Part shown: piece by piece, positions 1 to 64,000 of the stretch
How positions within the stretch are numbered: the first letter of the stretch is position 1
Layout: each line of letters starts with the position of its first letter
Assembly (NCBI GenBank): GCA_045564655.1
Contig: JBJLGX010000020.1
Location: 76,654-140,653, forward strand
DNA: 64,000 nt
From: Dehalococcoidia bacterium
GTDB lineage: Bacteria; Chloroflexota; Dehalococcoidia; Lucifugimonadales; UBA826
Direction: 5' to 3'
Notes under the pieces: model-generated
Databases searched by the model: none
What the model was told of the DNA's origin: nothing
Seen by the model: only the letters and a program-made list of their open reading frames with translations
Translations under genes and position numbers: made by a program

Positions 1-1128
1 TCCTAAATGTATACTCATAAATGGATCTGCAATATCTTGAGTCCATGTACTCATGAGCCAGGCAGAGATAGAACACAAGAGCATAGACGGAACCATTATG
101 TAAGACAATTTATATCGTCGAGATAAGACTCCACCTAAAATTGCTCCAAATGCTATCATGATTGTCATTCGGGATAACATTAGGCCCCCGTCTAAATATG
201 TTCCCATTAGTACGGTATTTGCCATTAGAGGTACTGTAACCATTATTATTATTAAACTCGATCCATAAAACACATTTACTATAGAAGCTGAAGATAAAGA
301 TATGTTTTTAAATATATTTATCGGAATTACAGGGTTTGCGCTATTTCTAGAGATTAAATAATACACAGTGATAGCTAATCCGCTTATGATCATAAATATT
401 GCCATAAATGAATTCAAATTGCTGATTTCGGAGAATCCTATAATTAATGATGAAATAAATATTATTATTAATAAAGATCCTTTGTAGTCGATCTTTGATT
501 TTAGTGGTGAAGTTGAGCGAGTTGATATTAGGATGAGGGCTAATACAATCAAACTTATTGGGATATTAAGCCAGAATACCCATTGCCATGATAAAAACTC
601 AGTTATTAATCCTCCATACAGAGGCCCCACCACAGCCCCGGCTTCTGCTGCTCCCCCCGCTAATCCAATTGGGATACCTCTTTTTGAGGCACTAAAGATG
701 TCACTAATGATAGCAATAGATACTGGCAGTAATGCTCCTGCTCCTATTGCTTGTAATATTCTTGTCGCTATAAGCCATTCAATAGTGTTTATTTTTTCAA
801 TTATCAAATGATCACTATAATTATCAAATGAACCTGTTAATGCTGTTCCGATTGATCCAATGATAAATATTAACATTGCCAATGTGTAAATTTTTTTACG
901 CCCAAATATATCTGAAAAGCGGCCCATGATAGGCATTACAGCTACATAACCTATCAAATAACCTGTTATTGTCCATGCTGCTTTTTCTAATTCACCTATT
1001 CCTATTCTTAAATCTAACATTATTTTAGGCAATATAGTCACCACTACAGTTTGATCATCTGATGCAAAAAATAAACCTATAAGTATAGGTATTAATTGGA
1101 TGTAAGGTTTGTTAGTGAAGTTGAGCAT
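1..1128 (-). CDS. MFS transporter (DHA2/EmrB-like, P55-like); 3' end runs off the window
   Basis: Not in the ORF track because it is incomplete. My translation from ATG (complement of 1126-1128) stays open to position 1: MLNFTNKPYIQLIPILIGLFFASDDQTVVVTILPKIM...GRFSDIFGRKKIY...LQAIGAGALLPVSIAIISDIF. It has typical MFS motifs and many TM helices. Confidence 0.75.
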   Translation of the reverse strand, partial: MLNFTNKPYIQLIPILIGLFFASDDQTVVVTILPKIMLDLRIGIGELEKAAWTITGYLIGYVAVMPIMGRFSDIFGRKKIYTLAMLIFIIGSIGTALTGSFDNYSDHLIIEKINTIEWLIATRILQAIGAGALLPVSIAIISDIFSASKRGIPIGLAGGAAEAGAVVGPLYGGLITEFLSWQWVFWLNIPISLIVLALILISTRSTSPLKSKIDYKGSLLIIIFISSLIIGFSEISNLNSFMAIFMIISGLAITVYYLISRNSANPVIPINIFKNISLSSASIVNVFYGSSLIIIMVTVPLMANTVLMGTYLDGGLMLSRMTIMIAFGAILGGVLSRRYKLSYIMVPSMLLCSISAWLMSTWTQDIADPFMSIHLG

Positions 1129-1129
1129 T

Positions 1130-1849
1130 TTATTCCAATTGTAGTGATGAAATATTAAAAAGTTCATCAAATTTTGAAATCGTTAGTTTACGTATTATTT
1201 TAGGAGCATCATATTTAGATGCTTGTCCGGATATTTCTATTTTAAGTACGCGGTAATCGTTTTTGTCTATAGTTAATTTTGTTTCTAAAGAATTTTCTAA
1301 AGTTTCTTCTAATAAGAGTTTGAATATACTTGGAGAAATTGTTCCTTGTATTATGTAATTGCTTGTATCGGAATTATCAACAGTTGGAGATTCTATTTGG
1401 TTAATTGTTGAAAATAGAATCTCATTTAAGCCATTTACAGCTACTGAAAGTGGATTGGCGTTGTTTTCGATGGATTCCCAGTTTTGGGTAATAGGGTTTA
1501 TATAATATGATTCTGATGCTCTTTTTATATATTTAGTTTTTAAAACGATATTTCCGAATAACAAATTTCCTTCAATATATATTTCATCAGGTGAATTGAT
1601 TCTTGCCGATGCTTCCGATAGCGTTAATCCCGTATTGCCTATAGGAGTTCCTGTACCTGATGAGTGTTTTAGATCTAATTGATAAGAATTTATAAGACTC
1701 ATCTCGTTTCTAGTATTTTCTAGAATTTCGTTGGCAGACATGTTTTGTGAAGATAAATTTAATTTAGTGTTATCTGAACACGATATAGAAAACACTAATA
1801 TTATAATTAGTAAACTAGAATAAACTAGGTTTAATTTTTTAAATAACAT
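1130..1849 (-). CDS. Lipoprotein, LppX/LprAFG-like (LolA-like fold) candidate
   Basis: Signal peptide plus lipobox (LVFSIS-C at residue 24) and a length of about 240 aa. Its stop TAA (1130-1132) is 1 nt from the MFS start codon. The family call rests on size, lipobox and synteny only. Confidence 0.45.
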   Translation of the reverse strand: MLFKKLNLVYSSLLIIILVFSISCSDNTKLNLSSQNMSANEILENTRNEMSLINSYQLDLKHSSGTGTPIGNTGLTLSEASARINSPDEIYIEGNLLFGNIVLKTKYIKRASESYYINPITQNWESIENNANPLSVAVNGLNEILFSTINQIESPTVDNSDTSNYIIQGTISPSIFKLLLEETLENSLETKLTIDKNDYRVLKIEISGQASKYDAPKIIRKLTISKFDELFNISSLQLE

Positions 1850-1882
1850 TTTATTATTATATCGTTAGATTTAGACATAACA

Positions 1883-1920
1883 GAAAGGGCATGTTATTAA
1901 TATTAATAACATGCCCTTTC
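1883..1920. terminator. Perfect 38-nt palindrome, likely terminator after the 1948-3021 gene
   Basis: GAAAGGGCATGTTATTAATATTAATAACATGCCCTTTC lies between two minus-strand genes, with T-rich flanks. Confidence 0.6.
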
Positions 1921-1947
1921 TTATTTATTAAGTTTTATTGATAAAAC

Positions 1948-3021
1948 TTAATTTCTGCTTTTTACGTATAGTACTCCACCAAGCCCCATCATAACCAATG
2001 ACAAAACAAATCCTATTTGGATCATCATCGAAAATAGAGGATCCCCAACTTTAGGAAGTCCTAGATTTAAAATATGATTGGATATTTCAAGAGCAGGGGC
2101 ATCAGCGCCTGATGTTATATCCATAGTTGCCATTGACTGCCCAGCAGCATACGCTTGAGCTGAACCACCTTCGTTAGCAGATGCTGTTATAGATCCGCTA
2201 TTATCAGCGTCCCATCCATTTCTTGCTGCAGAAAGCTCACTAACAATTTGGTTCACATGAATTTTTGATATAGCTACTTCAGATTGCGTAATGACATTGT
2301 CACTTGCATTAGTAGTTGCAGAATTAACCCAACTATTGATATTAGCAGTTACCGCTAGGACAGCAGTTGAAGAAGCAGTTATTCCAAGGTCGTCAGCTGC
2401 GACGGAAGCTGCGGTAGCATGAGCATCAATTTTTGCTGTATCGCCTGTTATAGATGAAAGAGATCCGATCATTGAATTAATATTACTATTTATAGATGCT
2501 GAATCTGATGATGTTTGAGCAGCCTTTGCTGATGCTAAAGCTGAATCTAGTGCATCACTAACAGCATTAATATCATCCAACATCCCATTTATTTCAATGA
2601 TTGCTGTTGAATTAACATGTCCTGCAAATGCAACCTCGTCACCTTGAGTTATTGTCACCCTGCTGTAGTTCGATATTAAGTTCGCACCATCGTAACCTGA
2701 TGATGAGCTATCAAATATCAATGAACCAGATCCGGTTGATTGGACAATGCCGTGGACAATGTCAGCTACAACATTAATGGAACCGATATTTAATACTTGC
2801 CTACCATCATTTGACTTTAAAGCAACTTGATAAGTCGATCCTTCTGAAGCCGGGGAAACTCCTGACAAATTAATGACAGCTGAATCGCTCTTCGATTTAT
2901 CTGTTTCTATAAGTACTTTTCCTACAATAGGTGATGCAGCTTCAACCTGCATAGCCATACTAGGCGCCACAAGAGTTAGCAGCACAATGGCCATAATTGC
3001 TATTATTTTGGTCCTGAACAT
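1948..3021 (-). CDS. Secreted Ser/Ala/Thr-rich cell-surface protein with LPxxG-type C-terminal sorting-like signal
   Basis: N-terminal signal peptide (…LVAPSMAMQVEAAS). The C-terminus is LPKVGD + hydrophobic stretch + KSRN. A strong RBS AAGGAGG precedes the ATG. Confidence 0.55.
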   Translation of the reverse strand: MFRTKIIAIMAIVLLTLVAPSMAMQVEAASPIVGKVLIETDKSKSDSAVINLSGVSPASEGSTYQVALKSNDGRQVLNIGSINVVADIVHGIVQSTGSGSLIFDSSSSGYDGANLISNYSRVTITQGDEVAFAGHVNSTAIIEINGMLDDINAVSDALDSALASAKAAQTSSDSASINSNINSMIGSLSSITGDTAKIDAHATAASVAADDLGITASSTAVLAVTANINSWVNSATTNASDNVITQSEVAISKIHVNQIVSELSAARNGWDADNSGSITASANEGGSAQAYAAGQSMATMDITSGADAPALEISNHILNLGLPKVGDPLFSMMIQIGFVLSLVMMGLGGVLYVKSRN

Positions 3022-3270
3022 GGCTTGTTCACCGCCTCCTTAAGACCAGTCATTTACGACTGACGTTAAATTTTAAATAAACATATGCAAACTAAAGACT
3101 ACCACACTCATGTACTATATAACACTATATATAGCACGATTTAAGTAGCAAAATAGTTTTTCGGTGAAATTAGCTATACCTTTATCATTCAAAATACTAA
3201 ACGTATAATCAAAATTTCTCACCTATTATACAATATTTTAATCAAATTAATAAATGTTGATGTACATATA

Positions 3271-4029
3271 ATGGAAACTAATAACTTAATAAGGATTCAA
3301 TTTGAAGAATCTGTGAAGTTTATGGGGTTCAATAATACTTCAGATCTCATTGAAGATTTTTCAGAATACCATAGATTAATTTTAGAATGGAATTCTAAAA
3401 TTAATCTCATATCTTCAAATTCTGTAGGCGATATATTTGAAAGACATTTTTTGGATTCCCTATCTGTTCATTTAGTTAATACTATATTTAAGGGCAATTC
3501 AAATATGGATTTTATGAAAGTTCTTGATGTGGGTACTGGCGCAGGATTGCCGGGGATACCCTTGAAAATAGTTATGCCGAAATTGAAATTAACATTGTTG
3601 GACGCAACATCTAAAAAAATTGATTTTTTGAAAATTGTTTGTTCTGAGTTGTTGTTATCAAATGTTGATTTCATACTTGATCGTGCTGAAAGAGCTGCTC
3701 ATTTGAAACCATATAGAGGTGATTTTGATTTAGTTGTTTCTAGGGCAGTAGCTGATTTAAAGATACTTGTTGAATTTATGATCCCATTTTGTAAAACAGG
3801 TGGACTTATCGTAGCAATGAAAGGGGAAAAAGCGGAACAAGAAGTTAAAGAAGCCTTGCCTGCAATTCGTGCTTTGGGTGGAGATAATGTAGAAATAATT
3901 GATTCTTCATCTCATCATCCTTTTTTGAAAGGAAGATTAGTAGTTATCCGTAAAGTTGCAGAAACGCCTTCTAATTATCCTAGAAGGGTTGGGATTCCAC
4001 ATAAAAGACCTTTAACTGGCTTGAGTTGA
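3271..4029 (+). CDS. rsmG: 16S rRNA (guanine527-N7)-methyltransferase RsmG (GidB)
   Basis: SAM-binding motif VLDVGTGAGLPGIPLKI and the family-typical WN.KINL and RAVA segments. Confidence 0.85.
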   Translation: METNNLIRIQFEESVKFMGFNNTSDLIEDFSEYHRLILEWNSKINLISSNSVGDIFERHFLDSLSVHLVNTIFKGNSNMDFMKVLDVGTGAGLPGIPLKIVMPKLKLTLLDATSKKIDFLKIVCSELLLSNVDFILDRAERAAHLKPYRGDFDLVVSRAVADLKILVEFMIPFCKTGGLIVAMKGEKAEQEVKEALPAIRALGGDNVEIIDSSSHHPFLKGRLVVIRKVAETPSNYPRRVGIPHKRPLTGLS

Positions 4030-4096
4030 TGGCCATCCAGCTGTATCTTTGTGAACGCAATAAGTAGGTCTAAAATTAGGGGATTATAGGATTTTA

Positions 4097-5080
4097 ATGA
4101 TTGAGATTAAAAATAGAGTTTTTTCCTTTCCCACATTATTGTCTTTTATAGGGGCAATCGCAATAATTTATTTTCTTGCTGAAGGGTTTGAGTTAGATTG
4201 GGAATTAACTTTAGAGAATATATCTAATATGAACATATCTTTGTATATTCTTGCTTTGCTTGTTTATTACGTAAGTTTTATTTTTAGAGGATACAGATGG
4301 AAAATTTTAGCTACTAATGCTCTTTTAGCTGATGACATTAATCAAGCGATTTCCAATAAGCATTCTATTCCTAGCGTTATGTCATGTAGTCTGCTTATTT
4401 TGAGTGGCTGGTTTCTTAATGCTATCGCATGGTTAAGAATGGGAGATGCTTATCGAGCGTGGGCTTTTGGAAATGATACAGGGAAAGGGTTTTCATGGGG
4501 TATTGGTACCTTATTGGCTGAACGAACTTTAGATATGATGGTTCTAGCAGTGTGTTTATTTCTTGCAATTGTCGGGATATCTCTAGATCGTTACAACGAA
4601 ACTTTTATATATATTCTAATCGCAGCCGTTTTGATGGGGGCCTTTTTGGTCTCCGTTATGCTCTTTATATTTTTCTATGGAGGGCAATTTGCAGATAAAT
4701 TACCCTCAAAGCTTAAGAGAGGGTTTATAAATTTCAAAATAGGGACGAGCGGAGGATTCCATCGTATTATTACGTTGACATTTTTGGGGCTATTGGGATG
4801 GATTATGGAAATGATTAGGTTTTGGATAGTTGTCCAAGCGTTGGGTTTAGAATTGACTATTCCGATGGTTGTAATCGTTTCTTTAGGTAATGCCATTTTA
4901 TCTACAATTCCAACTCCTGGAGGCTTAGGTGTTGTTGAGCCTGGAATAACAGGTATGTTAATGTTTGAAATGTCTGCAATTGATGCCGCATCAGTTGCGT
5001 TGTCAGACAGGTCTATAACTTATCTTAGCGTTATTCTTTTTGGGGGTATAGCTTTTGCTTTGAGACGCTTTATTCGGTAA
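4097..5080 (+). CDS. UPF0104 / lysyl-phosphatidylglycerol-synthase TM-region family membrane protein
   Basis: Polytopic membrane protein with the family motif TPGGLGVVEPG near the C-terminal third. Confidence 0.6.
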   Translation: MIEIKNRVFSFPTLLSFIGAIAIIYFLAEGFELDWELTLENISNMNISLYILALLVYYVSFIFRGYRWKILATNALLADDINQAISNKHSIPSVMSCSLLILSGWFLNAIAWLRMGDAYRAWAFGNDTGKGFSWGIGTLLAERTLDMMVLAVCLFLAIVGISLDRYNETFIYILIAAVLMGAFLVSVMLFIFFYGGQFADKLPSKLKRGFINFKIGTSGGFHRIITLTFLGLLGWIMEMIRFWIVVQALGLELTIPMVVIVSLGNAILSTIPTPGGLGVVEPGITGMLMFEMSAIDAASVALSDRSITYLSVILFGGIAFALRRFIR

Positions 5081-5130
5081 TAATAGATTAAGTGAATTAT
5101 TCAGTGTTACTTTGATTAAGAGGAAAAAAT

Positions 5131-6822
5131 ATGACAATAGATTCTAAAGATATTAGTTTGTTGAAACATAAATCTGCTGCTATCAGTTTAGGCCCAGATA
5201 GAGCACCAGCAAGGTCTATGTTGAGGGCTGTTGGGTTAGGTGATGATGATATGGAGAAACCTTTTGTTGCTATTGCAAATTTAGCTAGTGATGTAACTCC
5301 TTGCAACGTTCACCTTACTCGTATTGCAGAGAAGGCTAAGCAAGGTTTATGGAGTGCTAACGCGGTACCTTTTATGTTTGGAACGATAACTATTAGCGAT
5401 GGGATTTCTATGGGTACAGAAGGAATGAAAGGCTCCTTAGTTAGTAGAGAGGTTATTGCTGACTCTATCGAAACAGTGTGTTTTACAGAAGGCATGGATG
5501 GATTATTGATTGTTGCAGCTTGTGATAAAAATATGCCTGGGGCAATGATGTCAATGGCTCGTCTCAATATCCCGTCAGTTTTTGTCTATGGTGGAGCAAT
5601 ATTGCCTGGATCATACAAAGGAAATGATATAAATATACAAGATATGTTTGAGGCTGTAGGATCTTATGCCAAGTGTCAGATATCTTTAGATGAGTTGATT
5701 GATATGGAACGGGTAGCTTGTCCTGGAGAAGGGGCCTGTTCAGGTATGTTTACGGCTAATACAATGGCTTCCGCTATAGAGGCTATGGGTATGTCTATAC
5801 CGGGTGCTGCTTCAATACCTGCTGTAGATGATAGAAATTTGACTGTAGCAGAAGAAGCTGGTTTGCATGTCTATTCTATGCTTGAGAAAGGTATAAAGCC
5901 TAGAGATATTATGACTCGTAAAGCGTTTGAGAATGCTATTAGGCTAGTATTATCTATGGGAGGGTCAACAAATTCAGTTCTCCATTTACTTGCAATAGCA
6001 CATGAAGCAGAGGTTGATTTAACAATTGATGATTTTGATATGTTGAGTCGGGATACCCCATATCTTACTGACTTAAAACCCGGGGGGAAATATGTTATGT
6101 CAGATATGGATAGGTCTGGTGGTGTTCAGGTTGTTTTGAAAGAACTACTTGATGCGGGCTTGATTCATGGTAACGAAATGACAATAAACGGTAAGACTAT
6201 AGGGGAAAACCTAGAAACTGTTAAAACTAAACCGGATAACAAAGTTATATTTTCAATTCCGAATGCAAAAAGTTCAACAGGTGGTTTGGCAATTTTAAAA
6301 GGGAATTTGTCTCCAGAAGGCGCTGTTATGAAAGTGTCAGGTACTGCTCACCACGAGCATGAAGGTCCTGCAAAAGTTTATGATGGCGAACGAGCAGCAT
6401 TTGAAGCAGTAACTAATGGGGACATTGTTGATGGAGATGTAGTAATTATTCGTTATGAAGGACCTAAGGGTGGCCCTGGGATGCAAGAAATGCTAGCTGT
6501 GACAGGTGCGGTTATGGGCGCTGGATTAGGAGAATCCACCTTATTGATCACTGACGGTAGATTTTCTGGAGCTACAAGAGGCCCTATGATTGGACACGTT
6601 GCTCCTGAGGCAGCCGTTGGGGGACCAATAGCTTTAATAAAGGAAGGCGATATCATTTCGATGGATGTTAGTTCAAGGCAACTAAATGTTAAAATATCTA
6701 GTGAAGAACTTGAATCAAGAAGGAAGTTGTGGGAGCCAAGAGAACCAAATTACAAAAAAGGCGTTTTGGCTAAATATTCTAAATTAGTTTCTTCTGCATC
6801 TATTGGAGCTGTTACTAACTGA
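5131..6822 (+). CDS. ilvD: Dihydroxy-acid dehydratase
   Basis: Full-length IlvD/Edd signatures: [32 protein letters not shown]. Confidence 0.95.
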
Positions 6823-6853
6823 CTATAAATGATTGTTTTCGGAGTTTTTTTAA

Positions 6854-7537
6854 TTGATTAAACAGATATTTTTGCTAGTATCTTTAATATCATTGCTCAT
6901 TACGACATATATGATTTTTATATGGGTTCCTACAGAATTAAATTTAGGGATATCACAGAGGATTTTTTACTATCATGTACCACTAGCTTGGATTGGAATG
7001 ATATCTATATTTATTGTAGGGATTGGAAGTGTTGTCCATCTTGTTACTAAAAATGATAAATGGGATGCAATTGCTCATTCCTCTGCTGAGATTGGTGTGA
7101 TTTTTGCAACACTTATACTTGTTACTGGGTCCCTTTGGGCAAAGCCTGCATGGGGTGTTTGGTGGTCCTGGGATCCGAAATTAACGACAACATTAATACT
7201 TTGGTTCATTTACGTTGCTTACTTAATGGTCAGGTCTTACTCTGCTGATCAAATTCTTGCTCGCAGATATGCCTCAGTGATCGCTTTACTAGGTGCTATC
7301 GATGCTCCTTTGATATATCTTGCCTCTATATGGTGGAGAAATCTTCATCCTAGATTAAATGTTGGCCCTTTATCAGAATCAGATTCTAGTCTGGATTCAA
7401 GAATGTTACTAACTTTACTGGTTGCTACGATTTCATTTACTATTTTTTATAGTTATTTATTGATGGAAAGAATTAAAATGAGAAGAATAGAAGACGATCT
7501 TGACGAGGTACATAAATATGCATCTGATGAAATTTAA
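6854..7537 (+). CDS. ccmC: Heme exporter protein CcmC (cytochrome c maturation System I)
   Basis: Trp-rich WWD motif WGVWWSWDPKLT, six-TM pattern, TTG start. Confidence 0.85.
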   Translation: MIKQIFLLVSLISLLITTYMIFIWVPTELNLGISQRIFYYHVPLAWIGMISIFIVGIGSVVHLVTKNDKWDAIAHSSAEIGVIFATLILVTGSLWAKPAWGVWWSWDPKLTTTLILWFIYVAYLMVRSYSADQILARRYASVIALLGAIDAPLIYLASIWWRNLHPRLNVGPLSESDSSLDSRMLLTLLVATISFTIFYSYLLMERIKMRRIEDDLDEVHKYASDEI

Positions 7538-7805
7538 AATTTATATTTTTGCCATGGTAGTTGGTGTATTAGGGTTTTTATTGGGTTCTTCATATTTAGG
7601 AGAATTAATTTACGCTGAATCTCCTTCATCAGGGTCTACGGAGTCAAATTCAGGCCCTGAAGCAAATTTAGATTATTTGTTTGCTGTTTTTTTTCTGACA
7701 TGGTTAGCTTTCTTCGGATATATATTTTTCTTATCTAGAAGACTTAAGGCTATGGGTAAAGAGATATTACTCTTGAAAGAATTCATAAAAACTAATGATT
7801 CTTAA
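7518..7805 (+). CDS. CcmD-like small membrane protein with an extra N-terminal TM/Ser-rich segment
   Basis: C-terminal TM followed by a basic stretch (FFGYIFFLSRRLKAMGKE), as in CcmD. It sits between ccmC and ccmE and overlaps the ccmC 3' end. Start is uncertain (TTG 7500, ATG 7518 or 7527). Confidence 0.5.
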   Translation: MHLMKFKIYIFAMVVGVLGFLLGSSYLGELIYAESPSSGSTESNSGPEANLDYLFAVFFLTWLAFFGYIFFLSRRLKAMGKEILLLKEFIKTNDS

Positions 7806-7831
7806 TATTTACTTTATACTTAAGGCTTAAC

Positions 7832-8269
7832 ATGGATAATTTATTTGCAAACAAAGGTAAAGTTATTATAGGAGCTATAGTAATTGGTGTCGCTTTTGGA
7901 TATTTTATTTTTATGGCTTTCCAAAGCGCTACCATTTACTACTTTACAGTTTCTGAGATTCAAGAAGAACCTCAAACCCCACAAGGTAAGATGGTTAGAG
8001 TGAGCGGTAAATTAATACCTGAGTCTTTTTATAGACCCGAAGAATCTACAAAAGCTTACTTTACCCTTACAGATGGGACTACATCTATGTCTGCAAAGCA
8101 TGATGGTATATTACCTGATCTTTTTTTTAACAAAAATTCTGAAATCATTTTAGAAGGAGTACATTCTCCTGGGGATTCATTTGAGAGTTATAATGTAATT
8201 GTGAAATGTCCCTCAAAGTATGTTGCCATGGAAGAAGGTGGAGATCAAAAGCCCGAGGATTCATATTAA
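7832..8269 (+). CDS. ccmE: Cytochrome c maturation heme chaperone CcmE, CxxxY variant
   Basis: N-terminal TM anchor and OB-fold pattern (VRVSGKL…LTDG…GILPDLF…EG). The C-terminal heme-binding motif is KCPSKY, with Cys codon TGT at 8207-8209. Confidence 0.8.
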   Translation: MDNLFANKGKVIIGAIVIGVAFGYFIFMAFQSATIYYFTVSEIQEEPQTPQGKMVRVSGKLIPESFYRPEESTKAYFTLTDGTTSMSAKHDGILPDLFFNKNSEIILEGVHSPGDSFESYNVIVKCPSKYVAMEEGGDQKPEDSY

Positions 8270-8304
8270 ATATCATTTTATTAATAGTGTGAAGGATACG
8301 ATAA

Positions 8305-8739
8305 ATGCCAAAATTGTCTGAAGATGAAATAAAGGATTTTTTGACGAATTTTGATTATGTCATGAAGTTAGCCACGTTATCATCCGATGGTTACCCTTAT
8401 GTAGTACCAATATGGTATTTTTATGAAGAAGAGCACTTTTTTATTCTTGGAAGACCGAATAATAAATGGGTTTCTAATATATATGAAAACCAAAAAATTT
8501 CTGCTTGTATAGATTCGCCAAGCCCGCCTTATGCTAGGGTTAGCTTTAGAGCTGATGCTGAAGTTATTGATAAAGAGTGGTTTGGGGAATGGGAACATTT
8601 AGCTCATAGATATTTAGGTAAAGAAGATGGTCATAAATACTATGAAGACACTAAAAAAGTGCCTAGGGTGTTGATTAGACTAAAGCCATCAAAACTAACT
8701 AGTTGGGGAGGAGGAGGATGGCACCCAAGATATAAGTAA
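8305..8739 (+). CDS. Pyridoxamine 5'-phosphate oxidase-family (FMN/F420-binding split barrel) protein
   Basis: Typical N-terminal pattern …LATLSSDGYPYVVPIWYFYEEEHFFILG and a size of about 145 aa. Confidence 0.6.
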   Translation: MPKLSEDEIKDFLTNFDYVMKLATLSSDGYPYVVPIWYFYEEEHFFILGRPNNKWVSNIYENQKISACIDSPSPPYARVSFRADAEVIDKEWFGEWEHLAHRYLGKEDGHKYYEDTKKVPRVLIRLKPSKLTSWGGGGWHPRYK

Positions 8740-8774
8740 TCTGTTTTGTTTTGATATCACATTAAGGAGATAAC

Positions 8775-9203
8775 ATGATAATAGGCCTGAATCATACGGG
8801 GTTTGTAGTATCTGATCTTGAAAAAATAGCTTCTTTTTATGAAAATGTCATTGGGTTGGAACTAGTAGATTCTTTCGAAAGAAGTAACAAAGAGATGTCT
8901 CAAGTAATAGGTTACCCTAATGCACATTTGAAAATTAACATGTTTGATTTAGGATCAAATCATATGCTTGAACTTATAGAATATATTTATCCTGAACCAT
9001 ATCAGAGACCTACAGAACACCGATCTGTTATTGGGGGTTCCCATATTGCGTTTACTGTTGAGGATATAGATTCAACATGGTCGGATTTAACTCTTAAAGG
9101 TGTTAAACCTTTAAACCCTCCGATTGAAGTAGTTGAAGGCAAATTTGCTTGTTATCTTCAGGACCCTGATGGAAACTGGATAGAACTTATTGAATACAAA
9201 TAA
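8775..9203 (+). CDS. VOC / glyoxalase-family protein
   Basis: LNHTGFVVSDLEKIASFY…GGSHIAFTVEDID…DPDGNWIELIE is the classic glyoxalase/bleomycin-resistance fold signature. Confidence 0.75.
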   Translation: MIIGLNHTGFVVSDLEKIASFYENVIGLELVDSFERSNKEMSQVIGYPNAHLKINMFDLGSNHMLELIEYIYPEPYQRPTEHRSVIGGSHIAFTVEDIDSTWSDLTLKGVKPLNPPIEVVEGKFACYLQDPDGNWIELIEYK

Positions 9204-9207
9204 ATTT

Positions 9208-10002
9208 TTATTTTAGTAAATCTAAGGGATTTGATTTCACGAGTTTTGTGATTTGGTCTTCAGTTAGACCCTTCTGAAGAAATGACGAAATAGCCATTCT
9301 TATTCCTTCTGCAGGCGGTGGATTGAACCACTGCCCAAAATTGCTAGTTACTATGCATCTTTCTGATCCAATAAATCCTATTTTTTCTATAATTTCTTCG
9401 ATTTCTATTGAACGATCTGAAGGCATACAAGAGGAAAAACGGAATTCAATAAAAGCTCCTAAATCGCTTAAATCCTTGAGGTCATTATTTTGAGGTATCA
9501 CATCATTGAAACCTATAATTATATTTGATATATGGTTTTTTTTAGCTTCTTTTAGGATTACAATACTCTCAGAATAAGAAAGATTATCTAATGCTAAAAC
9601 CATGTTTTTTTCACGAACTATTTTAAGTATTTCTTGAATTGATTCAGTTAAAGAATTATTTGGGGTCAATTTTTTTTCTTTAGATTCCGGTATCCATATT
9701 ACTTTCGTTTTTAAGGCAGCTGCAGATTCTACTACAGTGGGATTTATTCCACCAACAGATTCACTTAGCGTAATAGACCCCACAACAGATAAGCCGGGAT
9801 ACATTTGATTCAATATATAAGCAATAGGAGTTGTTAAGTATTGTGAAGATTTTAAAACAAAGCCTGCCATTTGAGATTCGTATGCATACCTTCCAGTCTC
9901 CATAGGATCCATTCGCAGATCTGATATATCTGGATACGATTGTGCGTTAAAGTCGATAGAACCTGTCAATATTTCTTGAACTTGTTTGTTTTTAGATTCC
10001 AT
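9208..10002 (-). CDS. Hypothetical protein, amidohydrolase-fold (DUF6282-like) candidate with apparently degenerate metal site
   Basis: The pattern …GFVLKSSQY.TTPIAY…VVGSITLSESVGGINPTVVE…KVIWIP resembles that family from memory. The expected N-terminal HxH is IDFNAQ here. This is a weak call. Confidence 0.3.
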   Translation of the reverse strand: MESKNKQVQEILTGSIDFNAQSYPDISDLRMDPMETGRYAYESQMAGFVLKSSQYLTTPIAYILNQMYPGLSVVGSITLSESVGGINPTVVESAAALKTKVIWIPESKEKKLTPNNSLTESIQEILKIVREKNMVLALDNLSYSESIVILKEAKKNHISNIIIGFNDVIPQNNDLKDLSDLGAFIEFRFSSCMPSDRSIEIEEIIEKIGFIGSERCIVTSNFGQWFNPPPAEGIRMAISSFLQKGLTEDQITKLVKSNPLDLLK

Positions 10003-10644
10003 TTAGAACCTCAATATATTTTTTAAATTTTTCATATTGGAAATTGGAATAACATTTTTATGATTTACAGTTTGCTTAGATAAACTATTTTCTGGGATGT
10101 AGTGTATAGCTTTCATTCCAGCTGCAATAGCTGCCTTGATGCCATTTAGAGAATCTTCAATAACTAGGCATTTTTCTGGAGGAACATTTAAGGTATTTGA
10201 TGCTAAAAGGAAAATGTCGGGTGAAGGCTTGCCGTTTTCTACATCAGACGCACTAAATATATGGTCTTCGAATCTTTCTAACAAACCTGTTAATCCTAAT
10301 GTTTTTCTGATTTTTTCATGAGGACCACTGGAAGCCACACAAATTTTTTGGTTAATGGCATCTAGCACATCTTTAATTCCATCAATTGGGTTAAGTGATT
10401 TTTCGAATTCAGCAAACATTCTCGTCATATATATATTTGTTAAGTCTACTTCAATTTTGGAACCTAACATGCCTTCGATGATTTTTAAGCAATCATTCCA
10501 AGATTTCCCCAAAAATAATGTTAACGACTCCTCAAATGTAATAAATATTCCTATTTCATTTAACACTTCAATTAATGTTTTATTTGCAATAGGTTCACTG
10601 TCAACTAAGACCCCGTCGCAGTCAAAAATAATTAATTCTGGCAT
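10003..10644 (-). CDS. HAD-superfamily hydrolase (beta-phosphoglucomutase/phosphatase subfamily IA)
   Basis: Motif I IIFDCDGVLVDSE, motif II ASSG, motif IV EDSLNGIKAA. Confidence 0.8.
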   Translation of the reverse strand: MPELIIFDCDGVLVDSEPIANKTLIEVLNEIGIFITFEESLTLFLGKSWNDCLKIIEGMLGSKIEVDLTNIYMTRMFAEFEKSLNPIDGIKDVLDAINQKICVASSGPHEKIRKTLGLTGLLERFEDHIFSASDVENGKPSPDIFLLASNTLNVPPEKCLVIEDSLNGIKAAIAAGMKAIHYIPENSLSKQTVNHKNVIPISNMKNLKNILRF

Positions 10645-10726
10645 GATTCAAAACCCTATGAAAAGTAATCACTAGTAATGATACCAACTTTATTGTTTTT
10701 TATCTGTATTATAAATGATGGAATAT

Positions 10727-10760
10727 AAAAGTTGACACGCTACGAATCAACTTTTATACT
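10727..10760 (+). promoter_or_regulatory. Sigma-70-type promoter overlapped by a 9-bp inverted repeat (candidate HspR operator)
   Basis: -35 TTGACA (10732-10737), 17-nt spacer, -10 TATACT (10755-10760). The inverted repeat is AAAAGTTGA (10727-10735) - N11 - TCAACTTTT (10747-10755). Confidence 0.6.
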
Positions 10761-10804
10761 TTGTTTAACATATTGTTAATGAAATTAAAAAAAGGTTATG
10801 TAGA

Positions 10805-11143
10805 TTGTTAGGTGATGGGTTATACGTAATAAGCGTTGCCGCACGATTATTGGAGATGCATCCTCAAACTCTTCGGAAATATGAAAGAGTAGGACTGGTT
10901 ATGCCTTCGAGGACAGTCGGAATGCTTCGCTTGTACTCTGAGGAAGATATAGTTCGATTGAGGCTCATAAAGCACTTGATAGGTGACCTAGGGCTAAATT
11001 TATCTGGGGTAGAGTTAGCATTAGGAATGTTCAATCAAATGTTAAAGATGCAATCTACGCTTAATCAACTTGAGACTAATGATGTGAAAATTTATTTAGA
11101 GGATTGTTTAGACAAAATGTTCGAAATGTTGATGGTCGAGTAG
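10805..11143 (+). CDS. hspR: MerR-family heat-shock repressor HspR
   Basis: MerR HTH (YVISVAARLLEMHPQTLRKYERVGL) lying directly upstream of grpE-dnaK. TTG start. Confidence 0.75.
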   Translation: MLGDGLYVISVAARLLEMHPQTLRKYERVGLVMPSRTVGMLRLYSEEDIVRLRLIKHLIGDLGLNLSGVELALGMFNQMLKMQSTLNQLETNDVKIYLEDCLDKMFEMLMVE

Positions 11144-11167
11144 CGTATTTTTTGGAGATTAATATCA

Positions 11168-11767
11168 GTGGATGAAGAAATAAAAGAAAACCAGGAAAAC
11201 CAAGAGGTATCTGAATTTACAGACATCGATAACAACGAATCTGAGATTGATGATATGTCTGCTGGTCAGAATTTAGAGAATGTTCTGAAAGAGAAAGAAA
11301 GATTTCAGTCTATAGCTCAAAGAGCTCAAGCAGATTTAGTAAATTATAGAAGCCGAGTTATTCAAGAACAAGAAGAGATCAGAAGAACAGTAAAGTTTGG
11401 ATTGCTTAGCAGATTTATCGGAATAATGGATGATTTAGAGAGAGCTGTTAATGAAATGCCAGACAATATTGATAAAGGGTGGGGAGATGGTGTTTTGTTA
11501 GTTTTACGTAATCTAGAGAATGCACTAGATATTGAAGGAGTTAAAAAAGTTGAAGCTTTAGGTGAATTATTTGACCCACATAAACATGAAGCATTGCTAT
11601 ATGAGAAAACTACTCAATCTCCTGAAGGTACAATTTTAAATGTCATACAGAATGGATACACATTAAATGACAAGATTCTTAGGCCAGCTCGAGTTATAGT
11701 GGCTCAAGAAGATAGTGAAAATCCCAAAATAGAAAATAATAAAGATTCTGAAAACGATTCAGATTAA
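11168..11767 (+). CDS. grpE: Nucleotide exchange factor GrpE
   Basis: GrpE core ([11 protein letters not shown]…LENALD..GV..V…GE.FDP..HEA) with acidic N- and C-terminal tails. GTG start. Confidence 0.9.
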
Positions 11768-11784
11768 TTAATAGGAGGACGAAA

Positions 11785-13707
11785 ATGCCGAAAATTCTCG
11801 GTATTGATTTAGGAACAACAAATTCATGTATGGCGATTATAGAAGGTGGTGAACCACGAGTAATTGAGAATTCTGAAGGAACGAGGACAACACCATCTGT
11901 GGTAGGAATTAATCCTAGGTCTGATGAAAGATATGTTGGCACGACAGCCAAAAGACAAGCAGTTACAAATCCTGATAATACTATATTCTCTGCAAAGAGA
12001 TTTATGGGTATGAAATCAGATGACGATTCTGTTAAAAGAAATAAGTCATTGGTTCCTTATAAAGTAATTAAACATAATAATGGCGATGCTCATGTTGAGA
12101 TGGGAGGTAAGTCATACGCTCCACCAGAAATATCTGCAATGATTCTACAAAAGATGAAACAAGATGCAGAGTCAAAATTAGGAGAATCTATTGACCAAGC
12201 CGTTATTACAGTTCCTGCCTACTTTAATGATAGTCAAAGGAACGCAACTAGAGATGCGGGAAAAATTGCTGGGTTGGAAGTACTTAGAATTATTAATGAA
12301 CCAACAGCCGCTGCGTTAGCTTACGGCTTAGATAATGATAGGGATCAAACAATAGCAGTTTTTGACTTAGGTGGAGGAACATTTGACGTAACAATCTTAC
12401 AAATGGGAGATGGGGTGTTTGAAGTTAAGGCAACTAATGGAGACACTCACTTGGGGGGAGATGATTTTGATCAAGCGATAATAGATTGGATTTGTGATAA
12501 ATTCAAACAAGATCAAGGGATTGATTTAAAAAGTGATCGCATGGCTCTCCAAAGATTAAGAGAATCAGCAGAAAGAGCTAAAATTGAACTTTCAACCTTA
12601 ATGCAAACTGAGATCAATTTACCCTTTATAACTGCTGATGCCTCAGGACCCAAGCATTTAGTTGAAACTTTGCAAAGATCTACTATGGAACAATTAGTAT
12701 CTGATCTCGTGAAAAAGACCATTGACCCATGTAAATTAGCTATGACAGATGCGGGAATATCTGTTAAAGATATTGATGAAGTTATATTGGTAGGGGGGAT
12801 GACTAGGATGCCATCTGTGCAAAAAGCTGTTGAAGAATATTTTGCAAGAGAGTCCCACCAAGGTGTCAACCCAGATGAGGTAGTTGCTGTTGGGGCAGCG
12901 ATACAAGCAGGAGTATTGCAAGGTGATGTTCAAGATATACTTTTACTTGATGTTACTCCTTTAACATTAGGAATAGAGACATTAGGGGGAGTTACAACTC
13001 CATTAATACAAAGAAATACAACTATTCCTACTTCTAAAAGTGAGACATTCACAACTGCGTCTGACAATCAACCTTCTGTAGAAGTTCATGTTTTACAGGG
13101 AGAAAGGCCAATGTCTTCAGAAAATAAAACCATTGGAAGATTTAATTTAGATGGAATTTTACCTGCTCCTCGTGGTGTGCCTCAGGTTGAAGTCACATTT
13201 GATATTGATGCTAATGGAATACTTAATGTTTCTGCTAAAGATACAGGCACAGGAAAAGAACAAAGTATAACGATAACCGCTAGTTCTGGATTGTCGCAAG
13301 ATGAAATTGACCGAATGGTTGATGAGGCTGAACAATATGCAGATGAAGATGCACAAAAAAAACAACAGATTGAAGTAAGGAATTCTGCTGAGAGCGCTGT
13401 ATATACTTCTGAGAAAATGATAAAAGATAATGAAGAACAGATTTCTGATGAGATTAAAACTGAGATTAATGCTAAGGTCAGTTTACTTAAGACTTCTTTG
13501 GAAGGGGATGATATTTCAGTAATTGAAAGCACTCTTCAAGAATTACAAGAAACAATACAAAAAGTTGGAGCTGAAGTTTACGCAAACTCACAACAAGCCC
13601 CAACACCTGAAACAGACCCTGGAGTAGACACTCAAGCTGAAGATGAGAATACTGTTGAAGGTAATTTTAGAGATATAGAAGAAGATGAGGATAAAAAAGA
13701 CGAATAG
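11785..13707 (+). CDS. dnaK: Molecular chaperone DnaK (Hsp70)
   Basis: Hsp70 signatures [28 protein letters not shown]. No dnaJ follows in this window. Confidence 0.97.
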
Positions 13708-13719
13708 ATAGATGTTAAA

Positions 13720-13760
13720 TTAAATACATGGAATAGCAATTTGCTATTCCATGTATTTAA
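13720..13760. terminator. 41-nt perfect palindrome, bidirectional terminator between convergent dnaK and the DUF3500 gene
   Basis: TTAAATACATGGAATAGCAA-T-TTGCTATTCCATGTATTTAA, with A/T tracts on both sides. Confidence 0.7.
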
Positions 13761-14735
13761 TTAGATAACATGATAGGCTAACAAATGTTCTCTCAAGATG
13801 TCATATCCAAAATCGTTTTCTACATCTCGCCACACTGAATGAATGTGATTCGCTTGATTTTGATTATTATCAAATTCAACTAGGAAGTTACCGCCATGAA
13901 TTCGATAATAATGTTTTTCCCCTAAGGATTGTCCTCCGCCCCATGCAAAGAATAGATTATCTATTCCGTAATCAGATATTTTTTCTAATTTCACCTTTGA
14001 TAATTCGGTTGGAACCTGACTAACGTATTCTTCTAATAATTTATTTAAGATTGCTTTTTGAGATTTAGACATTTTTGAAACTTTTAAACCCTCTTCTTTT
14101 GGGAGACTTACTCTGCTGCTGTTGTATGTCAATATGTCATAAGGAGCTTCAGGGTAAATAATGGCATTCCTTTTTTGTGATTTATCTAAGGAATTTATTA
14201 ATTCAAATGCGACGTCCTCTCTTTCTTTTAGTATTCTTAATCCAGATTCCGGACCACTTCTAACCTCTGCAGGATTTGATCCAAAGAAAAAAGGAGTCAT
14301 TGAGATGATTTCGTTTCCCCAAATACTAAAATGTATAGAAATATGATGTCCTTCCACGCGCCACCCCCAAGGATCTTTTTGACCTGGGATCCCAAATATT
14401 GTGAAATAATAAAGTTCAGGGTCTCTTTTAAATGTGATTTTGCCAGCTGATTTTTCTATAGGCCCTAAAATACTTTCTAAATGTATTATTTGTTTAGCTT
14501 GCTGGTAAGATTTTTTTGTTAATCCAGTTGATAAAAGTTCAAATGCTAATGATATTTGAGCTTCTTCCATATCTCTTAATGGGAGTCCATGCCTGTTTAA
14601 AGGAGGGTAGTACCAAAATAATCTCTCCCCGTCTAGATAATCAAAAAAAGTTATATCTTTTTGGTTATCAGATAGACTGTTATAGAAGTTTACTCCAGCG
14701 ATAGTCATCTGATGAGCTAAATTTGATTGTGGCAT
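13761..14735 (-). CDS. DUF3500 domain protein
   Basis: Family-like blocks FYFTIFGIPG…WGWRVEGHHISIHF and YRIHGGNFLVEFDN. Confidence 0.6.
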   Translation of the reverse strand: MPQSNLAHQMTIAGVNFYNSLSDNQKDITFFDYLDGERLFWYYPPLNRHGLPLRDMEEAQISLAFELLSTGLTKKSYQQAKQIIHLESILGPIEKSAGKITFKRDPELYYFTIFGIPGQKDPWGWRVEGHHISIHFSIWGNEIISMTPFFFGSNPAEVRSGPESGLRILKEREDVAFELINSLDKSQKRNAIIYPEAPYDILTYNSSRVSLPKEEGLKVSKMSKSQKAILNKLLEEYVSQVPTELSKVKLEKISDYGIDNLFFAWGGGQSLGEKHYYRIHGGNFLVEFDNNQNQANHIHSVWRDVENDFGYDILREHLLAYHVI

Positions 14736-14755
14736 TGTTATATTTCTCTCTCTGT

Positions 14756-15709
14756 TTATGTTATTTTTTGAAGTTTTTGGAAGCTTCGAACTTCTTCTTC
14801 AGGATCATTATTAAGCTTCATGTTGGTACGAGCTACTTCTGATATGAATATGTTTTTCCCTGAGTCTAGGCAAATCCCATGTGGAGCAATAAATTGCCCT
14901 AACTGAGTTCCGTACCCCATATCTCCTAATCTAGATAATATTTGACCTTTTTTATTTAATATACTTACTCTTGGACCTATATTTGGGACATCTCTACTAA
15001 TGGGGGTTCCAAATCCAAGTTCTCCTACGTATATAAGATCGTCATTATCTATAAATATTGCACAAGGTCTATGTAGGTTTGACCAAAATGTCTCAAATAC
15101 ACCATCCTGATCAAATATTTGGATTCGATGATTTTCACGGTCACAAACATATAAATATCCATCTTTGTCGATTGCAATATTGTGTACTATATTAAATTCT
15201 CCTTCATCCGTTCCTGATGTTCCCCAAGAAGTTATTAAATTGCCGTCAGGCGAATATTTATGGATTCTCGAGTTTTTATACCCATCTGTAATAAATATAT
15301 TTCCACTATTTGGATCTGTGGCAGTATGGGTACATCTGTTAAATGGCGTCCCACTAAATGGGGCAGAGGGTTTGTTTGGAGTTCCAATTGTTAATAATAT
15401 TTTTCCATCTAACGTACATTGACGAACTGTATGGTCGCCATCATCAGTACAGTAAATAGTATTATCCGGCCCTAGACTAATCCCATGGGGTCTTGAGAAA
15501 ATATCCTCTCCCCAAGATGAAATGAAATTTCCGTCATTATCAAATACCATTACTGGATGAGGACCTCGATTAAAAACATATATATTGTCATTTTTGTCTG
15601 CTATCGCACCAACGGTTTCATTCCACGAATAACCAGTAGGCATTTTTTCCCACGATTTTATAAATTTATAAGAAAAGTTTCCTGACCCTGTTAATACTAT
15701 GTCTTCCAT
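14756..15709 (-). CDS. NHL-repeat six-bladed beta-propeller protein (peptidyl-alpha-hydroxyglycine lyase-like)
   Basis: Repeated HGI..D..G.IYV.D..NHRIQ.F blades (e.g. YVCDRENHRIQIFDQDG). Confidence 0.65.
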   Translation of the reverse strand: MEDIVLTGSGNFSYKFIKSWEKMPTGYSWNETVGAIADKNDNIYVFNRGPHPVMVFDNDGNFISSWGEDIFSRPHGISLGPDNTIYCTDDGDHTVRQCTLDGKILLTIGTPNKPSAPFSGTPFNRCTHTATDPNSGNIFITDGYKNSRIHKYSPDGNLITSWGTSGTDEGEFNIVHNIAIDKDGYLYVCDRENHRIQIFDQDGVFETFWSNLHRPCAIFIDNDDLIYVGELGFGTPISRDVPNIGPRVSILNKKGQILSRLGDMGYGTQLGQFIAPHGICLDSGKNIFISEVARTNMKLNNDPEEEVRSFQKLQKIT

Positions 15710-15802
15710 GAGTTATCCTTCAGATTAGCTTTTGGTGATTATACTACGGCAGAAATATTGTGTAGTTACTTTATGATATTATTCACGCAATGGAGGTGTT
15801 CA

Positions 15803-16243
15803 ATGACCTTAGAAGGCACAATTAAATCACTTGGTATTGCCGTATCCAAACTTAATCCTATGGACCAGGTCGATAAGATAGAGCTAATAACGGGTCAAGG
15901 TATTATAGGGGATCGCCATTTACGAACAGATGGAACTCGATCTAAGCGTCAAATACTTTTAATGGACATAGAAACTCTAATAGAATTTGGTCTGTCAGAG
16001 AGAGATATCAAAGAAAATATAACAGTACAAGGAATTGATTTTTCTCTAATAAAGTCAGGCAATATCGCTAAAATAGGAAAAGATGTAATTCTAGAAATAT
16101 CTGGTGATTGTGAACCATGTTCAAGAATGGATGAACTTCGTCCTGGTCTAAAAAATGACATAGATGGCCGGAGAGGAATGCTTGCTTACGTTAAATCTGG
16201 TGGGACAATTTCATCAGGAGATATTATAATTATAGAAGACTAA
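15803..16243 (+). CDS. MOSC domain protein
   Basis: GIIGDRH… and CEPCSRMDE motifs. Start moved to ATG 15803, which is preceded by a GGAGG RBS. Confidence 0.7.
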   Translation: MTLEGTIKSLGIAVSKLNPMDQVDKIELITGQGIIGDRHLRTDGTRSKRQILLMDIETLIEFGLSERDIKENITVQGIDFSLIKSGNIAKIGKDVILEISGDCEPCSRMDELRPGLKNDIDGRRGMLAYVKSGGTISSGDIIIIED

Positions 16244-16989
16244 TATGTTGCTCGGCCTCCGCTTATATCAAATACTGCACCAGTACTAAATGAACACTCA
16301 GAAGAGGATAACCAGGCAACTAAAGATGCTATTTCCGATACTTCAGCTGTTCTTCCGATTGGTATTTTCCCAATCATATATTCGATAACTTCAGGAGTGA
16401 ACTCTTCAAGTATTCTTGTTTGTACCACTGCGGGAGTTATGCAATTAGCAACTATACCGGTTCCAGCTAATTCTTTACCCACTGATTTTGTTAATCCTAT
16501 AACAGCTGCTTTTGTTGCAGAATAAGGTACCATCTTAGGGTTTCCTTCTTTTCCCGCTATTGATGCGATATTTACGATTCTTCCATAATCATTTTTCAAC
16601 ATTTCTGGAATAGATTCATGGCAAAATGAAAAAACACCTCTTAGGTTTGTGTTATAAACTCTGTCTAATTCTTCCACATCTAATTCCCATATATTCCCGT
16701 TTGCTCCCCCTATGCCTGCATTATTGACTAATATATCCACTCTATTCCACTTACTTAAAGCAATATTGACCGCGTCTTGAGCAGTTTTGGGTTTGGCTAC
16801 ATCTCCTACAATTGGTTCCACGTCAAAACCTTGTTTAGAAAGGTCGTTTGCTGCTGCGACTACTGCATTTTTATCAAAATCGACGAGTATGATTTTTGAT
16901 CCATCACAGGCAAGTCTTTCAGATATACCATAGCCTATCCCTGTCGCTGATCCTGTAACTATTGCGACTTGGTTGTCTAGATTAGCCAT
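16240..16989 (-). CDS. Short-chain dehydrogenase/reductase (FabG-like)
   Basis: TGSATGIG, NNAG and YSATKAA catalytic motifs. Confidence 0.85.
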   Translation of the reverse strand: MANLDNQVAIVTGSATGIGYGISERLACDGSKIILVDFDKNAVVAAANDLSKQGFDVEPIVGDVAKPKTAQDAVNIALSKWNRVDILVNNAGIGGANGNIWELDVEELDRVYNTNLRGVFSFCHESIPEMLKNDYGRIVNIASIAGKEGNPKMVPYSATKAAVIGLTKSVGKELAGTGIVANCITPAVVQTRILEEFTPEVIEYMIGKIPIGRTAEVSEIASLVAWLSSSECSFSTGAVFDISGGRATY

Positions 16990-17006
16990 TAATAATTCTC
17001 CTTATG

Positions 17007-18443
17007 TTAATCGTCAGATGTTCTGTTGTATTGGTCTTCATATCTTATGATGTCATCTTCTTCAATATAGTCTCCAACCTGAACTTCAATTATTTCTACA
17101 ATTCCATCATTTGGGTTTTCTATTCTGTGTTTTGCATTTTTAGGTATATAAATAGATTCATTTTTCATTAAGGTAGTTTTGTTGTTTCCATTAGTAACGA
17201 TGGGAGCGCCATTTACAACAGTCCAATGTTCTGATCTTTTATTGTGTGACTGCAATGATATAGAACTTTTAGCATTAATAGTTAATTTTTTTACTTGGAA
17301 CCCAGAACCTTCTTCAAGTATCTTATATTCTCCCCAGGGTCTTTTAACCGTATTCTGCTCTTCCTTGATTTTAGGATTCTGGCTTTCTAGAGATTTAACT
17401 AATTCTTTAAGATTGTCATCTTGGTTGAAAGGAGTTACTAATGTAGCGTCTGGGGTTTGAATAATTGCCATGTCTGATATACCTATAACAGCCAAATTAT
17501 TTGATTGACTAATTAAAATAGAATTGGTTACATCTTTAGTATATATGTTTCCTAATGTTCGGTTACCGTATTTATCATGGCTTCCCTGATTCCAGATTTC
17601 TTTCCATGTACCGACATCTGACCATCCGGAATTTATTGGTATAACCCATGAGTTAAATTTCAGATGAACATCTGAGTTGATTTTTTCCATTACAGCATAA
17701 TCTATTGAGATATTGGGACATAAATCTATATATGTTTTATTAGGATAAATGAAAGCTCCTTCTGTATCCGATTTTTTCATTGCGAGTTCACAATTTTCTA
17801 GTATTGAGGGAGCACATTGAGATATTAGAGAAATCCATGTGTCGGCACGCATCATGAATATTCCACTATTCCATAAGTAATTTCTAGAATTGAACATATC
17901 TAAAGCTAGCTCTTTTTTAGGTTTTTCAATAAATTGAATTAATTCTGAAACACCATTTTTCATATTGGAACATTCTATATATCCATAACCTGTTTTAGGT
18001 TCGGTAGGTGATATACCAAAAGTTACTATACTGCCATCTTTTGCTTTGGAGATTCCTTTATTTAAAGAATCTATGAAATCAGATTCATTTTCTATTAAAT
18101 GATCAGCCGGTAAGCAGATCAACAAACTATCCTTAGATACTGATAATGATTTGATGGCGGCTAGGGTTAATGCAGGAGCTGTATTTTTTGGTGTTGGCTC
18201 AAGAATTATTGAACAATCAGATTTATCTATGATATTTAATTGTTCTTGAACTAAAAATTTGTGATTTTTATTAGATACAATTATCGGATCATTTCCGTCT
18301 AGGGTTTTAAGCCTGATGACAGTATTTTGGAATAGTGAATTAGAACCAACTATATTTAGAAATGGCTTAGGAAAATTGTCTCTTGATAAGGGCCATAGGC
18401 GTGTTCCTGAGCCTCCCGCTAGGATTACTGGTTGTATTATCAT
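17007..18443 (-). CDS. manC: Mannose-1-phosphate guanylyltransferase / mannose-6-phosphate isomerase (ManC/CpsB type)
   Basis: N-terminal ILAGGSGTRLWPLSR nucleotidyltransferase domain plus C-terminal cupin (RPWGEY…SLQSHNKRSEHW). Length is about 478 aa. Confidence 0.85.
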   Translation of the reverse strand: MIIQPVILAGGSGTRLWPLSRDNFPKPFLNIVGSNSLFQNTVIRLKTLDGNDPIIVSNKNHKFLVQEQLNIIDKSDCSIILEPTPKNTAPALTLAAIKSLSVSKDSLLICLPADHLIENESDFIDSLNKGISKAKDGSIVTFGISPTEPKTGYGYIECSNMKNGVSELIQFIEKPKKELALDMFNSRNYLWNSGIFMMRADTWISLISQCAPSILENCELAMKKSDTEGAFIYPNKTYIDLCPNISIDYAVMEKINSDVHLKFNSWVIPINSGWSDVGTWKEIWNQGSHDKYGNRTLGNIYTKDVTNSILISQSNNLAVIGISDMAIIQTPDATLVTPFNQDDNLKELVKSLESQNPKIKEEQNTVKRPWGEYKILEEGSGFQVKKLTINAKSSISLQSHNKRSEHWTVVNGAPIVTNGNNKTTLMKNESIYIPKNAKHRIENPNDGIVEIIEVQVGDYIEEDDIIRYEDQYNRTSDD

Positions 18444-18550
18444 AAGGTCCCGTCTTTTTGTATTTTAATAGACATTTGAATGTGATTGGATTATAAATAC
18501 AACCTAGATATCGGTCAATTAATTTTTTGTTTTAGCTAGGAGCATCATAT

Positions 18551-19408
18551 ATGGGTAAGTTGGATGGAAAGAACGTAATAGTTACGGGAGCTAGTCGAGG
18601 GATTGGTCGTGAGATAGCTAAGTTGTTTGCCTCAGAAGGGGGCAATATAATCTGTGTTGCAAGAACGCTCAATGAGGGAGACCACCAATTTGAGGGATCT
18701 TTATCTAGTACAGTGGCAGAAATAAAATCATCTGGAGGGCACGCTATTGCTTCAGCAGTAAATATATCCCAAGAAGAAGAATGTGTAAGGTTATTTGAGG
18801 AAACCCACAGTGCTTTTGGCGAGGTTGATATTTTAGTAAATAATGCTGCTCTTACATATTTTGTTCCAATAAAAGATTATGTTATTAAGCGATGGAAGAG
18901 ATCCTGGGACGTTAATGTTCATGCCCCATTTATACTTAGCCAACTTGCTTTGATGGATATGATTCCTAGGAAGTCTGGCTCTATAATCAATATATCATCT
19001 GGAGCTGCTATTGGGCCTGGTAGGGGTCCATATGATGATGAAGCTTCTCGCATGATAGGCAATACTTGTTATGGTGCAGAAAAAGCTGCTATAGAAAGAT
19101 TTACTCAAGGCCTTGCCGCAGAAGTTTATTCTGATGGGATATCAGTTTCATGTGTTTCGCCATCTCTAGTCGTGGCTACTCCGGGAACTATTTTTCACAA
19201 CTTAGTATCTGATGCAAATGATACTAGAGGGGAACCAATATCTTATATGGCTAAATCTGTTTATATCCTTGCTACAGAACCCCAGGAAAAAATTACTGGT
19301 AAGGTTACGTACAGTCAGGAATTGTTAAATGAATATGGCATACTAGATGAGCCTTCAGGGATTGGAATCAAAGGGTCTCGGCAAGGTACTGGCTATAGCA
19401 TGATCTAA
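18551..19408 (+). CDS. Short-chain dehydrogenase/reductase
   Basis: TGASRGIG, NNAA and YGAEKAA motifs. Confidence 0.8.
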   Translation: MGKLDGKNVIVTGASRGIGREIAKLFASEGGNIICVARTLNEGDHQFEGSLSSTVAEIKSSGGHAIASAVNISQEEECVRLFEETHSAFGEVDILVNNAALTYFVPIKDYVIKRWKRSWDVNVHAPFILSQLALMDMIPRKSGSIINISSGAAIGPGRGPYDDEASRMIGNTCYGAEKAAIERFTQGLAAEVYSDGISVSCVSPSLVVATPGTIFHNLVSDANDTRGEPISYMAKSVYILATEPQEKITGKVTYSQELLNEYGILDEPSGIGIKGSRQGTGYSMI

Positions 19409-19552
19409 AAAAAGACCTTAAAACATATTGCACTTGTTCCGTTGCTTGGGTAGCTTCCTAGGGTAGGTTTTTAATTTAGAGTGTTTTATGTCACTTAAAT
19501 TAAGAGTTACTTATACTTAATTTAGTCTTACTGATATATACATAAAGTTTGG

Positions 19553-21535
19553 ATGTATATTAAAGGGGGAATCGTGAAAATTATTCGAGCAAGAGTCAAT
19601 AATTATAAAAGTATTGATGATTCGTCTTGGGTTGATATGGAAGATGTAACAGCGTTAGTGGGTAAGAATGAGTCTGGGAAGACAGCTTTTCTGCAAGCAC
19701 TTCGTAAGATTAATTCTATTGCTGGAGAAGAAGATCGATTTAGTATTATGGATTACCCAAGGAAAGGATATATTCGATATAAGAAAATTCATGAATCTAC
19801 TCCTTCTGTAGTTGTTAGAGCTGAATTTCGGCTTACCACTGATGAGATTAATGAACTTGAGTCTAACTTTGGTGAAGGGGTTCTAAATTCTGATATAGTT
19901 CAAATCAGCGTTAATTATAATAATGAACGTATTTGGGATATTCCTACTGCAAAAACTTTTACGCCGCCACCTTCTTCTTTTAATATGACTTCAGGCACAT
20001 CTACTGTCGAACCTCCGACCTCTATTAAGACAGCTGTTGATGCGCAATCAACGATTTCACAATCATCTTCTGTGTTAGATAAAAAAATACAGCAAGATTT
20101 TTTGGATAAATGGCTTCCTAAATTCGTTTATTTTGATAATTACAGCACTATGAGGGGTAAGATATCTATTAATGATCTTAAGAAAAAGACTAAAAGTGAT
20201 GGGATTTTAGACGACGCAGATAGGACATTTATGTCTCTGTTGACCTTAACCGGATTAAGTTTAGAAGATTTAGAACAAGATTTAGCCTATGAAGATATAA
20301 AAGTTGAATTAGAATCTGCAGCAATAACCATAACTGATGAGATTTTTGAGTATTGGCAACAAAACAGGCAACTTAAGGTTGAATTTGACTTATCTCAATC
20401 TGATCCTCGTGATGTTCCTCCTTTAAATGAAGGTAAGATATTACATGTTAGGATTGAAAATGCTAGACATAGAGTAACAGTCTCTTTTGATGAACGATCT
20501 AAAGGGTTTGTTTGGTTTTTTTCGTTTTTGTCTTATTTTTCACATTTGGAAGAAACAGAAGACGGAGAGTTAATAATTTTATTAGATGAACCTGGAACTG
20601 CTTTGCATGCAATGGCTCAAAAAGACTTCTTGCGATTTATGGATGAAAGATTAGCTCCACAGTGTCAGGTGATATATTCTACTCACTCTCCTTTTATGGT
20701 AGATCTCAAAAAATTAAATCGAGTCAGAACTGTTCAAGATATGGATGGAAGAGGGACAGTTGTAAGCAATGACGCTATAGAAAATGATGCTGAGACTTTA
20801 TTTCCATTACAAATGGCATTGGGTTACCAGATGGCACAAACTCTTTTCACTTCACCGCACTGTTTGATGGTAAACGAGGCTTCTGATTTAATTTATCTTA
20901 AAAAACTAGGTGAATTAGTTGCTTTAGATCACGGATTCTTTATGGATCCCAGATGGGTTGTAATTCCAGTTGGGAGTTCTGAAAACTTACCAACTTTTGT
21001 ATCTTTGTTGGGCGAAAATTATCTTAGTGTTGCAGTTATGATGGATTTAACTCCTACTAATAAAAAAAGAATTGAAAAGATCAATGTTGCTAATTCTGAT
21101 GGACTCGCTAATCCTTTGAAATGGATCCAAGTTACTAGAGTTAGAGACGCAGATATTGAAGATTTATTTGAACCAACATTTTATTTAAATCTTGTTAATT
21201 TAACCTATGCTAAAGATTTAGATGACCCTCTAACTATGAAGTTGATTTCAGAAAGTAATCCCCGGATTGTAGAGAGGGTTAAGATGTATTTTAATTCTCG
21301 CCGTATTGCAGGAGGAGAATTTGATAGATATAAAGTTGCAACTTATTTATTAGAAAATTTTGATACTCTTAAGCATGATGTCTCAGGAGAAACTATAAAG
21401 AAAATATCTTCACTAATTGAACGTATTAATGGCTTGTTGCCATCTCCTTTAGGTACCGTGACGCACGGGGCTGAAGATGAAACTTTAGAGTTGCCTGATA
21501 AATTAATGGATAATAGACCAAAAATAACGATGTAA
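19553..21535 (+). CDS. ABC-type (AAA_15/21-like) ATPase fused to a C-terminal Toprim/DUF4435-like domain; OLD-family / fused PARIS-like defence nuclease candidate
   Basis: - Walker A GKNESGKT
- Signature-like SKGFVWFFSFL
- Walker B LIILLDEPGTALH
- H-loop YSTHSP
- Toprim-like blocks CLMVNEASDLIYL, VIPVGSSEN and ADIEDLF
- The likely true start is GTG 19574, behind RBS AAAGGGGGA. Confidence 0.55.
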   Translation: MYIKGGIVKIIRARVNNYKSIDDSSWVDMEDVTALVGKNESGKTAFLQALRKINSIAGEEDRFSIMDYPRKGYIRYKKIHESTPSVVVRAEFRLTTDEINELESNFGEGVLNSDIVQISVNYNNERIWDIPTAKTFTPPPSSFNMTSGTSTVEPPTSIKTAVDAQSTISQSSSVLDKKIQQDFLDKWLPKFVYFDNYSTMRGKISINDLKKKTKSDGILDDADRTFMSLLTLTGLSLEDLEQDLAYEDIKVELESAAITITDEIFEYWQQNRQLKVEFDLSQSDPRDVPPLNEGKILHVRIENARHRVTVSFDERSKGFVWFFSFLSYFSHLEETEDGELIILLDEPGTALHAMAQKDFLRFMDERLAPQCQVIYSTHSPFMVDLKKLNRVRTVQDMDGRGTVVSNDAIENDAETLFPLQMALGYQMAQTLFTSPHCLMVNEASDLIYLKKLGELVALDHGFFMDPRWVVIPVGSSENLPTFVSLLGENYLSVAVMMDLTPTNKKRIEKINVANSDGLANPLKWIQVTRVRDADIEDLFEPTFYLNLVNLTYAKDLDDPLTMKLISESNPRIVERVKMYFNSRRIAGGEFDRYKVATYLLENFDTLKHDVSGETIKKISSLIERINGLLPSPLGTVTHGAEDETLELPDKLMDNRPKITM

Positions 21536-21548
21536 CCTCTTAGGTTTT

Positions 21549-22958
21549 ATGACTTACCCTACGCCTAAATTACCGCCAGAATTATCTTATGAAGAAGCGG
21601 TTCAATTATCTATGGAACTTGTTGATTTTGAAAGAGGATTGCGTAATCCTGGTCATTCTACATTTCATTTAAATAGAATGACGCACTTAACAGAATTGAT
21701 AGGTAATCCTCATTTTAATACTAAAACAATTCACATTGCAGGTACTAAAGGAAAAGGTAGTGTGGCGTCAATGGTTTCCTCAATTTTGACTACAGCTAAT
21801 TTCAATGTCGGATTAACAACATCTCCCCATATGCATTCTTTGAGAGAAAGAATAAATATTAATGGGTCTAATATTAGTAGGTCAGAGTTTATTCGTATTC
21901 TTGAATATTTATGGCCATTTGTAATACAAGTAGAGAAAGAATTTAATTACGGCCAAGTCACATGGTTTGAATTTATAATAACGATGGCTTTTGTATATTT
22001 TTATGAGAATAAAGTAGATTATCAAGTTGTAGAAACAGGATTAGGTGGACGTTTAGATGCAACTAATATAGTAGTTTCAGATATTTCAATTATAACCTCA
22101 ATTAGTCGCGACCACACTAAAATTTTAGGAGATTCTATTTTAGAGATAACTAAAGAAAAATCAGGAATAATTAAAAATAGAGTGCCTATTGTATTAGCTC
22201 CTCAATATTACGCTCATGAAGTTATTCCCGTTGTCAAAGATATTGCTCAAGGTTTAAATGCTCCGCTTATTGATGTAAATGAAATGTATCAATATGGTGT
22301 TGAATCTGTTTCATTGGAGGGACAAAGTATAAGTGTTTATGGCAGGCATTATGATTATGAATTCACATTGCCACTTTTGGGATTGCATCAAGCTGAAAAT
22401 GCTATGACGGCAATAGCTTCTGCTGAATCTCTAATGGATATGGATGTCAATATTAGTAAGGTAGATATAGAAAAAGGACTCGAAAATGTTTTTTGGCCTG
22501 CACGAATGGAAATCTTAAAAAACAAAGATAAAGTTATTATCTTTGATGGGGCTCATAATGAATTTTCTGCAAAAAGGCTAACCGAATCAATAATAGATTA
22601 TAAAGAAAAAATATTAAAAGAATATTCTTCTCAGGTTATAATAGTGTTTGGAGTATTAAATAATCATGACTGTGAGAATATTCTTAGAGAATTATCATTA
22701 TTAAGTCCAATTATCTTCCCAGTTCAATCTGAACACCCTAAAGCTACTCAGGTAGAACATATTTTTGAACTTGCTAACACTTTAGGCATAGACACGATTG
22801 ATTACGATATAGGAATAAAAGATATATCTGACGCTATGAATTATGTTGAGACAAAATTTGATCGTAAACGTATAATTTTAGTTACTGGATCAATTTCAGT
22901 AGCTGCTGAAGCATTAGAATGGCATAAAAATGATTTTAAGGTGAATAATGTCAAATAG
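21549..22958 (+). CDS. folC: Bifunctional folylpolyglutamate synthase / dihydrofolate synthase
   Basis: Mur-ligase P-loop HIAGTKGKGS, ETGLGGRLDATN and FDGAHN motifs. Confidence 0.9.
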   Translation: MTYPTPKLPPELSYEEAVQLSMELVDFERGLRNPGHSTFHLNRMTHLTELIGNPHFNTKTIHIAGTKGKGSVASMVSSILTTANFNVGLTTSPHMHSLRERININGSNISRSEFIRILEYLWPFVIQVEKEFNYGQVTWFEFIITMAFVYFYENKVDYQVVETGLGGRLDATNIVVSDISIITSISRDHTKILGDSILEITKEKSGIIKNRVPIVLAPQYYAHEVIPVVKDIAQGLNAPLIDVNEMYQYGVESVSLEGQSISVYGRHYDYEFTLPLLGLHQAENAMTAIASAESLMDMDVNISKVDIEKGLENVFWPARMEILKNKDKVIIFDGAHNEFSAKRLTESIIDYKEKILKEYSSQVIIVFGVLNNHDCENILRELSLLSPIIFPVQSEHPKATQVEHIFELANTLGIDTIDYDIGIKDISDAMNYVETKFDRKRIILVTGSISVAAEALEWHKNDFKVNNVK

Positions 22959-24195
22959 AAATAGAGTAGTTGTAACGGGTTTAGGAGTCATGTCTCCTTT
23001 AGGGGAATCGGTAAATGAGTTCTGGGATTCTTTAGTTACGGGTAAATCAGGAATAGGAAAAATAACGCTCTGCGATACTGATGAATTCCCTAATGATATT
23101 GCTGGAGAGGTTACGGGATTTGATCCTGGTCAATATATTGATCCAAAAGAAGCCAAAAGGATGGCTCGATTTTCTCAAATGGCTGTAGCTGCAGCGGCTG
23201 TAGCTATCGAAGACGCAAAAATCAACATTTCAGATGAGGACCCTTGGCGATTGGGGGTATTAATTGGGAATGGGAATGGCGGATTTCCTACCACACAAGA
23301 TAACGCTGACATTTTATTTAAAAGAGGAGCCATGAAAATGAGTCCTTTTTTTGTCCCAATGATTTTACCTAATATGGCAGCAGCAAATGTTAGCCGGGTA
23401 TTCGGCTTGAAAGGATATACAAATACAGTTATCACTGCTTGTGCAGCAGGAAATCAAGCAATTGGAGAAGCTGCTGAGGTTATACGTAGAGGGACCGCTG
23501 ATGTTGTTGTTGCAGGAGGATGCGAAGCTGGTATTAGTCGATTAGGGCTAGGCGGATTTCATGTGATTAGAGCTCTTAGCCGATATAAAGGAGACCCATC
23601 TAAAGCAAGTCGTCCATTTGATTTAGAAAGAGATGGATTTGTTCCTGGGGAAGGTGCAGGCATACTAATTCTTGAGAATTTAGAACATGCATTGAATAGA
23701 GGTGCAAATATTTTTGCGGAAATTGTAGGTTACGGTATATCGTCTGATGCTTATCATGCAGTTCAACCAGATGAGACTGGTGAAGGTGCGGCTAAAGCTA
23801 TAGAACTTGCTCTTAGAGATGCAAATATTGAAGTTGCCGACATAGACTATATAAATGCACATGGTACATCTACTCCGTTAAATGACGCTTCGGAAACTAA
23901 AGCTATTAAAAAAGTTTTTAAAGAACACTCTTATAAAGTTCCAATTAGTTCAACAAAATCGATGACAGGTCACATACTAGGAGGGGCAGGAGCTATTGAA
24001 GGGGTAGCAGCAGTAAAGACTATAGAGTCTGGTATTATCCACCCAACTATTAACTTAAATAATCTTGATGAAAATTGTGATTTAGATTATGTTCCCGGTA
24101 TTTCAAGAAAAACTAAAGTAAATAAAGTACTTTCGAATAATTTTGGATTCGGGGGCCAAAATGCTTGTGTGGTTTATTCTAGTTTTGAAGAGTAA
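22948..24195 (+). CDS. fabF: 3-oxoacyl-ACP synthase II
   Basis: Active-site TACAAG, HGTSTP and FGFGGQN motifs. It overlaps the folC 3' end by 11 nt. Confidence 0.95.
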   Translation: MSNRNRVVVTGLGVMSPLGESVNEFWDSLVTGKSGIGKITLCDTDEFPNDIAGEVTGFDPGQYIDPKEAKRMARFSQMAVAAAAVAIEDAKINISDEDPWRLGVLIGNGNGGFPTTQDNADILFKRGAMKMSPFFVPMILPNMAAANVSRVFGLKGYTNTVITACAAGNQAIGEAAEVIRRGTADVVVAGGCEAGISRLGLGGFHVIRALSRYKGDPSKASRPFDLERDGFVPGEGAGILILENLEHALNRGANIFAEIVGYGISSDAYHAVQPDETGEGAAKAIELALRDANIEVADIDYINAHGTSTPLNDASETKAIKKVFKEHSYKVPISSTKSMTGHILGGAGAIEGVAAVKTIESGIIHPTINLNNLDENCDLDYVPGISRKTKVNKVLSNNFGFGGQNACVVYSSFEE

Positions 24196-24199
24196 ATCG

Positions 24200-24856
24200 T
24201 CACAAATCGATACTTTTCACTAAAGTTATAGAATTTTCGATTGTTATTTCATTTAGACGATTTCGAAGTACTTTTTGACGGTCCCATAATTCATCTTGCT
24301 TCTCGTCAAGGCTAACAATTTGTAGCTTTGATTCTTCCCAATGACTTATACTTTCATATCCAGTCATTTGTATTATTTCTATGGGGTTTGTTGATGATGC
24401 GAGAGTCCATATTCCTAAAAAAGAAATTTTAAGATCAGCAAAATTTGTATATATAGACTCTTCAAAGCACATTGTGAATTCGTTTAGATATACAGGATCA
24501 ATGATAAATTTTTGATATTCGTAAATATTTTTTCTGTCTTCTGGGGGCACACTTGATTTAGATTCAAAACTTATTGGTCTTAATATTCGGACTGCTTCTT
24601 TTTTAATTAAACTGTTTTTAATACTGCTCCATGCACCTTGTGAAGTTTGCCAAGATTCAATATCTGGATAAACAATGATTTGAATGATGTCGGTTTGGGG
24701 ATCTCCGATAAATCCACTCGCTGAACAAATAATAGAGCCACTAGAAGATCTTATAGAGTGCCATATGTTGTTGCGGCATAGTTCCAAATAGGAATGGGTT
24801 TTCCCTGCAAACAGAGAAGTTTTTCGCTCTTCAATTATCATGTAATTCATATCCAA
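24200..24856 (-). CDS. Hypothetical protein, tandem NIPSNAP-like (dimeric alpha-beta barrel) candidate
   Basis: Two repeats of a pattern ending in …IIQIIVYPDIESWQ… and …IEIIQMTGYESISHWEES…. This is a weak, memory-based call. Confidence 0.35.
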   Translation of the reverse strand: MDMNYMIIEERKTSLFAGKTHSYLELCRNNIWHSIRSSSGSIICSASGFIGDPQTDIIQIIVYPDIESWQTSQGAWSSIKNSLIKKEAVRILRPISFESKSSVPPEDRKNIYEYQKFIIDPVYLNEFTMCFEESIYTNFADLKISFLGIWTLASSTNPIEIIQMTGYESISHWEESKLQIVSLDEKQDELWDRQKVLRNRLNEITIENSITLVKSIDL

Positions 24857-24997
24857 TTTATATAAAAACTTCCTGTGTATTTTATATATAAATAGAGTCC
24901 ATAGCTAAGTAAATTTAGGCCAATATTTTGGATTTTGCGTGATATATATTAATATTGAATGAAAATTAAGGTAATCAACTCTTATTGGAGGTGTAAT

Positions 24998-25738
24998 ATG
25001 TCTGTTATAACTCTTGGAGGAATGTCCGGAGGGGGAGCAAGAGATATAGGCCCTTTATTGGCAAAAAAACTTAATGCAGATTATGTTGATAGGATTTTTC
25101 TTGCTTCTGTTGCTAAAAAAATAGGAGCAACAGTAGAAGCTTTACAGGTAAGAGAAGAACGGCTTCCTTCGCGTTCAGAAAAATGGTTGAATTTTGTTCA
25201 GAAAATTCTTGAAAGATCTGCTGTTACAGGCGCATCGGGAGATCCTTATTTTGGATCCGGATCATCAGCTTTTCTGACAGATGAATTTGACGATATAGCT
25301 ACCCCTATTATTACAGAACCTCACACAATTGAAGATGACCATTATATAGAAGCTATCCATGAAATCATGCGAGATATGGCAGAAACAGGGGATGTGGTTT
25401 TTGTTGGAAGAGGTGGTCATTTAATTTTGAATGACATGCCTAATGTACTTAGAGTCGGGATTGTGGCACATACTGAAGATAGAATTTCCACTTTGACTAA
25501 AAGAGAGAGCATATCAGAAGAAAAAGCTGTTGCTTTAATTGCTTCCCGTGATGAAGCTAGAAAAGAATATTTCCGTAAGTTTTTTAATATTGATGATCCT
25601 GACAAATCGGATTTGTTTCATCTAACGATTAATACTAGTGAGGTTAATTTAGACTATTCTGTAGATATGATCATTAATGCATTAAGCGCATTGAGAGAAG
25701 GAAAAATAAAAGGTGATGCATCTATTATAGATGGTTGA
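24998..25738 (+). CDS. Cytidylate-kinase-like family (PF13189-like) P-loop protein
   Basis: ITLGGMSGGGARDIGPLLAKKLNADYVDR is a typical N-terminus. Start set at ATG 24998, behind a GGAGG RBS. Confidence 0.6.
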   Translation: MSVITLGGMSGGGARDIGPLLAKKLNADYVDRIFLASVAKKIGATVEALQVREERLPSRSEKWLNFVQKILERSAVTGASGDPYFGSGSSAFLTDEFDDIATPIITEPHTIEDDHYIEAIHEIMRDMAETGDVVFVGRGGHLILNDMPNVLRVGIVAHTEDRISTLTKRESISEEKAVALIASRDEARKEYFRKFFNIDDPDKSDLFHLTINTSEVNLDYSVDMIINALSALREGKIKGDASIIDG

Positions 25739-26657
25739 GGATTTCATGGTAGAAAATTCAAAGAGAATTCTGATGACAGGAGCAACAGGATTTGTAGCAT
25801 CTCTTATGCTGCCAAGATTTATGGGAAACTACGATATGACTCTTTTAGATGCACGCAATGTTGATTCGGAAGGGAACTCTATATCAAACGTGCACTTGGT
25901 TGATTTGTCTGATGATGACAGTTCGCAATATAGTCATTTTTTTCAAGATATAGATACGGTTATACACTTGGCGTATATACGCAGATCTGGTCCAGCCTTA
26001 GAACATTTCAAAACAGAAAAAAGAAATGTAAGTATGGCATACAATGTACTGAGAGCTGCATATGAATCAAATGTAAAAAGAGTTGTTATTGCTAGCTCTA
26101 ATCATGCTGCTGATTGGTATGAACATAATATGATTCATAATCATAAAAAAGATATGGTACATCCGTATGAATTACCTTTATCAGATAATTTTTATGGTTG
26201 GGCTAAAGCTTCATATGAACATTTAGCTTTTTTATTTGCAACTGGGGCATTAGGAAATGGAGGAGATGGAGGATTTATTACTACAGACAATTTCCTTACC
26301 GGTAATTCTGGAACTAGTAGGAAAATGGAAATAGTAATGGTAAGAATAGGTGCACCTCGAGAAATGGAATTTGATGACTATATAGGTAAACCATCTACTT
26401 TTAAGCGTTCTTTAGGGGCATATGTTAGCTCTCGTGATTTGACCCAATTGTTTGAAAAATCTATTGAGGTTGAAGATATTAATAATGAGCATGGAATCCC
26501 TTGGCAAGTTGTCTATGGTATTAGTAATAATACTCGTGCTTTTTGGTCAATAGCTAATGCGCGAAAAGTTTTTGGGTATGACCCTAAAGATGATTCAGAA
26601 ATCCTGTTTTCTGATTGGATAAAAAAAATACTTGTTGATGAAGGTAAATTAGGATAA
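25731..26657 (+). CDS. NAD(P)-dependent epimerase/dehydrogenase, uronate-dehydrogenase-like extended SDR
   Basis: ILMTGATGFVAS Rossmann motif, ASSNHA, and catalytic YGWAKAS (YxxxK). It has a Gly-rich insertion and overlaps the upstream gene by 8 nt. Confidence 0.65.
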   Translation: MVEDFMVENSKRILMTGATGFVASLMLPRFMGNYDMTLLDARNVDSEGNSISNVHLVDLSDDDSSQYSHFFQDIDTVIHLAYIRRSGPALEHFKTEKRNVSMAYNVLRAAYESNVKRVVIASSNHAADWYEHNMIHNHKKDMVHPYELPLSDNFYGWAKASYEHLAFLFATGALGNGGDGGFITTDNFLTGNSGTSRKMEIVMVRIGAPREMEFDDYIGKPSTFKRSLGAYVSSRDLTQLFEKSIEVEDINNEHGIPWQVVYGISNNTRAFWSIANARKVFGYDPKDDSEILFSDWIKKILVDEGKLG

Positions 26658-26660
26658 ATA

Positions 26661-27662
26661 ATGGATATAGAGGAAGCTCAATTAACTCTTTCCAGAATAG
26701 CTTTAAAAACTAAATTATCTGAAGGCCCAGAAGGAATTGAAAAAATTCTAAGGAATATCAATAACACTAAGGGGATTCCCATTCATAATTTAGCTAGAAT
26801 TGTTGCTATTCCTGTACCTGTAATAGCTGCCATTAGGAAAGAGATGGAAAAGTCAGGATTGTTAACTCGAGATTCGGGGATGATATTGACCCATTTAGGA
26901 GAATCTTTATTGAAATCTATTGGTGTTTCAGGAGAGAAGAAAATTTTTCTTGATCATGGTTATATATTCCCAGATTTTCTTGAAGATATTAAGTTAGATT
27001 TGGAACAAATATTTAAAAGTAGACCAGCTCCAAACTACACTTTGGATCAATCCCATGTTGATGCTACTACGGCTGTTATGAGAGCAGCATATTTACTCCA
27101 TCATGATGCAATAGAGGGCAGGAAAATAATTTTTCTTGGAGATGATGATTTAACGTCAGTTGCAATATTTTTAGTGTCGGAAAAATTAAAAATTTACCCC
27201 CAAGAAATCCATATAATAGATCTAGATAATCGTGTTTTAGATTTTATTGAAACTATAATTGCTGGAGATCATTTTATTTGCAATATCACAAATACAGATT
27301 TAAGGGATCCAATTAATCAAGATTTGATTTCTAAGTTTGATGTATTTTTTACTGATCCTCCTTATACAATTGAAGGATTTAAGCTTTTTGTTTCTAGGGG
27401 AATAGAGGTGTTAAAAAATGAGACTGGTAAATATGGGTTCATAAATTTTCCATCTCGTACTCCTGATGAGACGATTGAGTTGTTTTCACTTATGACTCAA
27501 ATGGGATTGGCTCCACAAGAGATTGTTAATGGATTTAATTCTTATGTCGGAGCTCAAATTCATGCAGGGAAAAGTAATATGATACGATGCGTTACTTCAT
27601 CTGAAATGAAACCAATTATTGTTGACAATTCGATACCTATTTATACAGCATCAAGAAGATGA
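26661..27662 (+). CDS. DUF43/BpsA-like aminopropyltransferase (branched-chain polyamine synthase family) with N-terminal wHTH-like domain
   Basis: IIFLGDDDLTSVAI, IHIIDLD.RVLDFI and FDVFFTDPPYTIEGFKLFVSRG match remembered PF01861/BpsA blocks. Confidence 0.55.
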   Translation: MDIEEAQLTLSRIALKTKLSEGPEGIEKILRNINNTKGIPIHNLARIVAIPVPVIAAIRKEMEKSGLLTRDSGMILTHLGESLLKSIGVSGEKKIFLDHGYIFPDFLEDIKLDLEQIFKSRPAPNYTLDQSHVDATTAVMRAAYLLHHDAIEGRKIIFLGDDDLTSVAIFLVSEKLKIYPQEIHIIDLDNRVLDFIETIIAGDHFICNITNTDLRDPINQDLISKFDVFFTDPPYTIEGFKLFVSRGIEVLKNETGKYGFINFPSRTPDETIELFSLMTQMGLAPQEIVNGFNSYVGAQIHAGKSNMIRCVTSSEMKPIIVDNSIPIYTASRR

Positions 27663-28603
27663 AATATAAGGTTACTACAATTCCAGAATTGTTGAATGAA
27701 TCTTATTTGTTAGTTCCTGAATTAATCACAAGTATTAAATCTGTTATACAAAAAATAAATAAAGAATCGTGGGTTTATTTTATCCCGTTTTTATTAACAT
27801 ATAATTTGTATCCTAAAAGATCGCTTTATTATGCAGATATTTTTGATACGACTATTGTTTTTCAACATATTAAAAATAATACTAATGAAAGAATAGATTT
27901 TGTTATTCCCCCATTCCCATTAAACTCTCAATCTTTAAAGTCTTTAGATGTTTTTATTCAATTAGTTAAAGATCAATTAGATCAAGATTCAATAAGAATT
28001 CTTTGGGTGGATAAATTGGATAAGAATTCCTTAGCTGAATATTTCGGCAATAGATTAACTATTGAAAAGGAAGAGACTGAATATTTATATGATGTTAAAT
28101 CTGTTATTAGTATGGATGGGCCATCCTTTAAAGATTTAAGGAAATCGGTTAACAAAGTAAAAAAACAATTTCCAGAATTCAAAAAAATGGAATATGAAGA
28201 TCTAGATGAAGCAATGGAGTTGTTAAAGAATTGGAGGAAAGTACAAGGAAGAAAAAATGATTTCTTATTAGATTGGGGATATACGAAGAAAGCATTGATG
28301 ATTTTCAAAGAGTTTTCTAACGAAGACTTGTACGCTTGGTGCATTAAAATTGATAATAAGATGGTTGGGTTTGCTATGGCGGGACCAATTACTAAAGATG
28401 TTGCCAATTTTTTCATTATTAAAACGGATATAGATATTTCAGGGTTATCACTATACTTAAGGTGGAGAGTATTGAGAGAATTGAAAGAGTTTTCGATAGT
28501 TAATGATGCGAGCGATTTGGGCATACAAGGTTTAAAACAGCATAAAATGAAATTAAGACCATTTGATTACAATACTGTTTTTACGGTATCTATCAAATCT
28601 TAA
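27659..28603 (+). CDS. DUF2156 (phosphatidylglycerol lysyltransferase C-terminal-domain-like, tandem GNAT fold) protein
   Basis: Blocks EYLYDVKSVISMDGPSFKDLRKSVNK, IDNKMVGFAMAGPI and VNDASDLGIQGLKQHKMKLRP resemble the family. An ATGA overlap joins it to the upstream gene. Confidence 0.55.
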   Translation: MKYKVTTIPELLNESYLLVPELITSIKSVIQKINKESWVYFIPFLLTYNLYPKRSLYYADIFDTTIVFQHIKNNTNERIDFVIPPFPLNSQSLKSLDVFIQLVKDQLDQDSIRILWVDKLDKNSLAEYFGNRLTIEKEETEYLYDVKSVISMDGPSFKDLRKSVNKVKKQFPEFKKMEYEDLDEAMELLKNWRKVQGRKNDFLLDWGYTKKALMIFKEFSNEDLYAWCIKIDNKMVGFAMAGPITKDVANFFIIKTDIDISGLSLYLRWRVLRELKEFSIVNDASDLGIQGLKQHKMKLRPFDYNTVFTVSIKS

Positions 28604-28765
28604 AAGTAGTATTTTTACCATAAAAATCTAATAAACGTAATATACGGCCTTTATATATTATTGACCTTTTGTTGATGGGGGCTTTATAATTTTCCCTCGT
28701 GAATAAAAAATTATTAAATTTTATATAAAGAATTGACTGCTACATTTAATTAAAGAGGTCCTATT

Positions 28766-28975
28766 ATGCCCCCACTCCCTAAGAAAAAACATTCCAGTAA
28801 GAGGAAAGGCGGACGCAATGCCCACAGGGGTATAAAACCTGTTAATTTATCTTTGTGCCCTGAACCTCAATGCTCTTCTTATAGACTTCCTCATAGAGCT
28901 TGTCCTGAATGTGGCGTATACAATGGGAGAAATGTTATTTCTTCCCAAGAAGAAACTTTTCAGCCAGCTGAATAG
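28766..28975 (+). CDS. rpmF: 50S ribosomal protein L32
   Basis: Basic N-terminus (KKKHSSKRKGGRNAH) and Zn-ribbon C…C…LPHRACPECG. Confidence 0.85.
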   Translation: MPPLPKKKHSSKRKGGRNAHRGIKPVNLSLCPEPQCSSYRLPHRACPECGVYNGRNVISSQEETFQPAE

Positions 28976-29001
28976 TTAATATTCTATAGGTTGTTTAAAT
29001 T

Positions 29002-29949
29002 ATGACCCTCACTTTTTCAAAAGAAACTAAAACTGCTTTTTTGTTCCCAGGTCAAGGTGCGCAAGTTGTTGGTATGGGGCTTGATTTGTTTAAAAATTCA
29101 AAAGCCGCTAAGAATGTGTTCGAAGAAGTAGACGACGCTTTGGGTAAATCATTGTCGAAACTTATATTTGAAGGTCCTGATGATCTGCTTAAGAACACAG
29201 TTAATGCACAGCCAGCTATTATGTCTGTTAGTTTAGCTTGTATGGCAGCTTTGAAAGAAAACGCTGAGTCTAACCATATTGTTCCAACAGTTCTTGCTGG
29301 ACATAGTTTAGGTGAATATACTGCTTTGGCTGTCGCAGAGGTATTAAGTGTTAAAGATACTGCTTTATTAGTTCAAAAAAGAGGCGAATTTATGCAAAGT
29401 GCGTGTGATACAAATCCAGGCACTATGGCCGCTATTTTAGGGCTTGATGAAATTATTTTAAATGAAATCACAAGAGAGACGGGTACCTATGTTTCTAACG
29501 TAAACACTTCAGAACAAATTGTAATAAGTGGTTCTGATATTGCGGTAGCTCGAGCTTTAGATATGTGTTCAACTCGTGGAGCTAAGAAAGTTATCCCGTT
29601 AAGAGTTGGAGGAGCTTTTCATTCTGGATTAATGGAACCAGCGATTAAAGGATTGATTGATACTATAGAAGGACTTGATTTTCAGGAACCTGTTGTTCCT
29701 ATTATTGCTAACTGCACGGCTGATCCGTTATTTGATTCTAATGAAATCAAATCAGAATTAATTAATCAGATAACAGGATGTGTTAATTGGAAAAAATCAG
29801 TTGATTTTATGATCAAGTCAGGTATCAATAATTTTTTAGAGATTGGGCCAGGAAGAGCTTTAAGTGGAATGGTAAAAAGGATAGATAGATCTGCTGAAAT
29901 ATCAAGCATATCTGATTTGGAATCTATTTTACATTTAAGTAGAAACTAG
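29002..29949 (+). CDS. fabD: Malonyl-CoA:ACP transacylase
   Basis: FLFPGQGAQ, active-site GHSLGEY and GAFHS motifs. Confidence 0.93.
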   Translation: MTLTFSKETKTAFLFPGQGAQVVGMGLDLFKNSKAAKNVFEEVDDALGKSLSKLIFEGPDDLLKNTVNAQPAIMSVSLACMAALKENAESNHIVPTVLAGHSLGEYTALAVAEVLSVKDTALLVQKRGEFMQSACDTNPGTMAAILGLDEIILNEITRETGTYVSNVNTSEQIVISGSDIAVARALDMCSTRGAKKVIPLRVGGAFHSGLMEPAIKGLIDTIEGLDFQEPVVPIIANCTADPLFDSNEIKSELINQITGCVNWKKSVDFMIKSGINNFLEIGPGRALSGMVKRIDRSAEISSISDLESILHLSRN

Positions 29950-29961
29950 AACCTTTTAAAA

Positions 29962-30372
29962 GTGTTGATATTGTCAAAGACTAGACGTGAAATAAGAATG
30001 ATAGTATTACAAGTTTTATGCGAGTCTGATATTGTTTCCCATGATGCGAAAGATGTGTTGGCTAGAGTCGTTTCCGAACAATCAGTCCGGGTTGAGGAAT
30101 CCAAGTTTGCATATCAGTTAGTGCAAAATGTACTTGAAAATATCCCTGAACTAGATAATATAATCGAAGAATACGCTACAGCTTGGCCGATATCCCAGAT
30201 GCCTATAGTGGATAAAAACTTATTACGAATGGCGATTGCAGAAATGCAATTTGGTATTGATGTACCTCAAGGGGCGGTTGTAAATGAAGTTGTTGAGATT
30301 GCGAAGATTTTTGGTTCTGAATCTTCTCCAGGATTTATTAATGGAGTTCTTGGTTCATTACTTGATAGATAA
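29962..30372 (+). CDS. nusB: Transcription antitermination factor NusB
   Basis: RREIR…LQVL N-terminus, VDKNLLRMAIAEM and VVNEVVEIAKIFG…FINGVLG blocks. GTG start. Confidence 0.8.
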   Translation: MLILSKTRREIRMIVLQVLCESDIVSHDAKDVLARVVSEQSVRVEESKFAYQLVQNVLENIPELDNIIEEYATAWPISQMPIVDKNLLRMAIAEMQFGIDVPQGAVVNEVVEIAKIFGSESSPGFINGVLGSLLDR

Positions 30373-30400
30373 TAAGGTTGTGCATAAATAAGGAGAAAAC

Positions 30401-30655
30401 ATGAGCCTTTTAGATAGAGTACAAAAAATAGTTGCTGAAAAATTAAGTGTAGATGAAGAAGAAGTTATCCCTTCAGCTTCTTTTACTGATGATTTAAATG
30501 CAGATTCACTTGATTTAGTCGAACTTATAATGGCTTTTGAGGAAGAATTTTCATCTGGTGATGTGGAAATAGAAATTTCTGATGAAGATGCAGAAGGCAT
30601 TACTACTGTTCAAGCTGCGATAGACTACCTTTCAGATAAAGGCGTTGACGCGTAA
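30401..30655 (+). CDS. acpP: Acyl carrier protein
   Basis: Phosphopantetheine site [20 protein letters not shown]. Confidence 0.92.
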
Positions 30656-30725
30656 ATTTGTAAGGCTAAAACATAATTTTTATCTCCGGCTATGATATAT
30701 TCAGACAATATCATAGGAGATATTT

Positions 30726-31748
30726 ATGAGAGCTGCAGTATATAAAGGTCCACAAAAGTTTGTAATAGAAGATATCCCTGTACGAGATTTAGAACCAGAT
30801 GAAGTTCTTGTTAAGATCAAATATAGTGCTATTTGTGGAACTGATATTCATGCCTATCAGTATGATTTAATTTCTGTTGGACATGTGCCAGGGCATGAAT
30901 ATAGTGGTGTCGTAGAAAAAATTGGATCTTCGGTAAAACTTCTTGAAAAAGGTGATCGTGTTACTGGAGGAGGAGGAACTCCTCCTATTGGATTAACAAC
31001 AATCCCACGGAAACTCAACCAATTTAATTTTAGAGACCAAGGTGTATATAACGATATACACCGGACACGAGGATTTGCAGAATATACAATTCTAAAAGAA
31101 TGGGAACCCTTAAAAGTCTCTAGACAAATATCAGATTTACAAGCAGCCATGATAGAACCTTGCTCTACTGCTGTGAGAGCAATTCGGTCATCTAAGCTTA
31201 AGCTTGGTGATAATGTTTTGATAATGGGTGCTGGTCATATTGGTATGTTGTGTTTGCAAGCTGCGCGAGCAGCAGGGGCATCTAAAATTGTTGTTTCAGA
31301 ACCATCTCCAGAGCGAAGGCATTCAGCTTTAAGATTAGGAGCTGATATTGTTATCGATGCCTTAGATCCTGATGTTGATCAAGCTATAATTTCGGCCATG
31401 GATGACATAGGACCTGATGTTATATTTGACTGTGCAGCAGCTCCTTCTACACTTGATTTAGCATTTGATGTGGTTCGTAAAAAAGGAAGTATTATGCTAG
31501 TAGCTTTGTCCTGGGAAGGAGTTCCGTTAATTCCAATTAAGTGGGTTACAAAAGAGCCTACTATGGCGGTAACGTATGCAGGAGACACTAAAGATTGGGA
31601 AATATCAGCTTCGCTTATAGCAGAAGATAAAATAGATTTGGAAGAAATTTTATCAGACACTGAGTTTATTGACATTGATGATACTCAATCAGCTTTTCAA
31701 AAGGCACTCAAGCCCGGTGGATTCCAGGCTATTCTTAAATTAGATTAA
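30726..31748 (+). CDS. Zn-dependent medium-chain alcohol dehydrogenase family, paralog 1
   Basis: CGTDIH and GHEYSG catalytic-Zn ligands and a GAGHIG Rossmann motif. The structural-Zn Cys lobe is replaced by a GGGGTPP… insertion. Confidence 0.8.
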   Translation: MRAAVYKGPQKFVIEDIPVRDLEPDEVLVKIKYSAICGTDIHAYQYDLISVGHVPGHEYSGVVEKIGSSVKLLEKGDRVTGGGGTPPIGLTTIPRKLNQFNFRDQGVYNDIHRTRGFAEYTILKEWEPLKVSRQISDLQAAMIEPCSTAVRAIRSSKLKLGDNVLIMGAGHIGMLCLQAARAAGASKIVVSEPSPERRHSALRLGADIVIDALDPDVDQAIISAMDDIGPDVIFDCAAAPSTLDLAFDVVRKKGSIMLVALSWEGVPLIPIKWVTKEPTMAVTYAGDTKDWEISASLIAEDKIDLEEILSDTEFIDIDDTQSAFQKALKPGGFQAILKLD

Positions 31749-31803
31749 TATTAATTTCATATCGTTTTGTAAGACAAAGTAGAATTATATTTTGGAGGTA
31801 TTT

Positions 31804-32826
31804 ATGAAGGCTGCTGTATATAAAGGTAATCAAACCTTATCTGTTGAAGATATCCCTATAAAAGATTTAGAGTCTGATGAAATACTCGTAAAAATCAAAT
31901 ATAGTGCTATTTGCGGGAGTGATGTCCATGCTTTTTTATATGACATGGTTGATATTGGACATGTTATGGGGCATGAATATAGCGGTGTTGTGCAAGAAGT
32001 CGGTTCTTCAGTAAACCTTTTTAAGAAAGGAGATAGAATTGCAGGAGGAGGAGGAACTCCTCCCCCTGGTCAGGAAAATCCAATTAGAATTAAAGATCAG
32101 TTTAATTTTATTGATCAAGGAATATATAAAAATACAAAACGGACTAATGGATTTGCAGAATATACTATTCTTAAAGAATGGCAACCCGTCAAATTATCTG
32201 ATGAAATAACAGATCTTCAAGGCGCTCTTATTGAACCGTGTGCTGTTGTAGTTAGGGCTGTAAGGCTTTCTAATCAGAAATTAGGAGATAATGTTTTGGT
32301 GTTGGGGGCAGGTCCTATAGGATTGTTATGTTTGCAAGTTGCAAAAGCTGCTGGAGCATCCAAAATTGTTGTATCAGAACCATCTTCGATTCGTAGAGAA
32401 GCTGCCTTGGCTTTAGGCGCAGATGTGGTTATTGATGCTTTAGATCCTAACATTAATCAGATGATCGTATCTGCTATGGATAATGTAGGTCCAGATATTG
32501 TATTTGAATGTGCGGCTGCCTCCCCTACACTTGATTTAGCCTTGAATGTGGTTCGTAAAAAAGGCAGTGTTATGCTCGTAGCATTATCTTGGGTAGATAT
32601 TCCTTTATTACCAGTTAAATGGGCTGCAAAAGAAATTACTATGTCGACGACGTTTGGGACAGAGTCACAAGATTGGAAAATAGCAGCAGAACTTATATCG
32701 AAAGGTAAAATTAATTTAGATCCAATGCTTTCTAATACTGATTTCATTAAACTCGAGGATATACAAAAAGCATTTGAGAGTTTAATTAAGCCAAGTGAGC
32801 TTCATACTATAATAAAACTACATTAA
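31804..32826 (+). CDS. Zn-dependent medium-chain alcohol dehydrogenase family, paralog 2 (tandem duplicate)
   Basis: Collinear with paralog 1 along its whole length (MKAAVYKG…CGSDVH…GHEYSG…GGGGTPPPG…GAGPIG). Start set at ATG 31804, behind a GGAGG RBS. Confidence 0.8.
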   Translation: MKAAVYKGNQTLSVEDIPIKDLESDEILVKIKYSAICGSDVHAFLYDMVDIGHVMGHEYSGVVQEVGSSVNLFKKGDRIAGGGGTPPPGQENPIRIKDQFNFIDQGIYKNTKRTNGFAEYTILKEWQPVKLSDEITDLQGALIEPCAVVVRAVRLSNQKLGDNVLVLGAGPIGLLCLQVAKAAGASKIVVSEPSSIRREAALALGADVVIDALDPNINQMIVSAMDNVGPDIVFECAAASPTLDLALNVVRKKGSVMLVALSWVDIPLLPVKWAAKEITMSTTFGTESQDWKIAAELISKGKINLDPMLSNTDFIKLEDIQKAFESLIKPSELHTIIKLH

Positions 32827-33251
32827 GTCTTAATGTAGTTGAGGTAATTTTGCAGTATTATGGTAGCTGCATACGAATCTAATGCCCCTTTGTCGCGCTT
32901 AATTCTTTTTGATATATGAGGAACATCTTCAGATTTTTTGATTGCTTCTTGTGTAGACATTCGTTCATCTACAGTTTTGATTTGTATTTTGATATTTTTT
33001 GAAAGTTCTTGTATGAATTGCTCTGTATCTTTAGCTTGTGTTCCTTTTTCCCCTGATGGTAAATATGGCATGCCAACTAGTATCATTTCTATATCTTCCT
33101 TATAAGCAAGTGAGACTATGCTTTTAATGCAATCTCTCCTTTCTATGAAACCCCTAGGGAAAGCGAAACTGTGAGAAGTATCACTTATTGCAATCCCAAT
33201 ACGTTTTGTGCCAACATCTAAGGCTATTATTGGTTTTGATGTTTGATTCAA
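32823..33251 (-). CDS. ruvX: Holliday-junction resolvase-like pre-16S rRNA nuclease RuvX (YqgF)
   Basis: ALDVGTKRIGIAISD N-terminus and DERMST motif. It overlaps the alaS stop by 4 nt, the usual alaS-ruvX pairing. Confidence 0.85.
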   Translation of the reverse strand: MNQTSKPIIALDVGTKRIGIAISDTSHSFAFPRGFIERRDCIKSIVSLAYKEDIEMILVGMPYLPSGEKGTQAKDTEQFIQELSKNIKIQIKTVDERMSTQEAIKKSEDVPHISKRIKRDKGALDSYAATIILQNYLNYIKT

Positions 33252-35914
33252 GAGTTACTCGAATATTCTTTTATCAATACCGATACCATTGATAAAGCAT
33301 CATTTAATTTAGATGGTGATTTGCCACCTGCTTGAGCAATTTCTGATTTGCCACCACCACCTCCATCCATAATTTCGGAAACTTTTTTTGCTATTTCCGA
33401 TGCGTTCACACCTGTATCGGCTAAATCTTTTGTGACCATAATAATAATCATTGGATTTTCATTGATTATTGACCCAATAGCGATAACACCGCTTTTGATA
33501 TGTGTTTTAAGGGAATCGCCTGTTTTCCTCAGTAAATTAGCTGAAGAAGCATTTAGAGTAGTGCATATAAGGTTAATACCATTAATGTTTTCTATGGTTT
33601 CTAGTAATGATTTAGATTCTTGAACAATTAGTTTTTCTTCTAGTATTTCAATTTGTTTTGAATACGTTTCAACTTGATCTATAACAGTAAATATCTTTTC
33701 TTCTAGTTGGTCTGTAGACACATTTAAAGAATCTGATATTTTTGATATTAGTTGAAAGTTTTCTTGTACTAAATTTTCAGCTTCTCGACCACTTACAGCT
33801 TCTATACGTCGCATTCCTGCACCAATACTTGATTCGCCTATTATATAGATAGCACCTAATTCTCCTGTTGTATGCGCATGGGTTCCTCCGCATACTTCAA
33901 AGCTGAAACGACTTCCATTAGCTATTTCGATTAATCTGACTTTCTCTCCATACTTATCTCCAAAAAAGGCTAAGGCCCCGTCTTCTAAGGCCCCAGCATA
34001 AGTATTCTCACTCCGAGATATCAACATGTTTTCTCGGATTTTTCTGTTAACTACAGATTGTATTTTTGACATTTCAGATTCTGAAATGGGTTTCATATGA
34101 CTAAAATCAAAACGTAGCCTGTTCTCAGTAACCAATGAACCTGCTTGTCTAACGTGAGATCCTAAAACCTCCCTTAATGCAGCATGTAGCATATGCGTTG
34201 CAGTATGGTTTCTAGCTGTATCCTCTCTTTTAACACGATCGACTTCAGCTGATACCATATCATTGATGCTAAATTCACCTTCGGTTACTTTCCCGTAGTG
34301 AATTATTATTTCAGGGATTAACTCTTTTGTGTCATATATTTCTATGGTTCCTTTTGCTCCAAATATTTTGCCATTATCTCCTACTTGCCCCCCACCTTCA
34401 GAATAGAATGGGGTTAAATCAAGTATGATTTCTACTTCATCACCTTTAGACACTTTATCTTGAATGCTTGCTTTGTTAATGATTCCAATTATCGTGGAAT
34501 TTGATTCTAGAGAATCATATCCTACGAAAGTAGTTGGACTTAAATTTAATTCTTCATATATTTTTATTTTCCCAAAATCGTTACTGAAATTTGAACTCTC
34601 TCGAGCACGAGTTCGTTGTTTTTCCATTTCATCCTGAAAACCTTTTAGATCTATTTTTATATTTTTTTCAGAAGCTATTTCTTGAGTTACTTCTATTGGA
34701 AAGCCATAAGTGTCCCAAAGCTGAAATAAAATCGCACCTGACAATGATTTGTTTTTAGTTAAGGATTCCTCTAAAACCGTGTAACCATTTTCATATGTCT
34801 GTTTGAATCTTTCTTCTTCTAATTCTAAAACCGATAGTATGAAATCCTTATTGTTGTTTAGCTCAGGATAAGTTTTTTGCATTTGAGATATAACCACTTC
34901 GGCCATCGTTTGCATAAATGATTCTTTTATATTTATTTTCATTGCTAACCTTATGGCTCTTCTTATAACTCGACGAAGTACATATCCTCTACCTTCATTG
35001 CTAGGAACTACCCCATCTGCTATTAAGAATGTTGCACTTCTTGAATGCTCTGCTACAGCCCGAATTGCATAATCTATCTCAAGGGTTTCACCATATTGAA
35101 AAGAAGTTTTATTTAGAACTTCTTTTACTAGAGGTTTAAAAATATCTGTTTCGTACATTGTTGAAGCATTTTGCATTACAAGGGTAGCTCTTTCTAGGCC
35201 CATGCCAGTATCTATGCTAGGTGCAGGTAAGGGGGATTTTGATCCGTCAGGAGAATGATAGTATTGCATAAATACTAGATTCCAGAGTTCTACAAATCTA
35301 TTACAAGTCTCTCCTGTACTCATTATGTTTTCGCAGTTTGGGCCACATGATATTTTTAGGCACCCGGTATTTTCTCCAAAATCATAATGCAATTCACTGC
35401 AAGGGCCACAAGGCCCCTCTTCTCCATGTATAGGAGGCCCCCACCAATTGTCACTATCTCCAAATCTGTGTATCTTTTCTTGGGGTATCCCTACATCTTT
35501 CCATAATGAAAATGCTTCATCATCTGTTTCATGAATAGTTATATCAAATTTTTCAACAGGTATTTTTAAAGATTTTGTTAAGAACTCTAAAGCAAATGCT
35601 ATCGCATCTTTTTTGAAATAATCTCCAATACTGAAATTTCCAAGCATTTCAAATAATGTGTTGTGAGTAGAATCTCCAACAATATCTATATCGGGAGTTC
35701 TAAAACATTTTTGTGATGATGTTAAACGTTTATTTGGAGGAGATTGTTGGCCTGAAAAGAAAGATTTAAACTGGTTCATTCCAGCGATTGTTAAAAGCAG
35801 TGTTGGATCTCCCACAGGTATGAGAGAAGAACTTTGCATTCTTAAATGTCCCTTACTTTCAAAAAATGAAAGAAAGGATTCTCTTATTTCATCACTAGTC
35901 ATAGTATTCATCAC
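33248..35914 (-). CDS. alaS: Alanine--tRNA ligase
   Basis: 888 aa with FTNAGM-like AGMNQFK, FEMLGNFSIGDYFK, editing-domain HTATHMLH…CGGTH and a C-terminal DHHA1 GGGGG motif. Confidence 0.97.
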   Translation of the reverse strand: MMNTMTSDEIRESFLSFFESKGHLRMQSSSLIPVGDPTLLLTIAGMNQFKSFFSGQQSPPNKRLTSSQKCFRTPDIDIVGDSTHNTLFEMLGNFSIGDYFKKDAIAFALEFLTKSLKIPVEKFDITIHETDDEAFSLWKDVGIPQEKIHRFGDSDNWWGPPIHGEEGPCGPCSELHYDFGENTGCLKISCGPNCENIMSTGETCNRFVELWNLVFMQYYHSPDGSKSPLPAPSIDTGMGLERATLVMQNASTMYETDIFKPLVKEVLNKTSFQYGETLEIDYAIRAVAEHSRSATFLIADGVVPSNEGRGYVLRRVIRRAIRLAMKINIKESFMQTMAEVVISQMQKTYPELNNNKDFILSVLELEEERFKQTYENGYTVLEESLTKNKSLSGAILFQLWDTYGFPIEVTQEIASEKNIKIDLKGFQDEMEKQRTRARESSNFSNDFGKIKIYEELNLSPTTFVGYDSLESNSTIIGIINKASIQDKVSKGDEVEIILDLTPFYSEGGGQVGDNGKIFGAKGTIEIYDTKELIPEIIIHYGKVTEGEFSINDMVSAEVDRVKREDTARNHTATHMLHAALREVLGSHVRQAGSLVTENRLRFDFSHMKPISESEMSKIQSVVNRKIRENMLISRSENTYAGALEDGALAFFGDKYGEKVRLIEIANGSRFSFEVCGGTHAHTTGELGAIYIIGESSIGAGMRRIEAVSGREAENLVQENFQLISKISDSLNVSTDQLEEKIFTVIDQVETYSKQIEILEEKLIVQESKSLLETIENINGINLICTTLNASSANLLRKTGDSLKTHIKSGVIAIGSIINENPMIIIMVTKDLADTGVNASEIAKKVSEIMDGGGGGKSEIAQAGGKSPSKLNDALSMVSVLIKEYSSNS

Positions 35915-35944
35915 TTAATAATAAATCACTTTTAATATATATGG

Positions 35945-36910
35945 TTATACATCTACTACACATCTGAATCCTAAATTACCTGTTGAACTATCAGGAGTAT
36001 TAGAAGTTCTTGCTGCTATTCTATATCTATTGCAATACGAATCATGACATAGGTATGATCCTCCCTTTATGGTTTTAGCTGTTCCAATCTTGGGTCCAAC
36101 AGGATTATCTGTTGGACCGTTAATATGAAATGATGTACTAAACCAATCTGATTGCCATTCCCAAACATTACCAGACATATTGTATAATCCGTAACCGTTT
36201 TGGGAATAATATTTTGCTGGAGCAGTTCCTAGAAAACCATCTTCATTTGTGTTTTCATGAGGGAATTCTCCTTGCCATATATTACATAAGTGATTCCCGT
36301 CTTTTGATAAAAGATTATCACCCCAAGGAAATATTTTTTGATTTAATCCACCTCTAGCAGCAAATTCCCATTCTGATTCGGTAGGTAATCTTTTACCTGA
36401 CCAATTACAATATTCAATCGCATCATTCCAAGACACATGTGTTACAGGGTGGTTCATTATAGATTTTATAGTCGTTTTTGGTCCTGCGGGATGTTTCCAA
36501 GAAGCTCCGTCTACTTTTCTCCACCAAGGGGTATTTGGGGGAGATTCAGGTGATATTTTTAAAATATCATCTGGAGTTAAAAGATGGAATACAAAAGACC
36601 ATCCGAATTTTTCTGCTTCAGTTCTGTATTTAGTTGCATTTATAAATTTTGCAAATTGAGAATTAGTTACTGTTGTTTTGTCTATATAGAATGGGTTTAT
36701 GGTTATTTCTCTAACTGGGCCTTCGCCATCTTGTTTAAAAGCCAATTTGTAATCGGTTCCCATTGAAAATTTTCCACCTGGGATCAGAGCCATTTTCCGT
36801 GTATCTGCATTTGTTGATTTAAATGACTTATTAGGTGAGGCAATATGTGTTTCAGACACAGATGATTCTCTTGAAGCTGTGCAACAATTTTCTATATTAG
36901 ATTCTTTCAT
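35945..36910 (-). CDS. Formylglycine-generating enzyme (SUMF1/FGE-sulfatase family)
   Basis: GNVWEW and GGSYLCHDSYCNRYRIAARTSNTPDSSTGNLGFRCV closely follow the canonical FGE catalytic Cys pair region. Confidence 0.85.
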   Translation of the reverse strand: MKESNIENCCTASRESSVSETHIASPNKSFKSTNADTRKMALIPGGKFSMGTDYKLAFKQDGEGPVREITINPFYIDKTTVTNSQFAKFINATKYRTEAEKFGWSFVFHLLTPDDILKISPESPPNTPWWRKVDGASWKHPAGPKTTIKSIMNHPVTHVSWNDAIEYCNWSGKRLPTESEWEFAARGGLNQKIFPWGDNLLSKDGNHLCNIWQGEFPHENTNEDGFLGTAPAKYYSQNGYGLYNMSGNVWEWQSDWFSTSFHINGPTDNPVGPKIGTAKTIKGGSYLCHDSYCNRYRIAARTSNTPDSSTGNLGFRCVVDV

Positions 36911-37023
36911 GATAAAGAATGTAACAGGAGAAATCCTATATGTCAGTACTTTATGCTTAGCAATTTAATCAAATTATGAAAAATGTTGACACTCATTTTT
37001 AAAAAACGTACCATTTGGTAGCT

Positions 37024-37101
37024 ATGTGTTTTAATTATTTTACATATTATTACTTTGGTAGATATTTTATGTTGCCGAAGCACCGTATACTTTCTACATA
37101 G
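37024..37101 (+). CDS. Candidate Phe/Tyr-rich leader peptide (25 aa) of the DAHP synthase gene
   Basis: My translation is MCFNYFTYYYFGRYFMLPKHRILST*. Residues 3-15 contain 4 Phe and 5 Tyr. It lies between a promoter-like element (TTGACA 36986-36991; TACCAT 37009-37014) and an intrinsic terminator. There is no clear SD, so it may be leaderless. Confidence 0.5.
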   Translation: MCFNYFTYYYFGRYFMLPKHRILST

Positions 37102-37123
37102 GTTTGTTTGGAAGTTAAGAAAA

Positions 37124-37158
37124 GGTCTCGAGCAACTAGTGCCGAGACCTTTTTTTTT
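37124..37158 (+). terminator. Intrinsic terminator inside the 5' leader of the DAHP synthase gene (attenuator)
   Basis: Hairpin GGTCTCG-A-GCA / loop ACTAG / TGC-CGAGACC is followed by nine T (37150-37158). The upstream gene is divergent, so this hairpin does not end any gene. Confidence 0.7.
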
Positions 37159-37222
37159 GGATTGATAAAAATAGAATTAATAAAGAATAAAGATTGCCTG
37201 AAGAGTGAAAGGAGTTAATGTT

Positions 37223-38278
37223 ATGAGTATGTCACAAAAAAGTCATGTGGATGGATTGGGCTTTTCCTCCCAGAGACTTTTTAGTCCTTTGGAATTGGTT
37301 GGTAGGATTCCTAGATCTACTAGTGCTGAAAACACAGTTGAGAATGCTCGAGAAATTATACATAACATACTCGAAGGTCAAGATGATAGATTGATGGTTA
37401 TTGTTGGGCCGTGTTCGATTCATGACGATAAAGCTGCTTTGGAATATGCAAAAATGTTACAGGGTATTAAGAATAATATTAATGAAAAGATTTTCTTAGT
37501 CATGAGAGCATATTTTGAAAAGCCTCGTACGACTGTTGGGTGGAAAGGTTTTATTAATGACCCTGATTTAGATGAAACATATGATATTCCATCAGGTTTA
37601 GAAAGAAGTAGAGAACTTTTGCTTAGAATTAATGAACTAGGAATTCCTGTTGCGAGTGAATTTCTTGACCCTGTGGTTCCGCACTATATTGAAGATTTAG
37701 TTTCTTGGGTCGCTATTGGTGCCCGAACAACTGAAAGCCAAACTCACAGACAAATGGCTAGTGCTATTGGAATTCCTGTTGGATTTAAAAACGGAACAGA
37801 TGGTACTTTCCAAACAGCAGTAGATGCTATATTGGCTTCAAAACAAGAACATTCATATGTTGGAACGGGTCCAGATGGTCATGTGTGTGTATTAAGAACA
37901 GAAGGTAACCCCGATGGCCATATGGTTTTAAGGGGAGGCAAAGACGGCCCTAATTATGATGAAGCTTCTGTTGCTAGTGCATTGGAGTTACTAGGTAAAG
38001 AAAATCTTAATAAAAGATTAGTCATTGATTGTAGTCATGCAAATTCAAATAAAGACCATAATATGCAACCAATAGTTTTTGAAAACGTTATTAATCAGAT
38101 CACTAACGGAAATAAGGGCATCGCAGGTGTTATGCTCGAATCTCATATTAATCCTGGGAAACAGGCACTTGGTAAGAATGTTTCTGATTTAGAATACGGA
38201 ACATCTATAACTGACGCATGTGTAGGATGGGGAAAAACGAAAGAAATTTTAGAATGGGCGTCTGAAGAACTTAAGTAA
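37223..38278 (+). CDS. aroG: 3-deoxy-D-arabino-heptulosonate-7-phosphate synthase, class I-alpha (AroF/G/H type; feedback specificity unknown)
   Basis: IVGPCSIHD, KPRTTVGWKG, GARTTESQ.HR and IDCSHANS motifs. Start set at ATG 37223, 8 nt after AAAGGAG. Confidence 0.9.
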   Translation: MSMSQKSHVDGLGFSSQRLFSPLELVGRIPRSTSAENTVENAREIIHNILEGQDDRLMVIVGPCSIHDDKAALEYAKMLQGIKNNINEKIFLVMRAYFEKPRTTVGWKGFINDPDLDETYDIPSGLERSRELLLRINELGIPVASEFLDPVVPHYIEDLVSWVAIGARTTESQTHRQMASAIGIPVGFKNGTDGTFQTAVDAILASKQEHSYVGTGPDGHVCVLRTEGNPDGHMVLRGGKDGPNYDEASVASALELLGKENLNKRLVIDCSHANSNKDHNMQPIVFENVINQITNGNKGIAGVMLESHINPGKQALGKNVSDLEYGTSITDACVGWGKTKEILEWASEELK

Positions 38279-38354
38279 ATTGTTTGCGCATCCGGGCACT
38301 TCTTGTCGATCCCAAGATTTCCATAACGCTCTTTCGGTTTTTAAAAAAATGGGT

Positions 38355-38726
38355 TCAGTTATATTGTGGGGAATTTTTTGGTGGAATTCCGTTCATATAC
38401 AAACCTAAGTTAACGCCGCCGATAAGATGAATATGAGCATGAGATTGTGTTTGCATTCCATCGGTTCCGAAATTAGATAAAATCCGATATCCATTTGGGC
38501 ATCTTTCTTTCCCTAATTTATTAGCATATTTTGATATTTTTGTGACTAAATGTCCATTATCCCATAGTTCATTTTGTGTCATATGTGTTGTAGGAACTAA
38601 CAATAATTGAGTTGGGAACCAATATAGGTTGTTTTCGAATACTACGAAATCTTTTTCTTTATGAATGTACGTTGCTGGTTCATTTTCTGAAATAATGTCA
38701 CAAAAAGTACATTCGCTATTTTTCAT
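38355..38726 (-). CDS. HIT-family nucleotide hydrolase/transferase
   Basis: Histidine triad SHAHIHLIGG. An ATGA overlap joins it to the upstream loader gene. Confidence 0.8.
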   Translation of the reverse strand: MKNSECTFCDIISENEPATYIHKEKDFVVFENNLYWFPTQLLLVPTTHMTQNELWDNGHLVTKISKYANKLGKERCPNGYRILSNFGTDGMQTQSHAHIHLIGGVNLGLYMNGIPPKNSPQYN

Positions 38727-40093
38727 CGACCTGGTCTATAGTCTGGAGAATCGATTGTAATTATTTGTCCCATATTTGGATCTAATAATCTTGACGCTAT
38801 TGATGACCCTTGTTTGGCCATATTCATGATATCCATTCTGGTTGTTATAATCGTTGGCAGCTGATGGTTTTGTCTGTGAACAATTAATTGTGCAAGCTTA
38901 TCTTGTGACCAGGCTGTTTGCCTCTCTTCTCCTAATTCATCTAATATCATGAAAGGAGTTTGTTTTAATTGTAAAAATATAGATTCTGTATCTAGTGAAC
39001 TGTTAGGAGAAATTGATGCTCCTAAGTAACTCATTAATTCAGGAACTACGGCAAAGAAAACTTCAGTCCCTTCAGCTAATATTTTGTTTGCAATTGATGC
39101 AGCAAGGTGAGTTTTTCCACATCCGGTGTTAGGGCTATAAAAAGTTAGCCATCCTTCTGGTTGTTCAGCATATATCTTAGCTGTTTTCAAGGCTGTTTCA
39201 AGGCTGTTTCTGTTTGTGTTACTTGAATTAGGAAGTCCACGTTTATTGAATGTTTCGAAAGTCATTCTTTTTATATCTGGAGGAAGCATTCCAAAGTCTG
39301 ATGACATTCCTTCTGAATATATTTCATCTGTATATAATATCTTCCCTAGTTTTGCATCTGTAACCCTACTTTTTATAAATGGATGCAATGATTCAATCTT
39401 ATCCGTTGTTGTTATGACAGTTGGCATTTTTAGGTTTGCGCGATGGTTGAGGATTGACAATAATTTGTCAGATGACCAGTTTTGGGATAAAGATGATGAG
39501 AAATCATCTAATATCAGTACAGGAGCTTTTTTCACATGATCTGATATGTCAAAACTTTGATAAGATATTTGGTCATTAAAATTTGTTTGCCTTAACTGCT
39601 CTCTTAAATCGGTACTATGTATAAAAAATACAGGTATTCCAGATTTAACGCACTGATTTGCTATTGCTGCAGCTAAGTGTGTTTTTCCACTAGCGTGAGG
39701 TCCATTTATCAAAATCCAGTTTTCTGGATTTGTTGCGAAGCCAAAAGATTCTTGGAATGTGTTTTGGAATAATCCCGAATTGTTAATATTGCCTTTACCT
39801 TTGGGGTTAAGTGACTCAAATGTATAGTTTGATAAATCAGACAGATTGCTGTAGTCATGCAATCTTTTTTCAATTGTTGTTCTTTTTGAGGATTCACGGC
39901 AAACACAAGGGAGGTGATCTCCGAAGTCAGGGTGTTCTATTGGGACGTCTGAAGTCACCCATCCTCTGTCATAGCAAATTTCGCATTCTATTTTGCCGTA
40001 CTCAGCATTTAATGCAGGGGATGATTTTGCGTCAGTATTTTTAATATTGTCAGCGGTATCTAGTTTGTCGATTATGTCCCTTATGTTCTCCAT
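38723..40093 (-). CDS. Helicase-loader-like protein with two tandem DnaC/IstB-type AAA+ modules and an N-terminal Cys4 motif
   Basis: - Module 1 (aa ~88-255): GPHASGKTHLAAAIAN, VLILDDFSSS
- Module 2 (aa ~276-450): SPNTGCGKTHLAASIAN, FMILDELGEERQTAW
- The two modules are collinear.
- N-terminus: CEIC…(23 aa)…CVC. Confidence 0.7.
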   Translation of the reverse strand: MENIRDIIDKLDTADNIKNTDAKSSPALNAEYGKIECEICYDRGWVTSDVPIEHPDFGDHLPCVCRESSKRTTIEKRLHDYSNLSDLSNYTFESLNPKGKGNINNSGLFQNTFQESFGFATNPENWILINGPHASGKTHLAAAIANQCVKSGIPVFFIHSTDLREQLRQTNFNDQISYQSFDISDHVKKAPVLILDDFSSSLSQNWSSDKLLSILNHRANLKMPTVITTTDKIESLHPFIKSRVTDAKLGKILYTDEIYSEGMSSDFGMLPPDIKRMTFETFNKRGLPNSSNTNRNSLETALKTAKIYAEQPEGWLTFYSPNTGCGKTHLAASIANKILAEGTEVFFAVVPELMSYLGASISPNSSLDTESIFLQLKQTPFMILDELGEERQTAWSQDKLAQLIVHRQNHQLPTIITTRMDIMNMAKQGSSIASRLLDPNMGQIITIDSPDYRPGR

Positions 40094-40685
40094 TGTCTCT
40101 ACCTTCTATTTTCCATCGATTTAAAATACTTGAAATATATGCCCAATTCCTTTTATTTTGCACCAAAGACTGTTTAATCGCATCTTCAATCCATTCTACA
40201 GGATATAGATTTTCTGCTTCCTTTATTAATTCTGCAACATGTGGAGTTATGATTCCAATATTTTGTTCGTAGAACGAATAAATATTAATTACATCATGAT
40301 TGTTTTCCCATTGGTCTGCTTCGGTACTTTCAACATTTAAATCTGATTTTTCTATTCTTTCTCTTATTGATTCAGAGTTTAAATAGATTATTTTATGGTC
40401 GTCAGCTTTTTGTGTCGAAGATTTTATTATCCCATAACTTTCAAGTTGAGCTAATGTCCCCTTTATTTTATACGGGCTTCCTATTAGCTTAGAAATCAAT
40501 TTGTCTGTCATGATCTCTGATTCAGTTATGAATGGAGGTTTGCGATTGTAGACTTGGAGAAGCCACATTATTCGAAGCATTAACTTCACTTCAGATATAT
40601 CTGATAAAGATTCTAGCAAAGTGTTAAATACAGGGGCAGGGATAGGGATATACTTTACGTTCTTTTTGAACTCTTCAAAATCCAT
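40050..40685 (-). CDS. DnaD-domain replication initiation protein
   Basis: The C-terminal DnaB_2/DnaD block is YSFYEQNIGIITPHVAELIKEAENLYPVEWIEDAIKQSLVQNKRNWAYISSILNRW. It lies between dnaB and the loader gene. Confidence 0.7.
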   Translation of the reverse strand: MDFEEFKKNVKYIPIPAPVFNTLLESLSDISEVKLMLRIMWLLQVYNRKPPFITESEIMTDKLISKLIGSPYKIKGTLAQLESYGIIKSSTQKADDHKIIYLNSESIRERIEKSDLNVESTEADQWENNHDVINIYSFYEQNIGIITPHVAELIKEAENLYPVEWIEDAIKQSLVQNKRNWAYISSILNRWKIEGRDNGEHKGHNRQTRYR

Positions 40686-40689
40686 TGCA

Positions 40690-42099
40690 TTAATATGTTG
40701 TTATCTGAGTTTGGCTTAGATTTTCAAATTTCACAAAAGATTCTTTAAAATATAATTTAAAACTGCCTACTTTACCATTTCTATGTTTTGCTATTACAAT
40801 TTCGGCAACATTTTCGGGGTAATCACGGGTTGGGTTTTTTTGATTCCATTGTTCTTCTGTAATATAACGATCTTCTCTATGTATGAAAGCGACTATGTCG
40901 GCATCTTGTTCTATGCTTCCGCTTTCACGCAAGTCGGACAATAATGGTCTGTGATCTGGACGCTGTTCTATTGCCCTACTTAATTGAGAGCAAGCTAATA
41001 CAGGTACATTTAAATCTCTAGCTATTCCTTTTAATGCTCTCGATATTTCCCCCATTTCTTGTACCCTGTTGACATTTCGCCTATCGCCAATGCCTCCAAT
41101 TAATTGCATATAATCAACAATGACTAAATCTAATCCCCTTTCTGTTTGTAATCTACGAGCTTTACTTCTCATTTCTACTATACTCTGTATAGGAGTGTCA
41201 TCTATGTATATTGGATGATCAGATATGTCTCCTATAGCATCTATAAGTCTTCCTTCCTCAGCGGATTGTAGTAATCCTAATCTTATTCGGTTACTTGGTA
41301 TCTCTGTTACGCTAGATAGTAATCGCAATCCTATCTGTTCAGAACTCATTTCAAGACTAAAAATCCCAACATTTTTTCCAGATCGAGCTGCGTGCTGAGC
41401 CATGTTAAAAACAAAAGTAGATTTTCCTAAGCTAGGCCTTGCTGCTACGATTACTAAGTCTGATCTTTGTAATCCGCCCCCCAATATAGTGTCAAATTGA
41501 TCAAATCCGGAAGATATGGGTGCTAATCGAGCCATGTCAGGCCCTTGGTTAGATTCTTCCATATACTGGTCATATACTTCTCTGATATGAGTAAAGTCGC
41601 GTACTTCGCGGTCGGATCTAATTGAAAACAACAAATCTTCCGCTTTTGTTAATGCATTCTCAGTATCTGGTTCATTATCGTAACCTATTTGAGCTATTTC
41701 GCTTGAAGCTCCAATTAGTTGACGCATAATAGAAGTTTTTCGGACTAGCTGGCCAAAATGGTATATGTGTGTAGGGCTAGGTACTGAATTAACCAAACTG
41801 CTTAAGTATTCGTTACCACCTATGGACGGTAGCTGCTCATGTATTGCTAGTTCGTGCGAGACTGAAATTTGGTTTATGGGTTCATTTCTTGATGCAAGAT
41901 TTAAACATGCTTGGTAACAAAATTTGTTCTTTTCTGAATAAAAATCTTCAGGTTTAAGGAATCCGGTAATTTTTGTAATAGAATCACCATCCAATAATAA
42001 CGACCCAATCACAGAATTTTCTGCGTCGCTATCATGTGGGGAAACCTTTTCCGAGTACACAGAATCCTCCTGGGTAAAAACAATTTTAAGATTAGCCAA
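40690..42099 (-). CDS. dnaB: Replicative DNA helicase DnaB
   Basis: PHDSDAENSVIGSLLLD N-terminus, Walker A ARPSLGKST, Walker B VIVDYMQL. No intein insertion. Confidence 0.95.
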   Translation of the reverse strand: MANLKIVFTQEDSVYSEKVSPHDSDAENSVIGSLLLDGDSITKITGFLKPEDFYSEKNKFCYQACLNLASRNEPINQISVSHELAIHEQLPSIGGNEYLSSLVNSVPSPTHIYHFGQLVRKTSIMRQLIGASSEIAQIGYDNEPDTENALTKAEDLLFSIRSDREVRDFTHIREVYDQYMEESNQGPDMARLAPISSGFDQFDTILGGGLQRSDLVIVAARPSLGKSTFVFNMAQHAARSGKNVGIFSLEMSSEQIGLRLLSSVTEIPSNRIRLGLLQSAEEGRLIDAIGDISDHPIYIDDTPIQSIVEMRSKARRLQTERGLDLVIVDYMQLIGGIGDRRNVNRVQEMGEISRALKGIARDLNVPVLACSQLSRAIEQRPDHRPLLSDLRESGSIEQDADIVAFIHREDRYITEEQWNQKNPTRDYPENVAEIVIAKHRNGKVGSFKLYFKESFVKFENLSQTQITTY

Positions 42100-42153
42100 A
42101 TGGCCGGTTATTAATTTAGGAACTTAGACTGTATAAGATTCTAGTCATTTGGC

Positions 42154-42761
42154 TTATTCAGCCTCAGGTACGTCCTCATTTGTTCCAGGTACTACATCGG
42201 GTGATATGTCATCATCTGATGTGGTATCTTCATTAATATTAATATCAGTGTCAATATCTTGGTTGTTATTATCTGTTTCTGCGTCTAGTTCTTCTATATC
42301 TAATAAGTCGCTTCCAGTAGCACTAACAACTACATTTATTTCAGCTTCAATATCTTCGTGTAATCTAATTGTAATCGGATAAGATCCTACTTCTCTTATT
42401 GGATTGTCTAGTTGAACTAATTGTCTTGCAATAGAACCTTCTATCTGTTCATTTATTGCATCAGCGATCATTGTGCCTGTTACAGAGCCATAGAGTCGGG
42501 CATTACTTGCTGCACGCATTTCTATTTTAACTTCAAGCCCTTTGAGTGTTTCTGACAAATCAGATAAAAGGGATATTTTTTTGACTCTATCTTCGTTGGC
42601 TAGTTTAGATAGTTTGGAGATCTGTTGAAGGTGGTTGTGTGTTGCTGGTGCGGCTAATTTTTGGGGGATAAGGTAATTCCTGGCAAATCCGTTTTTTTAC
42701 CTCTTTTACTTCGCCACCCTTCGCGACTCCATCAACATCTTCTAAAAAAAACTACTTTCAT
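42154..42761 (-). pseudogene. rplI: 50S ribosomal protein L9 gene with two +1 homopolymer frame disruptions (or assembly errors) and an acidic C-terminal extension
   Basis: From ATG (complement of 42759-42761) the frame reads MKVVFF then reaches a stop. Removing one T from the T8 run (42744-42751 on +) and one A from the A7 run (42692-42698 on +) restores [40 protein letters not shown]…, which joins the 42154-42558 ORF. Confidence 0.7.
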
Positions 42762-42845
42762 ATCAGCTCACTTAAGTTAAAATTTTATAAGTCGAGGGAA
42801 AATTGTACCATTTTGTTTTATGTATGTGTTATATAAACTGGTTTT

Positions 42846-43193
42846 TTATGTCACATTACTTTGATTGTTTTCGTCTTCATCATCGACTATCCTAAATTCT
42901 CCATCAATTGTTTTTTCAGTTTCGGAGGTTTTGGAGCTCGTATTCGAGCGCTTGTTTTGAGGGTTTGTAATGTTTTTCAATATTGCACCTGGACTCAACC
43001 CTATGAATAATAAAAGACTTCCAATTAATATGAAAATATCGTCTATCCACCCAAGTAGTGGTATGAAATCAGGTAAAAAATCCCATGGAGATATAACGTA
43101 AATAATGCCTGCTAAAGGGATTATTTTTAATCTCCATGGTACCCTCTTGTCTACCATTAATCTGATTATTAAAGCAAATATCTTTCCTATCAA
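42846..43193 (-). CDS. DUF1232 (YkvA-like) membrane protein
   Basis: The block IIYVISPWDFLPDFIPLLGWIDD is the family signature. Confidence 0.7.
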   Translation of the reverse strand: MIGKIFALIIRLMVDKRVPWRLKIIPLAGIIYVISPWDFLPDFIPLLGWIDDIFILIGSLLLFIGLSPGAILKNITNPQNKRSNTSSKTSETEKTIDGEFRIVDDEDENNQSNVT

Positions 43194-43267
43194 AATTCAA
43201 ACCTCTTAGATTTATGTAACGCAATGTTTGTTCTTGTATTATATTAATTGTATATTGTTTAGGGAAT

Positions 43268-44239
43268 GTGGAGCTTTTAATGATAAGTGTTTTTTATGGT
43301 AAAAATGATTTCAGTATTGATGCTGAAATATCAAAGATTCGATTAACAGTGACCCCTGAAGAAGTTAGGGAAGTTAATTCGCTGTCTTTAATGGAAAACA
43401 CAGTTACTAAATCAGAATTTTTATCCGCGGTTCTTACTGTTCCATTTATGGCGAATAAAAGAGTTGTTATTGTTTCAAATTTGATTTCGAAATTAAATTC
43501 TAAGAAAGTTTTAGATGATTCAGAGTGGAGCGATATCATTGAACAACTTAAATTAGTTCCAGACTCTACAGATCTGATCTTCCGTGAATTTGACTTTGAT
43601 AAACGCAACTATTTATTTAAAAAAATTTCTAACTTATGTGATATTCGCCATTTTCCTCTTCTGCGCCCTAATGAATTAAAGCAATGGGTGACAGATAAAG
43701 TTAATAATATGGGTATGACCATTGATTTAAAGGCTGTCAATTTAATAGTAGATTTTATTGGTTCCGATTTGAGAACGATTGATTCTGAATTGAATAAGCT
43801 GTCTTTATATTCTGATGAAGGTTTAATTACAGAGAGTGACGTTCAAGTAATGGTTGCATACGTTAAAGATCAAAGCATTTTTAGATTAGTTGATCTGGCT
43901 CTTGAAGGTCGTAATAATGAAGCGTTGAAAATCACTCAAATATTACTAAATTATGGTTCCTCTCCCAATATGATAGTACGAATGATGCAACGTCAGTTGA
44001 GGTTATTGCTAATTGCTTCAGATTTGAGGAAAAGAAACATTAAAACAAGTGAGTTTTCTCAAAGGTTGTCATTGTCTGGGTACCCTTTGCAAAAAACTTT
44101 AGAAATGGAAAGGCGTTTTGCTTTTTCTAAGCTTTTGGAAATTTATAATTTAATATTAAATTCGGATATTAGGGTAAGGTCTGGATTGATGACGGATGTC
44201 ACTTCATTAGATTTACTTATTTCTGAGATGGCTGCTTAA
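43268..44239 (+). CDS. holA: DNA polymerase III delta subunit
   Basis: Length, N-terminal FYGKNDF and clamp-loader delta-like helical C-domain pattern. Start is GTG 43268 or ATG 43280. Confidence 0.65.
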   Translation: MELLMISVFYGKNDFSIDAEISKIRLTVTPEEVREVNSLSLMENTVTKSEFLSAVLTVPFMANKRVVIVSNLISKLNSKKVLDDSEWSDIIEQLKLVPDSTDLIFREFDFDKRNYLFKKISNLCDIRHFPLLRPNELKQWVTDKVNNMGMTIDLKAVNLIVDFIGSDLRTIDSELNKLSLYSDEGLITESDVQVMVAYVKDQSIFRLVDLALEGRNNEALKITQILLNYGSSPNMIVRMMQRQLRLLLIASDLRKRNIKTSEFSQRLSLSGYPLQKTLEMERRFAFSKLLEIYNLILNSDIRVRSGLMTDVTSLDLLISEMAA

Positions 44240-44906
44240 CTTTTTCTGACGTAAACCTTCCACTTTTGATCGCTTTTATTAAATCTGCTTCATTCTTAAT
44301 TTGGTCATAAAAATTTGTTGCATATGTGCCTATGTCTGATATCTTATGGGCATCACTTGCTCCTGTTCCGGGCATTTTTAATTCTTTAGCTAAATCAGCA
44401 GAAAATTTGTTTTCATTTTGACTTCCCCTGCCATTATTTATTTCAATTGCATCGGATAGCTTTAAGGCCTTATTTTTAAGTCCTTTTCTAATCATTTGAT
44501 CGTAGGGGGAATTGTTTTCAGGGGTTGGGTCTCTGTAAACTCTTCGGTATGGGTGTGCGACCACAATGGCGCCCCCTTGTTCAGTTACTAAGTCTTTTAC
44601 AAAGTCGGACTTGTGCATGCCAAATATGTATTCTCGGAGTCCATAAACGAGTAGGTGGCCGTCTTCAGTAGTAACTTCACATCCAGGGATAACAAGAAAA
44701 TCTGTCTTGTCGCTTAATTTTTTAATATCTTGTGGGGTCCAAAATCCGTCATGGTCTGTAATGCAAACGCCTTCTAGCCCAACTTTTTTAGCTTGCAAAA
44801 TTAATTCTTCAGGATCTAATAGGCTATCGTCGGACACGGGATATGTATGAGTGTGTATGTCAATGAGCATGTAAATAAATGTACAACTGGTTTTAGAAAT
44901 CTTCAA
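44217..44906 (-). CDS. PHP-domain metal-dependent phosphoesterase
   Basis: IDIHTHT, ITDHD, VVAHP and SDAH motifs. The true start is possibly ATG 44870. Confidence 0.75.
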   Translation of the reverse strand: MKISKTSCTFIYMLIDIHTHTYPVSDDSLLDPEELILQAKKVGLEGVCITDHDGFWTPQDIKKLSDKTDFLVIPGCEVTTEDGHLLVYGLREYIFGMHKSDFVKDLVTEQGGAIVVAHPYRRVYRDPTPENNSPYDQMIRKGLKNKALKLSDAIEINNGRGSQNENKFSADLAKELKMPGTGASDAHKISDIGTYATNFYDQIKNEADLIKAIKSGRFTSEKVKQPSQK

Positions 44907-44989
44907 CTTGAGTTGATTTGTATCAAGGTTATTGATATTGTTATATAAAGAATATTTATTTGTAAATTGTAAAAAAATAGGAGCGTCCG

Positions 44990-47425
44990 ATGGTTTTGGG
45001 GTCTGAAAAGTTTACTGAACAAGCGCAAGAGGCTTTAAATAATTCACAGCTTATCTTAAACAGGTACAGGCACAATCAGTGGGATTGTGAACACGTTCTT
45101 ATGGCACTGATTGAACAGGAAAAAGGGGTTCCTGCGGAGATATTAAATGAGTTAGAGGTTAATGTTAATCTCTTGCACGCACGTCTTCATGCTAAGCTTG
45201 AAAAATCACAGAAGACAGGAGGATTTTCAAATCAAATTTATCAAACACCTCGACTAGACGAGTTACTTGTTCGTGCAGATGCAGAATCCAAAAGGTTAAA
45301 TGATGACTTTATCGGGGCTGAACATTTATTAGTAGCTTTAACTCAAGAAGAACACGGAGAGGTATTTGATGTTTTAGCAGAGTTTAGTGTTTCAACAGAA
45401 TCTTTGTATCAAGCCCTCCAGAAAATTCGAGGAGCGCATAGAATTACAGATCCTAGAGCTGAAAGTCGTTATAGATCATTAGAGCGTTATGCAACAGACC
45501 TTACTATGCTTGCGTCTTCTGGAAAACTGGACCCTATAGTTGGAAGAGACTCTGAAGTTGCAAGAATAATGCAGACTTTAATTAGACGCACAAAGAATAA
45601 CCCGGTGTTAATTGGAGGGGCAGGAGTGGGTAAAACTGCTATGGCTGAAGGGCTAGCGCAACGAATTATTGCTAAGGATGTTCCAAACGAATTATTGGAT
45701 AAAAAAGTTTTAGCTCTCGATATGGGATCCTTGCTTGCAGGATCTAAATTTAGAGGAGAGTTCGAGGAGCGTCTTAAATCTGTTATGGATGAAGTGAAGC
45801 AATCTCAAGGTCAAATTATATTATTTATCGATGAAATTCATACAGTCGTAGGTGCGGGTGCATCTGAAGGTAGTATAGATGCTAGCAATATGATGAAACC
45901 GGCATTAGCCAGAGGGGATCTCCAGTGTTTAGGGGCTACTACTGAAGACGAATATAGAAAATATATTGAATCTGATGCAGCTCTAGAGAGAAGGTTTCAG
46001 CCGGTATTAGTAGAAGAACCAGATATAGAAACAAGTATAAATATGCTGAAAGCTTTAAGGCCTAAGTATGAAGCACACCACAAGTTAAAGATAAGTGATG
46101 CAGCGATAGAAGCGGCTACATCTTTAAGCCAAAGGTATATTTCTGGAAGGCTTTTGCCTGATAAAGCAGTTGATTTAATAGATGAAGCTGCAAGTAAAAT
46201 GCGAATTGACTCCCAATTGCCATCAAAGACATTCAGAGAAAAAGAAAATTCAATTAGGCAATTAGATATTGAGGAAATAGCAGCTTCAGAAAGAGGTGAT
46301 TTTGAAAGAGCAGCTGAGCTTAAAGCTGAAAGATTGAAGTACGATGAAGAATTTGAGGCTGAGAAAAACTACCTAAGTACTCAAGATGAAGAATCCTTAT
46401 TAATTGTTGACTCTGAAAATGTTGCATCTTTAATAAAAGATTGGACTGGGATCCCAGTTAGTAGGTTATTAGAAAAAGAAACTGACCGACTCGTTAATAT
46501 GGAGAATAATATACATACTAGAATTATTGGACAAGACGATGCCGTCAGGGCTGTTTCTGATGCAGTCCGAAGATCTAGGTCAGGATTAGGGGACCCTAAT
46601 AGACCTATTGGTAATTTTATGTTTTTGGGCCCAACGGGCGTTGGTAAAACAGAATTAGCTAAATCTTTGGCGTGGTTTTTATTTGATGATGAAGAAAATA
46701 TGGTTCGTATTGATATGTCTGAATATATGGAACCTCACTCTGTGTCACGATTGATAGGAGCCCCTCCGGGATATGTAGGTTTTCAAGACGGGGGACAACT
46801 TACAGAATCAGTGAGAAGAAGACCATTTAAGGTTGTTTTATTTGATGAAATTGAGAAAGCCCATCCTGATGTTTTTAATATTTTGTTACAGCTTTTAGAA
46901 GATGGCAGATTAACAGATGGTCAAGGCAGGACAGTAGATTTTAGAAATACAATTATTATTATGACTAGTAATTTAGGAACTAGTCATTTTGAGCCTGAAA
47001 CATTAGGGTTTTTACGTCAAGCTACCGAAAAGAATGATGTTGATAAACTTAGAACTTCTATAGAAGACGCACTCAAGAAATCATTCAAACCAGAATTACT
47101 TAATCGATTAGATGAGGTAGTGATTTTTAATCAAATAGAAAAAAATCAAATGATCGAGATAGTTGATATTATGTTGTTAAAGGTTCAAGAAAGAATGAAA
47201 GATAATGGTATTAGCCTTGAATTTACTAATGCAGCTAAACAATGGTTAGCTGACGAAGGATTTGACAGTATATATGGGGCTAGGCCCTTAAGAAGAACTA
47301 TACAGAGAACTATTGAGAATCCTTTATCAACATCAATTTTGCGGGGAGATTTTGATAATACCTCTGCAGTCTCTGTCGGAGTGAAAGAAGGAGAATTAAA
47401 TTTCAAATCGACTTCTGATATTTGA
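44990..47425 (+). CDS. clpC: Clp/Hsp100 AAA+ chaperone, ClpC-type
   Basis: Two AAA+ modules ([18 protein letters not shown]), a short middle domain with a UVR-like motif [13 protein letters not shown], and 811 aa together favour ClpC over ClpB. Confidence 0.75.
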
Positions 47426-47492
47426 TATTTGATTTTTTATATGTCAGAAATATGTTATTTTAGATGTTGTAAATTGTGAGACGGAGGAAAAC

Positions 47493-47678
47493 TTGGATAA
47501 TAAAAACAATTCTAGTAAAAATTTATCTCGAAGGTCATTTTTGAAAGGCTTACCCTTAGGAGTCCTTGCTGTAGCAGGTATAGGGATGATCGGAAGCAAT
47601 CTGATTAAATCAGTTAGGCGCCGCCGTCCGCCGGTTTTTAAGAAAAACTCTATGTTTACACCTAAGTCTCGCCAATAA
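47493..47678 (+). CDS. Small (61 aa) protein consisting of a twin-arginine (Tat) signal-like segment and a very basic tail
   Basis: TTG start 5 nt after GGAGG. SRRSFLKG + hydrophobic h-region, then RRRRPPVFKK. No mature domain follows. Confidence 0.4.
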   Translation: MDNKNNSSKNLSRRSFLKGLPLGVLAVAGIGMIGSNLIKSVRRRRPPVFKKNSMFTPKSRQ

Positions 47679-47771
47679 TTTTTCAGGAAGTTTTTTAAAT
47701 TTAAATGAATCTTGATATTTGAAATTCATTTTAGAATTTAAGACTGGTATACTTTTATCCCAATTGCTAAT

Positions 47772-47860
47772 GGAGAGATGGCCGAGTGGATTAAGGCGCT
47801 GGTCTCGAAAATCAGTATGAGAATTTATTTTCATCGTGGGTTCGAATCCCACTCTCTCCG
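47772..47860 (+). tRNA. tRNA-Ser (anticodon CGA), type II with long variable arm; no encoded CCA
   Basis: Hand-folded. Acceptor GGAGAGA/TCTCTCC, anticodon stem CTGGT/ATCAG with loop CTCGAAA, 7-bp variable stem ATGAGAA/TTTTCAT, T-arm GTGGGTTCGAATCCCAC. Confidence 0.85.
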
Positions 47861-47868
47861 CAGTACAT

Positions 47869-47961
47869 GGAGAGATGCTAGAGTGGCCGAATAGGCGCGA
47901 CTGGAAATCGCGTGTTCCCTCACAAGGGGAACCGTGGGTTCGAATCCCACTCTCTCCGCCA
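47869..47961 (+). tRNA. tRNA-Ser (anticodon GGA), type II; CCA encoded
   Basis: Acceptor and T-arm are identical to the upstream tRNA. Anticodon loop CTGGAAA, variable stem GTTCCCT/GGGGAAC, 3' GCCA. Confidence 0.85.
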
Positions 47962-47998
47962 CACAATAAAAAATTTATATAAAAAGGATCAAAATTAT

Positions 47999-50224
47999 AT
48001 GGCTAAAAATCTTGTCATAGTAGAATCTCCAGCTAAAGCTAGGACTATAGGGAGATTTCTTGGTAAGGATTATGATGTTCAAGCCTCTATGGGTCATGTT
48101 AGAACTTTAGGTATTAAGTCAGAAAAAGGTGACATAGTAAATGGAGTGCAATTAGATAACAAAACAGAACTATTTCATGCTAGGTATGAAATTATTAGAG
48201 GTAAAAATAAAGTTGTTACAGCATTAAAAAAGTCAGCCAAAGTTGCTGAGAATGTTTACTTAGCCACAGATCCAGATAGGGAAGGTGAAGCAATTTCGTG
48301 GCATTTATTAGAAGCAGCTTCTATCGGTATAGATAAGGTTAAAAGAGTTGTATTTCATGAAATCACCAAACCTGCCATTGAAGAAGCATTTGCTAATCCT
48401 AGATTGTTAGATACTGATTTGGTAAATGCTCAACGAGCTCGCCAGATGCTTGATAAATTGGTTGGGTTTGAATTAAGCCCTATATTATGGAGGAAAATCA
48501 GACGTGGTCTTTCAGCAGGAAGGGTTCAGTCGGTTGCCGTTAAGGCTGTTGTTAAAAAAGAAGAAGAAATTAATTCTTTTGTAAAGGAAGAATTTTGGAC
48601 TTTGGATGCTATTTTAGGAACGGATGACTCCTCTTCCTTTAAATCCTCGCTAATTGCTATTAACGATCATTCAGAAAAACCTTTAATTAAAGATGAAAAA
48701 AAATCTAAGAATATTTTAGAAGAATTATCCGATGCTTCATTCCAGGTTTCAAAATTTGAAACTAAAGAAACTAAAAGGAGACCATCGGCCCCGTTCATAA
48801 CTAGTACCTTACAGCAGGAAGCATCTCGCAGACTAAGAATTTCTGCTACTCGAACCATGAGTCTTGCTCAAGCCTTGTATGAAGGGAAACCTATTGGCGG
48901 CACAGAGGAAGTAGGCTTGATTACGTATATGAGGACGGACTCTACAGAAGTTTCCTCTTCGGCACTCTCGGAAATTTCTGGGTTTGTAAAAGATAAATAT
49001 GGTCCTGCGTATTTACCTGAAAAACCAAGAATATATTCAAAAAAAGTGCAGGGTGCCCAAGAAGCCCATGAAGCAATACGACCAACTTCTATATTCAGAA
49101 CTCCAGATTCTTTGAAGAATTTCTTAGAGCCAGATGAATTAAGGTTGTATACGCTTATATGGAGACGTATGCTTTCGAGCCAGATGGTTGACTCTATATA
49201 TGATAGAACTGTTATCGATATAAATGCTACTTCAAATAGTTCAAATAATATATATGGATTTCGTGCTAGTGGGAATGTACTTAAATTTGATGGATTTAGA
49301 GTTGTATATTCAAACAATAGTACAGATGACGATACTTCTGATGAAGAAAAGGATAAAAATCTTCCTAAGCTAGATTCTGGACAAAAATTATTATGTAGTA
49401 ATCTTGAGGATGAGCAAAATTTCACACAACCTCCGCCAAGATTTACAGAAGCTTCGCTAATAAACTATTTAGAAAAAGAAGGGATTGGGCGACCTAGTAC
49501 ATATGCGACTATTTTAAGCACGATCCAGGCTAGAGATTATGTGTGGTCTGTTAGAGGGAAATTACATCCAACTAAATTGGGTACTGTAACTACATTTTTT
49601 TTACAAGGACATTTTGATGATGTCTTAGATGTAGGGTTTACTGCTGAAATGGAAAAAAAATTAGATGACATAGCAGAAGGTAAACTTGACTGGAACCCGA
49701 TGCTTTTAGACTTTTATAAACCATTTAGTTCAAAAGTTGAGAATGTAATAAGTGAAGCAGCACGAGTTGATTATCATTTACTTGAACAAGATGCAGGTAA
49801 AGACTGTCCTATAACAACATGCTCTAAGCCTTTGGTAATTAAATTAGGATCAAATGGTAGGTTTATTTCCTGTTCTGCATATCCTGACTGTACACATACA
49901 GAAAACTTAACCTTGTCCACATTAGGGGTTGAAGGTGTTGTTTGCCCATTATGTGGAGGTGAAATACAGGAAAGAATAACAAGGGCCTCAAAAACTAAAC
50001 CATCTAAGCGATTTTATGGATGCGCAAATTTCTTTACAGATAGCAATTGTAATTATGCTATAAACGCTATCCCGATTTCTCAAAAACTTTGCCCGGATTG
50101 TTCAGGACCCTTATTGCCTGTAGGGGACACTAGGGCGAGATGTCCATCAAAAGAATGTAGTTTTAGGTCTTCTTTGAAAGATTTAGGGGTGACTGCAGAT
50201 CAATTAATTAATCCGATTCAATAA
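47999..50224 (+). CDS. topA: DNA topoisomerase I
   Basis: Toprim start LVIVESPAKA, DPDREGEAI, active-site YMRTDS and three C-terminal Cys4 zinc ribbons. Start moved to ATG 47999 because the track ORF reads through the tRNA. Confidence 0.95.
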   Translation: MAKNLVIVESPAKARTIGRFLGKDYDVQASMGHVRTLGIKSEKGDIVNGVQLDNKTELFHARYEIIRGKNKVVTALKKSAKVAENVYLATDPDREGEAISWHLLEAASIGIDKVKRVVFHEITKPAIEEAFANPRLLDTDLVNAQRARQMLDKLVGFELSPILWRKIRRGLSAGRVQSVAVKAVVKKEEEINSFVKEEFWTLDAILGTDDSSSFKSSLIAINDHSEKPLIKDEKKSKNILEELSDASFQVSKFETKETKRRPSAPFITSTLQQEASRRLRISATRTMSLAQALYEGKPIGGTEEVGLITYMRTDSTEVSSSALSEISGFVKDKYGPAYLPEKPRIYSKKVQGAQEAHEAIRPTSIFRTPDSLKNFLEPDELRLYTLIWRRMLSSQMVDSIYDRTVIDINATSNSSNNIYGFRASGNVLKFDGFRVVYSNNSTDDDTSDEEKDKNLPKLDSGQKLLCSNLEDEQNFTQPPPRFTEASLINYLEKEGIGRPSTYATILSTIQARDYVWSVRGKLHPTKLGTVTTFFLQGHFDDVLDVGFTAEMEKKLDDIAEGKLDWNPMLLDFYKPFSSKVENVISEAARVDYHLLEQDAGKDCPITTCSKPLVIKLGSNGRFISCSAYPDCTHTENLTLSTLGVEGVVCPLCGGEIQERITRASKTKPSKRFYGCANFFTDSNCNYAINAIPISQKLCPDCSGPLLPVGDTRARCPSKECSFRSSLKDLGVTADQLINPIQ

Positions 50225-50296
50225 TCTACAACATACGTTTTAATAAGACCTTTTCTATACTGGAAATAAAACTTTAATCTTAATATTCTTAGTTTT

Positions 50297-51247
50297 ATGG
50301 ATAAAGACTATTTTGACTCAGTTGTAGCTGAATACCTGAACGAAATGACTCATGTTAGAGGCCTTTCTAATGTGACTATTCGTGGATATAGATATGATCT
50401 CAAGTCATTATTGATATTTTTAATCGGAGAATCTATGTATACATTTTCTGATTTTAATAGAATGTCAGTAAGGCGATATCTTTCTTGGCTTGATAGCTCC
50501 CAATATTCGCGGTCTAGCATTGTTAGAAAATTATCTGTATTAAGGAATTTCTTTCGGTGGTTACAATTAAAAGATTATATAAAAAATGACCCTGTTCCAT
50601 TAAGGGTACCAATGAAGAAACCTAAATTGTTGCCAAAAGTTTTGTCTGAAAATGAAATTGACAGACTTGTCTCTGCAGTAATTTCTTATAACAGAGATTT
50701 GAAAAACAAAGATATCTTTATAGCCCGAGATTTAGCTATTTTAGAATTAATATATGGATCAGGATTAAGGGTGAGTGAATTAGCTGCATTAAACTTAGGA
50801 GATATGGACTTTGAAGACCTCAAAGCTAAAGTTACCGGTAAAGGGAATAAAGAGAGAATTATTTTATTTGGAGAAATTGCGAAAAAATATATATTAGACT
50901 ATGTTTCAAGATATAGGTCTAATGTGACTAAAGGATGTGAGCCTCCTCAAAAAGCTTTGTTTCTTTCTGCGAGGGGAACTCGATTAAGTGTTAGGTCCAT
51001 ACAATATAGAATTAAAAATTACGCTAAATACGCAGGATTAAGTAGTTGGGTACATCCGCATACTTTGAGACATTCATTTGCAACTCATATGATGGATGGA
51101 GGAGCCGATATTAGAGTGGTTCAAGAATTATTAGGACATTCTAGTCCAGCAACTACTCAAATATATACTCATGTTACGGGTACTCAAGCAATAAAGACCT
51201 ATTTGGCTGCCCATCCGGCAGCAGGTATTGACGAAGAAGAAAAATAA
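50297..51247 (+). CDS. xerC: Tyrosine recombinase XerC/XerD type
   Basis: SAM-like N-domain, catalytic R (GLRVSEL), HTLRHSFATH, LGHSS..TTQIYTH. Confidence 0.8.
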   Translation: MDKDYFDSVVAEYLNEMTHVRGLSNVTIRGYRYDLKSLLIFLIGESMYTFSDFNRMSVRRYLSWLDSSQYSRSSIVRKLSVLRNFFRWLQLKDYIKNDPVPLRVPMKKPKLLPKVLSENEIDRLVSAVISYNRDLKNKDIFIARDLAILELIYGSGLRVSELAALNLGDMDFEDLKAKVTGKGNKERIILFGEIAKKYILDYVSRYRSNVTKGCEPPQKALFLSARGTRLSVRSIQYRIKNYAKYAGLSSWVHPHTLRHSFATHMMDGGADIRVVQELLGHSSPATTQIYTHVTGTQAIKTYLAAHPAAGIDEEEK

Positions 51248-51282
51248 AAGCATCCTATACACAATATTTTGGAATTAACATC

Positions 51283-51720
51283 ATGCAGATACTCTTAATT
51301 AATGGTCCAAATTTAAATATGCTAGGTCAAAGGGAAGAAGCTATTTATGGTTCTAATACACTTGATAGTATTGTAGAAAACTTACAAAAAACAGCAATTT
51401 CAAAAGATGTTGATTTGATTAGTTTTCAATCTAATGATGAGTCTGAGATTGTTACGTTTATTCAGCAAAATTCTGATTCCAGTAATGGCATAATTATAAA
51501 TGCTGGTGCACTGACGCATTATGGACTTTCTCTTAAAGATGCTTTATCAGATGCGCGATTACCAATTATTGAAGTTCATATTTCAAATGTGCACTCTAGA
51601 GAATCTTATAGAAGGGATTCTGTTATTGCTACTATTGCATTGGGACAAATTATAGGAGTTGGAACTCAAGGGTACGCCTATGCATTAGAAGCTCTGCATG
51701 AGTATTTGGAAAACAATTAA
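51283..51720 (+). CDS. aroQ: 3-dehydroquinate dehydratase, type II
   Basis: ILLINGPNLNMLGQRE, NAGALTHY and EVHISN motifs. Confidence 0.93.
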   Translation: MQILLINGPNLNMLGQREEAIYGSNTLDSIVENLQKTAISKDVDLISFQSNDESEIVTFIQQNSDSSNGIIINAGALTHYGLSLKDALSDARLPIIEVHISNVHSRESYRRDSVIATIALGQIIGVGTQGYAYALEALHEYLENN

Positions 51721-51726
51721 CTCTTA

Positions 51727-52809
51727 ATGAAATCAAAATTCAGACTCGATAATCTTAGAAAAGAAATGAAAGATCTTGCTCTGCACGGTGTTTTGATAAC
51801 TTCAAAGAATAATTGTAATTACATTTCAGGATTTACTGGTAGTAATGGATATATTCTTATAACTTTAGATGAAGCATATTTGTTTACGGATTCTAGGTAT
51901 ATTGACCAGGCTCGTTCCCAAATGAAAGATTGGAATATAAAGCCAATTATGAAAGATTTTGTATGCGTACGGGAAATTTTATTTGAGATAAAGAAATCTA
52001 TTAAAAATGATGTATCTTTTACTATGGGATTTGAATCTAAGCACATTTCATTTGATGATTTTAGTCGTCTTAAAAATGCGATTGATGAAATAGTTTCATT
52101 ACAACCTCTAACAGATTTACTTGAATCAATCAGAGCCATAAAAGATTCTGATGAAATCTGTAATTTAAGTAAGTCAGTGGCACTTGCCGATAATATAATG
52201 CAAAAAATATTGAATAAGGTTGCCCCAGGTGTCTCTGAGTTAGAAATCTCTAATTTAATTGATTACTATATTGTAAAATCAGCTGCTGAAGGGGTATCAT
52301 TTCCATCCATTGTAGCAACAGGGTTAAATAGTGCGTTTCCACATCATATGCCCACAGATCAAGTGATTAAGAAGGGCGATTCTTTAATAATTGACATGGG
52401 AGTTTTATATAAAGGTTATAGGAGTGATATATCAAGGACTGTTTTTGTTGGTGAAAAGGAAGAATCTAAATTTTCAGAAATATATTCAGTGGTTTTAGGT
52501 TCTCAAGTGAAAGCCTGCCAAATGGCTACTCCAGGTGTTAAGGGAGGATATTTAGATCATATAGCGAGAGAATTTATATCTACAAAAGGATACGGCGATT
52601 ATTTTATACATGGCTTAGGTCATGGGGTAGGATTGGATATTCATGAAAAACCTATGGTCGTTTCTTCTTCTAATGACATAATAGATATAGGGAGTGTATT
52701 CACACTTGAACCTGGAGTATATATTCCAGGTTGGGGTGGAGTAAGAATTGAAGATGTTTTTATTATGGAATCAAACGGGCCTAAAAGGCTGACTCAATCA
52801 CCTAAGTAG
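51727..52809 (+). CDS. Xaa-Pro aminopeptidase (M24B family)
   Basis: Creatinase-like N-domain plus the pita-bread metal ligands DMG…D.SRT, HGLGHGVG, EPG and RIED. Confidence 0.85.
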   Translation: MKSKFRLDNLRKEMKDLALHGVLITSKNNCNYISGFTGSNGYILITLDEAYLFTDSRYIDQARSQMKDWNIKPIMKDFVCVREILFEIKKSIKNDVSFTMGFESKHISFDDFSRLKNAIDEIVSLQPLTDLLESIRAIKDSDEICNLSKSVALADNIMQKILNKVAPGVSELEISNLIDYYIVKSAAEGVSFPSIVATGLNSAFPHHMPTDQVIKKGDSLIIDMGVLYKGYRSDISRTVFVGEKEESKFSEIYSVVLGSQVKACQMATPGVKGGYLDHIAREFISTKGYGDYFIHGLGHGVGLDIHEKPMVVSSSNDIIDIGSVFTLEPGVYIPGWGGVRIEDVFIMESNGPKRLTQSPK

Positions 52810-52834
52810 TTTTTAATCTAAGGGAGATGAAATT

Positions 52835-53395
52835 ATGACGCTTAACTACGGAGAATTAAAAAGAGGAACTTCAGTAGAGTTGGATGGAGAACCTTATTCT
52901 GTCGTTGAATATGAGCATAGCAAAATGCAAGGCCGTGCTCCTGTTATGAAAATCAGATTTCGTAGCTTAAGAACAGGAAAGGTATTAGATAGAACTTTTC
53001 AAGGAGATGTTAAATTTTCATTGGCCCAAGTAGAAAGAAGAAAGGCTCAATATATATATAGAGACGGCGACCTCTTTTATTTTATGGATACTGAATCATT
53101 TGAACAATTTCCAATGAGTGAGGATCAAATCAAAGAATCTTTAAAGTTTTTGAAGGAGCAAATGGAATTGGACCTTATTTTTTTTGAAGAGAATCCAATT
53201 TCATTGGAATTACCTTTGAATGTTGAATTGAAAGTTATTGATTCACCACCAGGGGTCAAAGGGGATACCGCTCAAGGTGCCACAAAGCTTGCTAAACTTG
53301 AGACCGGATTAGAAATATCGGTACCGTTGTTTGTTAATGAAGGAGATATATTAAAAGTCAACACTAGATCTGGCGAATATATCTCTAGAGCATAG
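52835..53395 (+). CDS. efp: Elongation factor P
   Basis: 186 aa with an EF-P three-domain pattern (…VVEYEHSKMQGRAPVMKIRFR…, PPGVKGDTAQG). Confidence 0.92.
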   Translation: MTLNYGELKRGTSVELDGEPYSVVEYEHSKMQGRAPVMKIRFRSLRTGKVLDRTFQGDVKFSLAQVERRKAQYIYRDGDLFYFMDTESFEQFPMSEDQIKESLKFLKEQMELDLIFFEENPISLELPLNVELKVIDSPPGVKGDTAQGATKLAKLETGLEISVPLFVNEGDILKVNTRSGEYISRA

Positions 53396-53397
53396 TT

Positions 53398-54576
53398 ATG
53401 TTAGACCTAACTGTTTCTCAAATTCTTAATCATATAGAAGTTTTTTTTGAAAATGATGAAATACTTTCAGATGTTGTGGTTGTTGGAGAAGTATCCCGAG
53501 TTAGTACAGCAGCTTCGGGGCATTCATATTTCACACTTAAAGATGAAGAATCATTACTTGATGGGGTTATTTTTAATAGAGGGATAGGGTCTGAAAATTT
53601 ATTAATGGGCGAAATGGTTAGAGTCTTTGGGCGTATAGCTGTTTATAAGGCACAAGGACGAATGCAAATTGTGTCTAATATTATTCAACCGGCAGGTAGT
53701 GGAACTTTACAGTCTCAAATAGATGATTTAAAAAAGAAACTTGATGCCGAAGGTCTTTTTGATCATTCAAGAAAACGTACTTTACCTAATTATCCTGTAA
53801 AAATAGGAATTGTTACCTCTGAGGATGCAGCAGCATGGGGAGATATAAAACGTACGATAAGTACCAGGTTTCCATTAGTTGAAGTAATCCTAGCGCACAC
53901 TTTAGTGCAAGGAGATAAAGCCCCGAGATTAATATCGGAGGCACTTTATGAACTTAACAAATTGCCGGATATAGATGTAATAATTTTGGCTCGTGGAGGA
54001 GGTTCTCCCGAAGATTTAATGCCATTTAATGATGAGCTTGTAGCACGGGCTATTTTTTCGTCTTTAGTTCCGGTTGTTACAGGTATTGGTCATGAAGACG
54101 ATTGGACTATTTCTGATTATGTAGCTGACTTTCGAGCCGCTACCCCAACAGCGGCATCTGTTGCAGTTGTTCCAGACTTTGTAAAAATTAGTGAGTCCAT
54201 TGGGGTTATTCAAGGAACTTTGAATGACCGGATACAGAATATAATTAGTGAAACAAATTCACGACTTAAATTAACTGTTTCGGAATTGAATGTTAATTTG
54301 CCAGATTTTGATAATGATAAATTAAAGTTAGATGATCTTGTTTCAAAGGCCTCTAATTCAATAAATCATGTAATTAGTTCCCGGAGTGATGCCTATAAAA
54401 GAATTTATGGCAATTTACATTTAATGTCTCCGCAAGCAACATTAGAAAGGGGATATTCGATTGTCCATAAACCTATTAGCAATAAAGTGATTACTAAAAA
54501 ATCTGATGTCACTTCAGGTGATTTGTTGAAAATAACTATTTCAGATGGGGACATTGATGTAGTTGTTGAAGATTGA
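53398..54576 (+). CDS. xseA: Exodeoxyribonuclease VII large subunit
   Basis: OB-fold N-terminus (GEVSRVS..ASGH.YFTLKD), IGIVTS…ARGGGS.EDL…GIGHE.D. Confidence 0.9.
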   Translation: MLDLTVSQILNHIEVFFENDEILSDVVVVGEVSRVSTAASGHSYFTLKDEESLLDGVIFNRGIGSENLLMGEMVRVFGRIAVYKAQGRMQIVSNIIQPAGSGTLQSQIDDLKKKLDAEGLFDHSRKRTLPNYPVKIGIVTSEDAAAWGDIKRTISTRFPLVEVILAHTLVQGDKAPRLISEALYELNKLPDIDVIILARGGGSPEDLMPFNDELVARAIFSSLVPVVTGIGHEDDWTISDYVADFRAATPTAASVAVVPDFVKISESIGVIQGTLNDRIQNIISETNSRLKLTVSELNVNLPDFDNDKLKLDDLVSKASNSINHVISSRSDAYKRIYGNLHLMSPQATLERGYSIVHKPISNKVITKKSDVTSGDLLKITISDGDIDVVVED

Positions 54577-54603
54577 GTGTTTTTAAATGGAGGAAAATAT
54601 AAT

Positions 54604-54825
54604 ATGGATAACCATGAAGATCTTACTTTTGAGAGATTAATGTCTGACCTGGAAAAATGTGTAATGCAATTAGACGAAGGCGGGATTTCATTGGATAAAG
54701 CTGCTCAAATATATGAAGAAGCAATGAAATTTGCAAGTTTAGCAAGTTCTAGGCTATCTGATGCAGAAATTAAAATAACTAGTATTAAAGAAAAATATAA
54801 GAAATCTATTGATTCTGATACTTAG
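54604..54825 (+). CDS. xseB: Exodeoxyribonuclease VII small subunit
   Basis: LTFERLMSDLEKCVMQLDEGGISLDKAAQIYEE. Start set at ATG 54604, behind a GGAGG RBS. Confidence 0.85.
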   Translation: MDNHEDLTFERLMSDLEKCVMQLDEGGISLDKAAQIYEEAMKFASLASSRLSDAEIKITSIKEKYKKSIDSDT

Positions 54826-54835
54826 ATCAAATTAT

Positions 54836-55744
54836 TTATACTTTTACGACTGTGTTTTCTAATATCCCAATAGATGATATTTCGATTTTTACGACGTCCC
54901 CTTCTGCTAGAGTAAAATCTGGAGAAGGCACTATAGATGTTCCTGTTAAGACGGTTGTGAAGTCGGGAACAGTGTTACTTCGTTGAAGCCAATCTGATAT
55001 TTCTTCGCAAGTTCTTGCCATTTCACTAGTTGATGTAGTTCCTGAAAAAACTTTCTTATTTGCCCTAACGATCGTACATGTAACTTCTAAGTTGTGTGGG
55101 TCTTTAATAGTATCTGTACTAACAAAGCATGGTCCTATTGAGCAACTTAGGTCATATAATTTAGCCTGAGGTAAATATAACGGATTTTCTCCTTCTATAG
55201 ATCTACTACTCATATCATTTCCGATCGTATATCCAATTATTTCTCCCCTAAATATAACAAAAGCTAATTCGGGTTCTGGTACATCCCAAGTAGAATCAGA
55301 TCTTATTCCTAAATCTTCAAAAGGCCCCATACATCTATCTTCTGTAGATTTAAAAAACACCTCAGGGCGATCTGCTTGATATATATTGGAATATATATCA
55401 GGAGTATCACTTTCTCTCCGTCTTTCAAGTTCACTACTCTTGTAGGTAACTCCAGCTGCCCAAACCTCTGGAGGATCAATAGGTCGATCGATTTGGTAAT
55501 CTCCATTTTTTGTTCTGGAATCCTTTAAGATTCGTTCTAATGATAGTATTTCTGGATTTCCATCAGCTAATATTTTTTTAGTTAAATCATCTAAAGGAAT
55601 TCCTGATATATGGGAAAGCTTTATTAAATTTCCCAAGTCGTCTATTTCTTCTTCTACAGAAGTTATATTTTCAATTACTCCATCTTTAGTTTCCACTCCA
55701 ATTATAGGTAACCCGTATATGGTTTCTATTCGATAGTATTTCAA
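54836..55744 (-). CDS. Fumarylacetoacetate hydrolase (FAH) family protein
   Basis: C-terminal FAH-fold blocks (EPELAFVI…GYTIGNDMS.R, LTGT, GD.V) preceded by an N-terminal extension. Confidence 0.7.
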   Translation of the reverse strand: MKYYRIETIYGLPIIGVETKDGVIENITSVEEEIDDLGNLIKLSHISGIPLDDLTKKILADGNPEILSLERILKDSRTKNGDYQIDRPIDPPEVWAAGVTYKSSELERRRESDTPDIYSNIYQADRPEVFFKSTEDRCMGPFEDLGIRSDSTWDVPEPELAFVIFRGEIIGYTIGNDMSSRSIEGENPLYLPQAKLYDLSCSIGPCFVSTDTIKDPHNLEVTCTIVRANKKVFSGTTSTSEMARTCEEISDWLQRSNTVPDFTTVLTGTSIVPSPDFTLAEGDVVKIEISSIGILENTVVKV

Positions 55745-55932
55745 GCTATAACTCCTAAATTATTAGTATGTTTGAATGAATTGTATCTTTATTTTAGTTA
55801 AATTTGTACTACCTATCATTTAGGTTTTTTGAATTTGACACAGGGTAAACACCAATTGACACCTTTCGTTATCTGTTCATATACTTGAGCGGATATGGCA
55901 ATTTGTCTCAGTGCAGATTTTTTTGGAGTGAT

Positions 55933-57555
55933 ATGACTAAATTTATTTTCATTACTGGTGGTGTAGTTAGTTCCGTAGGGAAAGGTGTATGTGTAGGATC
56001 TATTGGTAGGATATTAAAAGATCGAGGCCTTTCTGTTTCTTTAATGAAACTAGACCCTTATTTGAATGTTGATCCTGGAACTATGTCTCCATATCAACAC
56101 GGAGAAGTTTTTGTTACTAATGATGGGAGTGAAACAGACCTAGATTTAGGGCACTATGAAAGATTTGTAAATGTTGACTTAGGAAAAGCTTCTAATACAA
56201 CAGCAGGTCAAGTGTACAGTGATGTTATATCTAGAGAAAGACGAGGAGAATTTTTAGGTGGAACAATACAGGTTGTTCCTCATGTAACAGATTCTATAAA
56301 AGCTAAAATGTTGAATCTTGCCGAAGAAACTAAAGCAGATGTTATTGTTGTTGAAGTTGGCGGAACTGTTGGGGATATTGAAGGCTTGCCTTTTTTGGAA
56401 GCTATCCGGCAAATGAGAAATGAGGTGGGTAGTAATAATGTTTTTTATATCCACTTAACCTTTTTGCCTTATATAACATCAACATCTGAGTTAAAGACTA
56501 AACCTACTCAACATAGTGTTAGGGAATTGCGGGGTATAGGGATACAGCCTGATGCTATTATATGCAGAAGTGATCATGATGTGCCCGAAGATCTCAGGCG
56601 TAAAATAATGATTCATTGTGATGTGCCTATTGAAGGCGTTCTTATGTTGCCCACTGTATCAACTATATATGAGGTTCCTTTAATACTAGAAAAACAAGGA
56701 ATGGGGAACTTAATTAAAGATACGATGTCTCTCAAAACAAAAAATGATGATGTGACCCTTTCGGATGACTGGAAAAATCTTGTTTCAATGATTAAATCAG
56801 ATAAAGATCATATTAAAATATCTGTTGTTGGGAAATATGTAGATTTACATGATGCGTATATCTCTGTTAAGGAAGCGTTAATACATGCAGGAATAAAGTA
56901 TTCTCGCAATATTGAAATTAAATGGGTTGATTCTGAGAATATCGAAGAAGATGGTCCTGAAAAATATTTGAATGATTCAGCGGGTGTTGTTGTCCCAGGT
57001 GGATTTGGATATAGAGGGGTCGAGGGCATGATTTCAGCTGTTGAATATTGTCGTATAAATGACGTGCCTTACCTAGGCCTTTGTTTGGGCATGCAAGTCA
57101 TGGTCATTGAAGCTGCTAGGAGCCTTTTGGATAAAAAATCTGCTAATTCTACAGAATTTGTACAGGATACTCCTGATCCTGTCATTCATATTATGGAAGA
57201 TCAAAAAAATATAACTGACAAAGGTGGAACAATGAGGTTGGGAGGTTATCCTTGTGATCTTGTTAATGGAACTATTGCATCTAGAGCATATGGGTCTTCC
57301 AAAAATACCATTATGGAGAGACATAGACATAGATTTGAATTCAATAATTTATACAGAGAAGATTTAATGTCTGTGGGCCTTAAGCCGTCCGGGATTTCAC
57401 CTGATGGCACATTAGTAGAGATTGTAGAATATTCTAACAATGAATTTATGCTTGGGACTCAATTTCATCCAGAATTTCTCTCTAGGCCTACAGAACCGCA
57501 CCCTATTTTCAGTGAATTTGTTAGCGCGATAGTGAATAAGAGTCAAAAATTATAA
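55933..57555 (+). CDS. pyrG: CTP synthase
   Basis: KFIFITGGVVSS.GKG, DPYLNVDPGTMSP, and GATase LGLCLGMQ…HRHR.E.N. Start set at ATG 55933, behind a GGAG RBS. Confidence 0.96.
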   Translation: MTKFIFITGGVVSSVGKGVCVGSIGRILKDRGLSVSLMKLDPYLNVDPGTMSPYQHGEVFVTNDGSETDLDLGHYERFVNVDLGKASNTTAGQVYSDVISRERRGEFLGGTIQVVPHVTDSIKAKMLNLAEETKADVIVVEVGGTVGDIEGLPFLEAIRQMRNEVGSNNVFYIHLTFLPYITSTSELKTKPTQHSVRELRGIGIQPDAIICRSDHDVPEDLRRKIMIHCDVPIEGVLMLPTVSTIYEVPLILEKQGMGNLIKDTMSLKTKNDDVTLSDDWKNLVSMIKSDKDHIKISVVGKYVDLHDAYISVKEALIHAGIKYSRNIEIKWVDSENIEEDGPEKYLNDSAGVVVPGGFGYRGVEGMISAVEYCRINDVPYLGLCLGMQVMVIEAARSLLDKKSANSTEFVQDTPDPVIHIMEDQKNITDKGGTMRLGGYPCDLVNGTIASRAYGSSKNTIMERHRHRFEFNNLYREDLMSVGLKPSGISPDGTLVEIVEYSNNEFMLGTQFHPEFLSRPTEPHPIFSEFVSAIVNKSQKL

Positions 57556-57561
57556 ATAGCA

Positions 57562-57590
57562 GTTACATTTGTATGTGTGTGTGTTATAAT
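57562..57590 (+). promoter_or_regulatory. Promoter-like element upstream of rho with extended -10
   Basis: GTTACA (57562-57567), a 17-nt spacer made largely of (TG)5, and TGT-TATAAT (57582-57590). It sits about 160 nt upstream of the rho ATG. Confidence 0.45.
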
Positions 57591-57748
57591 TTACGTAGTT
57601 CATACACGAACTGACCGCTTTAGAAATCCCAAACTATTATTATCTGAAACGATGATAGTAATAAGATTGCTGAAATCCCCTAATTATTAAATAAGTGCAC
57701 ATTTTGTGCTTTAAATGTAAATATAAAATTTGATTGGTGATTGATAAA

Positions 57749-59017
57749 ATGAATTTGGCTGAACTTCAAGAAAATACTGACGAGCAATTGTTAGAGATTG
57801 CAATTAAGGCAGGTGCTGTTGAAGAAGGGGCTACCCCTAGGCGCTTAGATCTTATGCGGAAAATATTTAAAGTTTGTACTGATAATGATGAAACGATTAT
57901 TGCGGTTGGCATCCTTTCAATACTTAGTGAAGGATATGGGTTTTTAAGGCAAAATGGTGAGCAGAGGGGTTCCGGTGATGTGTACGTGTCTCAATCGCAA
58001 ATACGTAGATTCAATCTTAGAGCAGGAGATTACTTACAAGGTGATGTGAGGCCTCCAAAAGATGGCGAACGTTACTTTGGGTTAGTTAAAGTTCAGGAAG
58101 TTAACGGTATGGATCCTGCTGAATCAAAATCTAGACCAAAATTCGAGTCCTTAACGCCAGTTTTTCCTGATGTAAGAATTGTTTTGGAGACAGGGCAAAA
58201 AGAATTATCGACAAGGTTAATGGATATTGTTTCACCTGTAGGTAGAGGTCAAAGGGGTTTAATAGTAGCTCCTCCAAAAGCAGGGAAAACTACAATTTTG
58301 AAAGATATAGCTAACGGTATTACTCAAAACCATCCAGATATACACATAATGGTAGCTTTAATTGGCGAGAGGCCGGAAGAAGTTACTGATATGAGAAGAT
58401 CTATAAAGGGAGAAGTTTTTAGCTCTACTTTTGATGAGCCGGTTGAGGACCATTGTCGGGTTGCAGAGTTAGTTTTAGAAAGATCTAAAAGGTTAGTTGA
58501 GGCAGGGGAACATGTTGTTATATTGCTTGATAGCATTACAAGATTAACCAGAGCTTATAACCTGTCTGTTCCAAGTAGTGGTAGAACCTTGTCAGGAGGA
58601 ATGGACCCTATTGCACTTTATCCTCCTAAGCGCTTCTTCGGTGCAGCGAGGAATACTGAAGAGAAAGGGAGTCTTACTATATTAGCTGCTTGTCTTGTAG
58701 ATACTGGGAGTAGGCTTGACGATGTGGTTTATGAAGAATTTAAAGGTACTGGTAATATGGAAGTCCATCTTGACAGAAGGATGGCTGAAAGGAGAATGTT
58801 CCCGGCGTTAGATATTTATAAAAGTGGTACGCGCCGAGAGGAATTACTTTTATCTGAAGAAGTATTGAAGCAAGTCTGGTTATTGAGAAGAATGTTAACT
58901 ATGATTGATTCGGATTCTAACAACAACAACAATAATGAAGCCATGGAAAAGTTACTTGAACGAATGAAAAAATCAAAAGATAACAACCATTTCCTTGCAG
59001 GTCTTGGAAAAGATTAA
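57749..59017 (+). CDS. rho: Transcription termination factor Rho
   Basis: N-terminal LAELQE…, RNA-binding GYGFLR, Walker A PPKAGKT, and [14 protein letters not shown] short poly-Asn insert sits near the C-terminus. Start is ATG 57749. Confidence 0.95.
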
Positions 59018-59139
59018 TATGTTCAATGTACGAACGTTAAATTTTAAAATTAATCCTTCAAAATACGTTCATTATATGAACAATTGCACCTATTGTGCTT
59101 TTGGTCTAAATCGGTTTAAAATTTAGGTGCATTTACGTA

Positions 59140-59168
59140 TTGACAACATAAAAATGCGTGAATTATAT
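59140..59168 (+). promoter_or_regulatory. Promoter-like element in the long leader of the surface-protein gene
   Basis: TTGACA (59140-59145), 17-nt spacer, TTATAT (59163-59168). A second TTGACA at 59269-59274 is bracketed by the inverted repeat ATGCCT/AGGCAT (59264-59269 / 59277-59282). Confidence 0.4.
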
Positions 59169-59468
59169 TTTTTGTACCTTCATTTTTAAAGATGAAAAAT
59201 TAAATATTAAGGTATGTTAAAGATTTGTAAATAAACGTGTGAAAAGGCTATTTTGCCTGATTAATGCCTTGACAATAGGCATGCACGTGGTGTACAAATC
59301 ATAGAGCCCAAAATATATTGGGACAGTATCGCTTGCTCTTTTGCTCGCGATTTAAAAATTAAATAGGAATTTAGATTAGCACCCAGGTTGAAAATACCGG
59401 GGCTTTTCGAATTTATAAATTTGGGAATTAAAAAATTTAGACCCGCACCATTTCAAGGGGGTAACGAA

Positions 59469-62400
59469 GTGAAGAATGCATTAAAATTCATGAGCATTGG
59501 CTTAGTGATGGTAGTTCTGCTTATGTCGCAGTGGACCGTTAACGAGTCAAGAGCCGAAGCAGCCACGATTGCTGAAGATAAAGTATCGTGGATGAATACT
59601 AGCGCGACAGTGCAAAAGCACTATTCGCCTGGTCCTACAGGCTCTGAAACAGGAGCAACCTCATCTGCCAGTTTCTGGTTGAGAGACTCTGCTCTAGACA
59701 CAACAAAGACTGCGTCTACAACGTGGTACTTTAATAACAACTCTGGAAGTGACATAGGGATAGACAGTGAGTTTACTCTATTCTCCGCTTCTACAACCCC
59801 TATCATTAATAGCAGTACTACATGTATTGCTTATAATGGTGCTACTTGTGGTGGTATTCAGGAAGGTGGTACTGTGGCTAGTTCTACAAGCACCTTTAGT
59901 ACTACTAACACAGCTAGTACATCGTTATCAGCTATAACTGTTACATCTTCTGCAACAGGTACAACAAACACTTTCTCAGAGCTTGTTGGCTGGAACAAAG
60001 ATAACGCGGTTTTTAAGAACAAATCTACAATTAATGGTTCTTCAACCGTTGTAGCTGTTTATTCTTATAACATTGTTGATACTTATGCTGGCTCTGCTGC
60101 TGGTAATAAAGTTGCGAAAGTAACGAGTACTTCGGACGCTGAAGGTGAATGGGTAAGCATTACTCAGGTAACTGCTCCTGGTTCTCTTTCAACAGATGAC
60201 GAAGCTGATTATTACAACGGTAGTATTGTAATCAGTAAAGATGCTGGATCTACTACTTCCGGTGACGGTGCTGTTTGGGTTCAAGATGGTGATACCTTGA
60301 CAGTTTCTTACTACGGTTGTGGTACTAGTTGTACTGATGCAGTGACATCAACTGCGGTTACGTCTTCTGCAACAGCTACGATTGACTTTGCTGTACCAAC
60401 AATTTCTGTTGTTGGCCCAGTAGATGGAACAATAACTAACGATAAAACCCCTGAATTTACATATACAGTTGCTGATGCTGCATCTGGATTTACAGCTACA
60501 GCACCTTTAACTTATGTATCTTCATTTGTTAATAACTGTAAAGCTTTATCTACAGAATATTCATATGCAGACCTCGGTTCTAAGTCTATGACTATTACGG
60601 TAGCGTTGACTCCAGGTACTAACTGGACAACTGCAGCTACTGGAACTTGTGACGGAGCTGGATCCAGGACTGGTGGTGGATTTGGTGTTGACGGTTCTAC
60701 CGTAACAACAACTACTACAGGTACTTGGCACGGTTCTTCTACGAACTACAAGATTGTAGTTTCAGATATAGCTGGTAACCAGAAGACTATTACTGGTAGT
60801 TCAGCTAACTTCACTATAGACTCAACAGCACCTAATATGACTTCTGCTGTAACAGGTAAGAAATATAGTGCTGATAAAGACACAGTTGCTCCTTATACTT
60901 TGACAGGCAACGATGCTAACGATAACTTCACAGTTAAAGTTGTATTCGATGAGTCATTGGGTGCATCTTCTGTTGAAACCACAGACTTCACTGTTGATGG
61001 TGTTGTGCCAGCTACAGTAACTTTGGGTGGTAAGGATGAATTTACAGATCGACTTGTTTACTTAGGTATGGAGAATGAGATTGTTCATAACTCCAAGCCT
61101 GTTGTTAAGCTAGTTGGTGCGGTTACAGACAGAGTAGGAAACTCTCTGAATGACAAGCCATCTGGTGTTTCAACTGGAACAGACAATAGTGGATCTGCTA
61201 CTGACGGTATTGCTGACAAGGTTACAGCTACTGATGGAGTTAAACCTACTATTTCAGGTGCTGCTCTTGATGTAGACATAATTAAGAAAGCTGGATCTTC
61301 TGTTCTTACATTTAACTCTGATGAGAATATGAAAGATAATTCCAATACTATAGCTGGAGTCTGCACTTGTGGTGTAGTTCTAGGTGGTGGCTCGGCAGGA
61401 ACTGCTTCTTCAACTAAGTTAGCAGTATCCTTGACTAGCCCAACAGCTGGTAAAGCTACATTCAAGCAGGCTACATTCTCTGCTACTGGTATCTATGGAA
61501 TCGTCATCAATGGTAAAGACGTTAATAATAACGTTGGAAACAGTGGCGGAACCAAAGTAACTAGTGAAGATGTAAGTAGTCAGTGGAGTGCTTCCACAAC
61601 TGCTGGAACATCTAAAGCTGTTAAATTAAAGAAATGGCCATTAGCTGACCACGACGGTGACGGAACATTGCACGATGGTGTTAGTGTTACTGTTAACGGA
61701 GTTGCTTCTGCAGTAACAATGTCAGGAACTCCTATTGACTGGAGTGAAGCTGAGACGCTAACAATGACTTTCGTTGATGCCATATCTAATACAGATACAG
61801 TTAAAATTACTTATTACTATGTCGCAGCTGCACAGGTTGTAGAGGTTGACATTAGTAAGCCTACTGTAAGTTCCTTCAGCCCTGCTGATGGTTCAAGCAG
61901 TCAGAATAGAAGGCCTATGATCGGTGTAACATGGGATGAAGATGAGTATGCTGGTGACACTTATACAACAGTGACACTAACAAAAGCTGAACTTACTGAT
62001 CCTGCTGGTACAAAGACAGATGTTCTTGCAAATATGAATACTTCAGATAACAAGAACTTCTTCTACAGGCCTACTGCAGACCTTGCTTATGGAGACTTCG
62101 TATTAACAGTTAGTGCTAAAGACACAGCTGGTAATGAACAGGTTAACAAGACAGGTAGGTTTACAGTTAAAGCTAGAGCTTTGACAAAGGTTGCTTTGCT
62201 ACCAGGTTGGAACTTAATTTCCATGCCAGGTACTCCAACTAATACTGCTATTAACACAGTAATGGATAGCGCTCCTAAGGTTGAAACTGTTTTGACCTAC
62301 GATCCTACTGTTGCTGGTGGATGGTTGTCAGCTGTTAGAAATTCCTCTGGGGATCTAGCTGGTACGCTAGGAGCTGTTGATGCAGCTAGAGCATACTGGG

Positions 62401-62717
62401 TATACACAACTAACAACGACCCAATAAAGGTTGATATTCCGGGCTACGACGGTGGTGCTCAACAGCTACCTCCAGCAATAGCTTTGGTAAAAGGTTGGAA
62501 CATGGTTCCTGCTGTATCTATAACAGGTTCAGCAATAGGTGCTACATTAGACAGTGATACATACTTCACAGGTTTGTCATGGACAAGGGCTTATGGCTTT
62601 AATACCACGACAGATGCATATAGTAGCTTCATACCTACCACCGCAGCCGATACTAGTGTTGTAATTGGTAAAGGTTACTGGCTCTTCTTGAGCAAGGCTG
62701 GTACCTTAGTACCTTAG
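59469..62717 (+). CDS. Large (~1080 aa) secreted Thr/Ser/Gly/Ala-rich cell-surface protein with Ig-like (Big_5-type) repeats; S-layer/adhesin candidate
   Basis: GTG 59469 lies 6 nt after AAGGGGGT. The signal peptide is …LLMSQWTVNESRAEA. Recurring domain-start motifs are IDFAVPTISVVGPVDG, IDSTAPNMTSAV and VDISKPTVSSFSPADG. The C-terminal module is duplicated (GWNLISMPG…AYWVY and GWNMVPAV…GKGYWLF). Confidence 0.6.
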   Translation: MKNALKFMSIGLVMVVLLMSQWTVNESRAEAATIAEDKVSWMNTSATVQKHYSPGPTGSETGATSSASFWLRDSALDTTKTASTTWYFNNNSGSDIGIDSEFTLFSASTTPIINSSTTCIAYNGATCGGIQEGGTVASSTSTFSTTNTASTSLSAITVTSSATGTTNTFSELVGWNKDNAVFKNKSTINGSSTVVAVYSYNIVDTYAGSAAGNKVAKVTSTSDAEGEWVSITQVTAPGSLSTDDEADYYNGSIVISKDAGSTTSGDGAVWVQDGDTLTVSYYGCGTSCTDAVTSTAVTSSATATIDFAVPTISVVGPVDGTITNDKTPEFTYTVADAASGFTATAPLTYVSSFVNNCKALSTEYSYADLGSKSMTITVALTPGTNWTTAATGTCDGAGSRTGGGFGVDGSTVTTTTTGTWHGSSTNYKIVVSDIAGNQKTITGSSANFTIDSTAPNMTSAVTGKKYSADKDTVAPYTLTGNDANDNFTVKVVFDESLGASSVETTDFTVDGVVPATVTLGGKDEFTDRLVYLGMENEIVHNSKPVVKLVGAVTDRVGNSLNDKPSGVSTGTDNSGSATDGIADKVTATDGVKPTISGAALDVDIIKKAGSSVLTFNSDENMKDNSNTIAGVCTCGVVLGGGSAGTASSTKLAVSLTSPTAGKATFKQATFSATGIYGIVINGKDVNNNVGNSGGTKVTSEDVSSQWSASTTAGTSKAVKLKKWPLADHDGDGTLHDGVSVTVNGVASAVTMSGTPIDWSEAETLTMTFVDAISNTDTVKITYYYVAAAQVVEVDISKPTVSSFSPADGSSSQNRRPMIGVTWDEDEYAGDTYTTVTLTKAELTDPAGTKTDVLANMNTSDNKNFFYRPTADLAYGDFVLTVSAKDTAGNEQVNKTGRFTVKARALTKVALLPGWNLISMPGTPTNTAINTVMDSAPKVETVLTYDPTVAGGWLSAVRNSSGDLAGTLGAVDAARAYWVYTTNNDPIKVDIPGYDGGAQQLPPAIALVKGWNMVPAVSITGSAIGATLDSDTYFTGLSWTRAYGFNTTTDAYSSFIPTTAADTSVVIGKGYWLFLSKAGTLVP

Positions 62718-62744
62718 AGGATATTCCTCTATAGGTTTTTAGAT

Positions 62745-62778
62745 GGCCTCTTCTCGCTCTTTGGAGTGGGGAGAGGCC
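62745..62778 (+). terminator. Hairpin after the large surface-protein gene (partial terminator candidate)
   Basis: GGCCTCT…AGAGGCC stem followed by TAATCTTTT. The next gene starts 28 nt later with its own AGGGAG RBS. Confidence 0.45.
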
Positions 62779-62805
62779 TAATCTTTTATTAGGGAGTATT
62801 ATTTT

Positions 62806-63900
62806 ATGATTGGATTTAAAAGAATTGCTTTTTTGATAACTTTGGGCATTATTGCTTACTCCTTGAATTCCATTGGCGTTGAAGCAGCTGGTGGAGCTCC
62901 CCCTCCAAACCCAACCATTTATACGGGAACAATTACTGTTGGCGGGCAAACTCCAGCAGACAGTGAATTTGTTTTAGAGGGAGTTAGAAAAAGGTGCTTA
63001 GAAGGCTGTATTACTGCAAAAGTAGGATCTTTTGTTAGTGATGGTGGAATAATTGAAAATGGTTCATATGTTCTTACATTTGGTCCACCAGATGCATCTT
63101 TTGTTAATTCTGTTATTACATTTCATTATGAAGGTGTAGTGAAAGCAGACCAGGAAGATTTATTTCTTATTTCTCCCTCTATTAGGACTGTACCAAGCTA
63201 TAATCTCACATTTCCAGCATTGCCTGCCCCTACTCCTACAGCAGTTCCTGTAATAACACCTTCTGAAACAGCTCCTCAAGAAGATATTGTTGAGGTTCAA
63301 AATCCTGTTGTGATACTTCCTACAAATCCTGTTGTTGCTACTGATTCTTCGATACCGGTAGTTTCGGCAAATAATCTGTATTTATCGATTAGCGGTGAAA
63401 TAGCCTATACATCTTCAGATTATGAAAATGTATCTCTTGAGTTACTTGCAAAAGTTGGTTCACATTTTAGCGACCCTGTTCCTATTATGGAATATGCAAA
63501 AGAAAAAGGAACAACCTTTGCTGTATTTGACTCGTTAATTCTTGAACCAAGTAGCTCTAAATTTATAGGCAAATCAATTGATTTTTATATTAGAGTTTCT
63601 GATGGGTCATCAGAAGAAGTAAAAATTGTAGGGAACCCTTTAGTTTTTGGTGAAACACTGTCGGATATTGATATTGAATTGGAGGCAGAAGGTTCTAATA
63701 ACCCTCCTTCGACATCTCTTCTTCCTGAAGATAAGCAAGATTCATCTGACTCAGATAACGCTCTAGTAGGTGAAGACTCATCCGGTACTTGTGGCCGAGT
63801 AGAGTCCGTTTCTTTACTGCAAGGTTCAGGAGACATGGCTATGATGTTGGCTCCGATCCTGTTCTTAGTGGGATATACTGGCTGGAGAAAGCGTAAGTAG
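62806..63900 (+). CDS. Secreted protein with Pro/Thr-rich linker and C-terminal Cys-containing TM + RKRK tail (sorting/anchor signal candidate)
   Basis: N-terminal signal (…LNSIGVEAAG), linker PALPAPTPTAVPVITPSETAPQ, and C-terminus SSGTCGRVESVSLLQGSGDMAMMLAPILFLVGYTGWRKRK. Confidence 0.55.
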   Translation: MIGFKRIAFLITLGIIAYSLNSIGVEAAGGAPPPNPTIYTGTITVGGQTPADSEFVLEGVRKRCLEGCITAKVGSFVSDGGIIENGSYVLTFGPPDASFVNSVITFHYEGVVKADQEDLFLISPSIRTVPSYNLTFPALPAPTPTAVPVITPSETAPQEDIVEVQNPVVILPTNPVVATDSSIPVVSANNLYLSISGEIAYTSSDYENVSLELLAKVGSHFSDPVPIMEYAKEKGTTFAVFDSLILEPSSSKFIGKSIDFYIRVSDGSSEEVKIVGNPLVFGETLSDIDIELEAEGSNNPPSTSLLPEDKQDSSDSDNALVGEDSSGTCGRVESVSLLQGSGDMAMMLAPILFLVGYTGWRKRK

Positions 63901-64000
63901 GGCAAAGTCTATACCTAAAATCCCCTGTGAGCTCCATATAGAAATTTATGCGAGTTTATAGGGGATTTGTATGACTAGACTAGGTAATGTTGATTTTTTA

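Follow-up and report, generated by a model that had tools for sequence, protein, structure and literature searches.

The 5' leader of a class I 3-deoxy-7-phosphoheptulonate (DAHP) synthase gene is best read as a ribosome-mediated (leader-peptide) transcription attenuator, which would set read-through into the DAHP synthase (DAHPS) gene by how much tRNA-Tyr and tRNA-Phe is charged. On the comparative evidence, this reading is given a probability of about 0.8. DAHP synthase, the first enzyme of the aromatic pathway, would most likely be switched on only upon Tyr or Phe shortage, and, if the attenuator reading is true, RNA-level control adjusts the committed step of aromatic amino-acid synthesis to the Tyr/Phe supply. 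The stretch of DNA analysed, 64 kb in length, is referred to as the window. A first-pass annotation of the window had already proposed an attenuator here; the proposal is now supported by promoter, start, frame, codon core, hairpin, terminator and antiterminator potential in 19 leaders, and a coordinate check found every feature that it listed in place (Table 1).

The window comes from a marine SAR202 bacterium. SAR202 bacteria are abundant, uncultured deep-ocean Chloroflexota and, to our knowledge, almost nothing is known about gene regulation in this group. The leader provides a concrete example, with a sigma-70-type promoter, probable leaderless translation and an intrinsic terminator that has no strong intergenic counterpart elsewhere in the 64 kb. 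The proposed control device is a classical one; the bacterial group and the gene context are new. In the literature searched, leader-peptide attenuation of DAHPS is documented for Corynebacterium only, so that SAR202 would add a second phylum.

Table 1. Coordinates of the proposed attenuator and the DAHP synthase gene in the window (regions are numbered in order along the leader; MFE, minimum free energy; SD, Shine-Dalgarno sequence).
Feature	Position	Strand	Basis or remark
-35 hexamer TTGACA	36986..36991	+	with the -10 hexamer, 10/12 promoter match
-10 hexamer TACCAT; family consensus TAnnAT	37009..37014	+	17-nt spacer from -35
Leader ORF, 25 codons + TAG, MCFNYFTYYYFGRYFMLPKHRILST	ATG 37024 to TAG 37099-37101	+	no other frame stays open throughout the 19 leaders
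Aromatic codon run F-N-Y-F-T-Y-Y-Y-F (codons 3-11)	37030..37056	+	alignment of relatives; proposed regulatory codons
Family-invariant core Y-Y-F	37048-37056	+	codons TAT/TAC TAT/TAC TTT
Hairpin 1:2	37053..37080	+	unconstrained MFE; same place in most relatives
Region 1, CUUUGGUA	37053-37060	+	5' arm of hairpin 1:2
Region 2, antiterminator strand, GUUGCCGA-A-G-C-ACC	37071..37084	+	in ribosome-masked fold, pairs with 37124-37136
Region 2, 3' arm in hairpin 1:2, UGCCGAAG	37073-37080	+	
Spacer hairpin enclosing the leader stop codon (37099-37101)	37089..37115	+	folding
Intrinsic terminator: A-tract, stem 37124-37149, bulged A37131, loop ACUAG, T9 37150-37158	37120..37158	+	-18.7 kcal/mol
Region 3, terminator 5' arm and start of loop, GGUCUCGAGCAAC	37124..37136	+	common to antiterminator and terminator
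SD AGGAG of the DAHP synthase gene	37210..37214	+	
Class I (AroF/G/H-type) 3-deoxy-7-phosphoheptulonate synthase gene, 351 aa	37223..38278	+	TIGR00034, PF00793; presumed regulated gene

The DAHP synthase scored 462 bits against TIGR00034 aroFGH (cut-off 173), and its start is preceded by an SD in relatives too. The neighbouring upstream gene, of the FGE-sulfatase family, lies on the minus strand (35945-36910) and is hence divergent from the DAHPS gene, as the first-pass annotation had held. The leader between them folds at -40.8 kcal/mol, with a z-score of -4.0 versus dinucleotide shuffles, none of which (0/200) folded equally well.

The same layout was found ahead of class I DAHP synthase in 19 distinct SAR202/Dehalococcoidia leaders, with DAHPS identities of 58-88%. 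The conserved order is promoter, ORF, hairpin starting from the F codon, GC-rich terminator with T-run, SD and DAHPS start, and this architecture is present in 11 of the 13 genome loci and in every other SAR202-type locus whose upstream DNA was long enough. Searching with a profile built from the element gave one match per locus, upstream of DAHPS only, including the distant locus L109 (E = 9e-8), and a search with the same profile found no second copy in the 64-kb window. The leader stays linked to DAHPS despite different neighbouring genes in L109 and L110. The element is absent from two loci (L008 and L011) and decayed in another (L097), which indicates that it is dispensable. Alignment of the upstream regions of DAHPS orthologues, suggested earlier as a check, found the Y/F core and the terminator to be conserved, the latter with compensatory changes. 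A metagenome scan with the DAHPS alignment yielded only distant relatives (46-56% identity), unusable for covariation, because the search patterns were the most conserved peptides; the scan also revealed unrelated aromatic leaders. Sequence-unrelated aromatic leaders with terminators stand ahead of DAHPS in four other metagenomic lineages, and the same amino-acid bias is encoded by different nucleotide sequences in the unrelated lineages L110, L058, L072, L084 and L086. F/Y/W leaders also occur on high-GC contigs. The leaders of other metagenomic lineages suggest that the design arose several times.

The promoter pointed out in the first-pass annotation, TTGACA followed by a 17-nt spacer and TACCAT, is the top promoter-like site within 35800-38900. 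TTGACA with a 17-nt spacer occurs in 18/18 SAR202-type leaders scanned, and the distance from the -10 box to the ATG or GTG start is 9-12 nt in all SAR202-type leaders. No SD was found ahead of the leader ORF start, either here or in the SAR202-type leaders; its absence, once entered as a caveat, is itself conserved among relatives. Taken together, the fixed distance of the start from the -10 box and the absent SD suggest that initiation of the leader ORF is probably of the leaderless type, with a 5' UTR of 0-5 nt. Since the 9-12 nt gap exceeds the typical -10-to-+1 distance, a 5' UTR of 2-5 nt is possible. A point against this is that only a minority of Chloroflexi genes is predicted to be leaderless, about 4.7% in 4 of 12 genomes (PMC3160421). 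A TTG at 37015 was considered as an alternative leader start and rejected, since its position is not conserved.

Residues 3-15 of the leader ORF comprise four F and five Y, that is, 9 F/Y in 13 codons. The F/Y frame is the only one open in 19/19 leaders, the other frames holding stops. A Y-F core, usually YYF, is invariant in the 19 leaders, while additional F/Y and sometimes W residues differ in number and place. Variants of the run include NYFTYYYF, RYFFDYYYYF, KYYFYWLYYF and KFYTYYYFF, and in the L100/L104 clade it includes Trp as Y-W-F/L-Y-Y-F. Substitutions within the run are synonymous (TAT and TAC exchanged) or swaps of F and Y (TTT and TAT exchanged); outside it changes are mostly non-synonymous, and the peptide is not conserved beyond the F/Y core. 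This pattern is what a leader peptide would show and, with the open frame, lends indirect support to translation of the ORF. Summed over the leaders, there are 71 Tyr codons versus 44 Phe codons. ORF length ranges from 22 to 30 codons among the SAR202-type relatives and L109, and L110 has a shorter ORF of 18 codons. From the core F to the stop there are 45 nt in 15/17 SAR202-type leaders, and from the stop to the terminator 15-22 nt across the leaders (22 nt in the window).

When all six frames of the 64-kb window were scanned, stop-free segments of 13 codons with nine F/Y were found at two sites only. The other site, at 9667, is in an antisense frame within a coding gene and hence no leader. 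Base composition alone gives a binomial expectation of 7.5e-7 for each 13-codon segment, so the density exceeds chance.

The terminator hairpin, GGTCTCG-A-GCA/ACTAG/TGC-CGAGACC, was likewise located where the first-pass annotation had placed it, followed by T9. A hairpin plus T-run terminator is found in all 19 leaders. RNAalifold returned 13 terminator pairs, 9 of which carry compensatory changes, and cognate 3:4 arms pair better than non-cognate arms (p < 5e-5). A simple terminator scan overlooked the hairpin because of the bulged A; with a stricter hairpin-plus-T-run filter, it is the sole intergenic intrinsic terminator in the 64-kb window. Between the terminator and DAHPS, no promoter-like site was found in 19/19 loci.

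Complementarity of regions 1 and 2 is higher in cognate than in non-cognate combinations (p = 0.02); in the column-wise test, the 66.7% of cells that pair do not exceed the shuffles. The loop of hairpin 1:2 is not conserved in sequence among relatives and holds two further aromatic codons, Y14 and F15 (37063-37068). Stalling at Y14/F15 would mask region 2 and favour termination, which counts against the model. Most relatives also have a hairpin that separates region 2 from region 3, again with a sequence that is not conserved.

When a mask stands in for a ribosome on the F codon and the 3' terminator arm is left out, all 19 leaders form the 2:3 pairing (z typically -2 to -3). Constrained folding of the window leader recovered the pairing of GTTGCCGA (37071-37078) with TCG-A-GCAAC (37128-37136) put forward in the first-pass annotation, and extended it by G37080:C37127 and by ACC 37082-84 with GGU 37124-26. 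Using nine clade representatives, cognate 2:3 duplexes had a mean of -18.8 kcal/mol versus -14.0 kcal/mol for non-cognate ones (p = 1e-4), where the representatives were chosen by the analyst and the region boundaries come from a single MAFFT alignment. With 11 representatives, the observed value was reached in 0/20,000 permutations, and five control region pairs were not significant in the cognate versus non-cognate test. The terminator loop and region 2 change jointly at columns 26/92 (U-A and C-G exchanged) and 27/91 (G-C and A-U exchanged), and column-wise covariation of the antiterminator is claimed for two column pairs only. Over all columns of hairpin 1:2 and the antiterminator, 67-69% were paired versus 22-58% in slid registers, a value not above column shuffles. 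RNAalifold gave no consensus antiterminator on an alignment truncated before the 3' arm, because the pairing register varies between clades. Overall, the comparison suggests that regions 2 and 3 co-evolve.

In equilibrium folds with a stalled-ribosome mask, the terminator stays in the MFE structure in 19/19 leaders. A purely thermodynamic switch was rejected for this reason, and the switch would have to be kinetic.

The proposed mechanism combines the sequence features, conservation, alternative pairings and co-variation observed above with presumed translation of the ORF, ribosome stalling and kinetic competition. Transcription would start from the conserved TTGACA/TAnnAT promoter, with the RNA 5' end at, or 2-5 nt before, the leader AUG, and the 25-codon ORF, having no SD, would be initiated in a leaderless manner. 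When Tyr and Phe are ample, the ribosome would pass the aromatic run and reach the stop, which is fixed 15 codons past the core F and 15-22 nt ahead of the terminator, and there it would cover the 3' edge of region 2. Behind the ribosome at the stop codon, or when no ribosome is present, regions 1 and 2 would re-pair; region 3 would thus be free for region 4, and the polymerase would terminate at T9, giving a leader RNA of ~135 nt. Under Tyr or Phe shortage, it would stall on the Y-Y-Y-F codons (37045-37056), with the ribosome footprint over region 1. Region 2 would then be free to pair with the emerging terminator 5' arm and loop, the terminator would be blocked, and the polymerase would continue into the SD-led DAHPS gene.

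Several other explanations of the locus were weighed. A translation-independent cis-regulatory RNA, in which a TRAP- or PyrR-like protein or a small ligand binds the conserved UAUUAUUUU and the hairpin, binding picks antiterminator or terminator, and the ORF is incidental, is improbable. The 1:2, 2:3 and 3:4 alternatives would suit any attenuator, the missing SD of the ORF fits such an RNA, and so does the highly conserved nucleotide core TATTATTTT; however, that core varies by synonymous third positions and swaps of F and Y, and start position, stop position and open frame are all conserved, the other frames holding stops. Extra aromatic codons are variably placed, the unrelated lineages listed above share an amino-acid bias and not nucleotides, the hairpin loop is not conserved, and neither a T-box nor another Rfam family was detected.

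An independent small gene, encoding a small protein or sRNA from its own promoter and terminator beside a separately expressed DAHPS, would account for a ~135-nt unit bracketed by a strong promoter and a strong terminator. Trans-acting sRNAs derived from attenuators do exist, for example rnTrpL/peTrpL as described for Sinorhizobium (PMC7968998, PMC7298713). This reading is nevertheless very unlikely, as linkage of the unit to DAHPS holds at every locus, also among other neighbours (L109, L110), and the spacer from terminator to DAHPS, down to 46-60 nt, ends in an SD and contains a promoter-like site in 0/19 loci. The peptide outside the F/Y core is not conserved, and region 2 co-varies with the terminator, a coupling for which a stand-alone gene has no use. 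Lastly, a chance AT-rich ORF beside a terminator, perhaps a leftover bidirectional one, has next to no likelihood and is already contradicted by the conservation data. With a genome of 35.6% GC, TTT and TAT codons are common, and an A-tract does lie on the 5' side of the hairpin; but the F/Y density is extreme among the six frames, the element is kept in GC-richer relatives where AT bias cannot yield YYF runs, and between divergent flanking genes there is nothing to terminate.

Beyond the ribosome-mediated attenuator as such, a wider reading is conceivable, though on balance doubtful: a multi-input attenuator on a leaderless mRNA may gate entry into the shikimate pathway via tRNA-Tyr and tRNA-Phe (plus tRNA-Trp in the L100/L104 clade), and the presumably abundant ~135-nt terminated leader RNA, or the peptide, may have a trans-acting role besides, like rnTrpL/peTrpL. 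If this is true, then, taken with the sequence-unrelated F/Y/W leaders ahead of DAHPS in several other lineages, leader-peptide control of DAHPS would be widespread, would have evolved repeatedly, and would so far have gone unnoticed as an alternative to repression of the TyrR/TrpR type. The leader alignment could seed an RNA family that is missing from Rfam, and could fix gene calls that extend the DAHPS start into the terminator.

No Rfam family reached its gathering threshold in the leader region, nor in any of 16 related loci. When the search of 36800-37400 was relaxed to E <= 10, the best leader family was His_leader, with 23 bits against a gathering threshold of 49, mostly via the terminator, and the weak His_leader, STnc320 and MicC matches were rejected as arising from it. 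T-box gave no match in 36800-37400 even at E <= 10, and none in the relatives. Firmicutes T-box and TRAP systems serve the same purpose, in that tRNA charging or amino-acid level picks terminator versus antiterminator in a 5' leader, but they work without an ORF, through a specifier loop and a T-box sequence, and nothing of this sort was detected here.

Classical enterobacterial leaders include those of trpL-trpEDCBA, pheL-pheA, pheM-pheST, his, leu, thr and ilv, represented in Rfam by, for example, His_leader (RF00514) and Trp_leader (RF00513). The SAR202 leader resembles them in its four-region logic: the putative regulatory codons stand where region 1 begins, followed by a predicted hairpin 1:2, an antiterminator 2:3 and a 3:4 terminator with U-tract, and the stop codon is placed so that a terminating ribosome would encroach on region 2. 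As in these leaders, the terminator is stabler than the antiterminator, so control would be kinetic; the E. coli trp leader is a kinetic switch of the kind typical of classical attenuators. Unlike them, it lacks an Rfam gathering match and an SD for the leader ORF, and it mixes Tyr and Phe codons rather than relying on a single amino acid. The presumably regulated enzyme here is the first of the common pathway, a step that E. coli controls by TyrR/TrpR and allostery.

Leaderless polycysteine short ORFs of mycobacteria are described as Cys-responsive attenuators (bioRxiv 10.1101/834739). In that description, as proposed here, a codon run senses its amino acid from an ORF at the 5' end of a leaderless mRNA, while the amino acid, pathway and phylum differ. 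Peptide formation without a ribosome-binding site is also reported for the C. glutamicum ilvB leader, according to reference 42 as cited in PMC4046766.

The closest precedent for leader-peptide control of DAHP synthase is in C. glutamicum, where the aroR leader peptide (F-Y-F) attenuates the DAHP synthase gene aroF (Neshat et al. 2014, as cited in PMC11802643; predicted in PMC4046766). In the account of PMC11802643, that system responded to limitation of Phe alone, and the dual Tyr/Phe specificity suggested for the present leader is for that reason put forward with reserve. Both systems have a short ORF with adjacent Phe and Tyr codons ahead of DAHPS, F-Y-F in one and Y-Y-F in the other, and the stalled ribosome that raises read-through in aroR-aroF is proposed to do the same here. 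As far as aroR is described, the likeness is one of functional analogy between Actinomycetota and Chloroflexota/SAR202: the run in SAR202 is longer and dominated by Tyr (up to 9/13 codons), and some clades add Trp.

The leader of the class-I DAHP synthase gene (DAHPS; TIGR00034 aroFGH, 462 bits) was examined as a candidate attenuator (see table). Promoter, leader ORF, terminator and divergent upstream gene, which encodes an FGE-sulfatase-family protein on the opposite strand, were each read exactly as the first-pass annotation had described them, at the same coordinates. TTGACA/TACCAT is the top-scoring promoter-like site between 35800 and 38900. Across all six frames of the 64 kb, nine Phe/Tyr residues in a stop-free 13-codon window recur at one other place only, which was rejected as a leader since it runs antisense inside a coding gene. 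The leader fold has a z of -4.0. Under a strict criterion, a hairpin of at most -11 kcal/mol directly followed by a T-run, positions 1-64000 contain a single intergenic intrinsic terminator, that of the leader (37150); the three remaining matches lie inside coding regions. The leader features thus exceed chance, and few genes of this genome seem to end in a canonical intrinsic terminator.

Features of the DAHPS leader, the neighboring replication-initiation cluster and the aromatic leaders of distant DAHPS loci
Feature	Position	Strand	Remark
-35 TTGACA	36986-36991	+	sequence reading
-10 TACCAT	37009-37014	+	17-nt spacer from TTGACA
Leader ORF MCFNYFTYYYFGRYFMLPKHRILST, 25 codons	ATG 37024 to TAG 37099-37101	+	
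Terminator hairpin GGTCTCG-A-GCA/ACTAG/TGC-CGAGACC	37124-37149	+	22 nt past leader stop
T9 tract	37150-37158	+	abuts terminator hairpin
AGGAG Shine-Dalgarno of DAHPS	37210-37214	+	upstream of ATG 37223
Protein with two IstB/DnaC-like AAA+ modules, 456 aa	cluster 38723-42099	minus	
DnaD/DnaB_2-domain protein, 211 aa	cluster 38723-42099	minus	
DnaB-like replicative helicase, 469 aa	cluster 38723-42099	minus	by eye
Distant locus L058, run QYYFWFFY	1499-1567		high-GC contig
Distant locus L072, run PYFWFFY	526-597		high-GC contig
Distant locus L084, run FSFWFSY	724-801		high-GC contig
Distant locus L086, run FCFGYYFYF	~1756-1863		

The DAHPS protein matches SAR202/Dehalococcoidia (Chloroflexota) genomes at 70-88% identity. 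Of 13 genome loci, 11 have the leader architecture upstream of DAHPS; further relatives were added from the protein database with their contigs, and all additional SAR202-type loci whose upstream DNA is long enough have it too. The shared order is TTGACA, 17 nt, TAnnAT, 9-12 nt lacking a Shine-Dalgarno (SD) sequence and an ATG (GTG in one locus, L001), opening an ORF of 22-30 codons. The first hairpin starts at the last aromatic codon, followed by a GC-rich terminator with a T-run and a stretch of 46-90 nt, SD included, before DAHPS. Spacing is tight, with 45 nt from core Phe codon to stop in 15 of the 17 SAR202-type leaders and 15-22 nt from stop to terminator base. The alignment of orthologous upstream regions proposed in the first-pass annotation confirmed conservation of the F/Y run and terminator, with compensatory changes at 9 of 13 terminator pairs. 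A sequence profile of the element gave one match per locus, each upstream of DAHPS, and none in the window beyond this leader; it also matched L109 (E = 9e-8), where DAHPS is 58% identical and the neighbors differ. In a more distant marine relative, L110 (DAHPS 60% identical), the order trpA - chorismate mutase - leader - DAHPS - ribF - tyrS includes a leader, MKTKFYTYYYFFERLESL, with a terminator (1857-1967); the profile detected no nucleotide similarity there, and neither promoter nor SD is evident.

Two SAR202 relatives, L008 and L011, have neither leader nor FGE-sulfatase gene upstream of position 3001; alaS is directly divergent from DAHPS across a gap of only ~90 nt. Within this group, therefore, the attenuator was either acquired or lost. 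In L097 (1080-1300) promoter and terminator-like hairpin are kept, the ORF has just 8 codons (VIDSDYMR, one Tyr), and the leader appears decayed. The element is therefore dispensable. The database call for the L097 protein (P0011, 382 aa) places the DAHPS start on a TTG within the terminator; conversely, that for P0028 (330 aa) is truncated. Downstream of DAHPS in the window, beyond a HIT-family gene, lies a replication-initiation cluster conserved in relatives.

Four lines of sequence evidence argue that the ORF encodes a leader peptide. No frame but F/Y is open throughout the 19 distinct leaders, stops interrupting the other two in most of them, and the constant trait is amino-acid content rather than peptide sequence. 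The first hairpin always has a Y-F core (YYF, NYF or YAYF) at its 5' edge, and further F/Y codons vary in number and place (NYFTYYYF, NYFAYRYNYF, RYFFDYYYYF, GYYKKYYF, KYYFYWLYYF), with Trp added in the L100/L104 clade. Close relatives differ inside the run by synonymous TAT/TAC or F/Y (TTT/TAT) swaps, and outside it by mostly non-synonymous changes. L-P-(K/R) recurs after the run, which RNA pairing explains better than peptide function because its codons, CUGCCG/UUGCCG, are the core of region 2. The ORF lacks an SD, and a gap of 9-12 nt from -10 box to ATG implies a 5' UTR of 0-5 nt; leaderless genes are predicted in Chloroflexi, as a minority (PMC3160421).

Elsewhere in the window, at ~936 (minus strand), the promoter-like site TGGACA-16-TAGGTT precedes by 11 nt the start ATG of a long ORF for a putative membrane transporter, a possible case in this genome of an ordinary protein made from a short-leader mRNA lacking an SD. 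At 55847-55936, TTGACA, 18 nt and TATACT form a second strong promoter-like site; 9 nt further on begins a 13-codon ORF, MAICLSADFFGVI, with an internal GGAG. The TGA of this ORF overlaps the start codon of pyrG (CTP synthase) as ATGA; the stretch could be a small upstream ORF coupled to pyrG or no more than the pyrG 5' UTR. Two tRNA-Ser genes (anticodons CGA, GGA; 7 nt between) lie at 47772-47961.

Unconstrained folds gave hairpin 1:2 (37053-37080 in the window) and the terminator, 3:4. To mimic a stalled ribosome, the A site was placed on the core Phe codon and -15 to +12 nt masked, omitting the terminator 3' arm as untranscribed so far; region 2 then paired with the terminator 5' arm and loop in the MFE of 19/19 leaders. 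The post-aromatic pairing previously proposed by eye was thereby recovered and extended to 37071-37084 with 37124-37136 (GUUGC:GCAAC, CGA:UCG, G:C, ACC:GGU). Other clades carry their own 2:3 complements (CCGCC:GGCGG, CUGCC:GGCAG, GCUGCCGA:UCGGUAGC, GGUUGUCGAGG:CCUCGAUCAAUC, UACCGG:CCGGU); sequences vary and complementarity is kept, so the bases of the terminator loop, which are otherwise free to vary, follow region 2. An alignment-free test with one representative per clade favored cognate over non-cognate 2:3 duplexes (-18.8 versus -14.0 kcal/mol, p = 1e-4, nine representatives; -18.0 versus -12.3 kcal/mol, 0/20,000 permutations, eleven), as well as 3:4 (p < 5e-5) and 1:2 (p = 0.02), with no significant difference for five control region pairs. 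Column-wise in the MAFFT alignment, paired cells for 1:2 and 2:3 reached 67-69%, clearly above slid registers and not above column shuffles; clean double changes are confined to two antiterminator pairs. RNAalifold, on the alignment truncated before the terminator 3' arm, predicted no consensus antiterminator because the register differs between clades.

The masked fold thus yields the expected antiterminator only while the 3' arm is absent; at equilibrium under the mask the terminator remains in the MFE, and the switch has to be kinetic. The classical trp attenuator is likewise a kinetic switch. Positioned at the stop codon, a ribosome would cover 1-11 nt of the region 2 3' end in 16 of 17 SAR202-type leaders. 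In all 19 loci the stretch from terminator to DAHPS start is free of promoter-like sites, and DAHPS expression must therefore come from read-through. The comparative data strongly support the attenuator interpretation: a Tyr/Phe-responsive ribosome-mediated attenuator before DAHPS is probable (roughly 0.8), its aromatic leader ORF, terminator and mutually exclusive antiterminator being those of the classical four-region leader-peptide mechanism.

Among 74 distant class-I DAHPS loci for which 200 nt or more of upstream sequence could be scanned, at least four have a sequence-unrelated small ORF, then a terminator, just upstream of DAHPS (~50% identical). Three (L058, L072, L084) lie on contigs of 58-68% GC with a -10-like box 6-7 nt before the leader start, a textbook leaderless layout. 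Leader-peptide control of DAHP synthase thus seems to have arisen more than once.

No Rfam 15 family, T-box included, matches the leader or 16 related loci (best leader family His_leader, 23 bits versus 49), and the SAR202 leader is outside all described sequence families. Our search found no literature linking SAR202 to attenuation or leader peptides, and an earlier comparative survey of Actinobacteria reported no Phe/Tyr RNA elements (PMC1262725). A well-understood mechanism would operate in an uncultured, ecologically important phylum, at a gene where attenuation is rarely reported and from a leader ORF without SD. A precedent for an F/Y leader controlling DAHP synthase is aroR/aroF of Corynebacterium glutamicum: aroR (F-Y-F), located upstream of aroF, responds to Phe limitation, not Tyr limitation (PMC11802643; predicted in PMC4046766), and the ilvB leader peptide of that species is reported to form without a ribosome-binding site (reference in PMC4046766).
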